Source: Peptococcaceae bacterium UBA5757
GTDB lineage: Bacteria > Bacillota > Dehalobacteriia > UBA4068
Assembly (NCBI GenBank): GCA_002418965.1
Contig: DIFD01000022.1
Coordinates: 142,070-206,069, forward strand
Length of the DNA: 64,000 nt
Reading direction: 5' to 3'
The notes under the pieces are model-generated. The model saw nothing but the letters and a program-made list of their open reading frames with translations, was not told the DNA's origin and searched no databases. Positions 1-64,000 of this stretch are shown one piece after another (the stretch's first letter is position 1; each line of letters starts with the position of its first letter). The position numbers and the translations under genes are program-made.

Positions 1-1295
1 TGTGATACTTCCTCGTCCTCTTTGGCATTACGGCAGTAATACTCGCCCATAATCCCCTGCAATTCCGTGAATTCATATACTGCATGGCTGACCAGATCGG
101 CTTTCATCAGTAACGCAGCGCGCTCAACTTTTTTTAATTGTGAAGGATCAAGTCCGAGTTTTTGGGCTAGATATATGGCCAGTTTTTGCACCCGGGCAAC
201 CTTTGCGCGCGAAGTGCCCAGTTTTTCATGATAGACTACTTTAGACAAACGTTCCACGCATTCTTCCAGGTTAAGTTTGCAGTCTTCCTGCCAAAAGAAC
301 TCGGCATCCTTTAGGCGGGCACGCAAAACACTTTCATTACCAGCCGACACCAGCTGCAAGGAACGGTCGTCCCCGTTACGGACCGTAATAAATTTTGGGA
401 GCAGCTCTTGTTTGCTGCTGTCTTTATACAGCGGGAAGTAGCGTTGATGTTCACGCATTGGCGTGATAACCAGCTCTTTGGGAATCTCGAGATACTTTTT
501 ATCAAAACCACCGGACAAAGCTGTGGGATATTCCACCAGATAAACGACCTCTCCCAGCAGTTCTTCATCTTTTTCCACATAGCCGCCGTTTTTGCTTGCG
601 ACATCCCAAATCTGCTGCCAGATCAATTCTCTTCTTTTTGCCTGATCCACAATTACATAATTTTGCATCAGTTTTTCTTCGTATTGAGCCGGAGAGTCTA
701 AAACGATGGCGTCGCTACCCAAAACACGGTGCCCTCTCGTGACCCGGCCGGATGTTTTATCGGCCAATTGCAGCGGCAGCACATCCTCACCCCAAAGAGC
801 AACCAACCAGCGGATAGGACGGACAAAACGCATCTCTTCATAGCCCCAACGCATCATTTTTGGAAAATACAATTTATGCACCATAAAAACGAGAAGATCA
901 GGCAATACTTGCTCTGCCGGAAGACCTTTGCAATTTTTTTTGGCAAAAACATACAGGTTCCCGCCTACTTCTTTTTGAAGCAGGTCTTTTTCTTCAACAC
1001 CCTGGCCTTTACAAAAACCTAAAAGTGCTTTGGTCGCATTGCCGTCCGGATCATAGGCGGATTTAACAGCCGGTCCCTTGGCTTCCACCACCGTATCAGG
1101 CTGCAACTCTGCAAGTCCGGTAACCAAAAGAGCAAAGCGGCGTGGAGTTGCGTACACCTTTAGGCGATCATAGGACAAACTTTTATCCCGTAAAGCTTGT
1201 ATCGTTAAGGTTTCGATTTGCGTCACAGCCTGCGCAATAAAACGGGCGGGGATTTCTTCCGTACCGATTTCCAATAATAAGTCTCTGGTTTTCAT
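1..1295 (-). CDS. glyS: glycyl-tRNA synthetase beta subunit (5' part; gene runs off left edge)
   Basis: Minus-strand translation from ATG at 1295 reads [19 protein letters not shown]..., the classic GlyS N-terminus. The ATG overlaps the glyQ stop (TAATG). No stop before position 1, which is why it is absent from the ORF track. Confidence 0.85.
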   Translation of the reverse strand, partial: MKTRDLLLEIGTEEIPARFIAQAVTQIETLTIQALRDKSLSYDRLKVYATPRRFALLVTGLAELQPDTVVEAKGPAVKSAYDPDGNATKALLGFCKGQGVEEKDLLQKEVGGNLYVFAKKNCKGLPAEQVLPDLLVFMVHKLYFPKMMRWGYEEMRFVRPIRWLVALWGEDVLPLQLADKTSGRVTRGHRVLGSDAIVLDSPAQYEEKLMQNYVIVDQAKRRELIWQQIWDVASKNGGYVEKDEELLGEVVYLVEYPTALSGGFDKKYLEIPKELVITPMREHQRYFPLYKDSSKQELLPKFITVRNGDDRSLQLVSAGNESVLRARLKDAEFFWQEDCKLNLEECVERLSKVVYHEKLGTSRAKVARVQKLAIYLAQKLGLDPSQLKKVERAALLMKADLVSHAVYEFTELQGIMGEYYCRNAKEDEEVS

Positions 1296-2236
1296 TATTT
1301 GCCCGCCTCCTTTGTGCTCATTTTTTCATTTGTAAGCGGGGGTAATCCTAAAGACAATCGAAGCTTTTCATCTTTGAGCATGGGATAACCCATGGCTCCC
1401 CTTTGAGTCACATAGCCGTTGGCACAGGCCCTTGCCAGGTGACGTACGCGGGTGATGAAGCTTTGCCGCTCCGTTACACTGATGGCGCTGCGGGCATCCA
1501 GAAGGTTGAAAGTATGCGAGCATTTTAAAGCGTAATCATAAGCAGGCTGTACATAGCCCAACTCGATGACGCGCATGGTTTCTTTTTCATAGAGGTCGAA
1601 CAATTGAAACAACATCGCCGTATCGGCAACCTCAAAATTATAATGAGAATAATCCACTTCGTTTTGATGGTAAACATCCCCATACGTAATATCATTCACC
1701 CAATTGATGTTAAAAATACTGTTCACACCCTGGATAAACATAGCCAACCGTTCGATGCCATACGTGAGTTCGGCACAGACCGGCACACAGTCAATACCGC
1801 CGCATTGTTGAAAATAGGTGAACTGTGTTACTTCCATCCCGTCCAACCAAACTTCCCAACCCAATCCCCATGCACCCAATGTAGGACTTTCCCAATTGTC
1901 CTCGACAAAACGGATATCATGATCGGCAGGATTGATGCCGATGACCTCCAAAGACTGCAAATACAATTCCTGTACATTGTCCGGGGAGGGTTTCAGAATC
2001 ACCTGATATTGAAAATAATGTTGCAAGCGGTTCGGGTTTTCCCCATACCGTCCATCGGTCGGACGGCGCGAAGGTTCTACATAGGCCACATTCCATGGTT
2101 CAGGGCCTAAGGCACGTAAAAAGGTTGCCGGATTCATTGTTCCGGCGCCTTTTTCTAAATCATAGGGTTGCAGAATAATGCAATTATGCTCCCCCCAGAA
2201 TTCATTTAGTTTTAAGATCAAGTTTTGGAAGTTCAC
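1295..2236 (-). CDS. glyQ: glycyl-tRNA synthetase alpha subunit
   Basis: 313-aa [39 protein letters not shown]..., highly conserved GlyQ. GTG start preceded by AGGAGG. Confidence 0.95.
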
Positions 2237-2277
2237 AACTTATCCTCCTATTACCAACATCCATAAATATAGAATAT

Positions 2278-2306
2278 ATTTTAACAAAGTTCCAGTTCAA
2301 TGTCAA
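2278..2306 (-). promoter_or_regulatory. sigma-A-like promoter for glyQS (TTGACA-17-TAAAAT on minus strand)
   Basis: RC of 2278-2306 reads TTGACAttgaactggaactttgtTAAAAT, about 40 nt upstream of the glyQ start. No T-box consensus visible in the 138-nt recO-glyQ gap. Confidence 0.4.
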
Positions 2307-2374
2307 AGAAGGTGCACTTTTCCCAATAGTAAAATATCTTGTGTTAAGGATTCTTTCTATTTAGTTTTCTTGAT

Positions 2375-3133
2375 CTAGCTTCTCTCGATCTGGTCCAAAA
2401 TATCTCTGGCACGCAGGGTATAATCCAGATGATAATCCAGATAACACCAAAGCGCCTCTTTTAGTTCCTCCGATGTTTGGGGATTCATTTTGAGATTGAG
2501 GATCTTTTGGGCGGGTGATTTTTGTAAAAAGCGTAGCACTTGCACAGTTCCGGCATGAATCAGCACTTTTGAGCTCATCGTAGCCGCACAGGTTTCGCAA
2601 ACAATGCCGCCATGAAAGGGAGATAGAAAAAACCTGCGTTCCTGTATGCTTCTGCCACATTTTAAACAAGTATCCAACCGGGGCGTAAGCCCCAAACAGG
2701 ATAAAAAACGCAATTCAAAGTATCGCGCCGTTAAAGCGGAAAACTCCGAATAGGCAAGTAAAGAATAAGTGAGTAGCGCTAATAAAAAAAGATCGGCGTT
2801 GGGTTTTCTTTCCGGCATGCCTGCATCCACCAACTCGGCCAGGTAAGAAGCATAGGTGATCTTTTCCAGCTCCTGCCTAAGAGGCGCAAAAGATTCGATA
2901 ACCTCTCCCTGCGTAACGATATGCAACGAACCCCTTCCTTTGGCAATAGCCAGCCTGACATGAGAAAAGGGCTGAACCACTCCACGTAAACTGCTTTTTG
3001 AGCGAGCCGCTCCTTTGGCGATGGCTGACTCCTTGCCCCGTTCGGGGCTAAACATGGTTACAATCTTATCCCCTTCGCCATAGTCCCTGCTGCGAAGGAT
3101 CAAATATTGAGACAGGAAATTTCGTTCCTCCAT
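2375..3133 (-). CDS. recO: DNA repair protein RecO
   Basis: 252-aa ORF with C-terminal CxxC...CxxC zinc motif (CLKCGRS...CETC) and RecO-like N-terminal OB region. Synteny era-recO-glyQS as in Bacillus. Confidence 0.9.
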   Translation of the reverse strand: MEERNFLSQYLILRSRDYGEGDKIVTMFSPERGKESAIAKGAARSKSSLRGVVQPFSHVRLAIAKGRGSLHIVTQGEVIESFAPLRQELEKITYASYLAELVDAGMPERKPNADLFLLALLTYSLLAYSEFSALTARYFELRFLSCLGLTPRLDTCLKCGRSIQERRFFLSPFHGGIVCETCAATMSSKVLIHAGTVQVLRFLQKSPAQKILNLKMNPQTSEELKEALWCYLDYHLDYTLRARDILDQIERS

Positions 3134-3168
3134 AACCTTACTCCCATCAGGCGTTTACCTAACATCCT

Positions 3169-4116
3169 TTATTCTTTCCCTAGCAAATCCCAGTCTTGCA
3201 AAAGCCGCTCATTATCGCGCCAATCTTTTTTGGTTTTTACCCGTAGTTCCAAATAAACATTGCAAGCAAAAAACTTTTCCATCTCAGCCCTGGCCGCGAT
3301 TCCGATGGCTTTAAGCAAGGCACCCCTTTTCCCGATGACGATGCCTTTTTGCGTTTCGCGCTCCACATAAATGACCGCTTCCAAATAGAGGGTTCCGTTT
3401 GCCCGCTCTTCCATTTGCGATATATTGACGGCAACGGAATGCGGGATTTCGTCTCTGGTCAAGCCTAATACCTGCTCACGGATCAGTTCCGCCATGAACA
3501 ATTGTTCCGGCTGGTCAGAGGTCATGCCTTGCGGATAAAATCGGGGCCCAAGAGGTAAATATTGTTTTAAAACCTCTAAAAACCGATCCACATTCGTGCC
3601 ACGTTGAGCGGAAATGGGGATAATCTCCGCAAAAGAATAGCGGTCTTTTAAGCGATCAATTAAAGGCAGTAGCTTTTGCGGCTCAATCAAATCGATTTTA
3701 TTGATCAATAAAAAGACCGGTTTTTTAACTTCCGATAATTGACGGATGATATATTCTTCTCCCCTGCCGAAACTCTCCTGCGTTTCGACCAGATAGACAA
3801 TGATGTCTCCGCCCGATAAAGATTCGTGAACATCCGCCATCATCCGTTCATCCAGTTTATGTTTTGGTTTATGGACTCCCGGGGTGTCGATAAATACAAC
3901 CTGCATATCGTCCGTATTGTAGATTCCACGGATACTGTTGCGCGTGGTTTGCGGTTTATCGGAGACGATGGCGACCTTTGTCCCTAGGATATGGTTCAAT
4001 AAAGTGGACTTGCCTGCATTAGGACGTCCGACGATGGTGACAAAACCGGATCGCACCTGCTTTTCTTCTTGAATCAACCCTCTTTTTTTTTCGTGTCTAA
4101 CGATATGGTATTTCAA
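3169..4116 (-). CDS. era: GTPase Era
   Basis: GRPNAGKSTLLN G1 motif, DTPG, NKID, C-terminal KH domain. Overlaps cdd stop by 4 nt. Confidence 0.9.
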   Translation of the reverse strand: MKYHIVRHEKKRGLIQEEKQVRSGFVTIVGRPNAGKSTLLNHILGTKVAIVSDKPQTTRNSIRGIYNTDDMQVVFIDTPGVHKPKHKLDERMMADVHESLSGGDIIVYLVETQESFGRGEEYIIRQLSEVKKPVFLLINKIDLIEPQKLLPLIDRLKDRYSFAEIIPISAQRGTNVDRFLEVLKQYLPLGPRFYPQGMTSDQPEQLFMAELIREQVLGLTRDEIPHSVAVNISQMEERANGTLYLEAVIYVERETQKGIVIGKRGALLKAIGIAARAEMEKFFACNVYLELRVKTKKDWRDNERLLQDWDLLGKE

Positions 4117-4523
4117 ACGTTTTCTCCTTTAAGATTCTTATTCAAACAAAACGGCGTGGATAACAACTGCTGCAGATTGATCTCTTTATATGTATGATGG
4201 GTATCCGGAAGCAATAATAACAACTGCGGACTAAACTCTGCCAGCACCTGCAAACAAGCGCCGCAAGGAACGATTTGGGCATTATCATCCCCTGCTAATG
4301 CCAACAGTTCAAATTGACGCTCTCCGGCAGTCACAGCTGCGCAAACCGCGCTGCGCTCCGCACATATCGAAAGTCCGTACGAAGCATTTTCCACATTTAC
4401 GCCATAAAATACCCTCCCGCTTTTTCCGAGCAATGCCGCACCGACGCGGAATTGCGAATAAGGGGCATAGGCGTTTTCTTTTGCAACGATTGCCATATCA
4501 AACAATTCATCTTTACTGACCAT
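4113..4523 (-). CDS. cdd: cytidine deaminase
   Basis: 136 aa. CAERSA zinc-binding motif and PCGACLQ motif typical of homotetrameric cytidine deaminase. Confidence 0.9.
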   Translation of the reverse strand: MVSKDELFDMAIVAKENAYAPYSQFRVGAALLGKSGRVFYGVNVENASYGLSICAERSAVCAAVTAGERQFELLALAGDDNAQIVPCGACLQVLAEFSPQLLLLLPDTHHTYKEINLQQLLSTPFCLNKNLKGENV

Positions 4524-4537
4524 TATCCCTTACCTCC

Positions 4538-4924
4538 TTAGATCAAATACGGTAAAAAGATCAATAAGCCGATTATGATAGCCAAAGTAGCGGTAACCAA
4601 AACAGCCCCGGCAGCCACATTTTTAGCGACAGCGGCAAAATGCCTATATTCTTCCGTAACTAAATCCACCAAAGCCTCGGTGGCCGTATTCATCATTTCA
4701 ATTGCAATCACAAGACCGATGGTCAAAAACAAAGCAATCCAATCCATGCGGCTGATATGCAAAAACAATCCGACCACGACAATGGCGGCGGTGCAGATTC
4801 CATGGATCTTCATATTGCGTTCCCAATAGAAGGCGTATACAATTCCCTTTACAGCATAATGGAAAGAGGTGTGCAGCTTATTTTTTGATTTGGGTTTGTT
4901 GGGGATAGAAGATAAAATCTTCAT
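4538..4924 (-). CDS. dgkA: diacylglycerol kinase / undecaprenol kinase (DgkA family)
   Basis: 128 aa, three TM helices, conserved ...IEMMNTA.E... DgkA motif. Confidence 0.85.
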   Translation of the reverse strand: MKILSSIPNKPKSKNKLHTSFHYAVKGIVYAFYWERNMKIHGICTAAIVVVGLFLHISRMDWIALFLTIGLVIAIEMMNTATEALVDLVTEEYRHFAAVAKNVAAGAVLVTATLAIIIGLLIFLPYLI

Positions 4925-4946
4925 AAATCAGCTCCTAAAGTTCTTT

Positions 4947-5480
4947 TTAAAGATTCATTTCAGATAAAATTTCATCCTGTAGTTGGAACATTTTTGTTTC
5001 TTCTTCTAAAGAACGCTCATGATCATAACCCATAAGGTGCAAAAGTCCATGCACAAACAAAAAAACTAATTCACGCTCAATCGAATGACCATATTCCTGT
5101 GCCTGTTCGTATGCACGCTCGACAGAAATCACAATATCGCCCAAAACAAGCGGCAGATCCGTTTGCCATAACCGGTTGTCTTGATCACTCAATGAAGACA
5201 TAAGATCGTCTTCCATGGGAAAAGAAAGAACATCGGTGGGAGCATCTTTATCACGGTATTGTTGGTTGAGAATGAGTATTTGGGCATTATCCGTCATCAG
5301 TAAACTAATGTCAAAGCGTTGCTCATGCTTGCTCTTGCTTTTTCCCTGTTCTTTTGGGCTTCGCATCCGCATTTCCATCTTCGTAAGCGTTCGTTTGGCC
5401 GCCTGCTTCAACAGACTGCGAAACGCTTGCGTCAGTTTCAGTTGTTGTTGCTGATTTTGGATCGTGAGATAAATCAACAC
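4947..5480 (-). CDS. ybeY: rRNA maturation endoribonuclease YbeY
   Basis: HGLLHLMGYDHE zinc-binding motif and DVLSFP motif. The N-terminal region overlaps the 3' end of pgpH by ~158 nt, so the start is uncertain. Confidence 0.8.
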   Translation of the reverse strand: MLIYLTIQNQQQQLKLTQAFRSLLKQAAKRTLTKMEMRMRSPKEQGKSKSKHEQRFDISLLMTDNAQILILNQQYRDKDAPTDVLSFPMEDDLMSSLSDQDNRLWQTDLPLVLGDIVISVERAYEQAQEYGHSIERELVFLFVHGLLHLMGYDHERSLEEETKMFQLQDEILSEMNL

Positions 5481-7653
5481 TTGAGTCTCCCCCTAGCTCT
5501 GTAAGTACTTCCTCCGGATAATCAATCCGGCTATGATTAATACCGCTCAAAACCATAACAAACGCCTGTGCGATTGTTCCCAAATCTTTAAAGGTCAAAT
5601 GACAATCAAATAATTGCCCTTCTTCCTCTTTGATATTGATAATGTCTTTCACTTTCGCCTCGATCTGAGCTTTGGTAGGGTTGCTGATGGACTGAACAGC
5701 AGCCTGCACACTATCCGCTAATAACACTAAAGCTGCTTCCCTTGTTTGCGGCCGCGGCCCAGGATAGGCAAAATCCTCTTTTTTTACAGTAGAAGGATCG
5801 GTTGCCTGTGCCTGTGCTTTATGATAAAAGTACGGAAGAATGCCTGTGCCGTGATGCTCTCTCACAATTTCAATAATTTCTTTTGGAAGCTTGGCTTCTT
5901 CCAGCATCTCAACGCCTTCTTTAACGTGAGAAGTAATCAAGAGTGTACTTAAAGTAGGGGCAAGTTTATCGTGTGGATTTTCTCCGGGCAATTGGTTTTC
6001 GATAAAGAAATAGGGGCGTTTGAGTTTGCCGATATCATGGTAATACGAAGCGACCCGGACGAGCAATGCATTGGCTCCGATGGCATCAGCAGCTGCTTCA
6101 GCCAAATTACCCACCAGAATACTATGATGATAGGTTCCGGGCGCCTCCATCATCAAACGCTTTAATAAAGGATGATTGAAGTTGGACAATTCCAAAAGAC
6201 GTACGATCGTCGTGATCCGGAAGAGATTTTCCAAAAAGGGTAAGATACCCGTCGTGAGGATCGCAGATAAGATCCCGTTCCCCACACCCATTAGGATGCC
6301 GACCCCCAAGGTTTGTAGTTTGATATCCCATAATAATCCCCAGGCTGTTATAGCCACTACATTGGCAGCAGCGATATAAACACTGGAGCCAACGAACTGC
6401 CCCCGCTGGTTGAGCCTGTGGGTAGAAAACACACCAACAATACCACCAATGATGGCAACGAATGCATAAGAAAGTTCCCCATGCATAATAACGCCAACAC
6501 AAATTCCCATGATGATGGTGGCAAAGATGGAAATACGCCGGCCCATTAAAACGGCAAATAACATGGAAAACGCGGCAACCGGCAACAAAAACCCAATCTG
6601 AGCGGCAACTTCCGCTTTATCGGATATACTGACCAAAGATATCAATTTGCAAATCAATAACATCAGATTTAACAAAACACCGATCAGAATCAGATTCACT
6701 TGTCTTGAGCGCGTTTCCGGCAGATAAATCCGGATATAAAGCCAGAAGATAAAATATAAAAGACCCATAAAGAGCAACAATCCTAGGTAAGAAAACCCTT
6801 GAAAATTTTTCGTCTGTAATCCCAGGTATTGTAGTTTTTCCACCTGTTCGGCCGTGACGACATAACCCCGGGAGATGATCTTTTCTCCAGAAAGCACCGT
6901 AACCTGAACACCGGCAATATCCCGCATCACTTTTTCGATCTTCGCAGTGGTTGCCGCAGCATCATATGTTTTATTAGCTTCTAAGTGCAATCCTTCAAAG
7001 TAAGCAGTAAGAAAGTCCGATGATTGATCGGAAAAATCCAATACTTTAATGGAATCAAGAATCGACTGCCTCAGCGTATCAATTTGTTCTGCGAGAACAC
7101 CCGGTTGCATAGCGTTTGCTATCAGCTCGATCAAACCGTCTTTGATTGCCGTGCGGTCTGTTTCGGTAATCTCTAAAATAAATCGCAACTGAGCATCGCT
7201 ATAGGTACCTACGAGACTTTCACGTAAGACTTTCAGCTTATCGGAACTTTGCAAATCGTTATTGGTGGCGGCGGTATAGATGGCATCAAAATCTGTTTCT
7301 ATCTGCTGTTTCAGGTTTTCTAAGACCTGAGAATCAACACGGTAAATCTTTTCTACCTGTGATGCGGCTTGATTGCGCATCTCATCCGTACGGATCTCGC
7401 TGGTGTAGGTGACTGTCGGACCCTCATAGTAAATATCTTGGGTGGCAATTTCCCCTTCTTTGAGAGAGATAGATGAACCAAATAGATTGATAGACATAAT
7501 AAGGGTACTTAAAAGAGCAAAAAAGACCCACAACAAGGTCCGGTACGTTTTCCGCCCCTTTTTTGTTTTAAGCCATTCATGAGTCTTTTGCCAACCTAAT
7601 TTTCCCGACATGTCAATCTCCTTATAACAATAATTAAATCCATTTTCTTTCAT
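5323..7653 (-). CDS. pgpH: 7TM-receptor HD-domain membrane phosphohydrolase (PgpH/YqfF-like c-di-AMP phosphodiesterase family)
   Basis: 776 aa. N-terminal extracellular region, 7 TM helices, C-terminal HD domain (HHSILVGNLAEAAA...YHDIGK). Low-complexity acidic/Thr C-tail. Confidence 0.85.
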   Translation of the reverse strand: MKENGFNYCYKEIDMSGKLGWQKTHEWLKTKKGRKTYRTLLWVFFALLSTLIMSINLFGSSISLKEGEIATQDIYYEGPTVTYTSEIRTDEMRNQAASQVEKIYRVDSQVLENLKQQIETDFDAIYTAATNNDLQSSDKLKVLRESLVGTYSDAQLRFILEITETDRTAIKDGLIELIANAMQPGVLAEQIDTLRQSILDSIKVLDFSDQSSDFLTAYFEGLHLEANKTYDAAATTAKIEKVMRDIAGVQVTVLSGEKIISRGYVVTAEQVEKLQYLGLQTKNFQGFSYLGLLLFMGLLYFIFWLYIRIYLPETRSRQVNLILIGVLLNLMLLICKLISLVSISDKAEVAAQIGFLLPVAAFSMLFAVLMGRRISIFATIIMGICVGVIMHGELSYAFVAIIGGIVGVFSTHRLNQRGQFVGSSVYIAAANVVAITAWGLLWDIKLQTLGVGILMGVGNGILSAILTTGILPFLENLFRITTIVRLLELSNFNHPLLKRLMMEAPGTYHHSILVGNLAEAAADAIGANALLVRVASYYHDIGKLKRPYFFIENQLPGENPHDKLAPTLSTLLITSHVKEGVEMLEEAKLPKEIIEIVREHHGTGILPYFYHKAQAQATDPSTVKKEDFAYPGPRPQTREAALVLLADSVQAAVQSISNPTKAQIEAKVKDIINIKEEEGQLFDCHLTFKDLGTIAQAFVMVLSGINHSRIDYPEEVLTELGGDSSVDLSHDPKSATTTETDASVSQSVEAGGQTNAYEDGNADAKPKRTGKKQEQA

Positions 7654-8635
7654 AGGCTTCGATTATTTTTTGCACCAAAGGATGACGGACAACATCTACC
7701 TTTGAAAGATAACAAAAAACAATCTCCTCTATGTCGTGCAATCTTCTTTCCGCCTCGATCAGTCCGCATGTTTGTCCCAACGGCAAATCGATTTGCGTCA
7801 CATCCCCGGTAATGACTGCCTTAGAACCCATCCCCAAACGGGTTAAAAACATTTTCATTTGCTGCGGGGTTGTGTTTTGTGCTTCGTCTAAAATAATAAA
7901 AGCCTCATCCAGTGTCCGCCCACGCATATAAGCGAGAGGAACCACCTCGATAATGCCTCGTTCTACATACTTTGCAGCCTGTTCTTTACCGAGCGCTTCA
8001 TCTAAAGCATCATAAACAGGCCTTAAATAAGGATTGACTTTATCCTGCAAATCGCCTGGCAAAAATCCCAGCTTTTCTCCCGCCTCTACAGCCGGACGTG
8101 CCAATACAATTTTGGATACTGCTCGCGCTTTTAAAGCGGAAACAGCCATCATCACGGCTAGATAGGTCTTCCCTGTACCGGCAGGGCCAATGGCAAACAC
8201 CAAATCACTGTGCTTGATTGCCTGCATATAATACCATTGCCCAGCAGATTTTACCTTAATCGACTTTCCTTTTGCGGTCATAAAAACTGTTTGTGCCAAA
8301 TTAGAGGCTAATTGTGCATCTTCGTTTTTTGCCGCTATTGCATACCGGATGGCGGTAGGGGTAATTGTCACATCCCCATTGGCCAGGATAATCAAATGCT
8401 GAAAGACTCTTTGCGCTTCTGCTACATCCTCTTTTAAACCACGTATAGTCAGTTCATCCCCACGGATGATTAATTTGGCATGCAAAGACTTCTCCAGCCC
8501 GCTTAAATGTTGATCCTGCTGCCCTAAGATGTTAGCTGCTTGTCCATTGTTACCCAAAGAGATTTTAACCTCGTACTCTCCCGTTTTAGTCTTATCCCCC
8601 AAGAATCCATTTTCCGTTTTTGGCATAACAGGCAA
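7634..8635 (-). CDS. phoH: PhoH-like ATPase (YqfE/YbeZ)
   Basis: Walker A GPAGTGKTYLAV. PhoH family. Conserved position upstream of yqfF/ybeY. Confidence 0.9.
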   Translation of the reverse strand: MPVMPKTENGFLGDKTKTGEYEVKISLGNNGQAANILGQQDQHLSGLEKSLHAKLIIRGDELTIRGLKEDVAEAQRVFQHLIILANGDVTITPTAIRYAIAAKNEDAQLASNLAQTVFMTAKGKSIKVKSAGQWYYMQAIKHSDLVFAIGPAGTGKTYLAVMMAVSALKARAVSKIVLARPAVEAGEKLGFLPGDLQDKVNPYLRPVYDALDEALGKEQAAKYVERGIIEVVPLAYMRGRTLDEAFIILDEAQNTTPQQMKMFLTRLGMGSKAVITGDVTQIDLPLGQTCGLIEAERRLHDIEEIVFCYLSKVDVVRHPLVQKIIEAYERKWI

Positions 8636-8676
8636 TGTCTTGCCCCCTTTTTGGTCTTAGCTAAATTTTATGTTTT

Positions 8677-9966
8677 TTACTGTTGTGGCTGTTTACCATA
8701 CAGTTTGTTCCAACGATTCTTTATTTGCGGCAAAGCATTTGCGTCCATCTGCTTGAATTCCCCGATTGTAGCAATCACTTCAAATGTCACCTGGGCTCTT
8801 TTTATTATTTCATCCCCAAAAGAACGAATGATGGTATCGGATACTTGAGCTTGGGGCGGTAAATTTCTTTTTACCTCCAATTGGGCATCAGCCAAAGCAT
8901 GCTGCCAGGCAATCTCCTCAGTGTAGACAATCTGATATTCTTGCTGCTCTTTATATATGTTTTTTATTAATTCGACAGGCAACCTAATATTCCTCCAAAG
9001 TACCAAAGGCAAACTCTCCTGCTGCAATGTAAAGTGCTGATAAGAAGGTTGTGCCCGAGTTGCAAAATTCAGCCTTTCTTTGCCTTGCCAGGCAATGTTA
9101 TATAAGATTGTTTCCATCCCGGTATAACGCAAACCGGTCTCTTGCAATTGGCATTCCCCATATCCAGTATACCAGAGTTTTGCCTTTACAATACCCTTTG
9201 CTGCAACCAAATTACCATCCAGATCAATACCGGCAATCAAAATATCCCCCTTAGAAACAACGTCGCCTTCGTCAACAATGGGCATTCCTTTCATAACCAA
9301 TACGGCATCGATCACGCCATCGGCATTGGCTACAATATTTCCGGCTGCTAAGGTTTGATCCTCATCCGCAATGGCGATCCTTTTGACAAATTGAATGACT
9401 ACTTTATTCCCTTTGGTTTCAACGGATACCCAAGTCACGTCCTCGAACTTTTGCAAGATATACTTACCGGCTGCATCCGCATCGATATTCCACTTCATAC
9501 TGCCTTCTTGGATATTCATTTCTGTCGCCAAATCACGCACTTTTTTCACCGATTGTTCGTCAACGGCAAAAGGACTCTTCACTTCCACGCTAAAGATAAT
9601 ATTTCCACAAAGATAAAATGCGATACAAAACAAAAAGGCGCCCACGCCCAGCATTTTGCGTTTTTTGATTCTGTTTAAAAAAAACGGCAGTCCAATTCGC
9701 CGGAAAATATGGAACCGACAATGGCTCATACGCGCAATATGCCGCAAGCGGTAAATGTCCGACAGTTTGACGGATGCTCTTACACAATCTTCTTCCAGCC
9801 AGGCGATACCCTTGATTTGGATCTCTTGCTGCAGGGCAAGATTGAGGAACTTTTCCACACCCGATCCTCTGATTTCAATCAATAAAATCCCTTTTATTCT
9901 ATCATTAATTCTATGTAGCATTTTACTCTCCTTACCGTTCTTGTTGAGGCAGTAAAATTTTTTCAA
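8677..9966 (-). CDS. yqfD: sporulation protein YqfD (stage IV sporulation)
   Basis: 429 aa, single TM, YqfD-like N-terminus. Synteny with yqfC/phoH. Indicates an endospore former. Confidence 0.8.
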   Translation of the reverse strand: MKKFYCLNKNGKESKMLHRINDRIKGILLIEIRGSGVEKFLNLALQQEIQIKGIAWLEEDCVRASVKLSDIYRLRHIARMSHCRFHIFRRIGLPFFLNRIKKRKMLGVGAFLFCIAFYLCGNIIFSVEVKSPFAVDEQSVKKVRDLATEMNIQEGSMKWNIDADAAGKYILQKFEDVTWVSVETKGNKVVIQFVKRIAIADEDQTLAAGNIVANADGVIDAVLVMKGMPIVDEGDVVSKGDILIAGIDLDGNLVAAKGIVKAKLWYTGYGECQLQETGLRYTGMETILYNIAWQGKERLNFATRAQPSYQHFTLQQESLPLVLWRNIRLPVELIKNIYKEQQEYQIVYTEEIAWQHALADAQLEVKRNLPPQAQVSDTIIRSFGDEIIKRAQVTFEVIATIGEFKQMDANALPQIKNRWNKLYGKQPQQ

Positions 9967-10213
9967 TCATCCCTTCAATATGAAGCTCATCGCTTTGTAA
10001 TTGGGTTAAGACCAAATGTTTTCCCTCAATTTGTACATCGCCATGGTTATTGCGGAAGACAATTTTATCTTCCGCATAACTACAAATTCCTTTATGGTTT
10101 TCGATCACAAGATTCCCGTTGCCCACAAGCGTCAAACGCATCACATCCAAGATAATTTCTTCAGGCATTTCCAATACCGAAGTCATGGTTTTTTTAAATT
10201 TTTTGACACCCAT
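9932..10213 (-). CDS. yqfC: sporulation protein YqfC
   Basis: ~93 aa YqfC-like (MGVKKFKK...LEMPEEIILDVMRLTLVG...). ATG at 10213 preceded by GGGAGGAGGTG. The ORF-track 'M' at 10222 is a GTG inside the SD. Confidence 0.75.
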   Translation of the reverse strand: MGVKKFKKTMTSVLEMPEEIILDVMRLTLVGNGNLVIENHKGICSYAEDKIVFRNNHGDVQIEGKHLVLTQLQSDELHIEGMIEKILLPQQER

Positions 10214-10233
10214 GCACAACACCTCCTCCCTAA

Positions 10234-10503
10234 GGTGACGAGAGTTGAATTAACCCGCCTCTGCCTGGCTAAATTTATGGTTTGCTTTGTTATCCTTTCT
10301 AGGCATACATCAAGTATGCCGTCGTGCTAAAGCTGTACAAAACGCAAATTTTTCTGACGCCGACGGTCGAAGAGTTTTTTGTCTCCAGCCGTACATCCAG
10401 CAAGGCGGATGACGCCGCTTTACTGAATGTAAAGCAAGGGGAATAACACCGCATAGAGTGCGGATGGAGACAAAAAACCGGATTGGATTCGGCTCCCGTC
10501 ACC
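10234..10503 (-). ncRNA. unclassified 270-nt structured RNA element / interspersed repeat, copy 1 (homologous to 55753-56022)
   Basis: ~75-80% identical to the second copy over the full length. Closing helix ggtgacg/cgtcacc plus internal hairpins (ggcatac-atcaa-gtatgcc; gcgg-atgacg-ccgc; gctttac-tgaat-gtaaagc; ccgca-tagag-tgcgg) with compensatory differences between copies. 3' end (minus sense) sits 3 nt from the yqfC SD. Strand is inferred from gene context only. Confidence 0.45.
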
Positions 10504-10529
10504 TTAAACTTATGACTAAATCTGCCAAA

Positions 10530-10565
10530 ATATGAAAGCAGCCCGAAACTTCTTTCGGGCTGCTT
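10530..10565 (-). terminator. rho-independent terminator after the yqfB-position gene
   Basis: Hairpin agcagcccgaaa-cttc-tttcgggctgct followed by a U-run on the minus strand. Confidence 0.6.
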
Positions 10566-10598
10566 ACTAAATATATTCTATTGAATTAGCACTGGTTT

Positions 10599-11279
10599 TT
10601 ATTTCTCGTTCATAACTCTATTCATAATTTTTGCCTTGGGAGGTCCTAATATTTCCGACAAAATAATCCCATTAAGCAAATTATTTTTTTCAACCAGGTT
10701 TACAAGCTCCCAAGGATTTGTAACCTGGTCTCTTGTTGTTAAAGCCGGAGTTTGTCTTCCCACGACTGTACCTGTTTTCTGATAAGGCGAGGATTCACTT
10801 CCGAAATCGCCTTCTAAAGATGATTCACCCTCCCCATAAGGAGTGCCTTCATAAGAGGATTGCCCCTGCCCAAAAGAACCGCCTTCAGTAGATATTATCG
10901 GCTTGACCTGCTGAGACAATTTCATTGTACGAGGCTTAACTTTTGTGGGTTCCACATAACGACGTACAACATCTTCCCATGAAGTGAGCGCAGACTGATC
11001 TTGCGGAGGCTCATCGTCTAGTTCTTCAATAGCAGCGCCTTCAAAGTACGTGCCCTCAGATTGAGGGTATTCGTCATCTTCTTCCCAGCTTGAATCCCAT
11101 CTTTGAGATCCAACTGTTTGCCTGCTTTGCCTTTGGCGCATTTGGGCTTCATATGCTTCTTTGAGCCTTTTTTGCTGCTCAACTTTATTCGTTTGGCCTG
11201 TACGAGTCTTATTTTTGGTCGCATTTGTGATTACTCTTACGACCACCAGCAAAATGATAAAATAGATCAGACCGCTCAT
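10599..11279 (-). CDS. hypothetical membrane-anchored protein with a long acidic/Gln/Ser/Gly-rich low-complexity region (occupies the B. subtilis yqfB position)
   Basis: 226-aa ORF. N-terminal TM helix (LIYFIILLVVVRVI), then a disordered Q/E/S/G-rich sequence. No recognisable catalytic motif. Confidence 0.55.
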   Translation of the reverse strand: MSGLIYFIILLVVVRVITNATKNKTRTGQTNKVEQQKRLKEAYEAQMRQRQSRQTVGSQRWDSSWEEDDEYPQSEGTYFEGAAIEELDDEPPQDQSALTSWEDVVRRYVEPTKVKPRTMKLSQQVKPIISTEGGSFGQGQSSYEGTPYGEGESSLEGDFGSESSPYQKTGTVVGRQTPALTTRDQVTNPWELVNLVEKNNLLNGIILSEILGPPKAKIMNRVMNEK

Positions 11280-11311
11280 CGATATACCCCCTTTCCTTGG
11301 TGACCATAATT

Positions 11312-12328
11312 TTATTCGTTCATTTTATCACCGGGATTAAGGTTGGATATGCTTTCTCTCATTTTTGTATCGGATGTGATATTTTTCATTTGATAATAAT
11401 CCATAACACCCAGCAGACCTTTACGGAAGGCTTCAGCCATAGCTTGCGGGATTTCTGCTTCCGCTTCCACAACCTTAGCACGCATTTCTACAACGGCGGC
11501 CTTCATTTCCTGTTCTTTAGCAACAGCCATCGCACGACGTTCTTCGGCCTTGGCCTGTGCAATACGCTTATCGGCTTCTGCCTGGTCAGTCTGTAATTGT
11601 GCCCCGATATTACGCCCAACATCAACATCGGCAATATCGATGGAAAGGATTTCAAACGCGGTACCGGCATCTAAACCTTTACCCAAAACGGTCTGGGAAA
11701 TCCGGTCCGGATTTTCCAAAACCTGTTTGTGGGTTTCACTGGAACCAACGGTGGTTACAATCCCTTCACCAACGCGGGCAATGATGGTTTCTTCCCCGGC
11801 ACCTCCGACCAAACGGTCAATATTAGCTCTGACGGTCACTTTTGCTTTGGCACGAACTTCGATTCCGTTCTTAGCTACTGCAGCCACAACAGGTGTTTCA
11901 ATCACTTTTGGGTTGACGCTCATCTGAACAGCTTCCAAAACATTACGTCCGGCCAAATCGATGGCAGCGGCACGCTCAAACGGCAAAGGAATATTGGCTC
12001 TCTCAGCGGCAATTAAGGCATTCACGACACGGTCTACATTACCACCGGCAAGAAAATGCGCTTCTAGCTTTCTTACATCAACATTCAAGCCGGCTTTGTC
12101 TGCCTTGATTTGCGGAATGATGATTTTAGCGGGTGATACACGGCGCAAGCGCATGCCGATCAAATCAAAAATCCCTACTTTCACTCCGGCCGCTAAGGCT
12201 GAGATCCATAAACCCAAAGGAATAAAACTCAAAACAAATAAAACTACGATAATGATGATAACTATGAAAATAATCGATGATAAACTAATAAGCTCTAAAA
12301 CCCCAACAATGGATAAAGCTGATAACAT
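11312..12328 (-). CDS. floA: flotillin-like SPFH/band-7 protein FloA (YqfA)
   Basis: 338 aa. N-terminal hairpin membrane anchor, SPFH domain, Ala/Glu-rich coiled-coil ([33 protein letters not shown]). Confidence 0.85.
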
Positions 12329-12358
12329 GCTTAAGCCCTCCCTTTAAACCAAATTTTT

Positions 12359-13684
12359 TTATTCCCTGATTTGCTGGACAACAACTCTCGTACCTTCCAC
12401 CTTGATCACTTCAATTCTAGAATGGATATCAATGTATTCTCCCTGAGTTACAACGTCCAAACGTTGGCCATCAAAATCCCCTGCACCAGCGGGGCGCAGC
12501 ATGGTTATAGCAACTCCCTTTTTACCTGCATACTGTTGCAAACCGTAATCAGGAGCGACATATCCCTGTTCGTTCTCTTGTTTTAGGGATAAGATCAATT
12601 TACTCCAAACTTTTCTTGTCTTCTTATTTTTAACCATAAACACCACCAATAATACAGATGCTACTAAAGAGATACCAATGGCGATCAGGGCATATTCTGC
12701 ATTGGGCGAGGCCAAAAATATGGAACCGAATACAGAGAGTATACCCAAAACACCAGCAACTCCAAAACCCGGGATAATAAATATTTCCATAACGATGAGG
12801 AATAGTCCTGCAACAAATAGTAATATTGTTCCCAAGCCTGCATAACCTGCCCAATAATTGCCAGCAAAAAAGCCGATAAAAGCCAATAAACCTGCCGCTC
12901 CGAAGACACCAAAACCGACGGTAAATACTTCAATCAATATCCCTGCAATCCCGATTGTAAGCAAAATGGAGGCTACGTAGGGGCTGGAAAGCCATTTGAC
13001 CAACCTTTCCGGAAAAGTGGGCACAACTTCTACCACATTAGCTCCCGGGAAATACGCTTCTACCAGTTCTTCCTGAGTTGCAATGGTAGCGTCGCTGATA
13101 GCATATTGCAACGCCTCGCTATCGGACAAAGTCAATAACTCCCCTTCCTTGACCAGATCAGGAATCTCAATAGAGCTGTCGGACATGGCGGCTGCTATTG
13201 CGCCATCTTTCCCTCTTGCTTCCGCAGTGGCTCTTAATTGTGCCGTCCACATGGAAACAACTTTAATGTCCGCTTTTTCTTCTCCGGCCCGCGGTTCCGC
13301 CGCACCGATGGTACTAGCCGGAGCCATCGCCAGTTTTTCACCCGCCAAAGCGATCAAGGAACCGGCTGAGATAGCTTTGGTATCAACATAACAAATAGAA
13401 GGTACCTGACAATTTAAAATCAGATCTTTAAGATTAATGGCACTGTCAATTTCACCGCCATACGTATCAATGCGGAAGATAATGCCCTCCGCTCCATCTG
13501 TAATAGCATCCGTATAGGCCCGCTGCACAAAAGCAAGCGTACCCGAACCAATATCTCCCTCAATTGGGATCACATACACATCCGTATCGTTTATAGCAAA
13601 AGCCTGCAAAGGCATAAAAACCCCTAAAACAATTATGATAATTAAAATCCATCTGAGATACTGCCTTAAAAAAAAGTTAAACAT
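12359..13684 (-). CDS. nfeD: NfeD-like membrane-bound ClpP-class serine protease (YqeZ)
   Basis: 441 aa. N-terminal signal/TM, ClpP-like protease domain, multi-TM region, C-terminal OB-fold. Classical partner of floA. Confidence 0.85.
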   Translation of the reverse strand: MFNFFLRQYLRWILIIIIVLGVFMPLQAFAINDTDVYVIPIEGDIGSGTLAFVQRAYTDAITDGAEGIIFRIDTYGGEIDSAINLKDLILNCQVPSICYVDTKAISAGSLIALAGEKLAMAPASTIGAAEPRAGEEKADIKVVSMWTAQLRATAEARGKDGAIAAAMSDSSIEIPDLVKEGELLTLSDSEALQYAISDATIATQEELVEAYFPGANVVEVVPTFPERLVKWLSSPYVASILLTIGIAGILIEVFTVGFGVFGAAGLLAFIGFFAGNYWAGYAGLGTILLFVAGLFLIVMEIFIIPGFGVAGVLGILSVFGSIFLASPNAEYALIAIGISLVASVLLVVFMVKNKKTRKVWSKLILSLKQENEQGYVAPDYGLQQYAGKKGVAITMLRPAGAGDFDGQRLDVVTQGEYIDIHSRIEVIKVEGTRVVVQQIRE

Positions 13685-13828
13685 ACGGATACCCCCCCAT
13701 TCTCTTCTTCTGTTATCATACCATAAATTTTTTTAACAAATAACAATCTACTCGCTGCACAGCGATGGTAGCCACATAAGCCGGTCGCTTATCGTTTGCA
13801 GCGATTGCATCGAAACCTGTTTGTTCCT

Positions 13829-13856
13829 TTGCAATGTGTTATGTGGATATTATACT
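13829..13856 (+). promoter_or_regulatory. candidate sigma-A-like promoter (TTGCAA-16-TATACT) for a small plus-strand transcript
   Basis: TTGCAA at 13829-13834, TATACT at 13851-13856. Confidence 0.3.
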
Positions 13857-13862
13857 ACAATT

Positions 13863-14015
13863 CGGCGGCAAAACCTGCGATTTCACCAAACGCCAGGCGT
13901 TTGGGTTGCGCTTTAAGCGCAACCGCCGTTGCGGCGTAATGAACACAATCACGCCTTTGGCGTGACACCGCCATTCGCGGCGCTCAAGAGCGGAGCTCTT
14001 GAGTTCTTGTGTTTA
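13863..14015 (+). ncRNA. candidate ~150-nt sRNA made of consecutive GC-rich hairpins ending in an intrinsic terminator
   Basis: Hairpins ccaaacg-ccagg-cgtttgg, gttgcgc-tttaa-gcgcaac, cgccg-ttg-cggcg, tcacgcc-tttg-ggcgtga, ccgc-cattc-gcgg, then ctcaagag-cggag-ctcttgag followed by ttcttgtgtttatt. No ORF. Confidence 0.3.
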
Positions 14016-14103
14016 TTATACCATATCAGATCATAATTATATGCAAAATCTATCAAAAGTCTAATCAGATAACTACACTTACTTTACTCTATGCTATTAA
14101 TAT

Positions 14104-14134
14104 AAAAAAAGCGGAGCTTTAGCTCCGCTTTTTA
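14104..14134 (-). terminator. bidirectional rho-independent terminator downstream of rny
   Basis: aaaaaaa-gcggagc-ttta-gctccgc-tttttatt. Confidence 0.7.
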
Positions 14135-14143
14135 TTAAAAAGA

Positions 14144-15757
14144 CTATTTGGCGTAATCAACAACCCTCGTCTCACGAATGATCACAACTTTGATCTGTCC
14201 GGGATACTCCAGCTCGGATTCAATCTTTTTGACGATATCACGGGCAATACGGGCCGCGGACAAATCATCCACTTTTTCCGGCTCAACAATGATCCGTACT
14301 TCCCGACCGGCCTGAATCGCATAAGAAGTTTTGACTCCATCAAATGATTCCGCAATCTCTTCAAGCTTCTGCAAACGCTTGATATAATATTCCAAGGTTT
14401 CTCTACGCGCACCTGGTCTTGCGGCAGAAATAGCATCCGCAGCCTGTACCAACGCAGCTTCTAAACTATTTACCTCAATATCTCCATGATGCGCGGCAAT
14501 GGCATGAATCACTTCAGCGCTTTCTTTATGCTTTTTAGCTAAATCGGCTCCGATCACAACGTGGGGCCCTTCTACCTCATGGTCTACTGCTTTGCCCAGG
14601 TCATGTAACAATCCGGCCCGTTTGGCAATCGCCACATTAGCACCCAATTCCGTTGCCATCAACCCGGCCAGATGGGACACTTCTACAGAATGCTTTAATA
14701 CATTTTGTCCATAACTGGTACGGAAATGCAGGCGTCCCAATAATCTGACCATTTCCGAATTCAAGCCATGTACATTTGTATCAAAGGTAGCCTGTTCCCC
14801 TTCTTCCTGAATCTTTTGATCGACTTCTTTTTTGGCTTTTTCTACCATTTCTTCGATTCGTGCGGGGTGAATCCGACCGTCTAAGATCAGTTTTTCCAAA
14901 GCAATGCGGGCTACTTCTCTACGAATCGGATCAAAACCGGATAAGATCACAGCTTCAGGTGTATCATCAATAATCAAATCAATTCCGGTTAAAGTTTCCA
15001 AGGTGCGGATATTACGTCCCTCACGGCCGATGATACGGCCTTTCATCTCTTCATTAGGAAGGTCAACAACAGACACCGTCGTTTCCGCAACATGGTCAGC
15101 GGCAACCCGTTGAATGGCGGAAGCAATAATCTCCCGTGCCTTCTTTTCTCCTTCTTCTTTGGCATGATCACGAATCTCTTTGATCATGATCGAAGCTTCA
15201 TGCTGTACTTCTTCTTCTAAGCTGGACAAAAGCATCTGTTTGGCTTCTGTTGAAGTTAAACCGGAAATTGCCTCCAACTCTTTTAGTTTTCGTCCCTGAA
15301 TCTCTAAAACATGCGCTTTCGCCTGCTCAATTTCCTGTTCCTTTTTGTGAAAATTATCTTCCTTCTTTTCCAGGGCTTCCAATTTATAATCCAAAGATTC
15401 TTCTTTTTGCATCAAACGCTTTTCTTGCCGGGTAATCTCACTTCGTCTTTCTTTATTCTCCCGATCAGCCTCAGTCCGAATCCTAATAATTTCTTCTTTC
15501 GTTTCTAATAGGGCTTCTTTCTTTTTGCTTTCTGATTCCCTTTTTGCATCAATGATCATCTTGGCAGCGGATTCTTCGGCACTTTTGATCGTTCCCTCCG
15601 CAATGTTTTTTCTCATGATATAACCAACCATACCACCGACCACTAAAAAGATAATTGCTATTATAATTTCTTTAATCACCCTGTCACCTCCAAAACCATT
15701 TATAATAAATATCTGATTTGATAAATAAAAAAATCGAGCCGGGAACTCGATTTTCAA
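14144..15757 (-). CDS. rny: ribonuclease Y
   Basis: 537 aa. N-terminal TM, coiled-coil, KH domain, HD domain ([13 protein letters not shown]...LLHDLGK). Confidence 0.92.
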
Positions 15758-16009
15758 AAGACTAATGTAGCTTTACCAGGAATTTTTAATCTAAGTCTAT
15801 ACTCTTATATATCTTTTTGTATAAGTTTATTGCACAACGTATTGACTTGTTGTCGACATAATCCTCTTTTAACAACCCATATACAAAATTCATCTATATA
15901 AAACCATATCAGACTTAAAATCCAAGCTACATTTATATTATGTTACAGGATCAATTTGCTATAACATAATCAATATCTAATAAAAATCATCCCTAACAAA
16001 TTTATTTTA

Positions 16010-16579
16010 TTATTTTCCCAGCTTATTGTCAAGCAAATTTATTTTACCCTCTTCAAATAATGTATAAATTTTAGCGCTAGGGAAGCCACGTCCGGCCGCA
16101 CGACGCATTAAAGTATAGATAAATTTCTTCTTTCTTTGTTCATCGGCTTCAATTTGAGTAGGAAAAGAAGACGCTTCTTTATGCAAATACTTTATTAGTG
16201 CTGCTGTTTCTTCTTCATCTGTGTATTCATTCTCAAGACTTTGATCTATCAAATCCCTGTTCACACCACGGCGTTGCAATTCCGCACGGATGTAAGAACG
16301 GCCTTTTAATGTATAATTTTTTCTTTCAAAGATAATAGCTTCCGCCAATTTTTCTTCATCGAGAAGCCCTACTTCGACCAAAGAATCTACCACAAGAGCC
16401 GCCGTTTCGCAAGAAGCACCTTTTTGTTTGAGTTTTTGTTTTAATTCAAAGGCAGAATACGGACGCCGGGCTAGACACGCAATAGCAGCAGCCCTGAAAC
16501 GATTTAGCCCAGGGCTGCTGTTTGTCTCATCAATTCTATTTTTTAATTTTTTAACATCATTTTCTTTTTTTTTAATCAT
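16010..16579 (-). CDS. recX: recombination regulator RecX
   Basis: 189 aa immediately downstream of recA. RecX-like helical repeats. Confidence 0.8.
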   Translation of the reverse strand: MIKKKENDVKKLKNRIDETNSSPGLNRFRAAAIACLARRPYSAFELKQKLKQKGASCETAALVVDSLVEVGLLDEEKLAEAIIFERKNYTLKGRSYIRAELQRRGVNRDLIDQSLENEYTDEEETAALIKYLHKEASSFPTQIEADEQRKKKFIYTLMRRAAGRGFPSAKIYTLFEEGKINLLDNKLGK

Positions 16580-16586
16580 AGGTCAA

Positions 16587-17633
16587 TTAATTATCATCAT
16601 CCTCTAAGCCTTTCGGCTCGGCACTTGCCCCTATCTTGATCATGGGCGTATCTTTAGCCATATCACGGATTTTTTGTTCCAATTCATTCATGACTTCAGG
16701 ATGTTGCTGAAGATAGGTTTTGGCGTTTTCTCTACCCTGACCGATACGTTCACCGTTATATGAGTACCAACTACCGGTTTTACCAAGCAATTTCATTTCC
16801 GATGCGATATCCAGGATGTTCCCTTCTTTGGAAATGCCCGTGCCGTACATAATATCAAATTCCGCTGTTTTAAAAGGTGGGGCCACCTTATTTTTAACGA
16901 CCTTTACTTTTGTCCGGCAGCCGATTGAATCGGTGCCTTGTTTGATCTGCTCACCCTTGCGGACTTCTAAACGGATAGAAGCATAAAATTTTAATGCCCT
17001 ACCGCCGGACGTGGTTTCAGGATTGCCGAACATAACCCCTACTTTTTCACGAATCTGATTGATAAAGATAATGCACGTGTTGGATTTACTGATCGCGCCT
17101 GTTAATTTGCGCAAGGCCTGGGACATCAGCCGGGCTTGCAAGCCGACAAAGGCATCACCCATGTCGCCTTCTAATTCTATCCTGGGAACAAGCGCCGCCA
17201 CGGAGTCGATGACGATGATATCCACGGCACCGCTTCTGGTTAAGGCTTCGGCAATTTCCAAAGCCTGCTCACCGGTATCGGGCTGCGAAATCAATAAATT
17301 TTCCGTATCCACGCCAAGTTTCGCCGCATAAATTGGGTCCAGGGCGTGTTCGGCGTCGATAAACGCCGCAATACCGCCTTTTTTTTGCGCCTCAGCAATA
17401 ATATGTAAAGAGACAGTCGTCTTACCGGAGGACTCCTGACCAAAAATTTCGATTACACGCCCTCTGGGCACGCCGCCAATACCCAACGCAAGATCCAACG
17501 CTAAAGAGCCAGTTGGGATTGCTTCAATCCCGGCTCTGATATTGTTATCCCCCATGCGCATGATTGCACCTTTGCCAAATTGCTTTTCGATCTGCGCCAA
17601 TGCTGCTTCGAGCGCCTGTGATTTATCTGCCAT
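16587..17633 (-). CDS. recA: recombinase RecA
   Basis: 348 aa. GPESSGKTT Walker A, highly conserved RecA core. Confidence 0.97.
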
Positions 17634-17657
17634 TTCTTTACCTCCTTAATGATCTAC

Positions 17658-17705
17658 CAAACATATGTTCGATTTCATTATACACACTTGTCTCCATTTT
17701 GGCAA
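17658..17705 (-). promoter_or_regulatory. recA promoter (TTGCCA-17-TGTATAAT) with LexA/DinR Cheo box CGAACATATGTTTG
   Basis: Minus-strand reading gives TTGCCA...gtgTATAATgaaatCGAACATATGTTTGg. A 13/14 match to the Gram-positive SOS box (CGAACRNRYGTTYC) lies just downstream of the -10 element. Confidence 0.7.
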
Positions 17706-17719
17706 GTATTTGGCAAAAA

Positions 17720-18229
17720 TTATTTTTTAAGATAGCTGTGCACCAGCTCCACATAGCGTTCGGCATGCTCCAGGAGTCCAGTCACTCTGTTTTCATCCAG
17801 CGTTCTCACCACCTGTCCCGGGATGCCCATCACCATGGAATGGGGCGGGATTTCTTTATTGGGCGAAACCACGCTACCGGCCGCTACGATGGAGCCCTCT
17901 CCAATGGTCACCCCATCCAAAATAACGGAACCCATCCCGATCATGCAACCATCCTCCACGGTGCAAGCATGAAGAACAACATTATGCCCCACGGTCACGT
18001 TATTGCCGATATACGTACCCCGCTCATGGTTGACATGGACTGTAGCGTTATCCTGAATGCTAGTGCCGGAACCGATTACCACATCAAAAATATCCGCCCG
18101 AATCACGGCACTATGCCAAACGCTTGCGTTGTCGCCAAGCACCACATCACCGATCAGATCGGCGGAATCTGCGATAAAACAATCTTTACCGATTTGCGGT
18201 TTTTTTCCTTGATATGTTTCAATTGTCAT
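17720..18229 (-). CDS. gamma-class carbonic anhydrase family / hexapeptide-repeat protein (YrdA/PaaY-like)
   Basis: 169 aa, left-handed beta-helix hexapeptide repeats, conserved His ligands. Confidence 0.75.
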   Translation of the reverse strand: MTIETYQGKKPQIGKDCFIADSADLIGDVVLGDNASVWHSAVIRADIFDVVIGSGTSIQDNATVHVNHERGTYIGNNVTVGHNVVLHACTVEDGCMIGMGSVILDGVTIGEGSIVAAGSVVSPNKEIPPHSMVMGIPGQVVRTLDENRVTGLLEHAERYVELVHSYLKK

Positions 18230-18245
18230 CTTTTTTACTCCTTCG

Positions 18246-19952
18246 TTATTTGTTTTTGATTAACCAATTGGTCACATAATCTACCGTTTCCTGCAGAGGA
18301 ATATCGAATTGTTCCCCCGTAGAACGTACTTTGACTTCGGCATTACCCGTCTCCTTACATTTTGTACCTATGGTAATACGTAAAGGATAGCCCAGAAGAT
18401 CGGCGTCGTTGAACTTGACGCCGGGACGCTCTTTGCGGTCATCCAGAACGGTTTCAATCTGTTTTTTCTGCAGCCCCACATAGATATCTTGAGCAATCTG
18501 AACCAATTCTTGGTCCTTATCGTTGACGGGAATCACGACCACCTGATAAGGAGCTATGGAAACAGGCCAGATGATGCCCTTTTCGTCATGGTTTTGCTCG
18601 ATGACAGCCGCCATGGTACGTCCGACGCCAATGCCGTAACAGCCCATGACAAATTCCTTTTCCTGCCCATCGATGTCATGGAAGCGTGCCTCCATGGAAT
18701 GGCTGTATTTGGTATGCAGCTTAAAGACTTGGCCCACCTCGATGCCTCTGGCTTTGCGTAAAGGAGCGCCGCATTTGGGGCAGCATTCCCCTTCTTCCAC
18801 CATACGAATATCGGCAATCGTTTCCACCGTATAGTCACGCCCGTAATTGGCGTTGACATAATGGGTTCCGTGTTTACCGCCGCCTATGACCTGATTGCTG
18901 ATAAAGGGAACTTCGCAATCGGCGATGACGGAGATCCCTTTGATATCGATGGCTCCGATATAACCGGGAACCAGACCGCCTACCCGCAAAAGCTCTTCCG
19001 GAGCAAATTCCAACTCCAGACAATGGAGTGAATTTTTTAATTTGACCTCATTGACCCGACGGTCTCCACGTAAAAAAACAATAACCAATTTGCCATCGGC
19101 AGCATAGCACATGGCTTTAATGGACTTCTTAATATCTAGGTTTAAAAAGCGGCAGACATCTTCAATCGTAGGACAATTGGGTGTTTCTTTAAGAAAAAGC
19201 TCGGCAGGCGTTTGCGGGTCTGCTTCCGGCAAGGCCGCCACGGATGCGATTTCTGTTGAAGCGGCATAATCGCAAGCCTCGCAATACAAAATATCCGCCT
19301 CACCGGTGTCGGCTAAAGCCATAAATTCATGACTGCCCGAACCGCCGATGGCGCCGCTGTCGGCCTCCACCGGACGGCAGTTTAAGCCGCAACGGCCAAA
19401 TATCTTCTCATAAGCGCCGTAGGCCAAACGGTAGCTGACTTCCAGACCTTCCTCATCCTTATCAAAAGAATACATATCCTTCATCACAAATTCCCGGCTG
19501 CGCATCAGCCCAAAACGCGGGCGGCGCTCGTCGCGGAATTTGGTCTGGATCTGATAAAGGCGCTGCGGCAACTGTTTATAGGAACGGATCGAGTCTTTTA
19601 CTAAATCCGTTATGATCTCCTCATGCGTGGGAGCCAGGCAAAAATCCCTGCCGTGACGATCCTTCACACGCCACAGTTCCGCACCGTACACATCCCAGCG
19701 TCCCGATTGCTGCCAGATTTCGGCCGGATGAACGATGGGCATCATCAATTCCTGCCCGTCGATTGCATCCATCTCCTCGCGGATGATCTCGCTGATCTTT
19801 TTCATCACACGCCAGGATACCGGCAAATAGCTATAGACTCCGGCTGCTAATTTTTGAATCAAACCGGCTTTGAGCATGAGCTGGTGGCTGGCGATTTCCG
19901 CCTCTGCCGGTATTTCTCTCAATGTCGGCGCAAACAACTGATTGGCTTTCAT
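18246..19952 (-). CDS. proS: prolyl-tRNA synthetase (bacterial type with INS editing domain)
   Basis: 568 aa, class II motifs, MKANQLFAPTLREIPAEAEI... N-terminus. Confidence 0.95.
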   Translation of the reverse strand: MKANQLFAPTLREIPAEAEIASHQLMLKAGLIQKLAAGVYSYLPVSWRVMKKISEIIREEMDAIDGQELMMPIVHPAEIWQQSGRWDVYGAELWRVKDRHGRDFCLAPTHEEIITDLVKDSIRSYKQLPQRLYQIQTKFRDERRPRFGLMRSREFVMKDMYSFDKDEEGLEVSYRLAYGAYEKIFGRCGLNCRPVEADSGAIGGSGSHEFMALADTGEADILYCEACDYAASTEIASVAALPEADPQTPAELFLKETPNCPTIEDVCRFLNLDIKKSIKAMCYAADGKLVIVFLRGDRRVNEVKLKNSLHCLELEFAPEELLRVGGLVPGYIGAIDIKGISVIADCEVPFISNQVIGGGKHGTHYVNANYGRDYTVETIADIRMVEEGECCPKCGAPLRKARGIEVGQVFKLHTKYSHSMEARFHDIDGQEKEFVMGCYGIGVGRTMAAVIEQNHDEKGIIWPVSIAPYQVVVIPVNDKDQELVQIAQDIYVGLQKKQIETVLDDRKERPGVKFNDADLLGYPLRITIGTKCKETGNAEVKVRSTGEQFDIPLQETVDYVTNWLIKNK

Positions 19953-19996
19953 TCTTCTTCCTCCTGCTTATCTTCATCAATTAAAGTCGTTCCTGT

Positions 19997-20025
19997 CAAA
20001 CAAACCGAAAGATCGGTTTGTTTTT
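19997..20025 (-). terminator. hairpin between ispG and proS (terminator or attenuator; T-run on plus side, UGUUUG on minus side)
   Basis: caaacaaaccga-aaga-tcggtttgttt-tt. Sits in the 200-nt ispG-proS spacer. No T-box consensus recognised. Confidence 0.4.
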
Positions 20026-20155
20026 GTGACGGTGCCGCAAAAACTATATAAGAACATTTTTAAACGGTCTATAATCCTCTTTTTCATCTCACTAAAAGCC
20101 GTATTATTCTCTGTATTGAGTTTAATTAATAAAGAAGTAACGCGGCTTATGTATT

Positions 20156-21244
20156 TTAAGTCTTTGTAATTTGTTCGGTGGATAATAGTATCTGAACATG
20201 GTCGAGCAAGGCCTTGGCCAGATCGGCATTGGCATAGCGCCCGACAACTTGTCCCTTACAAAACAACAACCCTTCCCCTTTTCCGCCCGCGATGCCAATA
20301 TCGGCGCTTTTGGCCTCGCCGGGGCCGTTGACGGCGCACCCCATCACAGCGATAGAAACAGGAAAAGGCGGTTCGATGCCGGATAAAGCATCTTCCACCT
20401 GTAAAGCAATTTTTTCTACATCGACCTGCGTCCTGCCGCAGGTGGGGCAGGAAATAAAATTAAATCCTCGCTTGCACAAATGTAAAGCCTGCAAAATCTC
20501 TTTTGCAACCAATACCTCCTCAACGGGGTCTCCGGTCAAGGAAATACGGATGGTATCCCCAATGCCGCGGGAAAGAAGAATACCTACGGCCAAGGCTGAT
20601 TTAATGCTGCCTCGACGAACGGTTCCGGCCTCGGTCAGACCGATATGTAAGGGATAATCAGAAAAAGCAGACATCTGCTCATAGGCATCAATCATGCAAA
20701 TTACATCAGAAGATTTAAGCGAGACTACAATCTGGTCGAACCCTTCCTCTTCCAACATATGGATATGACCCAGAGCACTTTCTACCATGGCCTGCGGGCA
20801 GATACCGCCGTGTTTTTCCAGTAAGTCCTTTTCTAGAGACCCGGCATTAACCCCCACACGGATGGGAATGTTTCTTTCTTTGGCGGCCAAAGCGACTTCT
20901 TTAACCTTTTGCCGTCCGCCGATATTGCCCGGATTGAGCCGTAAACCATGAACGCCGGCCTCGATGGAAGCCAGCGCGAGTTTATAATCAAAATGAATGT
21001 CCGCAACAACGGGGATCGGGCTGGAAGTTACGATTGACCGTAAAGCCGCAGCCCCCTCAAAATCGGGGACAGCCAAACGGATGATCTGGCATCCGGCTTG
21101 AGCAAGCTTTTGGATCTGAGCTAATGTAGCCTTTACATCCGCCGTAGAGGTGTTGGTCATTGACTGGATGGAAATTGGGTTCCCGCCGCCGATTAGAACG
21201 TTTCCGACCGTTACAGTTTTTGTGTTTTTACGCTTCCAATCCAT
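20156..21244 (-). CDS. ispG: 4-hydroxy-3-methylbut-2-enyl-diphosphate synthase IspG (GcpE)
   Basis: Conserved IspG TIM-barrel and 4Fe-4S domain. Likely start MDWKRK (the ORF extends to 21286, overlapping rseP). Confidence 0.9.
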   Translation of the reverse strand: MDWKRKNTKTVTVGNVLIGGGNPISIQSMTNTSTADVKATLAQIQKLAQAGCQIIRLAVPDFEGAAALRSIVTSSPIPVVADIHFDYKLALASIEAGVHGLRLNPGNIGGRQKVKEVALAAKERNIPIRVGVNAGSLEKDLLEKHGGICPQAMVESALGHIHMLEEEGFDQIVVSLKSSDVICMIDAYEQMSAFSDYPLHIGLTEAGTVRRGSIKSALAVGILLSRGIGDTIRISLTGDPVEEVLVAKEILQALHLCKRGFNFISCPTCGRTQVDVEKIALQVEDALSGIEPPFPVSIAVMGCAVNGPGEAKSADIGIAGGKGEGLLFCKGQVVGRYANADLAKALLDHVQILLSTEQITKT

Positions 21245-21260
21245 GTAGAAAGTCCCCTTT

Positions 21261-22301
21261 TTATCCGCCGTTAAATAAACGTGCAATATCCTGATAGGTA
21301 ATGATAATCATGAGTGCAAACAGGATCATCAAACCGACAAAATGAACCATGCCTTCTTTTTCCCGATTGACGGGCTTGCGTCGAATGCCTTCAATCGCCA
21401 AAAATACCAGACGGCTACCATCCAAGGCAGGTAGCGGCAAAAGGTTGATCACGCCAAGATTCAGGCTTAAATACGCCGTTAAATACAATAAATTTTGAAA
21501 TCCCGCATTGGCCGCCTGCCCCACATAATTAACAATCCCGACCGGACCGGTAACATCCACGGGCATCTGATGCGTTAGCATCAGAAAGAGCGCCTGCAAC
21601 AATTGAACCGTCATTTGAAAAGATTGCTTGATTCCCAACGCTATCGCTGAAAAAAACCCGACCTTTTCAATGCTTTGCGTAACACCAAGCATCCAATATC
21701 CGGCCTCTTTGTTATATGTCGGAGTCAATTGCACTGTCAACATCTCGCCATCGCGTTGTACTTTGATTTGCAATGGTTTGCCGGCATCCTGGACCTGGCC
21801 TTTTTCCTGATCCTGCACGATGGTGATAATATCGGCCCACTGCGTTACGGCAACTCCGTTAATGTCTTCGATCACATCGCCGGGTAAAATACCGGCGGCT
21901 TCCGCAGACAAGCCCGAAGATACATTACCGACGATATTTTTTGCAGAAGGCATTCCCATAGCTGTGAATACCACAGCAAAAAGCAAAATAGCCACAATAA
22001 AATTCGTCAAAGGTCCGGCAAAGATCACAGACATTCTCCGCCAGACAGCCTTATGATTAAAGGAGCGCGGATCATCTACGGATTCGTCCTCACCCATCAT
22101 GCGGACAGATCCTCCGATCGGAAAAAGGCGTAAGGTATACTCCGTTTCTTTTCCTTTATGCTGCCACAGTTTCGGTCCCATACCCAAACTAAAATCATAT
22201 ACAAAAATCCGATTGGCTTTAGCCACAATAAAATGACCAAACTCATGGGAGATTATTAAAAGACAAAATACCAGTATGGCCCAAATAATGCTCATTCCCA
22301 T
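21261..22301 (-). CDS. rseP: RIP site-2 zinc metalloprotease RseP
   Basis: HEFGHF zinc motif, PDZ domain, multi-TM. Position between dxr and ispG/proS as in Firmicutes. Confidence 0.9.
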   Translation of the reverse strand: MGMSIIWAILVFCLLIISHEFGHFIVAKANRIFVYDFSLGMGPKLWQHKGKETEYTLRLFPIGGSVRMMGEDESVDDPRSFNHKAVWRRMSVIFAGPLTNFIVAILLFAVVFTAMGMPSAKNIVGNVSSGLSAEAAGILPGDVIEDINGVAVTQWADIITIVQDQEKGQVQDAGKPLQIKVQRDGEMLTVQLTPTYNKEAGYWMLGVTQSIEKVGFFSAIALGIKQSFQMTVQLLQALFLMLTHQMPVDVTGPVGIVNYVGQAANAGFQNLLYLTAYLSLNLGVINLLPLPALDGSRLVFLAIEGIRRKPVNREKEGMVHFVGLMILFALMIIITYQDIARLFNGG

Positions 22302-22326
22302 ACCTAAAGCTTCCTCCTTATACCAT

Positions 22327-23478
22327 TCAACCGTTATCCAACAGTTCTTTTACCTGAATCCGGCTTTGCCGGTCCACATAATAGACTTCTTCCAAATCCG
22401 AACCCTCTAAAGGTTCATGATTTTCCATGATCTTTTTTATATAATATCCGATATCATGAAAATTTATTTCATCACGCAAATAAGCCCAAACCAATTCTTC
22501 ATTGGCAGCGTTCATGGCCGCAGCGAAGGTCTTGCCTAAAAACCCTGCCTCATAGGCCAAACGCAAACAAGGAAAACGGTCAAAATCGGGTTTTTCAAAA
22601 GTTAAAGTACCCATTTGTGCAAAATCGATTTTTTGTAACGGATTGGCTTGCCTTTGAGGGTAAGTCAACGCATATTGGATCGGAATCCTCATATCGGCCG
22701 GACCTAATTGAGCCAAGATAGCGCCGTCGACATATTGTACCATGGAGTGGATTACGCTTTGCGGATGAATCACAACCCGGATGCGGTCATAATCAACACC
22801 AAACAGCATATGCGCCTCGATTACTTCCAGGCCTTTATTCATCAAGGTGGCGCAATCGATGGTGATCTTTGCTCCCATCTGCCAAGTAGGATGACAAAGG
22901 GCTTCTTTGGCTTTTACCGATTTCATCTGTTCATAGCTCATCCGGCGAAACGGTCCGCCGGAAGCTGTCAACAAAATAGAATCCAAGCCGCCTTTTTCCT
23001 GCCCCAAACATTGAAAAACAGCCGAGTGTTCACTGTCCACCGGCAAAATAGAAACTCCTGCTTCTTGAGCCATTTTTATGACAATTTGCCCGGCCGCAAC
23101 TAAAACTTCTTTATTCGCCAGAGCAATATCTTTCCCCTTCTTGATGGCTTCCACAACGGGAAGGAGCCCTGCCACGCCAGAGATGGCCGCTACCACTGTA
23201 TCAGCCTGATCCAAGGTCGCTGCGGCAATAATGCCTTCCCGCCCCGCCAAAACCTGACAAGTAGTATCCCTTAATAGAGACTTTAATTCTTTATATTTTG
23301 TTTCATCGGCAACAGCGACCAAAACCGGGTGATACCGATGTGCCTGATTCGATAAGAGTTCAACATCGCAATTGGCGCAAAGTGCGCCAATTTGGAGATC
23401 ATCGGCAAACCAATCAGTAACATCCAGAGTCTGCCTGCCGATCGAACCGGTAGAACCGAGAATGGAAAGTGTTTTCAT
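22327..23478 (-). CDS. dxr: 1-deoxy-D-xylulose 5-phosphate reductoisomerase
   Basis: 383 aa. N-terminal GSTGSIG NADPH motif, conserved Dxr core. Confidence 0.95.
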   Translation of the reverse strand: MKTLSILGSTGSIGRQTLDVTDWFADDLQIGALCANCDVELLSNQAHRYHPVLVAVADETKYKELKSLLRDTTCQVLAGREGIIAAATLDQADTVVAAISGVAGLLPVVEAIKKGKDIALANKEVLVAAGQIVIKMAQEAGVSILPVDSEHSAVFQCLGQEKGGLDSILLTASGGPFRRMSYEQMKSVKAKEALCHPTWQMGAKITIDCATLMNKGLEVIEAHMLFGVDYDRIRVVIHPQSVIHSMVQYVDGAILAQLGPADMRIPIQYALTYPQRQANPLQKIDFAQMGTLTFEKPDFDRFPCLRLAYEAGFLGKTFAAAMNAANEELVWAYLRDEINFHDIGYYIKKIMENHEPLEGSDLEEVYYVDRQSRIQVKELLDNG

Positions 23479-23503
23479 ATCCCGTTAACCTCAAAACTGT
23501 GAC

Positions 23504-24643
23504 TTAAGATTCCCTAGGCGGAGCCGGAGGAATTTTATCCGCAACTTCTTTTTTAGTACGGAAGAAGGATATAATTAAGGCTGCAACAAGTGGTCCTATA
23601 ATGATACCCAATACCCCAATGATCTCAAACCCGATAAACATCGAGGCAAGCGATGCCAAAGGATGCAAGCCAACCCGGTCTCCCACTACCTTTGGCTGGA
23701 GCAGGTTGCGGGTAATCGTCAAGACCAAAAACAAAACCAACATGCCGACCCCGGTAAAATAATCTCCGGTTAATAAAGCGATGATCCCCCAGGGAACAAT
23801 AATCGTACCCGGTCCTAAAACGGGGATAAAATCCAGCAGTCCGGCTATAAGGCCTATTGTGAAAGCGCCATCAACCCCAATGATAAAAAGCGCAATGATA
23901 CATATTGCGGTCGTAATGGCAACCAAAATAATTTGGGCAATACAAAATCCGCTGATTACATTTGAGAAGTTCTGATAGGTGATAGTAGCTGCTTCCCTAT
24001 GTCTTTTAGGGAATATATTGATCAGCATATTTTGTACTTTTTCATTATCCAAACACCAAAAATAAGTTGCAACAACGGTAACCAAAACCATAAAAAACCC
24101 TGTCGGCGTACCCTGCACAATACCTATCAAACTTTGTGTGAAGTAATTTGCAAAACTGGCAATCGCATTGGTAATCGTATCGATCCCGGATTGTATGCTG
24201 GAAAGGTCCGATTGCGCAAGATTCATTTTATCGATGTTACGAACAATCCCTTCGAAATACTCATAAATACCGTTTTGCGCTTGCGGCAGATACGCAACAA
24301 AACCGGAGATGGCATTAATCAAGCGGGCAATGATTAGGGTAAGAATGGTTCCAAAGACAGCAAGTAAAAAAACAACAATTAGTAAAACGGACAATTTACG
24401 GGAAAAGTGAAAGCGTCTGACAAAAAATTCAACCCACGGTTTTGTCATGATGGCAATTAACCAAGCCAAAATAAACGGTAATATCAATATCATCAAAAAG
24501 AAAAATATCTTACTGAACACCGGAGCAAAATAATAAACGAATAAAATCAAGCAAGCAAGTATAATCAGGACTAAAAGGGCCTTTAAGACACGCTCCTTTA
24601 ATTTTTCATGATCCGTTTGCAACGAACGGTCACCTTCTTCCAT
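23504..24643 (-). CDS. AI-2E family transporter (YtvI/PerM-like sporulation integral membrane protein)
   Basis: 379 aa polytopic membrane protein with AI-2E family topology. Confidence 0.65.
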   Translation of the reverse strand: MEEGDRSLQTDHEKLKERVLKALLVLIILACLILFVYYFAPVFSKIFFFLMILILPFILAWLIAIMTKPWVEFFVRRFHFSRKLSVLLIVVFLLAVFGTILTLIIARLINAISGFVAYLPQAQNGIYEYFEGIVRNIDKMNLAQSDLSSIQSGIDTITNAIASFANYFTQSLIGIVQGTPTGFFMVLVTVVATYFWCLDNEKVQNMLINIFPKRHREAATITYQNFSNVISGFCIAQIILVAITTAICIIALFIIGVDGAFTIGLIAGLLDFIPVLGPGTIIVPWGIIALLTGDYFTGVGMLVLFLVLTITRNLLQPKVVGDRVGLHPLASLASMFIGFEIIGVLGIIIGPLVAALIISFFRTKKEVADKIPPAPPRES

Positions 24644-24689
24644 TTGAATTCACTTAAATATAATCCGATTGTTCGGTCACTTTCAACGA

Positions 24690-25472
24690 CTATAAAAATA
24701 ATTTTAAGACAATACAAAGATATGGCGCTGTCAATAAGATGCTGTCAAAACGGTCCCAAATCCCACCATGCCCCGGCAAAATATTGCCGGAATCTTTTAC
24801 GTCCGCCCATCTTTTTACCATGGATTCCAATAAGTCCCCCACTTGTGCAAAAACGGAACCGCCTAGCCCTATTACTATTAATTGCCAAATTTGTAAATTT
24901 AATACAATTGACCCAAAAATTAATACACTTAAAATAGAAATAAGTAGTCCGCCGATTGCCCCTTCTACGGTTTTTTTAGGACTGATCTCCGGCGCCAACT
25001 TGTGCTTTCCTATACAGATACCGACTGCATAAGCGCCGATATCCGTAAACCAGGTAATAAAAAAAGCCAATAACAGCCAAACCCATGTGTCATGAGCAAA
25101 ACGCAAATACAAAATCGAGCCAAAACCGAGCGCAAAATAAACCGTTCCGGCGAAGTTCATCATGGTTCCTTCTAAAGCATATGCTTTGCCGCGGAAATGC
25201 AAAAACATAATGATCACAAAAGAAAGTAATAATACCGCCGGCAGATAGGCGAATTGGGCATACCCGGTCAGTAAACCAATAAAAAGAGCAATGACAATTG
25301 AAAACACAGTATTGGTCTTATAGTTTTTATGAGCCAGCATCCGACAATATTCGTAAACCGACATGGTTATAAGAAAAGCCACAGCCGCAATCAGTGCAAT
25401 ATTCCCAACCCAAATTGCTAATAGCAGTAAAGGAACAAAAACAAGGGCTGTAGTTACTCGTGTTTTCAACAT
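24690..25472 (-). CDS. cdsA: phosphatidate cytidylyltransferase
   Basis: CdsA C-terminal signature (...GHGGIWDRFDS...). Start probably the internal M (the ORF extends to 25526, overlapping uppS). Confidence 0.85.
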   Translation of the reverse strand: MLKTRVTTALVFVPLLLLAIWVGNIALIAAVAFLITMSVYEYCRMLAHKNYKTNTVFSIVIALFIGLLTGYAQFAYLPAVLLLSFVIIMFLHFRGKAYALEGTMMNFAGTVYFALGFGSILYLRFAHDTWVWLLLAFFITWFTDIGAYAVGICIGKHKLAPEISPKKTVEGAIGGLLISILSVLIFGSIVLNLQIWQLIVIGLGGSVFAQVGDLLESMVKRWADVKDSGNILPGHGGIWDRFDSILLTAPYLCIVLKLFL

Positions 25473-25482
25473 ACAAATCCCC

Positions 25483-26301
25483 CTATAAAATACCACCATA
25501 ACGGCGTTGGCGTTTTTGATAATCAATGACAGCTCTCATCAATTCTTTTTTATCAAAATCCGGCCATAATACCAATGTATAATAGAACTCCGTATAAGCT
25601 AGCTGCCATAATAAAAAGTTGCTGACGCGCATTTCTCCCGATGAACGAATAATAATATCCGGATCGGGCTGTCCGGCTGTATATAATCTTTGGGTAATCA
25701 AATCGGTAATGGCATCGTCATCCATCGATAAAACATCTTCCAACTTAATCAAACCTTGTTCGATGTTTTGAGCTATACATTTGACGGCATGCCCGATTTC
25801 CCTTCTCGAACCGTAATTTACGGCAATATTTAATGTCATCCCTGTATTGCTAGATGTAAGCTCGATGGCATCGTCAAACGCTTTGCGAATTTCATTAGAA
25901 AAGGGGTCTAAATCGCCCAATGCCAGAACCCTGACATTTTCTTTATGCAAAAACGCAACTTCTTTCTTCAGATATTCCAAAAAAAGCGTCATTAAGAAAG
26001 ATACTTCTTCCGATGGTCGGCTCCAGTTTTCCGTTGAAAAAGCAAATATCGTTAAATAACCGACACCTAAGTCACTACAAATTTCAACTGTTTTTTTTAA
26101 AGCTGTCATTCCGTAACGGTGTCCAATATTCCGAGGAAGCATTCTTTTTTTTGCCCAACGACCGTTCCCGTCCATAATAATAGCGATATGCTTGGGCAGA
26201 TTATCTTCGTAGATGGCTTGCAACAATTCAAGATAAGTCTTGCTTGGATTGTGACCTCTGTTTTTTTCTTTTGCTAATACTTTATCAACCAAACCTACCA
26301 T
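25483..26301 (-). CDS. uppS: undecaprenyl-diphosphate synthase (isoprenyl transferase)
   Basis: HIAIIMDGNGRWA motif and conserved UPPS fold motifs. Confidence 0.92.
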   Translation of the reverse strand: MVGLVDKVLAKEKNRGHNPSKTYLELLQAIYEDNLPKHIAIIMDGNGRWAKKRMLPRNIGHRYGMTALKKTVEICSDLGVGYLTIFAFSTENWSRPSEEVSFLMTLFLEYLKKEVAFLHKENVRVLALGDLDPFSNEIRKAFDDAIELTSSNTGMTLNIAVNYGSRREIGHAVKCIAQNIEQGLIKLEDVLSMDDDAITDLITQRLYTAGQPDPDIIIRSSGEMRVSNFLLWQLAYTEFYYTLVLWPDFDKKELMRAVIDYQKRQRRYGGIL

Positions 26302-26404
26302 AAAAATCCCCTTTAGATAAAAAGGCTAAAAAGCAATCTATTCCATAATAATGGTAATTATCTCATATATTAAATAAAAATGCAAAGAGAAGTGTGATCT
26401 GTAA

Positions 26405-26446
26405 TAAAAAGGATTCTTTGGTAAACAAAGAATCCTTTTTGTTTTT
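26405..26446 (-). terminator. bidirectional rho-independent terminator downstream of the ferredoxin gene
   Basis: aaggattctttg-gtaaa-caaagaatcctt with flanking A- and T-runs. Confidence 0.65.
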
Positions 26447-26472
26447 AAATCAAGCATATAAGTATTGGTGTT

Positions 26473-26638
26473 ATTAGTCTTCAATAATTGCCCCTACCGG
26501 GCAAGCTTCCACACAAAGACCACATTCCAGGCAACTTTCTGTAATTTTATAGATATCGCCTTCTTTAATCGCATCGTTTGGGCATTCGGACAGACAAGAA
26601 CCGCAAGCGAGACACTCTTCGGTGATTTTATATGCCAT
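26473..26638 (-). pseudogene. 2[4Fe-4S] ferredoxin, reading frame broken by +1 frameshift in a C4 homopolymer (as sequenced)
   Basis: Good SD (GGAGGTG) + ATG at 26638. N-half MAYKITEECLACGSCLSECP and, after one extra C at ~26578-26581, C-half NDAIKEGDIYKITESCLECGLCVEACPVGAIIED*. Two CxxCxxCxxxCP motifs. Confidence 0.5.
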
Positions 26639-26717
26639 CAACAGCACCTCCTTCCAATATTAGCAGAAATTTTTCTTATACTGACACTAACGTATGCAAG
26701 AAAATATACTCTAAAGC

Positions 26718-27302
26718 TTAAACTTCCATAATCTCTTTTTCTTTTTGGGCAAAAACTTCATCCAGTTTTTGAATATATTTGTCTGTCAATTTTTGGGTAG
26801 TTTCCAAGCCACGTTTCACATCATCTTCGGAAACTTCCTTCGATTTTTCCAATGCTTTCAGCTCATCGTTAGAATCGCGGCGCAGGTTGCGAACAACTAC
26901 TTTAGCCTCTTCTGTTTTTTTGGCGCAAATCTTGACCAGTTCTTTGCGTCTGTCTTCCGTCAGCTGCGGAATAGCAATGCGCAAGACCTGACCGTCACTG
27001 TTGGGATTAAGCCCCAAATCTGATTTTAGCAATGCTTTTTCAATTGCGGAAATCATTGTTTTATCCCAAGGCTGAATCAAAATCAACCGCGGTTCCGGAC
27101 AAGAGATGTTCGCCGTTTGATTGATTGGGGTAGGCGTGCCATAATAATCAACGGCGACTTTATCCAACAGAGCCGGAGTTGCCCGGCCAGCCCGGACAGA
27201 GGCAAAATCCTTACGCAAAATTTCCACAACTTTTTGCATTTTTGCTTCGGTTTCATCCAGTATGAGCTTAATCAAGCGTTCCACCTCCCAAATACGTTCC
27301 AA
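26718..27302 (-). CDS. frr: ribosome recycling factor
   Basis: RRF fold signature. True start likely a few codons inside the ORF (the ORF overlaps the pyrH stop). Confidence 0.9.
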
Positions 27303-27993
27303 TATCTTCTCCCATTACGGCACGTTTTATGTTTCCCTCGCCGGTAAGATCAAAAACGATGATCGGTATTTTATTATCTTTACATAAAGAGGCAGCAGTC
27401 GAATCCATTACTCCGAGGCCCAGATTCAATACATCCATGTAGGATAGCGACTTAAAGCGTTTGGCATTGGAGTTTTTATTGGGGTCTGAGTCATAGATTC
27501 CGTCTACCTTTTTGGCCATTAAGATCACGTCGGCTTCGAGTTCAGCAGCCCTTAGTGCCGCTGTTGTATCGGTGGAAAAATAGGGGTTGCCTGTCCCAGC
27601 GGCAAAAATCACCACACGGCCTTTTTCCAAATGCCGGATGGCCCGGCGGCGGATATAAGTTTCAGCAATCTGATGCATCTCGATAGCAGACTGTACCCGC
27701 GTCATCACACCGACTTGTTCCAAGGCATCCTGAAGCGCCAGAGCATTCATCACAGTAGCAAGCATACCCATATAGTCAGCAGTTGCACGGTCGATTCCTT
27801 TTGAATTGCCGGAAATGCCGCGCCAGATATTGCCGCCACCGACAACGATCGCCACTTGCACCCCGAGCTCATTTACCTCTCTGATTTGTTTGGAAATGGA
27901 AGAAAGTGTTCCAAAATCAAGTCCATAACCAAGGTTGCCCGCTAAAGCCTCACCACTGATTTTTAAGATCAGCCTTTTATATTTTGTTTCCAT
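27268..27993 (-). CDS. pyrH: UMP kinase
   Basis: 241 aa, [14 protein letters not shown]-terminus, amino-acid kinase family. Confidence 0.95.
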
Positions 27994-28056
27994 AAAACCC
28001 CTCCATAAATCATTTAATAAAAATCAAATCTTCTATTAGAGGTGATGGCTTCAAGA

Positions 28057-28701
28057 TTAAAACTTCATGGCTGCAACCTCATCTGCTAAGTTGCATTCTT
28101 TTTTAGTCAGGCCTTCTCCCATCTGGAAACGGGCAAAACGGCGAATGGAAATGTTTTCTCCCATTTTAGCAATCTTATCTGTTACCAAATCCTGAACTGT
28201 CTTATCTGTATCTTTAATAAATGGCTGTTCCAGAAGGCATACTTCTTTAAAATATTTGTCAATTTTTCCTTCTACTATTTTTTCGATTATTTTTTCCGGT
28301 TTACCTTCTTCTAAAGCTTGAGCGCGCAAAACTTCTCTTTCACTTTCGATTGTATCTGCGGGAATTTCTTCGCGTTTGATAAATTTTGGGCTGGACGCGG
28401 CAATTTGCAGGGCAATATCACGGCAAAGTTCTTTATACTCCGGCGTGTTGGCAACAAAGTCTGTTTCGCAATTGACTTCTACCAAGACCCCGATCCGTCC
28501 GCCACCGTGGATATAAGCTTCTACAATGCCTTCAGCCGCAACTCTGTCGGCTTTTTTCGCTGCGAAGGCAAGGCCCTTTTCTTTTAAATATTCAATGGCT
28601 TTTTCCATATCCCCATCAAATTCCGTCAATGCTCTCTTGCAATCCATCATCCCGGCATTTGTTTTTTCTCTCAATTCTTTTACAGCAGCTGCACTAATCA
28701 T
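28057..28701 (-). CDS. tsf: elongation factor Ts
   Basis: 214 aa, N-terminal UBA-like [25 protein letters not shown]. Confidence 0.95.
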
Positions 28702-28810
28702 AATTGAACCCTCCCATATTTCTACTAGATCTATTTTCTATATACTTCTATCTATTTTACTTTCATTTAATTCTTCTATACATTTAGGTTAAAACCCCTA
28801 TTAAAAATAC

Positions 28811-28841
28811 AAAAAAGGCGGGGATAACCCCGCCTTTTTAC
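28811..28841 (-). terminator. rho-independent terminator/attenuator between rpsB and tsf
   Basis: aaaaaa-ggcgggg-ataa-ccccgcc-ttttt. Confidence 0.7.
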
Positions 28842-28843
28842 TA

Positions 28844-29686
28844 TTATACTTCAGCGGGAGCTTCTTGTTCCACTGCAACCTCTTCTTCTACTGCCACAGG
28901 AACCTCTTCCGTTGCAACAGCAATCGCTTCTTCTGCCGCAGAGATCTCTTCTGCTTCAACGGCAGGTGATAACTTGGCAAGCGGTGCAACATCTGCAATT
29001 TCAGCGCTTTGCCTACCTTCTATGATGGCATCTGCCATCTTTGCCGAAAGTAATTTAACGGCACGGATAGCATCATCGTTACCGGGGATAATGTAATCTA
29101 TCTCATCCGGATCACAGTTGGTGTCAACAATCGCTACAACGGGAATTTTTAAGCGGCGGGCCTCGGCGATGGCGATCCGTTCTTTTCTCGGGTCTACCAC
29201 AAACAATGCGCCGGGGATCTTTTTCATATCTTTGATACCGCCCAAGAAACGTTCCAATTTAACTTTTTCTGCACGAAGCTGTGAGACTTCTTTTTTTGGC
29301 AAAACTTCAAACGTACCGTCTTCTTCCATTTTTTCCAGGCTGCGCAAATAATCAATACGCTGCTGAATGGTATGAAAGTTGGTCAACATGCCGCCCAACC
29401 AGCGTTCATTGACAAAATACATGTTGCAACGGAGTGCTTCTTCCTTGATGGAATCCTGGGCCTGTTTTTTAGTGCCGACAAACAGTACCGTTTGACCATC
29501 CTGGGAGATGCTGCGGACAAAATTGTACGCCTCTTCAACCTTATGAACCGTTTTTTGCAAATCGATAATGTAAATGCCGTTGCGCTCGGTAAAAATATAC
29601 TTTGCCATTTTGGGGTTCCAACGGCGTGTCTGGTGACCGAAGTGTACCCCGGCCTCCAACAATTGTTTCATAGAAATAACAGACAT
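28844..29686 (-). CDS. rpsB: 30S ribosomal protein S2 with acidic Ala/Glu/Val-rich C-terminal tail
   Basis: [27 protein letters not shown]... start. The ORF-track N-terminal extension (to 29773) is unlikely to be translated. Confidence 0.93.
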
Positions 29687-29827
29687 TAAAAAGTTCCTCC
29701 TTTTGTTTTCCCTCCGATGCTTCCAAAGCTTTTCACCCGAAAACAACCGGGCACTCAAAAAGCCAATCCACACCGTGTGTATTTTACACCATTTAACACT
29801 ATAGCATAGTTTTTTAATAAATGCAAG

Positions 29828-31228
29828 CTATAATATGAAGCGACTTAAATCCTCGTTTTTGATGATATGGCTCAATCTTTTTTCCACATATTCGCGGTCT
29901 ATTTCGACCGTCCCGCCAACGTTATCGGGAGCCAAATAAAGCAAATCTTCCAAAACTTTTTCTAAAATCGTATGCAAACGTCTGGCGCCGATGTTTTCAG
30001 ACTCACGGTTGACACGGTCGGCGATTTCCGCAATGGCATCGATTCCGTCTTCCATAAACGCAACATCAACCCCGTCGACTTCCAGCATGGCTTTATACTG
30101 TTTGATCAAAGAGTTTTTGGGTTCTAAAAGGATGCGCCGCAGATCCGCACCATCCAGGCTTTCCAAAGTAACACGGATAGGGAAACGTCCCTGCAGTTCC
30201 GGAATCAAGTCGGAAGGTTTGGAAACATGGAATGCGCCGGCTGCGATAAATAACACATAATCGGATTTGACGGGGCCGTATTTGGTCATGACCGTGCTGC
30301 CTTCCACAATCGGCAGGATGTCGCGCTGTACGCCGCCTCGGGAGACGTCGATCCCTTGCGTATCCCCTCCTGCGATCTTATCGATCTCATCCAAAAAGAC
30401 GATGCCGGATTGTTCTGCCCGCTGTACTCCAAGAGAGTTGACTTCTTCCATATCCACAAGCTTTTCTGCTTCTTCCTGTGTAAGGATACGGCGTGCTTCC
30501 GCAACGGTAACCTTCTTCTTTTTGTGTTTTTTAGGCATGAGGCTACCTAACATACCCTGCATGTTGATGCCCATTTCTTCCATACCGGCACCCAGAAATC
30601 CCATATTGCCGGAGGCGCTTTCTTCCACTTCGATTTCAACCATTTCTTTGTCCAAAAGGCCTTTAGAAAGCTGATCCCGTAACCAGACTCTTTTGCGGCG
30701 AATTTCGTCTTCCTTGCTTTTTTTCTTATCTTCCTCCGCCATGTCTAAGGTGTCTTCATCTTCACCGCTATTAAAAAACATATTGAAAGGATTTACGGGC
30801 TTATTGCGGGTGGGCAAAGGCGCAAGCAAATCTAATAAACGCAGTTCTGCACTCATGGATCCGCGTTCCTGCATCTCTTCCATTTTTTCATTGCGAACCA
30901 TGCGGATGGACGTTTCCACCAGGTCGCGCATGATGGACTCTACGTCACGGCCCACATAGCCCACTTCTGTAAATTTGGTCGCTTCTACCTTAATAAAGGG
31001 AGCGTCGACCAGTTTTGCCAGGCGGCGGGCGATCTCCGTTTTCCCCACACCCGTAGGTCCGATCATGATCACATTTTTGGGTAAGATTTCTTCCTGCAAA
31101 TCTAAAGAGAGCTGCTGACGGCGATAGCGATTGCGCAAAACCACGGCCACACATTTTTTGGCGTCATTTTGGCCCACAATGTATTTATCCAGTTCAGCAA
31201 CGATTTCACGAGGCGTTAACTCTTTCAT
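29828..31228 (-). CDS. hslU: ATP-dependent protease ATPase subunit HslU
   Basis: 466 aa AAA+. [18 protein letters not shown] Walker A, I-domain. Confidence 0.95.
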
Positions 31229-31239
31229 ATAAACCTCCT

Positions 31240-31779
31240 TTATTCACCAAGCTGTTCAACAGTGACATTATGATTGGTATAAACACAGATATCAGCTGCG
31301 ATATGCAAAGCTTTTTCGGCAATCTCTTTTGCCTCCATATCCGTATTGCTGGCAAGCGCCCGGGCGGCTGCCAGCGCATAGTTGCCGCCGGAACCGATCG
31401 CGGCGATCTGATCGTCCGGTTCGATGACCTCACCGTTGCCGGAAATTACCAGCATCTTTTCCAAAGAAGCCACGATCAACAAAGCCTCCAACTGCCGCAA
31501 AAACTTGTCATTGCGCCATTCTTTGGCCAAGGCGACAGCGGCCCGTTCCAGGTTGCCCCGGTGTTCTTCTAATTTTGCTTCAAATTTGTCAAATAAGGTA
31601 AATGCATCTGCGACCGAACCGGCAAAACCGGTGATGATTTTTCCCCCATGTAAGTAACGTATTTTTCTGGCAGTTTGTTTCATGATGGTTGCATTGCCTA
31701 ACGTCACCTGTCCGTCTCCGGCAATAGCGACCTTATTCCCTTTTTTTACACATATGATGGTCGTTGCATGCAGTTCCAA
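31240..31779 (-). CDS. hslV: ATP-dependent protease subunit HslV
   Basis: 179 aa. N-terminal catalytic Thr after Met ([13 protein letters not shown]), Ntn-hydrolase. Confidence 0.95.
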
Positions 31780-31853
31780 TTTATTCCCCTCCTTGAATTG
31801 CTTTGACTCTATTTTATTTCTATATGCTAAAGTTTCAGTCTTATGCGCTCATT

Positions 31854-32750
31854 TTATGCCCTCGGATGCGTTTTGTCATAAACCTGTTTCATCCTGTTTT
31901 TGGTGATATGCGTATAGATTTGCGTGGTCGACATGGTTTCATGACCTAAAAACTCCTGTACAGAACGTAGGTCAGCTCCGCCTTCCAACAGATGGGTGGC
32001 AAAGGAATGGCGCAACATGTGCGGGTTGACTTTTTTTGCGGAAGCCAGTTGCTCCACATATTTGTTTATAATATTGCGGAAAGCCCTGTCACTTAACCGT
32101 GTACCCGCTTTGTTCAAAAATACCGCTTCTCCTTTAATAAGAGGAACTTTGACCTTACGTTGTTCCATATAACAATTGAGTGCCTTCAAAGCCGGCTTTC
32201 CCAAAGGTACAATGCGTTCTTTAGAGCCTTTTCCCATGACCCGGACATACCCGACCGACCCATCGACATCGCCTACATTGATGGAGACCAGCTCACTGAC
32301 ACGCAAACCGCCCCCATAGGCAATTTCCAACAAGGCTTTATCCCGTAACCCCAAAAGCGTATCATCCGGGGCTTCCAATAAAGCTTCCACTTCATCATAA
32401 TAAAGAAACTTAGGCAGTTTTTTGTCTTTTTTAGGCGTTGCAATCAAAGCAGCCGGATTGTTCTCCATAATATCTTCTCGACACAAAAACCGAAAAAATG
32501 AACGGATCGCGGACAAATGTCTGCTGATGGAAGATTTTACCAATCCTTGTTGTTGTAAAAAAGACAGATAGCGGCGCAAGATCAGGACATCCACACAAAG
32601 CAAGTCCACATCCTGCGGCTTTCTGTCCTGTTCTTTGGCGGTAAATTCGATAAAAGCCATCAAATTGGAACGGTAAGCCTGAATGGTAAGAGGGGAAGCA
32701 TTTTTTTCCACCTCAAGATAAAATAAAAATTTATTCAACAGCGCTTCCAT
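31854..32750 (-). CDS. xerC: tyrosine recombinase XerC (CodV)
   Basis: 298 aa. R..HxxR..Y catalytic residues (HMLRHSFATHLL...Y). Conserved position upstream of hslVU. Confidence 0.9.
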   Translation of the reverse strand: MEALLNKFLFYLEVEKNASPLTIQAYRSNLMAFIEFTAKEQDRKPQDVDLLCVDVLILRRYLSFLQQQGLVKSSISRHLSAIRSFFRFLCREDIMENNPAALIATPKKDKKLPKFLYYDEVEALLEAPDDTLLGLRDKALLEIAYGGGLRVSELVSINVGDVDGSVGYVRVMGKGSKERIVPLGKPALKALNCYMEQRKVKVPLIKGEAVFLNKAGTRLSDRAFRNIINKYVEQLASAKKVNPHMLRHSFATHLLEGGADLRSVQEFLGHETMSTTQIYTHITKNRMKQVYDKTHPRA

Positions 32751-34086
32751 TTAACCACTCCTTTAAGCCTTCTAAAGCTCGACGGGCTAATTGGGCGTTC
32801 TTTTCTTTCTTATTTTTGATCCGTTCTTGTAACGGGGGCATGATGCCGAAGGTGATGTTCATGGGCTGAAATTTGGCATTGGGTGTGGTAATGTAACGGA
32901 TCAAACTACCCAGGGCTGTGTTTTGCGGGAACGAGGCAATCGATTTTTGTTGCAATTGGGCAGCTGCGTAAATGGCGGCGGCCAAGCCGCAAGCGGCAGA
33001 TTCCACATAGCCCTCCACACCTGTAATCTGCCCGGCAAAAAAGATGCGCGGAGCTGTCTTAAGACTTAAATTTGAATTCAATAGCTTAGGAGAATCCAGA
33101 TACGTATTGCGGTGCATTTGCCCGAAGCGTAAAAATTCGGCGTGCTCCAATCCCGGAATCAGGCGAAAAACCCGTTCCTGCTCACCCTGACGCAAGCGGG
33201 TCTGGAAACCGACCAGGTTATACATGGTAGCGGCCGCATCATCCTGACGCAACTGCACTACGGCATAAGGTTCGGTACCGTCCGGACAGGTCAAGCCAAC
33301 CGGCTTTAGGGGGCCGTAGCGCATGGTATCCACGCCGCGTTCAGCCATGGTCTCGATAGGCATACAACCTTCGAAGGTCTTAGGAGTTTCAAAATTCTTT
33401 AATGGATAGCGTTCGGCATCCACAATTGCCCGATAAAAATCAAGATACTGCTCCCGGTCCATGGGACAGTTGATATAATCGCCTTCCCGCTCGGAAGGTT
33501 CTCCTTTATCATAACGAGAAGCAAAAAAAGCTTTACTAAAATCGATGCTGTCCGAGGAAACGACAGGTGCGATGGCGTCATGAAAAAACAGGTGCGTTTG
33601 CCCGGTTAAATAGACAATCTCCTGACTTAAAGCATCCGACACTAAAGGTCCGGCTGCAACAATAACAGTCCCTTCCGGGATTTGCGTCACCTCTTCGCGC
33701 ATGATTTCGATTTTGGGATGTTGACTGAGAACCTGTTCGATGGTTTGAGAAAACAAAGTGCGGTCGACGGCCAAAGCCGCTCCCGCCGGAACTTTCGTAG
33801 CATCGGCTGCCCGCATGATCAAAGAATCCAGGCAGCGCATTTCTTCTTTTACAAGCCCGACTGCGTTTTCCACCGAGGCGGCACGCAAGGAATTGCTGCA
33901 CACCAGTTCTGCAAAACCGCCCGTCTTATGCGCAGGAGTCATTTGATGGGGACGCATCTCATACAAACGGACAAAGACTCCACGCTCGGCCAGTTGCCAG
34001 GCAGCCTCGCAGCCTGCCAAACCAGCGCCGATCACGGTAATGGATTGTTGTTCGGATTGGGGTTGACGACTCGTCATAGCATTCAT
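32731..34086 (-). CDS. trmFO: methylenetetrahydrofolate--tRNA-(uracil-5-)-methyltransferase TrmFO (Gid)
   Basis: 451 aa. FAD-binding VIGAGLAGCEAAWQLA, TrmFO family. Confidence 0.9.
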   Translation of the reverse strand: MNAMTSRQPQSEQQSITVIGAGLAGCEAAWQLAERGVFVRLYEMRPHQMTPAHKTGGFAELVCSNSLRAASVENAVGLVKEEMRCLDSLIMRAADATKVPAGAALAVDRTLFSQTIEQVLSQHPKIEIMREEVTQIPEGTVIVAAGPLVSDALSQEIVYLTGQTHLFFHDAIAPVVSSDSIDFSKAFFASRYDKGEPSEREGDYINCPMDREQYLDFYRAIVDAERYPLKNFETPKTFEGCMPIETMAERGVDTMRYGPLKPVGLTCPDGTEPYAVVQLRQDDAAATMYNLVGFQTRLRQGEQERVFRLIPGLEHAEFLRFGQMHRNTYLDSPKLLNSNLSLKTAPRIFFAGQITGVEGYVESAACGLAAAIYAAAQLQQKSIASFPQNTALGSLIRYITTPNAKFQPMNITFGIMPPLQERIKNKKEKNAQLARRALEGLKEWLNGSAVE

Positions 34087-36393
34087 CTATTCTTTTTTTG
34101 TCTTGGTTGTTTTCTTTGTGGTGGATTTGGCGGTAGATTTGGCTCCCGTCTTCTTTTTGGCTGCCGACTTAGCTGCTTTTTTTGACACCTGAACTTTTGC
34201 GGTTTTGGTTTGGGTTTTCTTTTCTCTTTGCGGTTTGGCAGGACAAGTCTGATTGGGGCAGATTAAGATCGATCCCCCGTTTTTGAGTTCTTTTTTGCTC
34301 ATTTGCGTATTGCAATGCGGGCATACTTCACTGACCGGCAGGTCCCAAGACATATACCGACATTCGGGATAATGGTCACAACCGAAAAAGATGCGGCCCG
34401 TTTTGGTTTTGCACTGAATGATATTACCGCCGCAGGCCATACATTTAATATTGGTCGCTTTGACAATGGGCTTGGTATTGCGGCATTTGGGGAAGCCGCT
34501 GCAAGCTAAAAATTTACCGAATTTCCCCATGCGGTATACCATGGGACTACCGCAAAGCTCGCAGATTTCTCCGCTTTCTTCCGGTTTGATAATGATTTTG
34601 TCCATATCTCCTTCGGCATAGCTTAAGGTTTGGGCAAATGGGCCGTAAAAGTCACGCAACAGGTCGCGCCAATTCACGTTGCCTTCTTCCACCATATCGA
34701 GTTTTTTCTCCATATCGGCCGTGAACTCCACGTCCATGATATCGGTAAAATATTTTTTCATCAGATCGACAACAATTGTACCCAGTTCCGTGGGGACAAA
34801 TTTCTTTTCCTCCCGTACGACATAGCCTCGAGCCAGGATCGTTTCAATGATCGGGGCATAGGTGCTAGGGCGTCCGATCCCCAATTCTTCCAAGACTTTG
34901 ACCAGCATCGCTTCTGTATAGCGGGAGGGCGGCTGGGTAAAGAACTGCTTGGGATCCAGCTTTAGCAGTTTTAATTTTTGGTTCGCCGCAACCGATGGCA
35001 AAATGCCCTGGTCTTCTTCTTCTTTTTCATCTTTGCCTTCCATATAAACTTGCATGAATCCAGCAAAACGGATCTGACTGCCCGTCGTCTGAAAGAGATA
35101 ATAATCAGCGGTAACATCCACCGTCGTAACATCAACAGTGGCCATACTCATCTGGCTTGCTACAAAGCGGTCCCAAATGAGTTTGTAGACTTTAAACTGC
35201 TGCGGCGTAAGATACTGTTTAACCAAAGCCGGCGTCTTTTCCACCGAAGTGGGACGGATCGCTTCATGTGCATCCTGAATCCGGCCTTTGGAGGCATAGA
35301 CATTGGGCTTTTCCGGAATGTATTCTTTACCGTATTTCTGCACGATGTATGCTCGCGCCATGTTTTGCGCTTCGGAGGAAACCCGCACAGCGTCGGTACG
35401 CATATAGGTAATAAGACCCGTAACCGTACCGCCGATAGCGATGCCTTCATAAAGCTGCTGCGCTGTCTGCATAGTTTTTTTGGTTACCATACTTAGACGG
35501 CGGGAAGCCTCTTGTTGCATGCTGCTTGTGGTAAACGGTGGTGCAGGATGACGTTTTTGCTCCCGTTTGCGGATATCGCTAACGACATAGTTCTTACCTT
35601 TAAGATCGGAAAGCACGGCATCCATTTCTTCCTGATTATGGATATCCGCCTTTTTGTTTTTTATTTTTGCTAACTTCGCTATAATATTGCCCTTGCCGGT
35701 ATCCAGATCAGCCTGCAAGTTCCAATATTCCTCTTCAACAAAGTTCTTAATCTCTTCTTCCCGGTCGCAAATCAAACGTACGGTGACGGATTGAACCCGG
35801 CCTGCGGACAAGCCTTTTTTGACTTTCTTCCATAGTAATGGGCTGATTTTATACCCAACCAACCTGTCTAAGATTCTTCTGGCCTGTTGAGACTCAACAC
35901 GGTTCATATCGATGGGGTGCGGATTTAAGACAGCGCTTTTTACGGCCTTATCGGTGATTTCATTAAATTCAATGCGGCAGTTTTCTTCATCAACGCCTAA
36001 ATATTGCTGCAGATGCCAGGCGATGGATTCCCCTTCTCGGTCAGGGTCGCTGGCTATAAGGACATGAGCCGATTTCTGCGCTTCCGTTCTTAAAGTTTTG
36101 ATCACGTCCCCCTTACCGCGGATGGTAATATAACGGGGCGTAAAATTATCTTCAGGGTCCACGCCAATCTCGCTCTTTGGCAAATCCCGGATATGGCCGA
36201 AAGAAGATTTCACAATATAGTTTTTACCTAAAAACTTTTCGATCGTTTTGGCTTTGGTCGGGGATTCCACAATCACCAATGTTTGGTTGGTCTTAACTCC
36301 CTTAAGGCTTTGAACGGATTTTTTTGTAACCGTAGTTGTCGTAGATTTGACCGCTTTTGCTTTCTTACTTGGAACAGCTGCAGAAGTATTCAA
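34087..36393 (-). CDS. topA: DNA topoisomerase I with C-terminal zinc ribbons and Lys-rich tail
   Basis: 768 aa. Toprim and Topo IA core, multiple C4 zinc-ribbon motifs, KKxxK tail. Confidence 0.95.
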   Translation of the reverse strand: MNTSAAVPSKKAKAVKSTTTTVTKKSVQSLKGVKTNQTLVIVESPTKAKTIEKFLGKNYIVKSSFGHIRDLPKSEIGVDPEDNFTPRYITIRGKGDVIKTLRTEAQKSAHVLIASDPDREGESIAWHLQQYLGVDEENCRIEFNEITDKAVKSAVLNPHPIDMNRVESQQARRILDRLVGYKISPLLWKKVKKGLSAGRVQSVTVRLICDREEEIKNFVEEEYWNLQADLDTGKGNIIAKLAKIKNKKADIHNQEEMDAVLSDLKGKNYVVSDIRKREQKRHPAPPFTTSSMQQEASRRLSMVTKKTMQTAQQLYEGIAIGGTVTGLITYMRTDAVRVSSEAQNMARAYIVQKYGKEYIPEKPNVYASKGRIQDAHEAIRPTSVEKTPALVKQYLTPQQFKVYKLIWDRFVASQMSMATVDVTTVDVTADYYLFQTTGSQIRFAGFMQVYMEGKDEKEEEDQGILPSVAANQKLKLLKLDPKQFFTQPPSRYTEAMLVKVLEELGIGRPSTYAPIIETILARGYVVREEKKFVPTELGTIVVDLMKKYFTDIMDVEFTADMEKKLDMVEEGNVNWRDLLRDFYGPFAQTLSYAEGDMDKIIIKPEESGEICELCGSPMVYRMGKFGKFLACSGFPKCRNTKPIVKATNIKCMACGGNIIQCKTKTGRIFFGCDHYPECRYMSWDLPVSEVCPHCNTQMSKKELKNGGSILICPNQTCPAKPQREKKTQTKTAKVQVSKKAAKSAAKKKTGAKSTAKSTTKKTTKTKKE

Positions 36394-36429
36394 ATGCTTC
36401 CCTCCAAATTTGTTAAATGTCTTTTATTT

Positions 36430-37527
36430 TTAAATATCTTTCGTAATTCGATGGTAGTACTTTCCCGGTAATTGGCTGATAATACCACGGATTTCCCAAA
36501 TTGTCAACAGGGACGCCAGTTTTTGTGGGGTGAGATTGACTTGCCGTAGCAGGTCGTCGAAATGAACCGGTAGGGTCATTAGATCTAAAATTTCTTTTTC
36601 CTGACCGGTGAATCTTTCTTTATCTTTCGCTGATTTTTTTGGCAGCATAGCGCCATAAGGCAAGTATTCTTCGTAAATATCTTTGGATGACAGTACGATT
36701 TTTATGCCCATGCGGATCAAATTATTGGTGCCCCTGCTCATGGGGCTTGTGATCGGCCCGGGCACGGTAAAAATATCCCGGTTTTGTTCCAAGGCATGGT
36801 CGACGGTTAAAAGCGTCCCGCTTTTGGCACCGGCTTCGATCACAACCACACCGCGCGACAAACCGCTGATAATGCGGTTACGCATAGGGAAATGCTGCGG
36901 CAGCGCCGGAGATCCCACCGGCAATTCGCTGACCACAGCTCCGTTTAAGATGATTTGTTGATACAAAGCGGCATTTTCCCGTGGATAAGGGATGTCAATG
37001 CCTGTCCCCAAAACGGCGACGGTTTTTCCGCCGGCTTTGAGAGCGCCCTCATGGCAGATAGAATCGATGCCCCTGGCCATGCCCCCGATTACCCAGATTC
37101 CCATTTTTGCTAGGTCGCGCGAGAGAATTTCTCCCACCTGTTTTCCATAAGACGTCGAAGAACGGGAACCGATCATTGCCACGCAAATGTCATCGTCCTG
37201 CGGTAGAGTCCCTTTGTAAAACAAAAGCGGCGGCGGGTCTAAGATATCCTTCAGGGCAGAGGGATATGCTTCGTCTTCCAACGTCACAACACAGGCTCCC
37301 GATTGCAAAAAGCAGTCGTACACCTTTTGCGGTTCGACTTCCAGCTTAGAGCGTTGCAATGATTGGCAAACATCGGCGCTGATTTCGGGGATATGGCCCC
37401 AAGCATTTGATTCCTGCCAGGCGGCAGCCGCATCATTCTCAAAATAGGTTAAAATCTGCCGTAACCTAACCGGCCCCATGCCCGGGACGCTATGTAAAGC
37501 CAAAAGATCAGCTAAGGAATTGGTCAT
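36430..37527 (-). CDS. dprA: DNA processing protein DprA (Smf)
   Basis: 365 aa. Rossmann-like DprA core (GSRSSTSYG..., GMARGIDS...). Confidence 0.9.
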   Translation of the reverse strand: MTNSLADLLALHSVPGMGPVRLRQILTYFENDAAAAWQESNAWGHIPEISADVCQSLQRSKLEVEPQKVYDCFLQSGACVVTLEDEAYPSALKDILDPPPLLFYKGTLPQDDDICVAMIGSRSSTSYGKQVGEILSRDLAKMGIWVIGGMARGIDSICHEGALKAGGKTVAVLGTGIDIPYPRENAALYQQIILNGAVVSELPVGSPALPQHFPMRNRIISGLSRGVVVIEAGAKSGTLLTVDHALEQNRDIFTVPGPITSPMSRGTNNLIRMGIKIVLSSKDIYEEYLPYGAMLPKKSAKDKERFTGQEKEILDLMTLPVHFDDLLRQVNLTPQKLASLLTIWEIRGIISQLPGKYYHRITKDI

Positions 37528-37588
37528 TCATACTTTCCCGCCTTCCCTAATGATTTTAAAAATTTATTCGCAAGTTCTGTTTTTTCAC

Positions 37589-38788
37589 TTAAGACTTGCC
37601 GCCTTTGCCACCTTTGAAGCCCCCTTGGGCAAGAATGTTAGAGGCATAGGTAAAGACCATCTTTTCTTTACGGCGGCTGCGTTTTAATGCCAAATCGATC
37701 AAATCATCCAGCAAAGCAGTAAAACTTTTGCCTTTGGGTTCCCAAAGATAAAAGGATAAAGACCCCGGGATGGTATTGATCTCATTGACATAGATTTCTT
37801 TGGTCTCCTCATTCATCAAAAAGTCAATGCGGCAGACACCGTAGCCATCCGTAGCAACAAACGTCCTTCGGGATAGCTCTTCTATTTTTATCGTCAATTG
37901 GTCTGGGATATCGGCCGGCAAACGCCTTTTAGCGCCGCTCATGCCTGATGCGGATTTGGAACCCGCACTGATATACTTATCGCGGAAAGAAAGGATTTCG
38001 TCCGTAGAAAAAGGTTCTTCGCACAAAGATACTTCCATCTTTTCCGGACTGCCTAAAACGGCGCAGTTGATTTCCCGCAAAGGAGTAATCAGCTGCTCCA
38101 CGAGGATACGGTTGGCAAAGCTACCGGCCAGGTCAATGGCGTCTTCCAACTGGCTTTTATCTTGAACTTTAGTAATGCCGATGGAAGAGCCCAAATTAGC
38201 CGGTTTAACGATCATCGGATAAGGGATTTTACGCGCTATCATATCCACCACAGCCTGCGGATCATCCTGCCATTGCCAATAATAAAACCAATGATACTCC
38301 GGCACAGGGATGCCTGCTTCTTTTAAAACGGCCTTCATGGTGATCTTATCCATACCGATGGCGCCGCCTAAAACGCCGGGCCCCGCATACGGAACTCCGG
38401 AAAGCTCCAATAAACCCTGCAGGCAACCATCCTCGCCATGCGTACCGTGAATTACAGGTAAAACAACATCGATTGCAGCCTCAAACGGTTTTTTAAATAA
38501 ACCGCCGCTCATGGCCCCCGTAACAAGGTAAGCACCCCGATTGGGGTGAAAGATGACCTTTTGACATTTAGCCAACAAGCTATTCACATCACGGTATGCG
38601 GAAAGATCCAGTAAAGCTTCTCCCGTATACCAAACGCCTTCCTTTGTAATATACAAAGGAACCGGCTCATATTTTGCCGCATTGAGATTTTTTACGGCCT
38701 GCAATGCCGAGATAATGGATACTTCATGTTCGACGCTACGTCCGCCGTAAACAACCGCAACTCTAATTTTATTCATATTTGCCTCCAA
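37589..38788 (-). CDS. ddl: D-alanine--D-alanine ligase (long form with Gly/Lys-rich C-tail)
   Basis: 399 aa. ATP-grasp; N-terminal KIRVAVVYGGRSVEHEVS. Confidence 0.85.
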   Translation of the reverse strand: MEANMNKIRVAVVYGGRSVEHEVSIISALQAVKNLNAAKYEPVPLYITKEGVWYTGEALLDLSAYRDVNSLLAKCQKVIFHPNRGAYLVTGAMSGGLFKKPFEAAIDVVLPVIHGTHGEDGCLQGLLELSGVPYAGPGVLGGAIGMDKITMKAVLKEAGIPVPEYHWFYYWQWQDDPQAVVDMIARKIPYPMIVKPANLGSSIGITKVQDKSQLEDAIDLAGSFANRILVEQLITPLREINCAVLGSPEKMEVSLCEEPFSTDEILSFRDKYISAGSKSASGMSGAKRRLPADIPDQLTIKIEELSRRTFVATDGYGVCRIDFLMNEETKEIYVNEINTIPGSLSFYLWEPKGKSFTALLDDLIDLALKRSRRKEKMVFTYASNILAQGGFKGGKGGKS

Positions 38789-38870
38789 AGAGTTTTCTTA
38801 ATTATAAAGTAATTTTTTGTCCCGTGTAATAACCGTTTGAATAAAAGATTATTATCTGCCTCTGCTTGCC

Positions 38871-40451
38871 CTATGATTCATTATACGTATCCGGCAGATC
38901 ATTTTCAAACAAAACAACGTCTCCTGCAGATACAATTTCCGCCAATTTAGTGCGGGCATCGTTTAAATCAGCCGCTACATACATCTTTTCGACCGGATAA
39001 ACCGCTTCTTTTAAGCCATCCTGCAATGGTTGGGTCTGTTTTTTACCCACCAGAATAATAAAATCGCAAACTTGAGCGCAGCTTTTACCAAATTGTTTGT
39101 TTAATTCGTATTCACGAGCGCCCAGTTCTACCATCCCGGGTGTAATCATGATTTTTTTACCGCTTGTAAAACTCTGTAACACTTCCAAGGCCATCTGGGA
39201 ACCTTGTGGGTTGGAATTAAAAGCATCGTCGATGATGGTGTAAGCGGGATTGGGCAGAATCTGCAACCGGTGTTCCACTGGTGGCAGGGTTTTTACGGCA
39301 CGCACCGCGGTAAGAAGCGGTACGCCAAGGGAATGGGCCGCCGCAACCGCGGCCAGTATATTCGATACATTATGCCTACCCAAAAGCATGCTGGCAAACT
39401 CTATGCTTTCTCCTTCGGGTGCATGCAACGTAAAAGCAAGGCCTTTGACCGAATAAGAAATATGGTCGGCATAATAATCCCACCCCGGATTGAATCCATA
39501 AGTAACTACGCGGCAGGGACTTTTATCAAGATTGGCTGCAATATTCTCGTCATCCATATTTAATACGGCAATACCATCCGAAGGCAAAGCCATAATCAGT
39601 TCAAACTTAGTTGCTATAATATTCTCTAAGCTGCCGAATGTTTCCAAATGCTGCTCTCCGATAGAGGTCAAGATACCCACCTTGGGTGCAGCTAACTTGC
39701 AAAGCTCCTCAATATCGCCTTTTTGTTTGGCTCCCATTTCCAAAACCAGCATTTGATGCGTCGGACGCAGCATCTCACGAATCACGCGCGTAATGCCCAT
39801 GGGTGTATTGTAACTTTGCGGTGTCGTAAGCGTCATATATTCTTCCGATAAGATAGCTCCCAGAATCATCTTACAGCTTGTTTTACCGTAGCTGCCCGTG
39901 ATGGCTACAATATTTAGCTCAGGCATCGATTGAATCATACGCTGCGCGTCTTCATAATAGCCACGGTTAATTTTTTTCTCGATTGGTCTTAATACCGTAT
40001 TAGCCAGTAAAATAAAGTATTCGGAAAACTGCACGCCGATGATCAAGAGAATAACCGGGATTGGTGTAAAAACCCCGAACACAAAGCAAATAACGGCTAT
40101 TGCCGTATCAATCGCAATAAAAATCCAGGAAACAAGAAAAAGCCGCTTTGCCCTTTTTGTCATCACAAGCGGTTTTTTTACTTCGTAACCGGCCGTCAAA
40201 CTCAAGTACAACAAAAACCCCGCCAAAACACTCAAAGAAATATAAAAATCAAATAATGCCAAAATGACCGGCACCCAGATCAAATATTCCTCCAAAGACA
40301 TCCTGCCATGCGATTGTTTAAGCCAGTGCAGGTAACGGGAATTGCGGTAAGAATTCAACTGCAACATATGCAGATTTTTGCGTGTTTTCCTCAACATGCA
40401 GATCAAAAAGAGCACGATCGCAATCATCCAAAAGAAGAACAAATTTGTCAT
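38871..40451 (-). CDS. murF: MurF-like Mur ligase (UDP-MurNAc-tripeptide--D-Ala-D-Ala ligase family) with N-terminal multi-TM domain
   Basis: 526 aa. Residues ~1-170 form 4-5 TM helices. The remainder carries Mur-ligase ATP site ITGSYGKTS, GRHNVSNILAA, DDAFNSNP, and an HRLQ motif. Downstream of ddl as in Bacillus. Confidence 0.75.
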   Translation of the reverse strand: MTNLFFFWMIAIVLFLICMLRKTRKNLHMLQLNSYRNSRYLHWLKQSHGRMSLEEYLIWVPVILALFDFYISLSVLAGFLLYLSLTAGYEVKKPLVMTKRAKRLFLVSWIFIAIDTAIAVICFVFGVFTPIPVILLIIGVQFSEYFILLANTVLRPIEKKINRGYYEDAQRMIQSMPELNIVAITGSYGKTSCKMILGAILSEEYMTLTTPQSYNTPMGITRVIREMLRPTHQMLVLEMGAKQKGDIEELCKLAAPKVGILTSIGEQHLETFGSLENIIATKFELIMALPSDGIAVLNMDDENIAANLDKSPCRVVTYGFNPGWDYYADHISYSVKGLAFTLHAPEGESIEFASMLLGRHNVSNILAAVAAAHSLGVPLLTAVRAVKTLPPVEHRLQILPNPAYTIIDDAFNSNPQGSQMALEVLQSFTSGKKIMITPGMVELGAREYELNKQFGKSCAQVCDFIILVGKKQTQPLQDGLKEAVYPVEKMYVAADLNDARTKLAEIVSAGDVVLFENDLPDTYNES

Positions 40452-40457
40452 CCCCTT

Positions 40458-41228
40458 TTATTGTTTGGTTTTTTCTTGTGCTAAAAAAGAATCCAAAATG
40501 AGCTTAAACTGTCCAAACTGGTCCAGATACGAATAGTGGCCGGCCGACTTTAAAACTGCAAGACCGCTGTCCGGAATTTTTTGTTCCATCAGTTTGGCAT
40601 CGGAAAGAGGCGTCGCCGTGTCGTTTTCTCCCCATACCAAAAGCGTCGGCACAGATATTTTCGGTAAAAGATCGCTCAAGTCTTCATTGACCACGCGGAC
40701 AAAGATCTGCCGCATGATGCCACCCGCCTGTTTATAATCGCTGGAAGGATTGCTTTTAAGCCATACCTGTAAGGCCTTTTCTTGATAGCGGCATAAACCG
40801 GGCAGGCTCATCACTTTTTTAGCCGCTTTGTAGCTATAAACACGCAGGTAGTAATCCGGACCGCGTTTGGGCCGGATTCCCGCGCTGTCAACTAAAATAA
40901 TCTTGGAACAAAGCCCCTCCGAACCTAAAATGATGGTGAGCCGCCCACCGAAAGAATGTCCGATTACAATCGGCGTTTTAATCTGCATTGCAGCAAAAAA
41001 ATGCTGCGCAAATTCCGCATAATCATAGACACTCCAAACCGCTTGTGGCACGGTACTTTTTCCAAAACCAGGCAAATCGATACTATAAACGGTAAAATCC
41101 TTTTCCAAATACTGATGCACGGGAGTCAAAGCCTCCAGGCTTACCCCCCATCCATGCAGCAAAACAACCGGGTAGCCTTCACCCGATTGATGGTAATTGA
41201 CTTTAATTCCGTCCAACAACAAATCCAT
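40458..41228 (-). CDS. alpha/beta-fold hydrolase
   Basis: 256 aa. HGWG oxyanion motif, GHSFGG nucleophile elbow. Confidence 0.75.
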   Translation of the reverse strand: MDLLLDGIKVNYHQSGEGYPVVLLHGWGVSLEALTPVHQYLEKDFTVYSIDLPGFGKSTVPQAVWSVYDYAEFAQHFFAAMQIKTPIVIGHSFGGRLTIILGSEGLCSKIILVDSAGIRPKRGPDYYLRVYSYKAAKKVMSLPGLCRYQEKALQVWLKSNPSSDYKQAGGIMRQIFVRVVNEDLSDLLPKISVPTLLVWGENDTATPLSDAKLMEQKIPDSGLAVLKSAGHYSYLDQFGQFKLILDSFLAQEKTKQ

Positions 41229-41262
41229 ACGGTTATCTTACTCCTCATAGGTTTAAAAAATT

Positions 41263-42804
41263 TTAAGTCAAAGAGCGATCCAAAGAACGGTATTGGATTG
41301 CTTCGGCGATATGTTCCACGGTTATGGCGTCCTGTCCGTCCAAGTCGGCAATGGTGCGGGCCACTTTCAAAATACGGTCATGAGCCCGGGCCGAAAGTTG
41401 CAGGTAGCGAAATGCTTCGGCCAACATCTCTTTGGCTGCCGGCTCCAAGCAGCAGTATTTTTCCACATCTCTTCTTCCCATCTGGCTGTTACAGGTATAG
41501 GATGTGCCTTTATAGCGATCTTGCTGGATTTTTCGGGCCGCTTCCACACGGGCGCGGATTTGCGCCGAAGAATCGGTCTTCTCAACCGACGAGATATCTT
41601 TATATTTTACTCTCGGAACTTCCATATGGATATCGATCCTATCCCACAAGGGACCGGAAATCTTTTGCCGGTATTTCTGGATCTGGTGCGGCGTACAAAC
41701 GCATTCCTTTAAAGTATCGCCCAAATAGCCGCAGGGACAAGGATTTAAAGCCCCTACAAGCTGGAATTGCGCCGGGAAAGAAACCCTGGCATTGACACGG
41801 GCTACGGTAATCATATGATCTTCCAGCGGTTGACGCAACGCTTCCAAAACATCCCGTGTAAATTCCGGCATTTCGTCCAAAAATAAGACGCCGTGGCTGG
41901 CAAGGCTCACCTCTCCGGGCTTGGGATTGGCTCCCCCGCCGATAATGCTGGCCGATGACGCCCCATGGTGCGGCGCGCGGAACGGGCGGCGGGTGATCAA
42001 AGCTTGTTCTTTGGGCAACAGCCCGGCAATGCTATATAATTTGGTTACTTCAATGCTCTCTTCCAAAGTCATGTCAGGTAAAATAGAAGGCAAGCGGCGG
42101 GCCAACATGGTTTTGCCGGAACCGGGAGGACCGATCAAAAGCACATTGTGCCCACCGGCCGCCGCAATCTCCAAAGCCCGTTTGACGCCTTCCTGCCCTT
42201 TGACGTCGGCCATATCAACATCCTCTTGACCGCTTTGCCGCGCGGAAAAAACCGCAGCCAAATCGATCTTTAACGGTTGGGGTTGCTCTTCACCCGATAA
42301 AATCATGGCCAGTTCCCGCAAGTGAGGAATCGGATAGATTTGCAAACCCGTCACAATAGCCGCTTCCGGCGCGTTTTCTGCAGGCAGGAAAAAACCCGTA
42401 ATTGCTTCTTCTTTTTGGAGGCAATCTGCGATGGCCAGGCCCCCCGATATGGGACGAATGGCCCCTTCCAAAGACAACTCACCACAAAAAGCGGAACTTT
42501 GCAACAAATCGGATGCGGGGATCTGCCCCGTTGCCGTCAAGATTCCGACAGCGATCGGCAAATCAAACAGAGAGCCTTCTTTTTTGACGTCTGCAGGAGC
42601 CAGGTTTACTGTTATGCGCCGCAAGGGGAACTCAAAGCCGGAATTGCGGATGGCGGCGCGCACACGCTCTTTGCTTTCTTTTACGGAAGCATCGGGCAAA
42701 CCAACGATATCAAAAGCAGGCAACCCGGAGCTGACATCGACTTCGACTTGGACTCTATACCCTTCCATTCCCCAAAAAGCGCAGCTTGAGATGATTGACA
42801 GCAA
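41263..42804 (-). CDS. comM: Mg-chelatase-like AAA+ ATPase ComM/YifB
   Basis: 513 aa. Lon-like N-domain, AAA+ with LLIGPPGSGKTMLARR, C-terminal ChlI domain. Confidence 0.9.
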   Translation of the reverse strand: MLSIISSCAFWGMEGYRVQVEVDVSSGLPAFDIVGLPDASVKESKERVRAAIRNSGFEFPLRRITVNLAPADVKKEGSLFDLPIAVGILTATGQIPASDLLQSSAFCGELSLEGAIRPISGGLAIADCLQKEEAITGFFLPAENAPEAAIVTGLQIYPIPHLRELAMILSGEEQPQPLKIDLAAVFSARQSGQEDVDMADVKGQEGVKRALEIAAAGGHNVLLIGPPGSGKTMLARRLPSILPDMTLEESIEVTKLYSIAGLLPKEQALITRRPFRAPHHGASSASIIGGGANPKPGEVSLASHGVLFLDEMPEFTRDVLEALRQPLEDHMITVARVNARVSFPAQFQLVGALNPCPCGYLGDTLKECVCTPHQIQKYRQKISGPLWDRIDIHMEVPRVKYKDISSVEKTDSSAQIRARVEAARKIQQDRYKGTSYTCNSQMGRRDVEKYCCLEPAAKEMLAEAFRYLQLSARAHDRILKVARTIADLDGQDAITVEHIAEAIQYRSLDRSLT

Positions 42805-42995
42805 ACCAAACCCTCTTTTCTGATCAACATAATATAGGTATTAATCATTAATTTCTATTAGTTTCGCCATTTTATATCCTTTCCCTTCAATTGGATTTAT
42901 GAATAAAAATATAAAATTATATTTATGCTCTTGATAAATTATGATATACTTTTTACGATTCAACATAGATACACACTCGAAAGGGGCTATTAAAA

Positions 42996-44306
42996 ATGGC
43001 AAATATCAAGGCTTTTCGGGCCTGGCGGTATGACCAAAATAAAGCCGGCAAAATAGAAGAGCTCTACACTCCCCCCTATGATATTATCAACGAAAAAATG
43101 CAGGATGATTTTTATCAAATCAACCCCTATAATATGATCCGTTTGGAATGGGGCAAAAAATATCCCGATGATACTCAAAAAAATAATCGTTATACCCGAG
43201 CCGCCACCGATTATGACAAATGGCGTAAAGAGGGCATTCTCTTGCGCGATGCCGAGCCTGCATTTTACCTTTACCGTCAGACTTTTGAGACTAACGGACA
43301 AACCAAAACCAGAAACGGCGTTCTGGCCACCATCCGCGCCGAAGGTTATGAATCCGGCGCTGTTTTGCCGCATGAAGATACTTTACCCAAACACAAAGCC
43401 GACCGGCTGGAACTAATGCGCCATACATTCGCCAATTTTAGCCCTATTTTTGGCCTTTACGCACAAGAAAGCCGCCATATTGACCGCCAGCTGGACACAG
43501 AGGCAAAAAAACAACATCCGGTCATTGATTTTAGCGATGCAGACGGTGTGAAGCATTCCATCTGGAAAATTGACAATCCAGATGTGGTGACTCATATCGA
43601 AGCTCAGTTTGCGAACTTAAAAATCTACATCGCCGATGGACATCACCGTTACGAAACGGCTTCCTTCTTTGCCAAAGAAACAGAAGGCAAGGGCATCATC
43701 AACCATGACCGCATCTTGATTGCTCTGGTCAATCTCTATGATCCAGGGCTCGTTATTTTGCCGACCCACCGTCTGATCAAAAATATCCCGGATTTCGATC
43801 TGAACGAATTTATCGGCCAATTGATCATATCCGGTTTTATCCTAACCAAAATGGAAAGTAAAGACAGGACAAAAGCCCTCTCCATGTTGCTCGAGGGCAT
43901 GGCAAAAGGAGGAAAAGAAATCCCGTCTTTTGGGCTGTACGCTCAAGGACAATTCTATCTGCTACAAATCCATAATAAACATGGCGCCCTATATCTTGTC
44001 GATCAGCAAAAATCCGATGCTTACCGGGAGCTCGACGTTACACTCCTGCATACATTGATCCTGGAAAACCTGCTGGGCATCAGTCCCAAAGAATTAGCCG
44101 AAGAAGGCTGGGTGGATTACACCCAAAGCACAACAGAAGCCTTGGAAAAAGTGGATAACGGTCAATCCCAGATGGCATTTCTCTTAAACAGCACATTGGT
44201 GGAAGAATTATTAGCAGTCGCGGACTCAAAAGATAAAATGCCACAAAAATCGACCTTCTTTTATCCGAAGATGGTCGCAGGATTGCTTATCAACCAATTA
44301 GACTAG
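42996..44306 (+). CDS. DUF1015 family protein
   Basis: 436 aa. Conserved ...YTPPYDIIN... and ...IADGHHRYETA... signatures of DUF1015. Confidence 0.75.
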   Translation: MANIKAFRAWRYDQNKAGKIEELYTPPYDIINEKMQDDFYQINPYNMIRLEWGKKYPDDTQKNNRYTRAATDYDKWRKEGILLRDAEPAFYLYRQTFETNGQTKTRNGVLATIRAEGYESGAVLPHEDTLPKHKADRLELMRHTFANFSPIFGLYAQESRHIDRQLDTEAKKQHPVIDFSDADGVKHSIWKIDNPDVVTHIEAQFANLKIYIADGHHRYETASFFAKETEGKGIINHDRILIALVNLYDPGLVILPTHRLIKNIPDFDLNEFIGQLIISGFILTKMESKDRTKALSMLLEGMAKGGKEIPSFGLYAQGQFYLLQIHNKHGALYLVDQQKSDAYRELDVTLLHTLILENLLGISPKELAEEGWVDYTQSTTEALEKVDNGQSQMAFLLNSTLVEELLAVADSKDKMPQKSTFFYPKMVAGLLINQLD

Positions 44307-44320
44307 ACCCTTTACTAAAT

Positions 44321-44358
44321 AAATAAAGCAGCTGGAATAACCAGCTGCTTTATTTATT
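44321..44358 (+). terminator. bidirectional rho-independent terminator
   Basis: aaagcagctgg-aataa-ccagctgcttt flanked by A/T runs. Confidence 0.65.
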
Positions 44359-44462
44359 GTGCATTATTTTATCTTACATTAAATAATATAATATATTAAT
44401 ATTTGTATATATGCTTGAATATAACTTAAATGCCATTTTTACTTTACTAAAAAGTTTATGGA

Positions 44463-45371
44463 TTATGCTTTCCGTTCCATAAAATAAACCGGGATTTGCG
44501 CCAGAATGTCCGTGCCTTGCGTAAATATTTTCAATGATTTTTGGGCTTTTTCAACGGCTACTTGTCCCATACGTTTAGCCTCCTGCAATCCAAACACAAG
44601 CGGATACGTACATTTAATATTTTTCAAATCGCTACCCGTCGGTTTACCCATCATTTCGGGATCGCCCGTTACATCCAAAATATCATCCGCAATCTGAAAG
44701 GCCAAGCCGATTTCCCGGCCGTATTGCCGTAATGCTTTGATTTCATCTTCGTTGGCGCCGGCTAATATTGCCGCACTGACGATGGAAGCAATAAACAAAG
44801 CCCCCGTTTTGTTGTCATGGATATAATCCAGGCAGCGGATATCCAGATTTTGTCCTTCCCACTCCATATCCAAGACTTGTCCTACAATCATTCCACCGAC
44901 TCCGGCAAGCCAGGCAACTTCATTGACAGCCCGAAGCAAACGCTCAGGATTGGCATAGGGCGCAACTTGAAGCATCGCGTTAAAAGCATACGTCAAAAGG
45001 GCATCCCCAGCTAGAATAGCCTGCGCTTCGCCAAATACTTTGTGGCAGGTTGGCTTTCCCCTACGGTAATCATCATCATCCATACTGGGCAGATCGTCAT
45101 GGATTAAAGAATAGGTATGGATCATCTCCAATGCGCAAGCAAACGGCAAAAAGTGGTTAATATCTATTTGGCTTTCTTGCCGATTTTGCTGGTTCAAAAG
45201 CTCCATCGTGGTTATAAATAAGGCAGGGCGTAAACGTTTCCCTCCGGCAAAAACGCTATAGCGCATGGCTTCATACAATACCTTTTCCGCTCCTTGAGCT
45301 TTTGGCAATAATTCTTCCAGACAATTGTTTACCAAAGCAGCTTTGCTCTCTAAATATGACCTTAAATCCAT
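44463..45371 (-). CDS. ispA: (2E,6E)-farnesyl/geranyl diphosphate synthase (polyprenyl synthetase)
   Basis: FARM motif LIHDDLPSMDDDDYRRGKPT and second DD-rich motif (FQIADDILD). Start taken at MDLRSYL (the ORF extends to 45464). Confidence 0.85.
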   Translation of the reverse strand: MDLRSYLESKAALVNNCLEELLPKAQGAEKVLYEAMRYSVFAGGKRLRPALFITTMELLNQQNRQESQIDINHFLPFACALEMIHTYSLIHDDLPSMDDDDYRRGKPTCHKVFGEAQAILAGDALLTYAFNAMLQVAPYANPERLLRAVNEVAWLAGVGGMIVGQVLDMEWEGQNLDIRCLDYIHDNKTGALFIASIVSAAILAGANEDEIKALRQYGREIGLAFQIADDILDVTGDPEMMGKPTGSDLKNIKCTYPLVFGLQEAKRMGQVAVEKAQKSLKIFTQGTDILAQIPVYFMERKA

Positions 45372-45411
45372 TGATGGCTGACCCCTTTCGCCTTTAGCAT
45401 CTGATTCAACA

Positions 45412-45645
45412 TTAATTGGGTTTGATCTCCTCGAACCTGTTTTGGACATCATTAAGCCAAACACGACAATTTTGGATCAAATGAACACCTTCGGCATATT
45501 TTTCCAATAAGTCTTCCAAGACCACGTCGGAAGCTTCCATCTCTTTGATCAGGTCTTCTAAGCGGTTTAGAGACTCCTCGAACCCGGGCTTTTGCTTGGA
45601 AGACTTATTGGGATTACCCTTTTTAATTCCCGTATCCTCTTTCAA
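45412..45645 (-). CDS. xseB: exodeoxyribonuclease VII small subunit
   Basis: 77 aa. FEESLNRLEDLIKEME... XseB helix hairpin. No adjacent xseA. Confidence 0.85.
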   Translation of the reverse strand: MKEDTGIKKGNPNKSSKQKPGFEESLNRLEDLIKEMEASDVVLEDLLEKYAEGVHLIQNCRVWLNDVQNRFEEIKPN

Positions 45646-45723
45646 GTATGACCTCTCCTTTTTCTCTTCTTAGCTCTTTTACTGGAAGCATTTGCATACA
45701 GTTCATCAATCATTCGACTTTTA

Positions 45724-45752
45724 TTGACAGAGAACAACAAAAATATTACAAT
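45724..45752 (+). promoter_or_regulatory. sigma-A-like promoter TTGACA-17-TACAAT for the PspC-domain gene
   Basis: TTGACA 45724-45729, TACAAT 45747-45752. Confidence 0.5.
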
Positions 45753-45798
45753 AAATCATAGTTTGGTTGTTTGATTTTTTTGTTTGGAGGAATTGATT

Positions 45799-46011
45799 AT
45801 GGCTGAAAAAAAACTCTACCGCTCCCAAAAAAATAAAGTGCTTGCCGGCATATGCGGCGGTATCGGCGAACGGTTTGGAATCGATCCTACGATTGTCCGT
45901 GTGATTTGGGTGGTTATTTCTTTCTTTCTGGGGTATTTCATCGGCGGTTTGGTTCTTTATATTATCCTCATCTTTATCATTCCCCAAGAACCTGATTATT
46001 TCGATGTCTAA
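45799..46011 (+). CDS. PspC-domain small membrane protein
   Basis: MAEKKLYRSQKNKVLAGICGGIGERFGIDPTIVRV... PspC domain + TM helix. The ORF-track start at 45784 is upstream of the likely ATG. Confidence 0.7.
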   Translation: MAEKKLYRSQKNKVLAGICGGIGERFGIDPTIVRVIWVVISFFLGYFIGGLVLYIILIFIIPQEPDYFDV

Positions 46012-46021
46012 ATCTTAAGCC

Positions 46022-46056
46022 AAGCAGCCTGCAATTCAGGCTGCTTATTTTTTTTG
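46022..46056 (+). terminator. rho-independent terminator (overlaps the lgt stop codon on the opposite strand)
   Basis: aagcagcctg-caatt-caggctgctt-atttttttt. Confidence 0.65.
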
Positions 46057-46863
46057 TTTTTTAGATTTATTTTTTTTAATATGAGAGGCTGTACTCTTTG
46101 TCACAGGAATGGCCTTGGCAACATCGACCGCAGGTTTATTTTTTAGTAAACGTAACAGAATAACTCCGGCCACGACCCCAAGACCGGAAACTACCATGGC
46201 GGCCGAAAATGGCCCGAACATAAGGCTATCCGTGCGAAAATATTCCACAAAAAACCGTCCGATCGAATAAAAAACCAAATAGCTGGCGAAAATACTGCCG
46301 ATTTTATGTTTTTTCCGGATCAAAATCATCAGAACAAAAAAAACGCCTACATCCCAAAGGCTTTCATATAAAAAAGTAGGGTGACGGTATGCACCGTCGA
46401 TATACATGGCCCAGGGAACAGTCGTCACATAACCGTAGGCTTCCTGGTTAAAAAAGTTCCCCCAGCGTCCGATAGCTTGTCCCAGTACTAAAGAGGGCAC
46501 CAAAAGATCGGCCCAAAGCAAAAACTTAAGCTTATGTTTATGGCAGTAGATGAGCGAAACGATTAATGCCGCGATAATCCCGCCATGAATCGCCATTCCA
46601 CCCGTCCAAGTCTTAAAAATCAGAACAGGATTTTGTGAATAATAAGATAAATTACATAGTACATAATATAATCTGGCACCGACCACGGCAAAAGGGAGGA
46701 TTAACAAACAAAGATTTAATAAGTCATTGACATCCAAATGCTGCCTTTTTGCCTCACGGTAGGCCAAAATAACCCCGACCGCCATGGCCAAACTCATCAA
46801 AACCCCGTACCAACGTACGGTAAAATAGCCTATTTGAAAAGCAATCGCAGAATCTGGCGTCAT
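46045..46863 (-). CDS. lgt: prolipoprotein diacylglyceryl transferase
   Basis: 272 aa. Lgt signature (GARLYYV..., G.RWGNF... region), Lys-rich C-tail. Confidence 0.9.
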   Translation of the reverse strand: MTPDSAIAFQIGYFTVRWYGVLMSLAMAVGVILAYREAKRQHLDVNDLLNLCLLILPFAVVGARLYYVLCNLSYYSQNPVLIFKTWTGGMAIHGGIIAALIVSLIYCHKHKLKFLLWADLLVPSLVLGQAIGRWGNFFNQEAYGYVTTVPWAMYIDGAYRHPTFLYESLWDVGVFFVLMILIRKKHKIGSIFASYLVFYSIGRFFVEYFRTDSLMFGPFSAAMVVSGLGVVAGVILLRLLKNKPAVDVAKAIPVTKSTASHIKKNKSKKQKK

Positions 46864-47132
46864 TCAAGTACACCCCTAATTTTATTTATGAGAATTTTTT
46901 CTTAATAATTTTACCTGTCTAACGTCGTCCGGGTTAAAGTCAAATATCCCACGTCACGTCATATACACCGCAAGCTAGTGTAAACAGCTTTGCGGATTTG
47001 TTCTGTGGCTATTATATCATCGATATGCCCCAAATCCAAACAAATTTGCTGGCGCTTCGATAGAAATTGATTTATACTATTATTTATTACCCAAGTTACA
47101 TCAAAAAATAACAAAGAACAAGGACTAAAAAA

Positions 47133-48050
47133 ATGAACACAAAACAATTTGATTTTAAACCGATTACGATCGAGGATAAAGAAGTCTTTCAGGCCCATTT
47201 TAAAAACCATATCTTCAATACCTTTACTTTTAATTTTACCAGCTTCTTTATTTGGAGAAACTGGGACCCTTTTCTTTGGACAGAGGTAAATGGCGCCATC
47301 TGTGTCAAAACCACATTCCAGGGTGATGCCATTCTTTGCCCCTTTGCCGATAATGACCAGGCTATCTTAGACGCTACGGAAACCATGATCAACTGGTACG
47401 CCGAGCGGGGGGTTCCCTTTTTGATGGTGGACGTACCGCAGACCATGTTGGAGTTCTTTGAACGCAATATGCCCCAACGCTTCCAAGTATGCTACAAACC
47501 CGAATATGCCGAATATGTCTATGACGTTTCTGACCTAGCCAATCTGGAAGGCAAAAAATATACCAAAAAACGCAACCATATCCATCAATTCATCCGTAAT
47601 AATCCCGACTATCAGTTTGTTCCCATGACCAAAGATTTGATTCCGGCCTGCCGCAGACAGCTTGAACTATGGTATTCACTAAACAAAAAATCACGCACTC
47701 TGACCATTGAAAAAGAGGCAATTGAATCTGCCTGGCAATACATGGACAGGCTTGATTATACAGGAGCCTGCCTGATGCTGGGAGACCGCGTGATCGGGTT
47801 TACCATAGGTGAGCCTTTAAACGATGAAATGGTAGGCATCCATATCGAAAAAGCCGACCCCGAAATCAACGGTGCCTACACACTACTCAATCAATTATTT
47901 GTCAAGACCTATTGGCAGGATTACAAATACATTAACCGTGCCGAAGACATGGGGTTACCAGGCTTACGTAAAGCTAAACTCAGTTATTATCCCTGCCGTA
48001 TGGAAAAACGCTACCAATTGCGTGTCGAACAGTCTGAAACAAGAGGATGA
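47133..48050 (+). CDS. DUF2156-like protein (free-standing homologue of the MprF C-terminal aminoacyl-tRNA-dependent transferase domain; GNAT-like fold)
   Basis: 305 aa. Motif ...EGKKYTKKRNHIHQF... resembling the conserved GKK..K.RN..N.F segment of LPG-synthase C-domains. Call made from memory of the family. Confidence 0.55.
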   Translation: MNTKQFDFKPITIEDKEVFQAHFKNHIFNTFTFNFTSFFIWRNWDPFLWTEVNGAICVKTTFQGDAILCPFADNDQAILDATETMINWYAERGVPFLMVDVPQTMLEFFERNMPQRFQVCYKPEYAEYVYDVSDLANLEGKKYTKKRNHIHQFIRNNPDYQFVPMTKDLIPACRRQLELWYSLNKKSRTLTIEKEAIESAWQYMDRLDYTGACLMLGDRVIGFTIGEPLNDEMVGIHIEKADPEINGAYTLLNQLFVKTYWQDYKYINRAEDMGLPGLRKAKLSYYPCRMEKRYQLRVEQSETRG

Positions 48051-48053
48051 ACT

Positions 48054-49139
48054 ATGGAATTTAAATTTGCCGCCAAAAAAGACTTCTCCGCCATTAAAAA
48101 TTTATGGGCTTGCTCTTTTGAAAGTTACGAGCCTTATTTCAGCTGGTATTTTAATTCCGTTTACCAACCGAAAAAAACTTTGTGCTGTTTTGATACCGAC
48201 TATAAGCAGAACGTTTTGTTGGCCGACTTACAATTTGCGGATTACAAATTGCAAATTAGAGATCAAATCATGCCCATTACCTTTTTTGTCGGCGTGATTA
48301 CCAATCCCCTTTACCGTGGCAAACATATCGGTGAAAAACTCATGAAAGAGGCCCTGCAGTATCTTTACGAGCACAAGATACCGCTTGCTTGCCTCTACCC
48401 GGAAGCTCCTGTCTTTTATCAAAAGCTGGGATTTGAATATTGCTATGAGGAAACGCAATCTTATTTACTCCCCCAAAGCTACAAAAATTTGTTCTCAGAT
48501 CCCAACTGGAAGATACTGGATAATCAAAATTTTGCGGATTGGGACTGGAAATCGATCGATAAAATCTACCGACAGCAGAACAAATCAGCAAATGGTTGGA
48601 TTGTAAGGCGTAAAAAAGACTGGTTCGTCTTCGTCGGCGAAGCGATTTGCGACCAGTCACAAATGATACTTTATTCCCAAGAAGAAAACCCGCAAGCTTA
48701 TCTGCTCTTACTACCTAAAAAAGAGTATTTTTTAGTCCGGGAATTTGCCGGGTTATCTCCCACACAGCAATCTCTTTTGGAAACCGGTCAAACAAAACCC
48801 TCGGTAATGGGTCGGATCATCGACGCAAAACAGGTTTTGCAACAAATCCGTTATCCTAAAGGGCTTGAGACAAAAATCAGCTATTTTCTCAAAGATGACC
48901 AGATTAAAGAAAACAACGGTCATTATCTGTTGACCGTTGCTAATCAAAAAGGCGTATTGGAATCGGCAAACTCCGCCCGGTTTCATTTGGGTATCCCCGA
49001 GTTAACTTCCATGGTCTGGGGCTATCGGTCCGCTACGGAATTAGCGCAAAACAATAGGCTGTTTGCCCCCAGCGATCAGATCGAAATACTGGATCGCATC
49101 TTCCCAAAACAAATCAACAAAACCACGCACCGGACCTAA
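48054..49139 (+). CDS. GNAT family N-acetyltransferase, Eis-like (GNAT + C-terminal SCP2-like region)
   Basis: 361 aa. Acetyl-CoA motif ...NPLYRGKHIGEKLMKEAL..., ...KLGFEY.... Start 4 nt after the upstream gene stop (operonic). Confidence 0.6.
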   Translation: MEFKFAAKKDFSAIKNLWACSFESYEPYFSWYFNSVYQPKKTLCCFDTDYKQNVLLADLQFADYKLQIRDQIMPITFFVGVITNPLYRGKHIGEKLMKEALQYLYEHKIPLACLYPEAPVFYQKLGFEYCYEETQSYLLPQSYKNLFSDPNWKILDNQNFADWDWKSIDKIYRQQNKSANGWIVRRKKDWFVFVGEAICDQSQMILYSQEENPQAYLLLLPKKEYFLVREFAGLSPTQQSLLETGQTKPSVMGRIIDAKQVLQQIRYPKGLETKISYFLKDDQIKENNGHYLLTVANQKGVLESANSARFHLGIPELTSMVWGYRSATELAQNNRLFAPSDQIEILDRIFPKQINKTTHRT

Positions 49140-49161
49140 AGAAGGCTCCGGTTTTTTATTT

Positions 49162-49947
49162 TTATACCTCCAGGCAAATCCCTACGGGGCAATGGTCTGA
49201 ACCCAAGACCTCGGGTATGATAAAAGCATCCGTGAGAGCATCTTTAAGCGATTGCGAGGCAAAAAAATAATCGATCCTCCAGCCCACATTGCGGCCTCTC
49301 GCTCTGGTTTTCATATCCCACCAACTATAATTGTGCTCTTCCTGACAAAACAGACGAAAGGTATCCAGAAAGCCCAAGTCCAAAAATTCATCGATCCATT
49401 GCCGCTCGATGGGCATAAAGCCGGAATGATTGACGTTTTCCTTCGGCCTGGCCAAATCGATCTCCCGATGCGCCGTATTGACATCGCCGCAAAGTAAGAT
49501 CGGCCTCTTGCTCTCCTTACAATAAGTGCTGATTGCCTGGCAAAATTCCAGCTTATAATTAAGCCGTTCTTCTCCCGAACCCCCGTTGGGGAAATAAGCG
49601 TTAATCAGCTGAAAAGCGTCGTAATCCAAAATCAAAACGCGGCCTTCGCGGTCATATTTATCCTCCCCGATTCCATAACGTACGGAGTTGGGCTCAATCT
49701 TGCTGTATACAGCCACACCGCTGTACCCCGGACGCTCAGCCGCAAAAAAATAACCGTGATACCCAGGAAACTCCAGCAACTCTTGTGGCAATTGATCTTC
49801 TTTGACCTTTGTTTCCTGCAGGCAGATCACATCGGGATCGATCATAGACATCGTTTCTCTAAAACCCTTTTGAGCAACGGAACGCAGGCCGTTAACATTC
49901 CAGGACAACAATTTTAGCTTTGTTTTATTGTTCATTCTGGTTCTCAC
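49162..49947 (-). CDS. xth: exodeoxyribonuclease III (Xth/ExoA)
   Basis: LLSWNVNGLR, EEP-fold catalytic residues, C-terminal ...SDHCPV... Confidence 0.9.
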   Translation of the reverse strand: MRTRMNNKTKLKLLSWNVNGLRSVAQKGFRETMSMIDPDVICLQETKVKEDQLPQELLEFPGYHGYFFAAERPGYSGVAVYSKIEPNSVRYGIGEDKYDREGRVLILDYDAFQLINAYFPNGGSGEERLNYKLEFCQAISTYCKESKRPILLCGDVNTAHREIDLARPKENVNHSGFMPIERQWIDEFLDLGFLDTFRLFCQEEHNYSWWDMKTRARGRNVGWRIDYFFASQSLKDALTDAFIIPEVLGSDHCPVGICLEV

Positions 49948-51178
49948 CGTCCTCTTCTAGATAGGCAATATCCTGCTCTAAATCTTCCTCTCCGATCAAA
50001 TGATTAGCCTGTGATTGGGAAAGCTGGCTCACCTGGCGCAATTTGCGTTCGATGGTGCGTGTCTTGCGGGAGGCATCTTCGATGGTATGGCTGGCTTCGC
50101 TGAGTTTCTTTTGGGTTTTATCCAATAATTGGCCGAAACCGGCAAATCCGGTTTTTACAGCCCCTAAAAGCTGCCAGACTTCATCGGCTCTTTTTTCGAT
50201 GGCCAACGTGCGGAACCCCATCTGCAGACTATTTAGCAGAGCCGAAATGGTCGTCGGCCCCGCAAGCATAACACGGTAGTCCTGCTGCAAGGATTCGCTC
50301 AAGCCCGGGCGCTGCAACAGTTCTGAATACAACCCTTCTAAGGGGACGAATAAAACTGCGAAATCCGTCGTGTGAGGCGGCTGCAAATACTTTTCCTGCA
50401 CATCTTTGGCAAAAGATTTGACGCGCTGCTCTAAAGCCCTTCCCGCTAATTGAGCCGCTGTGGCATCACCGTCTTGCTGAGCCTGCAATAATACCTGATA
50501 ATCTTCCAACGGGAACTTGGCGTCGATGGGCAAATAGACGATCTGGTTTTCGTTTTTGCCCGGCAGACGGATGGCATACTCCACACGGTTATTCGGTTGG
50601 GACGGTTTGGTGGCAACATTGCAATCATATTGATCAATGGTCAGCATCTGTTCTAAAATGCTGCCCAACTGGACTTCTCCCCAAATGCCGCGAGTCTTGA
50701 CGTTGGAAAAAATCTTCTTTAAATCCCCCACGCCGGAAGCAAGCGTTTGCATTTCGCCCAAGCCCTGATGCACCTTTTCCAGCCGTTCGCTGACCTGACG
50801 GAACGATTCCCCAAGCCGCTTTTCCAGATTCTGGCTGAGCTTTTCATCCACAGTCAACCGCATCTCTTCGAGTTTCTTTTCATTGTTTTGCCGGATTTGC
50901 AGCAGGTTTTGTTCGATCTCGCGTCGGATGGTTTCCATGGTGGTACGGCTTGTTTCCATGCGCTGCTCGTTGGCCTGATTTAAGGCCATAAACTGACGCA
51001 ACAACTGCTCTGCGGTACTTTGCAAAGAATTGTTCAATTCCTGTCGCATCAATGTCATCTCTTCTTTAATCCGGCGTTCATTGGCTTCGAACGCATCCTT
51101 TTTGCTCCGGCTGGCCAATAAAACAATCAAGACCACAATCATCAAAGCTAAATTGATGCCCAAAAGAGTTGTCGTCAT
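49925..51178 (-). CDS. rmuC: DNA recombination protein RmuC
   Basis: 417 aa. N-terminal TM, long coiled-coil, RmuC C-domain. Confidence 0.85.
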   Translation of the reverse strand: MTTTLLGINLALMIVVLIVLLASRSKKDAFEANERRIKEEMTLMRQELNNSLQSTAEQLLRQFMALNQANEQRMETSRTTMETIRREIEQNLLQIRQNNEKKLEEMRLTVDEKLSQNLEKRLGESFRQVSERLEKVHQGLGEMQTLASGVGDLKKIFSNVKTRGIWGEVQLGSILEQMLTIDQYDCNVATKPSQPNNRVEYAIRLPGKNENQIVYLPIDAKFPLEDYQVLLQAQQDGDATAAQLAGRALEQRVKSFAKDVQEKYLQPPHTTDFAVLFVPLEGLYSELLQRPGLSESLQQDYRVMLAGPTTISALLNSLQMGFRTLAIEKRADEVWQLLGAVKTGFAGFGQLLDKTQKKLSEASHTIEDASRKTRTIERKLRQVSQLSQSQANHLIGEEDLEQDIAYLEEDGENQNEQ

Positions 51179-51318
51179 AGAAACCCTCCCGCCTGTCTTC
51201 CTTAATTCTGTTTTTAATTCGCTATTTATGCTGCTTTTTCCTTTTAAGATTATGGGCAGGAAGGAACGGGTGCTTGGATCACGAATTTAGACAATAAAAG
51301 TAGTTTGGGAGAAACGAT

Positions 51319-51753
51319 ATGCTGAAAGATTTGATCGCCCAAGGATTTGGTAATGAAGAAGATTATAACTGCGCCGAAAAGATCATCAACGGGGCAAACA
51401 TCGCCTACCAGTTGCATCTAACGCCGGATCAATGCCGTTTAATGGCAGGGTTTGGCGGCGGCATGGGCATCGGCAGCGTTTGCGGTGCACTGGCTTCCGG
51501 CGTGGCTGTCTTAAGCTATCTCTTTGTGCAAAAAAACGCCCATGAGAGTGATACCATCAAAAGGCTGACTAAGGATTTTCTTCAGTGCTTTGAACATAAG
51601 ATGGGTTCCATTATTTGCACGCCATTGAAAGAAGCCTATTATACAGAAGAAAAACATTGCAAAGATGTTATTTTTGCGGCGGCGGTTGCCCTGGATGAGG
51701 TCATTAACCAAGAAATGTCCAAGCAAAACACAATCAATTCGGAGGAAATATAA
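51319..51753 (+). CDS. C_GCAxxG_C_C family (putative redox-active) protein
   Basis: 144 aa. Motif ...SVCGALASGV... plus additional conserved Cys residues. Confidence 0.65.
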   Translation: MLKDLIAQGFGNEEDYNCAEKIINGANIAYQLHLTPDQCRLMAGFGGGMGIGSVCGALASGVAVLSYLFVQKNAHESDTIKRLTKDFLQCFEHKMGSIICTPLKEAYYTEEKHCKDVIFAAAVALDEVINQEMSKQNTINSEEI

Positions 51754-52361
51754 TGACAAAAGTTTTAGCCGTCATGGCCAGTCCTAAACCAGAGCACCTT
51801 TCGTTAAGCACAAGAATCTGTCAGTCCTTTCTTGATCAATACCAATCCCAAAATCCGCAAGATACCGTTTGGCAACTTGCTTTACACAAAACAAATTTAC
51901 CCCTAATCAACCAGGACACAATTGATTTTTTCGAGGCGCAAACACCGGCAAAAACCGGTGAACAATCTGCAATTGATGCGCTTTGCCAGCAATTTATCAC
52001 GGTGGATAAATATATTTTTGCTTTTCCCAACTGGAACTTGCTCTGTCCGGCAGACCTGGTCACTTATCTTTTATGTGTGGTGCGCGCCGGCAAAGCGTTC
52101 TCATACACACCGCAAGGTGTAGTCGGTTTGTTGCAAAACAAAAAAGCGCTGCTGATCATCTCTTCCGGCGGCTATTGTACGGACCACCCCTACGCCATTC
52201 CCTGTTTTGGCATCGATTGGCTGCAAAGGCTGCTTGCTCTCTGCGGCATTACGGATATTTCCCTTATGATTGCCCAGGGCGGCGAACAGCTCCCCGATCA
52301 GGCTGAACAAATCGAAGAAAAGTCACTAGGTGAAGCCCATGATTTGGCAACGGTCTGGTAA
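51753..52361 (+). CDS. flavodoxin-like fold FMN-dependent NAD(P)H azoreductase/quinone reductase (AzoR/AcpD-like)
   Basis: 202 aa. N-terminal KVLAVMASPK..., flavodoxin-like fold. Start overlaps the upstream stop (ATGA). Confidence 0.65.
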   Translation: MTKVLAVMASPKPEHLSLSTRICQSFLDQYQSQNPQDTVWQLALHKTNLPLINQDTIDFFEAQTPAKTGEQSAIDALCQQFITVDKYIFAFPNWNLLCPADLVTYLLCVVRAGKAFSYTPQGVVGLLQNKKALLIISSGGYCTDHPYAIPCFGIDWLQRLLALCGITDISLMIAQGGEQLPDQAEQIEEKSLGEAHDLATVW

Positions 52362-52403
52362 ACCCTCTCCGTTAAATGCTTTTTATATGCGGAGGTGTTA
52401 ATA

Positions 52404-52784
52404 TTGCAAGATGGAACAAAAAAAGGAATTCAGAAGTTTTTGTTTAGCCTTTTATTAACATTTAGTTGTTGGTCAATAGTTGTAGTTATTATAAGTATAA
52501 TTTCAATAATTATATGGTATTCTTCAGGGTACAATATCTATTGGGATAAGCCTTATAGTGATATCTATATATTTTTAAGATCTACAATTAATTGGTATGT
52601 TAAACCATCCACCATACTATACACTTTACTTTTTTCTTTTGCTGTTTGCATTGTATCGTCTATTTTATGGGCTTTTAAAGTGAATGGAAAACTTCATAAT
52701 ATACCAGGTAGATTTCAAAAAAGGTTATTAATTCTTAATATAATTAATTTTATTTTATGGTTTTGTTTAGCTTGTCTGCAATAG
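52404..52784 (+). CDS. small hypothetical 3-TM membrane protein encoded in a sharply AT-rich islet
   Basis: GGAGG + TTG start (the ORF-track start at 52395 is a GTG inside the SD). Three hydrophobic helices, no recognisable domain. Local GC visibly far below flanking genes. Confidence 0.4.
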   Translation: MQDGTKKGIQKFLFSLLLTFSCWSIVVVIISIISIIIWYSSGYNIYWDKPYSDIYIFLRSTINWYVKPSTILYTLLFSFAVCIVSSILWAFKVNGKLHNIPGRFQKRLLILNIINFILWFCLACLQ

Positions 52785-52807
52785 TTTAACTTTATTAATT
52801 AGCGATA

Positions 52808-52856
52808 AAGAAAAGAAGAGGGGCTTTAATCATCCTCTTCTTTTCTTTATTTTTCG
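52808..52856 (+). terminator. bidirectional rho-independent terminator (serves the AT-rich ORF and ksgA)
   Basis: gaaaagaagagg-ggctttaatcat-cctcttcttttc followed by tttatttttcg. Confidence 0.65.
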
Positions 52857-52857
52857 C

Positions 52858-53718
52858 TTATTGTGATTTTTTGTCGTATAGCTGGTTGGCCAGACAGACA
52901 AATTCCGCCAAAGTTAGCGTTTCACCCCTTCGTTTGCCATCGATGTCGCATTGTGTCAAAATTGGCTGCCATTGGGTTTTATCAGCCAACAAATTGCTGT
53001 TTGCCAGGCAATTGGCCAGCGTTTTTCTTCGTTGAGCAAAAGCTGCTTTAACCACCTGCCATAACAGATCTTCATCTATTGCTTTGTTTTGAGTCTCGGC
53101 CAATTTATCCAGACAGACAACGACGGATTCTACATTGGGCGGCGGTAAAAAAACATGCGGCAGTACAACAAATAATTGTTCCGCTTTGGTATAGTATTTT
53201 GCCATCAGGGATAATGGGCCATATTCCTTTGCTCCCAGAGGCGAAAAGAAGCGTTCTGCGGCCTCCTTTTGCATCATTAGGACTATTTTACCCCAACTTG
53301 CGTTTAGACGAAGCAAAGACAGCAGGATTGGCGTTGTAATATAATACGGCAAATTTGAAATGATTTTACAATTTTCATAACCGGATTCATGAATTTTTTG
53401 CACCCAATTTGATTTTAAGATGTCTCCCTGCAAAATTTCCACATTTGGGCAATCCGACATTTGTTTCTTTAAAACTTCTACCAGTCGTCCGTCTATTTCC
53501 CACAACAATAGCTTTTCCGGCCGGTAACTGCGGGCAATGATCTGGCTCAAAACACCGACGCCGGGACCGATCTCCAAAACACAATCGCCCGGTTCGATAT
53601 CTAAGGCGGCGACGATCTTTTGCGCTGTGGGTTCATCAATTAAAAAATTTTGACCCAATGATTTTTTTAAACGGATTTGATGTGCATCCAAAAGATGACG
53701 CGTTTGTAAAACGTCCAC
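52858..53718 (-). CDS. rsmA: 16S rRNA (adenine1518/1519-N6)-dimethyltransferase KsgA/RsmA
   Basis: 286 aa. SAM motif VLEIGPGVG, KsgA family. Confidence 0.95.
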   Translation of the reverse strand: MDVLQTRHLLDAHQIRLKKSLGQNFLIDEPTAQKIVAALDIEPGDCVLEIGPGVGVLSQIIARSYRPEKLLLWEIDGRLVEVLKKQMSDCPNVEILQGDILKSNWVQKIHESGYENCKIISNLPYYITTPILLSLLRLNASWGKIVLMMQKEAAERFFSPLGAKEYGPLSLMAKYYTKAEQLFVVLPHVFLPPPNVESVVVCLDKLAETQNKAIDEDLLWQVVKAAFAQRRKTLANCLANSNLLADKTQWQPILTQCDIDGKRRGETLTLAEFVCLANQLYDKKSQ

Positions 53719-53785
53719 AAGACCCGACCTTTCCGACTTTAATGCAATGTAAAAGCCGGTTTTACCCGGCTTTTACATTGCATTT

Positions 53786-54772
53786 TTATTTTAGTACATA
53801 AATTTTTACGGAACGGACTCCCCATTTGATACAGACAGATTCCGTCTCAAAATAGACATCGATCTTGTTTCCTTTGATTGAACCGCCGGTATCTTCTGCC
53901 GTCGCAAATCCATACCCTTCAACATAGACTTTGGTACCCAAAGGAATAACTTTCGGGTCAACGGCAATGGTCCCAACTTTGGGAACCGTTCCCGTCGCCG
54001 TATGGTAACCTGTATCCGTATAGGCTGTGGCGCTTACGACTAACGCCTTTTCGAAACTGAAACTCATCCCGCCACGGCTTGCTGTGGTGATCGTACCATA
54101 AGCAACCTTTTTAGGTTGGGCTTCGGTAACAACCGTTGAGGAAAGTATTTTGCTTGCCACCTGCACGCCGTCTGCCAAAGTAATCAAGAGTTGATTTTCT
54201 TTTACCCCTGCCTTCCCTTTGGATAGGGTCTTGGTAATTCCTTGTTCCAAAGTAGAATCGGACACACGTACGAGCGAAGGCGCAATCGCTTCTTTCTCTG
54301 TGATCACCTTTTCTTCTATGCGCACTACCCGTACTTTTTGTGCACCGGTAATGAGCGGGTTATATTCGGGATATACCTTATCTTTTTCGCCTAATGTTAT
54401 CCCTGCCAACTCCAAAACTTGGGAAACCGTTATCGGAATGCTGTGAACGGTTTGTTCGTTATTGTCGGCCATTACCGTAATATCAAATGCTTTTGTTACG
54501 GTCACTGTCTGACCGGATTCCAGTTTTGTATCCAAAGCGGGTTCTACTAAATCCGCCCCGTCTACTACGATTCCGTTCTCTTCCAATAATTCTGCTACAG
54601 TATCGGCTTTCGTCATCACTTCATACGTATTTTTATCAACTGCTAATGTTATATTCTTTTCCCAGAATAAACTTATTGCCAAAATTAAAAACATCAGTAA
54701 AGCGATGAAACATAAGATCAAAATCGGTACCAGACGAGCGGGGCGAGTATTTCTTGTCGCCCGAATCTCCAT
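53786..54772 (-). CDS. yabE: YabE-like cell-wall protein (TM + DUF348 + G5 + C-terminal 3D domain)
   Basis: 328 aa. C-terminal 3D domain (...TASGRGMSF..VAVDP.VIPLGTKVYVEGYG...D.GG.IKG..IDVY). Synteny tatD-yabE-ksgA. Confidence 0.8.
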   Translation of the reverse strand: MEIRATRNTRPARLVPILILCFIALLMFLILAISLFWEKNITLAVDKNTYEVMTKADTVAELLEENGIVVDGADLVEPALDTKLESGQTVTVTKAFDITVMADNNEQTVHSIPITVSQVLELAGITLGEKDKVYPEYNPLITGAQKVRVVRIEEKVITEKEAIAPSLVRVSDSTLEQGITKTLSKGKAGVKENQLLITLADGVQVASKILSSTVVTEAQPKKVAYGTITTASRGGMSFSFEKALVVSATAYTDTGYHTATGTVPKVGTIAVDPKVIPLGTKVYVEGYGFATAEDTGGSIKGNKIDVYFETESVCIKWGVRSVKIYVLK

Positions 54773-54948
54773 AAAATACCTCCTTGCAAGATTAAAGAGA
54801 ACAGCATCACTTTGATTGTCTGTTCTCAGGAATATGCTTGTATTCTACCGCACTTTAGATAAAGTTGTCAATTTTATCCATTTATCACAGGCGTTTTTGA
54901 TTTGGAAGCAATGTCTGATTTGTCAATTTATTTATTTTTATTCATCTG

Positions 54949-55728
54949 TCATACGCAATTTTTGATGCGGTAAACTCGAATAGCATTTTCCGTTGTCATC
55001 TTTGTGATTTGCTCTATATCTATGCCGCAAATCTCAGAAAGTTTCCTGGCAACCAAAGACACTCTGGCCGGTTCATTGTTTTTGCCGCGATATGGATGCG
55101 GTGAAAGATAGGGGCAATCCGTCTCGATTAAAAGATGTGCCAACGGTACTTTTTTTGCGACTTCCACCAAAGATCTGGCATTGGTATAGGTAATTGGTCC
55201 GGCAAACGAAATCTCAAACCCTAAACGCATACAGACTTCCGCCATTTCCCAACTACCGGAAAAACAGTGTATAATTCCTCCATTAACGCCGCCACGCTCC
55301 TGTTTTAAGATGCGCATGACATCGCCGTGAGCATCTCGATCATGGATAACGATCGGAAGCGACAATTCCCGCGCCAACTTAATTTGTTCGACAAAAGCAC
55401 GGATTTGGTCTTCTTTTGGCGACAAATTTCGGTAATAGTCCAAGCCGATTTCGCCGATTGCCACAACGTCGGCCGATCTTGCCAGCTCATAGATTTTTTG
55501 CGACATCTTTTCGTCCCAGATCTTGGCGTCATGGGGATGGATGCCGATTACGGCGTGGACCATATCGGGATATTTTTCCGCCAGGCGAACATTCATCAAA
55601 GAGGACGGCCAATCGTAACCGATGGAAGCAATGTGACCGACTCCGGCCTCCTTGGCCCTGGTTAAAACGTCCTCCAAGTCTTTATACAGTTCCGGGTCAT
55701 TCAAATGGGCATGCGAATCAAAAAGCAA
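54949..55728 (-). CDS. tatD: TatD family metal-dependent DNase (YabD)
   Basis: Start taken at TTG giving MLFDSHAHL... (matches YabD N-terminus), preceded by GAGGTG. The ORF-track start at 55770 lies inside the upstream structured element. Confidence 0.88.
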   Translation of the reverse strand: MLFDSHAHLNDPELYKDLEDVLTRAKEAGVGHIASIGYDWPSSLMNVRLAEKYPDMVHAVIGIHPHDAKIWDEKMSQKIYELARSADVVAIGEIGLDYYRNLSPKEDQIRAFVEQIKLARELSLPIVIHDRDAHGDVMRILKQERGGVNGGIIHCFSGSWEMAEVCMRLGFEISFAGPITYTNARSLVEVAKKVPLAHLLIETDCPYLSPHPYRGKNNEPARVSLVARKLSEICGIDIEQITKMTTENAIRVYRIKNCV

Positions 55729-55752
55729 TTCCGACACCTCTTTTTTTTGCTT

Positions 55753-56022
55753 AAGGCGAGGTAAGTGCAACTAATCTGCCTCGGCCTTGTTAGTCTGTGT
55801 TTTGCTTTGTTTTCGTCCTAGGCATACATAAATATGCCTTTCGTCCTCAACCTTGTAAACCGTAAATTTTCACGACGCCGACGGTCGGAGAGTTTTTAGC
55901 TCCTAGCCGTGCGTCAGGCAAGGCAGACGAAGCTGCTTTACCTATGGTAAGCAAGGAGGATAATGCCGCATTGCGTGCGGTTGGCATCTAAAAACCGGGT
56001 TGGGTTTGACTCCCCTTGCCTT
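55753..56022 (-). ncRNA. unclassified 270-nt structured RNA element / interspersed repeat, copy 2 (homologous to 10234-10503)
   Basis: Starts 5 nt after the metG stop and ends 12 nt before the tatD SD. Same hairpin order as copy 1, with compensatory substitutions: closing helix ggcgagg/ccttgcc with one G·U on the plus reading; gcag-acgaag-ctgc; gctttacc-tat-ggtaagc; ccgca-ttgcg-tgcgg. Confidence 0.45.
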
Positions 56023-56027
56023 AAAAT

Positions 56028-57977
56028 CTATTGTACTTTGGTTCCGGCAGGCATGGACGCAACTTCCAAGACTTCCAGGCGGTCTTTGCCCACGGCGGAA
56101 AGCAGCATGCCGTGTGATTCGATACCGCGGATGGTTCTGGGTTTAAGATTAGCGATCAAAATCAGATTCTTGCCCACCAAGTCTTCCGGCTCGTATTGCT
56201 CAGCGATCCCTGCCAAAACAGTTCTTTGCTCATCCCCTACCTGCAACAAAAACTGCAGCAGTTTATCGGCTTTGGGTACTTTTTTGCATTCCAGCACTTT
56301 GACCACACGTAAATCCAGTTTGGCAAAGTCCTCGATCGTAATCTCCTCACCAATGGGTGCAAATTCTTCTTTTATTACTTCTGTTTCTTCTTGAGACTGC
56401 GGTTCTTCTTCCACTACAATAGCCGCTTGTTCGTCGGCTTGCCAATCTATCCGGGGAAACAAAGGCTCCCCGCGGTCTATTTTAACGCCGACCGGGAACC
56501 GGCCCCAACTAAGACTATCCCAGGTCTGGACATCGGTATTGGCAACGATCCCTAATTGCTGCCAGACTCTCTGAGGCAAAGTGGGCATCACGGGCGTAAT
56601 CATAACCGTCACCAAACGGATGACCTCAGCCATATTGTACAAAACAGTTGCCAACTTCTCTTTTTCTTGCGCTTTATTGAGCGCCCAGGGGGCGGCATCA
56701 TCGATATATTTGTTGGCCTTATTCACGAGCTTCCAGACTTCCGCCAGCGCGCCCGCCCATTCCATATGATCCATTAGCTCTTCCACTTTTGCAGGCGTCA
56801 CTTTTGCCAGCTCGATCAAAGACGCGTCAAATTCAGTTCCCGGCCCCGCTGCCAGTACTTCACCGTTTTGAAATTTATTGAACATAGCGGTGGTTCGAGA
56901 AAGCAGATTGCCGTAATCGTTGGCCAGATCCACATTGATACGGCTGACTAAAGCCTCTTCCGAATAAGTGGCGTCGAGGCCATAGCCCATCTCTCTAATC
57001 AAAAAGTAACGGATGGCATCCACGCTGTATTTTTGTACCAAAATAACCGGATCGACCACATTGCCTTTGGATTTACTCATTTTGCCTTCGCCTAAAAGCA
57101 ACCAGCCGTGCGCCATCACTTTTTGGGGTAAAGGAATATCGGCGGCCATGAGGATAATGGGCCAGATGATGGTATGGAAACGGACAATATCTTTGGCCAT
57201 CAAGTGCACATCGGCGGGCCAGAATTTTTGATAAAGAGATTCGTCATCCGTATACAGTCCTAACGCAGAGACATAATTCAGCAAGGCGTCAAACCAAACG
57301 TAGATCACGTGCTTTTCATCAAACGGTACTTTAATGCCCCAATCGAAGGTAGTGCGGGATACGCACAGGTCTTCCAGCCCCTGTTTGACAAAATTAACCA
57401 TCTCGCTGCGGCGATTGGGCGGCTGGATAAAATCGGGGTTTTCTTCAATAAATTGCAGCCAACGATTGGTATATTTACTCATCTTAAAGAAATAGCTTTC
57501 TTCTTTGGTCAGCTCAGCCGGACGACCGCAGTCCGGACAGCAATGGGTTTCTCCCAATTGGCGTTCCGTAAAAAAGGTTTCGCAGGGCGTACAGTACCAA
57601 CCTTCATATTCGGCCTTGTAGATGTCGCCCTGGTCATAAATCTTTTGGAATATCTTTTGGGCAAATACTTTGTGGCGGGGTTCGGACGTACGCAAGAAAT
57701 CATCATATTCGATCTGCATGGTCTGCCACAAATCCTTGATCCCGGCCACGATCTCATCGACGAATAACTGGGGCTCTTTACCTGCCTCTTGAGCACGGCG
57801 CTGAATCTTTTGACCGTGTTCGTCTGTACCTGTTAAAAAATACGTTTCAAAACCCCGCATCTTTTTATAGCGCGTCATGGTATCGGCCGCCACCGTCGTA
57901 TAGGCATGGCCGATATGCAAATTACCGCTGGGATAATAGATGGGAGTGGTAATATAAAATGTAGGTTTTTGGTTCAT
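56028..57977 (-). CDS. metG: methionyl-tRNA synthetase with C-terminal EMAP/tRNA-binding domain
   Basis: Start MNQKPTFYITTPIYYPSGNLHIGHAY (HIGH motif) preceded by GGAGGT, KMSKS motif, C-terminal Trbp111-like domain. The ORF-track N-terminal extension to 58061 overlaps rsmI. Confidence 0.95.
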   Translation of the reverse strand: MNQKPTFYITTPIYYPSGNLHIGHAYTTVAADTMTRYKKMRGFETYFLTGTDEHGQKIQRRAQEAGKEPQLFVDEIVAGIKDLWQTMQIEYDDFLRTSEPRHKVFAQKIFQKIYDQGDIYKAEYEGWYCTPCETFFTERQLGETHCCPDCGRPAELTKEESYFFKMSKYTNRWLQFIEENPDFIQPPNRRSEMVNFVKQGLEDLCVSRTTFDWGIKVPFDEKHVIYVWFDALLNYVSALGLYTDDESLYQKFWPADVHLMAKDIVRFHTIIWPIILMAADIPLPQKVMAHGWLLLGEGKMSKSKGNVVDPVILVQKYSVDAIRYFLIREMGYGLDATYSEEALVSRINVDLANDYGNLLSRTTAMFNKFQNGEVLAAGPGTEFDASLIELAKVTPAKVEELMDHMEWAGALAEVWKLVNKANKYIDDAAPWALNKAQEKEKLATVLYNMAEVIRLVTVMITPVMPTLPQRVWQQLGIVANTDVQTWDSLSWGRFPVGVKIDRGEPLFPRIDWQADEQAAIVVEEEPQSQEETEVIKEEFAPIGEEITIEDFAKLDLRVVKVLECKKVPKADKLLQFLLQVGDEQRTVLAGIAEQYEPEDLVGKNLILIANLKPRTIRGIESHGMLLSAVGKDRLEVLEVASMPAGTKVQ

Positions 57978-58057
57978 ATTCTTACCTCCGGTTTGGCAAA
58001 AACGCACAGTACGGCGTTCGCCTGATTGATTCATTTTAGTATATCGTTTGCCCTTTG

Positions 58058-58903
58058 TCAAGGTTTGATTCCCAAGTCATATATGGTTTTTGCAGGCATG
58101 TCGTACTTTTGCGCCAGAATTTTTGCCGCTTGTTTACGGCTTTGCCCGTCTGTCATCAAATGTTGTAATTGGCTTAAAAGCTCCGGTTCATCCGGCTTCT
58201 GTGAGGTTCGCATTCGACCACCGGCTACGACCAAAGTAAACTCTCCCCGCGGTGGGTTCTCTTCAAAATGAGCAAGCACCTGCCCAATCGTACCACGTAC
58301 AGTTTCTTCATAGAGTTTGGTTAATTCCCGACCCGCAGCCATTTCCCGCTCACCGAAAATTTCAGACATATCCCGCAATACTGCAAGTAAACGGTGCGGC
58401 GCTTCATAAAAAACCAAGGTCCTTGTTTCATCCTGCAATGATAGTAATTGCTTGCGACGTGCTGATTTTTCACGCGGCAAAAAACCCTCAAAAGCGAAAC
58501 GTGCCGTATCCAGGCCGCTGCCTACCAAAGCCGTCAACATCGCATTGGCACCTGGGATCACCGTCACCAAAATACCGGCTGCAAGCGCTTCTTTGACCAA
58601 ATCAGACCCTGGGTCGCTGATACCGGGCATGCCGGCGTCAGATATTAAAGCGATGTTTTGCCCTTCTTTGAGCTTTTGCAGTAAGACAGGGCCTTTGATC
58701 ACTTTATTATGCTCATAGTAGCTGGTTAACGGTTTTTGGATGGCAAAATGATTGAGCAGATTACGGCTAGCGCGCGTATCTTCGGCCGCAACCAGATCCA
58801 CCTCACGCAAGATCCTTAAAGCACGCAAGGTGATATCTTCTAGGTTGCCGATCGGAGTAGCAACCAGATATAACATGCCGTATGGGCCAGCATTCCGGTT
58901 CAT
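58058..58903 (-). CDS. rsmI: 16S rRNA (cytidine1402-2'-O)-methyltransferase RsmI (YabC)
   Basis: 281 aa. Tetrapyrrole-methylase fold, LYLVATPIGNLEDITLRAL. Confidence 0.9.
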   Translation of the reverse strand: MNRNAGPYGMLYLVATPIGNLEDITLRALRILREVDLVAAEDTRASRNLLNHFAIQKPLTSYYEHNKVIKGPVLLQKLKEGQNIALISDAGMPGISDPGSDLVKEALAAGILVTVIPGANAMLTALVGSGLDTARFAFEGFLPREKSARRKQLLSLQDETRTLVFYEAPHRLLAVLRDMSEIFGEREMAAGRELTKLYEETVRGTIGQVLAHFEENPPRGEFTLVVAGGRMRTSQKPDEPELLSQLQHLMTDGQSRKQAAKILAQKYDMPAKTIYDLGIKP

Positions 58904-59661
58904 ACATATTCTCCCTCGTGAATCTTTTGCATTTCTTGTGTGTAAATACCCACTTCGCGATAGATAATCAAAGGCGGCATCACGGTTAAACTCCCTTGTT
59001 TTTTCTTTTGGGCCTGGAGTAAAAACAAGACGGCATCGTTGTCAATCATGGAATGCACCATACGTAACCGTATGGGATACAGGCCGTGTTCTTGCAAAAG
59101 AATCAGTAAATTGTTTAAGCGTTGCGGTTTATAACAAAGCAGTAAACTTCCGTTTTCTTTCAAAAGAACGGAAGATTGACGGATGACATCCTCAGGCTTG
59201 CAATAAAGCTCCGAACGAGCAGCGGCAAAAAGAGGATTTTCGCTGAGACGTCCGTCTTTGAGAGCAAAGTAAGGCGGATTAGCCGTCACCAAGTCAAAAC
59301 TCCTGGGTTTAAACAGTTGGTCGCTATCCCGCAGGTCAGCATGAATCACTTTGACTTGATCTTCCCCGATGCCGTTTAAAGCGACGCTACGCTGGGCCAT
59401 ATCGGCCATCTGTTCCATAATTTCCACAGCCCAAAATTTTGCCTTTTGATTGACGGTATAAAGCAAAAGCGGGAGTATGCCCGTTCCGGTACCCAAATCC
59501 AAAACATAGGGGGATGCTTGCTGTTTGATCACAGGCAAAGCAAAATCAGCCAGTAAGACGGCGTCTAAACAAAAACAAGGGGCAGTGGCATTTTGAATGA
59601 TCTTCAGCCCACCCCAGTTGAGGGTTTCAACTCTTTCCGGCAAGCTAACGATACTATCCAA
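58900..59661 (-). CDS. SAM-dependent methyltransferase YabB (tRNA m6A37 TrmN6-like)
   Basis: 253 aa. DLGTGTG SAM motif and NPPY/TANPPYF catalytic motif. Confidence 0.8.
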   Translation of the reverse strand: MDSIVSLPERVETLNWGGLKIIQNATAPCFCLDAVLLADFALPVIKQQASPYVLDLGTGTGILPLLLYTVNQKAKFWAVEIMEQMADMAQRSVALNGIGEDQVKVIHADLRDSDQLFKPRSFDLVTANPPYFALKDGRLSENPLFAAARSELYCKPEDVIRQSSVLLKENGSLLLCYKPQRLNNLLILLQEHGLYPIRLRMVHSMIDNDAVLFLLQAQKKKQGSLTVMPPLIIYREVGIYTQEMQKIHEGEYV

Positions 59662-59674
59662 AGTTTTCCCTCCC

Positions 59675-59716
59675 CGTTTCCGTTTCCGTTTCCGTTTCCG
59701 TTTCCGTTTCCGTTTT
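59675..59716. repeat. hexanucleotide microsatellite (CGTTTC)6 plus one degenerate unit [(GGAAAC)n on the coding strand] in the yabA-yabB intercistronic region
   Basis: cgtttc x6 perfect (59675-59710) followed by cgtttt. On the minus strand it reads (GGAAAC)7-GGGGAGGGAAAACUUUGG-AUG(yabB). Confidence 0.9.
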
Positions 59717-59725
59717 CTTTTGCTT

Positions 59726-60016
59726 CTATTTTACTTTGTCAGTACGGATACCTTCGGACAACAAAAAAGATAAGCAAAACAAACATTCTTCGTCTCGGGC
59801 TTGGGCAAAATGGGCATGACAAATATGAAAGCCTTCGTTATATAATTCCGTCAAGGCTTCCATGCTGCCGCTCTTTACCGTTTCGCTATTAAAACGCGCT
59901 TGCAAAAGAGCGTTTTGTTTTTCCATTTCCGATACTTTTTTTCTTAAAGAATTCAATTCGGACATCAACACGGCGAATTTTTCTTCCCATTCCAAAAAGT
60001 CCTGACTTAAGGTCAT
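59726..60016 (-). CDS. yabA: DNA replication initiation control protein YabA
   Basis: 96 aa. N-terminal coiled coil, C-terminal Zn-binding HxxH...CxxC (HICHAHF...CLFC). Confidence 0.85.
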
Positions 60017-60037
60017 TTTGCTTCACCTTTGCTTTTC

Positions 60038-61099
60038 TTAAACCTTGCTTTTATAATCGCAATCCCCGTTTAATTTTTTTAAAGTTTCTTCTACAGATTC
60101 CTCCATGGGATCATCCACAATCACTTTAACGAGATCATCATCGACGATTACTTTCTGGTCAGGAGGACAACTCTTTTTCTTAGCGCCGTTATCATCATAA
60201 CTTTCATATTTTAAGCAGCACATCAACCGCCCGCAAACACCGGAAATTTTGGTTGGATTTAAAGATAAATTTTGCTGTTTGGCCATACGAATGGAAACAG
60301 GCTGAAAATCGTCTAAGACGGAATGACAACATAAAACACGTCCGCAGGAACCAATGCCACCGATAATCTTTGCTTCATCCCGTACACCGATTTGACGCAT
60401 TTCAATGCGCGTACGGAAAACAGAGGCCAGATCCTTAACCAATTCGCGAAAGTCGATACGGCCTTCCGCCGTAAAATAAAAAATGATCTTGCCCACATCA
60501 AACGTATAGGAAACTTCGATTAATTTGATGGGTAAATTATGCTGCGCGATCTTTACTACGCAGATGCGGAAAGCTTCTTTTTCTGCCTTGATATTCTCTT
60601 CATGTTTTTTTATATCATCTTGGGTTGCTTTACGAATGACATCCTTTAAAGGACTGACCAAATCGCTTTCCGATATTTTTTTTAAGGGAATAACGACTCT
60701 CCCGAACTCTAAGCCTCTAACCGTTTCTACTATTACAGAATCACCCACGTTCAAAGCCAATCCGTCCGGGCCAAAATAATAAATCTTCCCGGCCATTTTA
60801 AAGCGAACGCCTACAATATCGACCATCTTAGCGGGATCATGGTCTGTTGCTTGCACTTTATCGGATATTATAGCTTCCCCCATTGGTACACAAGCATCGC
60901 AAACACAGGCGCAATCCGCTGGCTCTTCTGAACAAACCGTGCCGGTTGCCGCGTTGTTTTGGTCTTTTTCTACAGGGGTTTTTACACAGGTTTCAGAACT
61001 GTTTTCTTTTATTGTATCCGCATTCTCTGTTTCATTCGCTAAAACAGAATATGATTTTTCCGTATCGTTTCGATCCATATATTTTTGAACCTCCTTCAT
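60038..61099 (-). CDS. ricT: RicT/YaaT (PSP1 C-terminal domain, stage 0 sporulation protein) with ~85-aa Cys-rich N-terminal extension
   Basis: PSP1 domain (VVGVRFKMAGKIYYF...GSCGRVLCC...CGRLMCCLKYE). Likely start M8 (61078), preceded by AAGGAGG. The extension contains C-x6-C-x-C-x-C-x2-C. Confidence 0.8.
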   Translation of the reverse strand: MKEVQKYMDRNDTEKSYSVLANETENADTIKENSSETCVKTPVEKDQNNAATGTVCSEEPADCACVCDACVPMGEAIISDKVQATDHDPAKMVDIVGVRFKMAGKIYYFGPDGLALNVGDSVIVETVRGLEFGRVVIPLKKISESDLVSPLKDVIRKATQDDIKKHEENIKAEKEAFRICVVKIAQHNLPIKLIEVSYTFDVGKIIFYFTAEGRIDFRELVKDLASVFRTRIEMRQIGVRDEAKIIGGIGSCGRVLCCHSVLDDFQPVSIRMAKQQNLSLNPTKISGVCGRLMCCLKYESYDDNGAKKKSCPPDQKVIVDDDLVKVIVDDPMEESVEETLKKLNGDCDYKSKV

Positions 61100-61172
61100 A
61101 TGAAAAAAGGCTTATTAACCCTTATTTTTCTATTGTACCCGAAAGATTGTATGAACACAAGTTATTGTTTAC

Positions 61173-62006
61173 TCACTTGATCTGGGAAAACCGCCAAAGA
61201 CGCAAAAATAAAACATCCAACAATAACCTTTGATTGATATTGCGTCTTAAAAGCTCGACAGCCCGTTCTGTCAACAAGGCGGCCTTGAGATTGTTTTGCG
61301 GCCCGAAGGGAAAAGTGCAGCTTTCGGCCAAAAGATTACGAAACACGCGTAACAGGGCGGCAAGATAATGTAGGAGCCCATCTTTGTCTTTCTCCCAAAC
61401 AAGCGCTTGATTCATCACCTGAGCGCAGGTCATTTGGGGAAGATCACGCAAAAACTGTTCCGCCCCCAGCATCTGCTGTCTCACTTGCTCTTCATTGAGA
61501 ATAAACGGCAAGTCGCTGCCAAAATGGAATTGCTGGCAGCGGGAGAGGATCGTAGGCAGAATCTTATCCGTATGATGCACGCAAAGAATAAAAAGAATAC
61601 GTTCCGGCGGTTCCTCTAAAATTTTCAACAAGCTGTTGGCCGTCGTATCCTTCATCAGTTCAGCATCCCGGATAATAAAAACCTTATCATTGCCGTAATT
61701 TTGATAGAGATGGGCCTGCGATTGCATGGAACGTACAGCTTCCACGCGCACAAACCCTCTTTCCGGTTCAACCACCTGCAACAAATCCGGATTTAAAGCG
61801 GCAACACGTCGGCAGGCCTCACAATCGCCACAGGGATAACCGTCATCGGTATTGAGGCAATTCACAGCCATAGCAAACAAAACAGCTTGCTCAAAAGAAG
61901 CATCGCCACTAAATAAATAAGCATGCCCCACCTGATGCTTTGCTACCGATTGTGCCAAGGCTTTATCCAAAACTTTGTCCCGGTCATTATCTTTTGCATG
62001 GGCCAT
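61173..62006 (-). CDS. holB: DNA polymerase III delta' subunit
   Basis: 277 aa. HAYLFSG motif, zinc-module CGDCEACRR, AAA+-like delta' fold with a degenerate P-loop. Confidence 0.8.
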   Translation of the reverse strand: MAHAKDNDRDKVLDKALAQSVAKHQVGHAYLFSGDASFEQAVLFAMAVNCLNTDDGYPCGDCEACRRVAALNPDLLQVVEPERGFVRVEAVRSMQSQAHLYQNYGNDKVFIIRDAELMKDTTANSLLKILEEPPERILFILCVHHTDKILPTILSRCQQFHFGSDLPFILNEEQVRQQMLGAEQFLRDLPQMTCAQVMNQALVWEKDKDGLLHYLAALLRVFRNLLAESCTFPFGPQNNLKAALLTERAVELLRRNINQRLLLDVLFLRLWRFSQIK

Positions 62007-62029
62007 GATCGCATGTTCTCCTTTATTTC

Positions 62030-62695
62030 TTACAGGTTATATTGGGCTAAGTATTGCTCCATGATTGGTTGGATCAGGATAAAAACTTCTTCCGGGTTGC
62101 CTGCGCCGTCAATGGCATGGATCCGTTTGGGATACTGATTTGCCAATTTTTCATAGGCTGCCGCCACATCTTCATGGAATTTTAGGTCTTCCCGTTCCAT
62201 TCTGTCCGTTTGCCTACCGCGTCTCTTTAAAGCCAATTGCATGGGCACCCTCAGGTAAAAGGTCAAATCGGGAACCATATCCCCCACCGCAAAATCATTG
62301 AGCGCTGCCAAAAACTTAAGGTTGATCTTGCGTCCTCCTCCCTGGTAGGCGAACGTGGAATCAATATAACGATCGCAAACAACAAAAGTACCACTTTCAA
62401 TAGCCGGAGCAATCACATTGAGTACATGCTGCGCACGGTCGGCGGCAAACATCAACAATTCGGCCTTATCCCCTAAGGTCTCACCGCTGGCGGTAAAATC
62501 ATCTTGCAGGAGCAATTGGCGTAAGCGTTTGCCAAGTTCGCTACCGCCCGGCTCAAATGTATGCAAGACGGAATAATTTTGTGCTTTCAACCACTGCACA
62601 AGCATTTTGCTTAAGGTACTTTTTCCGCAACCGTCAATCCCCTCAAAGGTGATCAACAGACCTCTTTTCTGATTTGTCATACCCTTCCCGTCCAA
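62030..62695 (-). CDS. tmk: thymidylate kinase
   Basis: 221 aa. P-loop FEGIDGCGKST, DRY motif. Confidence 0.95.
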   Translation of the reverse strand: MDGKGMTNQKRGLLITFEGIDGCGKSTLSKMLVQWLKAQNYSVLHTFEPGGSELGKRLRQLLLQDDFTASGETLGDKAELLMFAADRAQHVLNVIAPAIESGTFVVCDRYIDSTFAYQGGGRKINLKFLAALNDFAVGDMVPDLTFYLRVPMQLALKRRGRQTDRMEREDLKFHEDVAAAYEKLANQYPKRIHAIDGAGNPEEVFILIQPIMEQYLAQYNL

Positions 62696-63010
62696 TCTTT
62701 TTTCTTTTTTTTATCATTCCTGTAATTTCTATTGCAGCATAGCTAGAAACCAAATTGTCTACAGTCACTATCGCGTTAGGCTGGGCTTTACTGCTACTCA
62801 TAAAAGATACGGGTTATTTACAATTTTAGGAGTATGGTATGTGGATATTATACCACGGATCGATGGCAAACCCCCAGGTATTGCAAAGATAAAGCGTTTC
62901 AAATTACCGTGTAATACACACAATACACTAAAGACGTGACATCACAACATGTAGCACTTAAAAACCTTGCTCTTGAATATCTGTCCTTATTATATCAAAA
63001 ATGAGGACAA

Positions 63011-63050
63011 ACAAAAAGTATCGGCTTATTAAATTAAAAAGCCGATACTC
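63011..63050 (-). terminator. rho-independent terminator of lysA
   Basis: Minus strand: agtatcggctt-tttaatttaat-aagccgatact-ttttg. Confidence 0.65.
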
Positions 63051-63062
63051 TTGATTATCTTT

Positions 63063-64000
63063 TTAAAGATCGGTAAAATTCAGTGTGGCAAAGAGGTCTT
63101 CTATAGTCTCGGCTCTGCGAATCAACTGCACCGTACCGTCCTCTTTCCATAATAGTTCTTTAGATCGAAGCTTACCGTTATAATTGAACCCCATCGCATG
63201 TCCATGCGCACCGCTGTCATGAATCACCAACAGGTCTCCAATTGTTATCTTGGGCAAGGCGCGATCCACTGCAAATTTATCATTGTTTTCACATAGAGAA
63301 CCCGTCACATCATAGATATGGTCGCAGGGTTGGTCTTCTTTGTCTACGACAGTAATATAATGATACGCTCCGTATAGGGCCGGACGCATCAAATCTGCCA
63401 TGCAAGCATCCAGACCGATATAATTCTTATAGATGTTTTTTTCATGCAAAACTGTAGCAACCAAATAGCCGTAAGGACCTGTAACCATACGTCCGCTTTC
63501 CAAACAAATCTTTGTTTGCCCCAAACCTGCCGGAACCAAAATACGCTCAAAAGCCGCCTTGACCCCTTGCCCAAAAGTTTCCAGGTCAACGGGATCGTCT
63601 TCCGGCTTATAAGGAATGCCGATTCCGCCACCCAGATTGATAAACGATACGGACACGCCTAAACGTTTTTTTACATCTACAGCCAGATCAAACATCATTT
63701 CGGCTGTACCGATCAAAAATTCTACATTCAGTTCGTTGGAAACGACCATTGTATGCAGACCAAATGTTTCCACACCCATTTGCTTGCATCTTTCTATCCC
63801 CTGGAAGATTTGCTCTCTGGTAAAACCATATTTTGCTTCTTCCGGATAGCCAATAATAGCGTTTCCACCTTGCCTCAGCGGACCGGGATTATACCGCAAC
63901 GAAATGGTCTTGGGCATACCGGCTGCCTGGGCCAAAAAATCGATGTGGTTGAAGTCGTCTAAGTTGATGATAGCACGAAGCTCTTTGGCTTTGACAAACT
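63063..64000 (-). CDS. lysA: diaminopimelate decarboxylase (C-terminal ~310 codons; gene continues past the window end)
   Basis: PLP-dependent Orn/DAP decarboxylase C-terminal domain (...EPGRMVTGPYGYLV..., ...CESGD...). Minus frame remains open to position 64000. Confidence 0.88.
   Translation of the reverse strand, partial: FVKAKELRAIINLDDFNHIDFLAQAAGMPKTISLRYNPGPLRQGGNAIIGYPEEAKYGFTREQIFQGIERCKQMGVETFGLHTMVVSNELNVEFLIGTAEMMFDLAVDVKKRLGVSVSFINLGGGIGIPYKPEDDPVDLETFGQGVKAAFERILVPAGLGQTKICLESGRMVTGPYGYLVATVLHEKNIYKNYIGLDACMADLMRPALYGAYHYITVVDKEDQPCDHIYDVTGSLCENNDKFAVDRALPKITIGDLLVIHDSGAHGHAMGFNYNGKLRSKELLWKEDGTVQLIRRAETIEDLFATLNFTDL

Follow-up and report, generated by a model that had tools for sequence, protein, structure and literature searches.

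What is a perfect hexanucleotide microsatellite doing directly against the ribosome-binding site of a housekeeping gene, and could its unit number matter to the genes downstream? The array lies between yabA and yabB in the window, by which we mean the whole 64,000-nucleotide stretch analysed here (GC content, 44.7%). It occupies positions 59674 to 59715 on the minus strand; the coding strand reads (AAACGG)7 and the plus strand (CCGTTT)7. It was identified both by TRF and by direct reading. TRF reported a period of 6 and 7.0 copies with 100% matches, 0 indels and a score of 84. The array contains 42 nt in seven units of perfect period 6, and its RNA would be free of U and five-sixths purine. 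In the CGTTTC register (59675 to 59716), six perfect units and one degenerate unit are counted, just as the earlier note had read them. The minus strand was described there as (GGAAAC)7, which needs correcting: ahead of its six perfect GGAAAC units stands a degenerate GAAAAC (59712 to 59717, minus strand), which has one A too many for the phase of the unit.

The length of the array is far beyond chance. About 2e-17 perfect period-6 runs of 42 nt are expected in 64 kb of the window's composition. In the perfect-SSR census of the 64-kb window, the next-longest SSR measured 12 to 13 nt, and perfect runs at the other periods from 1 to 11 reached 19 nt at most. A head-to-tail unit of 1 to 9 nt that far exceeds its chance length is by definition a simple sequence repeat, and the term microsatellite is borne out by the perfect TRF match and the outlying position in the census.

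The intercistronic spacer is 64 nt by the ORF coordinates (59662 to 59725, minus strand), one less than the 65 nt first given. The array takes up 42 of these 64 nt and leaves 22. It runs into the Shine-Dalgarno (SD) sequence GGGGAGGG (59668 to 59675, minus strand) and shares two bases with it, the terminal GG of the array being also the first two G of the SD. The claim that the repeat fills most of the spacer and abuts the real SD was therefore right. The periodicity persists in degenerate form through the SD, as GGGGAG (59675 to 59670) and GGAAAAC (59669 to 59663), both on the minus strand; the latter is a second degenerate repeat-like unit that sits between the SD and the start codon. Read from the sequence, this pattern hints that the array may have been seeded from SD-proximal sequence.

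The same seven units were retrieved from a second assembly. Contig SCADCLC_10003601 of JGI metagenome assembly 3300002219 carries the array and matches the window at 100% identity across 8,762 nt. The contig's name suggests an origin in SCADC, a methanogenic alkane-degrading culture (PMC4161757). When the exact protein sequences of YabA, RsmI, RicT and YabB (translated from either start) were looked up, the only matches were one contig from JGI and Logan contigs from a single run, and every one of them was 100% identical to the window. Inside the array, one contig of the SRR5325334 Logan assembly (k=31) ends and another begins, each with five units; these ends place the array in the SRR5325334 reads and do not bear on heterogeneity. 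The two contigs (_44 and _10), one of 142 kb and one of 9.9 kb, are split exactly within the array, and two samples gave the same contig end.

An assembly or amplification artefact, in which the genome carries no such array or a count other than seven, is hardly credible on this evidence. Repeats are classic trouble spots for assemblers, and the Logan assembly does break exactly here. Such a break is ordinary de Bruijn behaviour, because the tandem array exceeds k-1 = 30 nt, and ends at five units on both sides are what a real array longer than 30 nt should give. Two different assemblies agree on seven units with flanks that are 100% identical, and single Illumina reads should be able to span 42 nt. 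The earlier note had allowed that the repeat might be an artefact of assembly; the identical count in the independent JGI assembly shows that it is not the artefact of one pipeline. For practical purposes the locus is a caution that k=31 assemblies break at a 42-nt microsatellite.

Copy number could be read in two full-length assemblies, with seven units in each. Both come from the same population in one enrichment culture; they cannot be treated as independent strains, since they are 100% identical over 8.7 kb. Two metagenome scans, one with the right junction and one with the left flank, gave no hits at all and hence no other allele of the array. As a naturally occurring marker, the array could help to tell apart strains or lineages of the uncultured organism of the SCADC culture.

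The array lies in a conserved gene string, tmk-holB-ricT-yabA-yabB-rsmI-metG, that is encoded entirely on the minus strand. tmk occupies 62695 to 62030 and holB 62006 to 61173. ricT (yaaT) runs from 60038 to 61078-61099, depending on the start. metG follows from about 57977. Between yabA and yabB, no promoter-like or terminator-like site was found on the coding strand, and the array is therefore most probably transcribed within a polycistronic mRNA. RicT/YaaT (60038 to 61099, minus strand) was called at 346 to 353 aa, some 85 residues of which form an N-terminal extension. This extension is missing in four relatives, whose proteins of 237 to 298 aa start at a conserved 'M..VGVRFK' that corresponds to residue 85 here (MVDIVGVRFK). 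The extension is acidic and of low complexity and contains a Cys cluster (CSEEPADCACVCDACVP). Either it is real or the start was mis-called, in which case ricT would have a long 5' leader.

The upstream cistron, yabA, spans 59726 to 60016 on the minus strand and encodes 96 aa. It was assigned by Pfam PF06156 (53.8 bits, cut-off 30); the NCBIfam YabA models match below their curated cut-offs. Its stop is TAG (59728 to 59726). Beyond this codon the yabA frame is open through the array (K-Q-K-K-(TE)7-T-G-R-E-N-F-G) down to a second TAG at about 59653 (minus strand), which overlaps the start of yabB. This open frame is relevant only with TAG read-through, as in pyrrolysine-using Clostridia. TAG is the stop codon in 10 of the 60 long ORFs of the window.

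The downstream cistron spans 58900 to 59661 on the minus strand. It encodes a YabB-like class I SAM-dependent methyltransferase of 253 aa, matching Pfam MTS and, below cut-off, NCBIfam TrmN. It had been named as a tRNA m6A methyltransferase. That name stands at the level of the family, where relatedness to YabB/TrmN6 is backed by an NPPY motif, by the MTS domain and by conserved synteny; the equivalog assignment does not stand, as the protein scored 49.3 bits against TrmN equivalog NF047853, whose cut-off is 350. Its homologues carry the source name tRNA1(Val) (adenine37-N6)-methyltransferase. The start codon is TTG (59661 to 59659) and not the ATG first proposed. In an alignment with 15 homologues, this TTG lies eight residues before the invariant E9-R10, matching the N termini of several of them (P0002, P0004, P0012 and P0018), and this agreement supports the start call. 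The next gene, rsmI (58058 to 58903, minus strand), encodes the 16S rRNA C1402 2'-O-methyltransferase (TIGR00096, 292.6 bits, cut-off 167.9). Its 4-nt overlap with yabB suggests that the two are translationally coupled.

The SD of yabB is strong. Its GGAGG core (59673 to 59669, minus strand) lies 7 nt before the TTG. Duplex energies were computed against the canonical Firmicute anti-SD, which was assumed because the 16S gene lies outside the window. On this basis the true SD pairs at -11.3 kcal/mol, beyond the 1st percentile (-9.4) of 12-mers from the window. Each register of the repeat pairs at -6.5 kcal/mol through GAAA(c)GGA with a one-base bulge, close to the 5th percentile (-6.6) of random 12-mers from the window. 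The proposed string of SD-like motifs is thus sustained as far as moderate anti-SD pairing goes but falls well short of the strength of the true SD. By these predicted energies the array is a row of weak-to-moderate pseudo-SDs. They cannot initiate translation, because the coding strand of the array has no T and offers no canonical start codon.

Several ways in which such an array might act are excluded by its anatomy. With a unit length divisible by 3 and a position upstream of the SD, the array cannot produce on/off phase variation. However many units are gained or lost, the reading frame stays the same, and so do the distance from SD to start and the spacing between promoter hexamers. The array is intergenic, with no in-frame start codon upstream. 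No promoter can follow it, because only 13 nt separate it from the start codon. These features leave no room for the classical on/off switching of contingency loci. Any effect of unit number would have to be graded, acting by way of leader length, spacing from the yabA stop or how many weak docking sites there are. The genes downstream are the YabB-like methyltransferase, rsmI and metG, and none belongs to the contingency-type classes of surface structures, restriction-modification or host interaction.

Coding roles were also considered and rejected. In the yabB frame the sequence before the TTG reads stop-N-R-S-K-R-(KR)7-G-G-K-T and contains no ATG, GTG or TTG. In the yabA frame the (TE)7 peptide would be made only after read-through of the TAG. 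The ORFs on the plus strand (PFPF... and RFRF...) are antisense artefacts. A role as promoter spacer or terminator was discarded too, as the coding strand has no such sites.

The RNA of the junction is not predicted to fold around the repeat. Over a 201-nt region the predicted secondary structure was not significant (MFE z = -0.70), and the repeat was essentially unpaired. No hairpin of the hmw type, with the repeats as one arm, was predicted. A G-quadruplex was rejected: the array offers only GG tracts with 4-nt loops, and ViennaRNA with G-quadruplexes enabled returned the same MFE and formed none. A known RNA family was likewise rejected, since no Rfam family matched anywhere in the window at the gathering score. 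Around the repeat, Rfam matches at E<=10 were noise only and included no Csr/Rsm match.

The ribosome-binding site itself is predicted to be mostly paired, with an unpaired probability of about 0.28 in a thermodynamic model that ignores ribosome and protein binding. In leaders built in silico with 0 to 15 units, its mean unpaired probability was 0.28 to 0.30, independent of copy number. Folding predictions pair the SD with CCCUC, a downstream motif within yabB, at -18 kcal/mol. This hairpin was not significant, being no better than those of shuffled sequences (z = -1.1; 30 of 200), and an SD-sequestering hairpin served by a standby site stays a putative arrangement.

The best YabB homologues outside the cluster of 100% identical sequences are only 43 to 47% identical, and the protein database holds no close relative. 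Four of these relatives have long contigs with the gene order kept. The repeat is absent from the yabA-yabB junction in all four. Their junctions measure -8 to +30 nt: yabA and yabB overlap by 8 nt in L123, the spacer is 30 nt in L124/L125 and 1 nt in L126, and in L127/L128 ricT abuts yabB at 2 nt. The array was said to be unusual for such an operon, and these four repeat-free, tight junctions agree with that. They also indicate that the array is a lineage-specific insertion or expansion. The junction is otherwise compact and probably translationally coupled.

Just upstream of their yabB starts, the relatives (L123 to L127) have little or no SD, for example '...aagcaagacaaaa|ATG' in L124, compared with the strong SD of the window. 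As far as sequence can tell, this contrast fits relatives that rely on translational coupling and a lineage that may have shifted to independent initiation.

The hexamer occurs widely. We scanned for (AAACGG)>=4 in one genome per species, 185,579 species in all, as a background for the hexamer rather than a census of this organism. At least 119 stretches contained it, and the phyla they come from are very diverse. Among the matches listed, which hold 127 arrays, 108 lie inside long ORFs and encode dipeptide repeats, and the other 19 are intergenic and mostly at contig ends. Some of the long-ORF assignments in high-GC genomes are probably spurious. Sporadic arrays across phyla, mostly in ORFs, point to a general slippage-prone motif and not to a dedicated regulatory element. 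Among the matches listed, an intergenic (AAACGG)n copy set against an SD is uncommon. Several arrays were found in single Myxococcota MAGs: six loci of P01_A01_bin.20, six of the Sandaracinaceae MAG CA_2019_TPBS_160 and three of the Lujinxingiaceae MAG MGR_bin152. In these high-GC MAGs the arrays lie on separate contigs, many inside long ORFs. This suggests a genome-wide expansion of (AAACGG)n in those Myxococcota lineages.

Long perfect SSRs are generally rare in prokaryotes. Mrazek, Guo and Shah (PNAS, 2007) reportedly found long SSRs with units of 5 to 11 nt mainly in free-living non-pathogens, and are said to have read them as a general tendency to expand and not as a specific function. 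SSRs of 6 to 9 nt have rarely been studied (PMC4692102). The LSSR5-11 arrays of Xanthomonas and Nostoc resemble the one described here in their pure tandem unit of 6 to 7 nt, their non-coding position, sometimes within an operon, and their environmental, non-pathogenic host (PMC4692102). Nostoc heptamer arrays lie between genes of operons, for example between pecE and pecF (PMC4692102). No function has been demonstrated for them either, and their length variation was put down to polymerase slippage. They differ in being multi-locus and enriched genome-wide, whereas the 64-kb window holds one array. The ones that were studied form G-quadruplexes, whereas none is predicted here. Among known kinds, this long-SSR type is the one closest to our array.

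Graded control by SSRs in mRNA leaders is documented in two pathogens. The (ATCTTTC)n arrays of Haemophilus influenzae hmw1A/hmw2A share a unit longer than 5 nt and a leader position upstream of the ribosome-binding site, transcription being presumed in our case (PMC12721329). Expression of hmw scales gradually with unit number and without an on/off switch, and it takes 10 to 11 or more repeats, which pair as the left arm with a G-rich partner in a long hairpin that RNase III cleaves (PMC12721329). Here a complementary partner is lacking, and the predicted structure is not significant. What hmw encodes is a surface adhesin of a host-adapted pathogen, and its copy-number polymorphism is documented; the genes found here are housekeeping genes. 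In Helicobacter pylori, the G-repeat in the tlpB leader is targeted by the sRNA RepG, and its length tunes downstream translation post-transcriptionally (PMC8295292). It resembles our array as an SSR in an operon mRNA leader (a presumed one here) and differs in being a homopolymer, where ours is a hexamer, and in needing a C/U-rich antisense sRNA.

The reading that we prefer, and consider probable without being assured, is that the microsatellite is near-neutral and evolutionarily young, that it has made the yabA-yabB junction wider and probably uncoupled it, and that yabB depends on its own strong SD. The array would have been generated by slipped-strand mispairing in the short spacer. Its seed was probably the GAAAAC and GGAAAAC motifs that still flank it. 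Its purity would reflect ongoing slippage that outpaces point mutation and not selection for a binding function. Its chief consequence would be structural, a junction of 64 nt where those of the relatives overlap or come close to it. The array is probably co-transcribed in the polycistronic mRNA, where it would form an unstructured, U-free, purine-rich tract of 42 nt directly 5' of the strong SD and the TTG. With the junction so widened, translation of yabB has probably been freed from termination-reinitiation coupling to yabA and would rely on the gene's own SD. Any effect of the array on translation is most likely modest at most. Three points weigh against near-neutrality. The exact abutment on the SD is suggestive. 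The weak, periodic complementarity to the anti-SD and the seven A(N)GGA motifs, both predicted from pairing models and motif matches, could be functional. Persistence at seven units might also need explaining, given the rarity of long perfect SSRs in prokaryotes.

We consider it unlikely that the array is a translational rheostat tuned by copy number, as the earlier note had proposed, in which unit number grades the translation of yabB and the coupled rsmI. It would do so through the distance from the yabA stop, and hence the efficiency of re-initiation, or through the number of weak 30S docking sites. A pure SSR in a presumably transcribed leader, directly 5' of an SD, speaks for such a role, and its six periodic registers each have the anti-SD affinity of -6.5 kcal/mol. 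The tight and probably coupled junctions of the relatives mean that spacing could matter, and graded control has the precedents of hmw and tlpB (PMC12721329, PMC8295292). Against it, both full assemblies of the one population have seven units and neither metagenome scan found another allele. A 6-nt unit upstream of the SD leaves no mechanism through frame, SD spacing or promoter spacing, predicted access to the ribosome-binding site does not respond to unit number, and the repeats enter no hairpin of the kind seen in hmw. The targets would be housekeeping RNA methyltransferases in a free-living anaerobe of a syntrophic community and not surface or restriction-modification genes. One elaborated form makes the array a slippage-tunable intercistronic uncoupler, in which unit number sets the count of weak docking sites, whether pseudo-SDs or sites for a GGA-binding protein, and hence the ratio in which the replication regulator YabA is translated relative to yabB, rsmI and possibly metG. 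We give this form very little credence.

It is quite improbable that the array works, whatever its copy number, as a single-stranded RNA platform, either a ribosome standby or STAB-SD-like site or a target for a GGA-binding regulator such as CsrA. Such a platform would act on the distal half of the operon, controlling how it is translated or how stable it is. The tract is predicted to be unstructured, adjoins the ribosome-binding site and has moderate anti-SD affinity. The predicted pairing of the SD with CCCUC would give a standby site something to work against, although that hairpin does no better than shuffled controls. The 64-nt spacer holds seven A(N)GGA motifs, the last of them abutting GGGGAGGG, while the minus strand of the window has 5.2 ANGGA per kb. 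A multiplicity of these motifs follows trivially from the repeat unit, which makes them identical by construction. CsrA/RsmA sites are degenerate, usually presented in hairpin loops and conserved among relatives. Our array resembles CsrA/RsmA targets and sponges in having several ANGGA motifs with the last adjacent to or overlapping the SD, and differs from them in that its copies are identical products of slippage, unstructured and lineage-specific. The motifs do not lie in hairpin loops, and the element is missing in all four relatives, so a presentation of the CsrA type is not found. No CsrB/Rsm-like or other family matched, and the 64-kb window contains no csrA-like ORF. Units that are perfect even in their 'spacer' bases are what slippage would produce, not selection on a short binding motif.

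As it stands, the array matters little beyond being a clean, long and pure hexanucleotide microsatellite of a non-pathogen in a tightly packed and widely conserved operon junction. If its copy number were variable and altered the translation of yabB and rsmI, it would show housekeeping genes for RNA modification being tuned by an SSR in an environmental Firmicute. To our knowledge, contingency-type regulation of such genes in an environmental Firmicute has not been described before. Were the uncoupler form true, contingency-type regulation would extend beyond host-adapted pathogens and surface genes.

One other tandem repeat in the window was recorded. The ORF at 10599 to 11279 on the minus strand encodes 226 aa and contains an imperfect tandem repeat of a 36-nt unit at 10808 to 10887 (2.2 copies, 75% matches, TRF score of 90). 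Its product has an N-terminal hydrophobic segment and a low-complexity repeat region rich in Ser, Glu and Gly.
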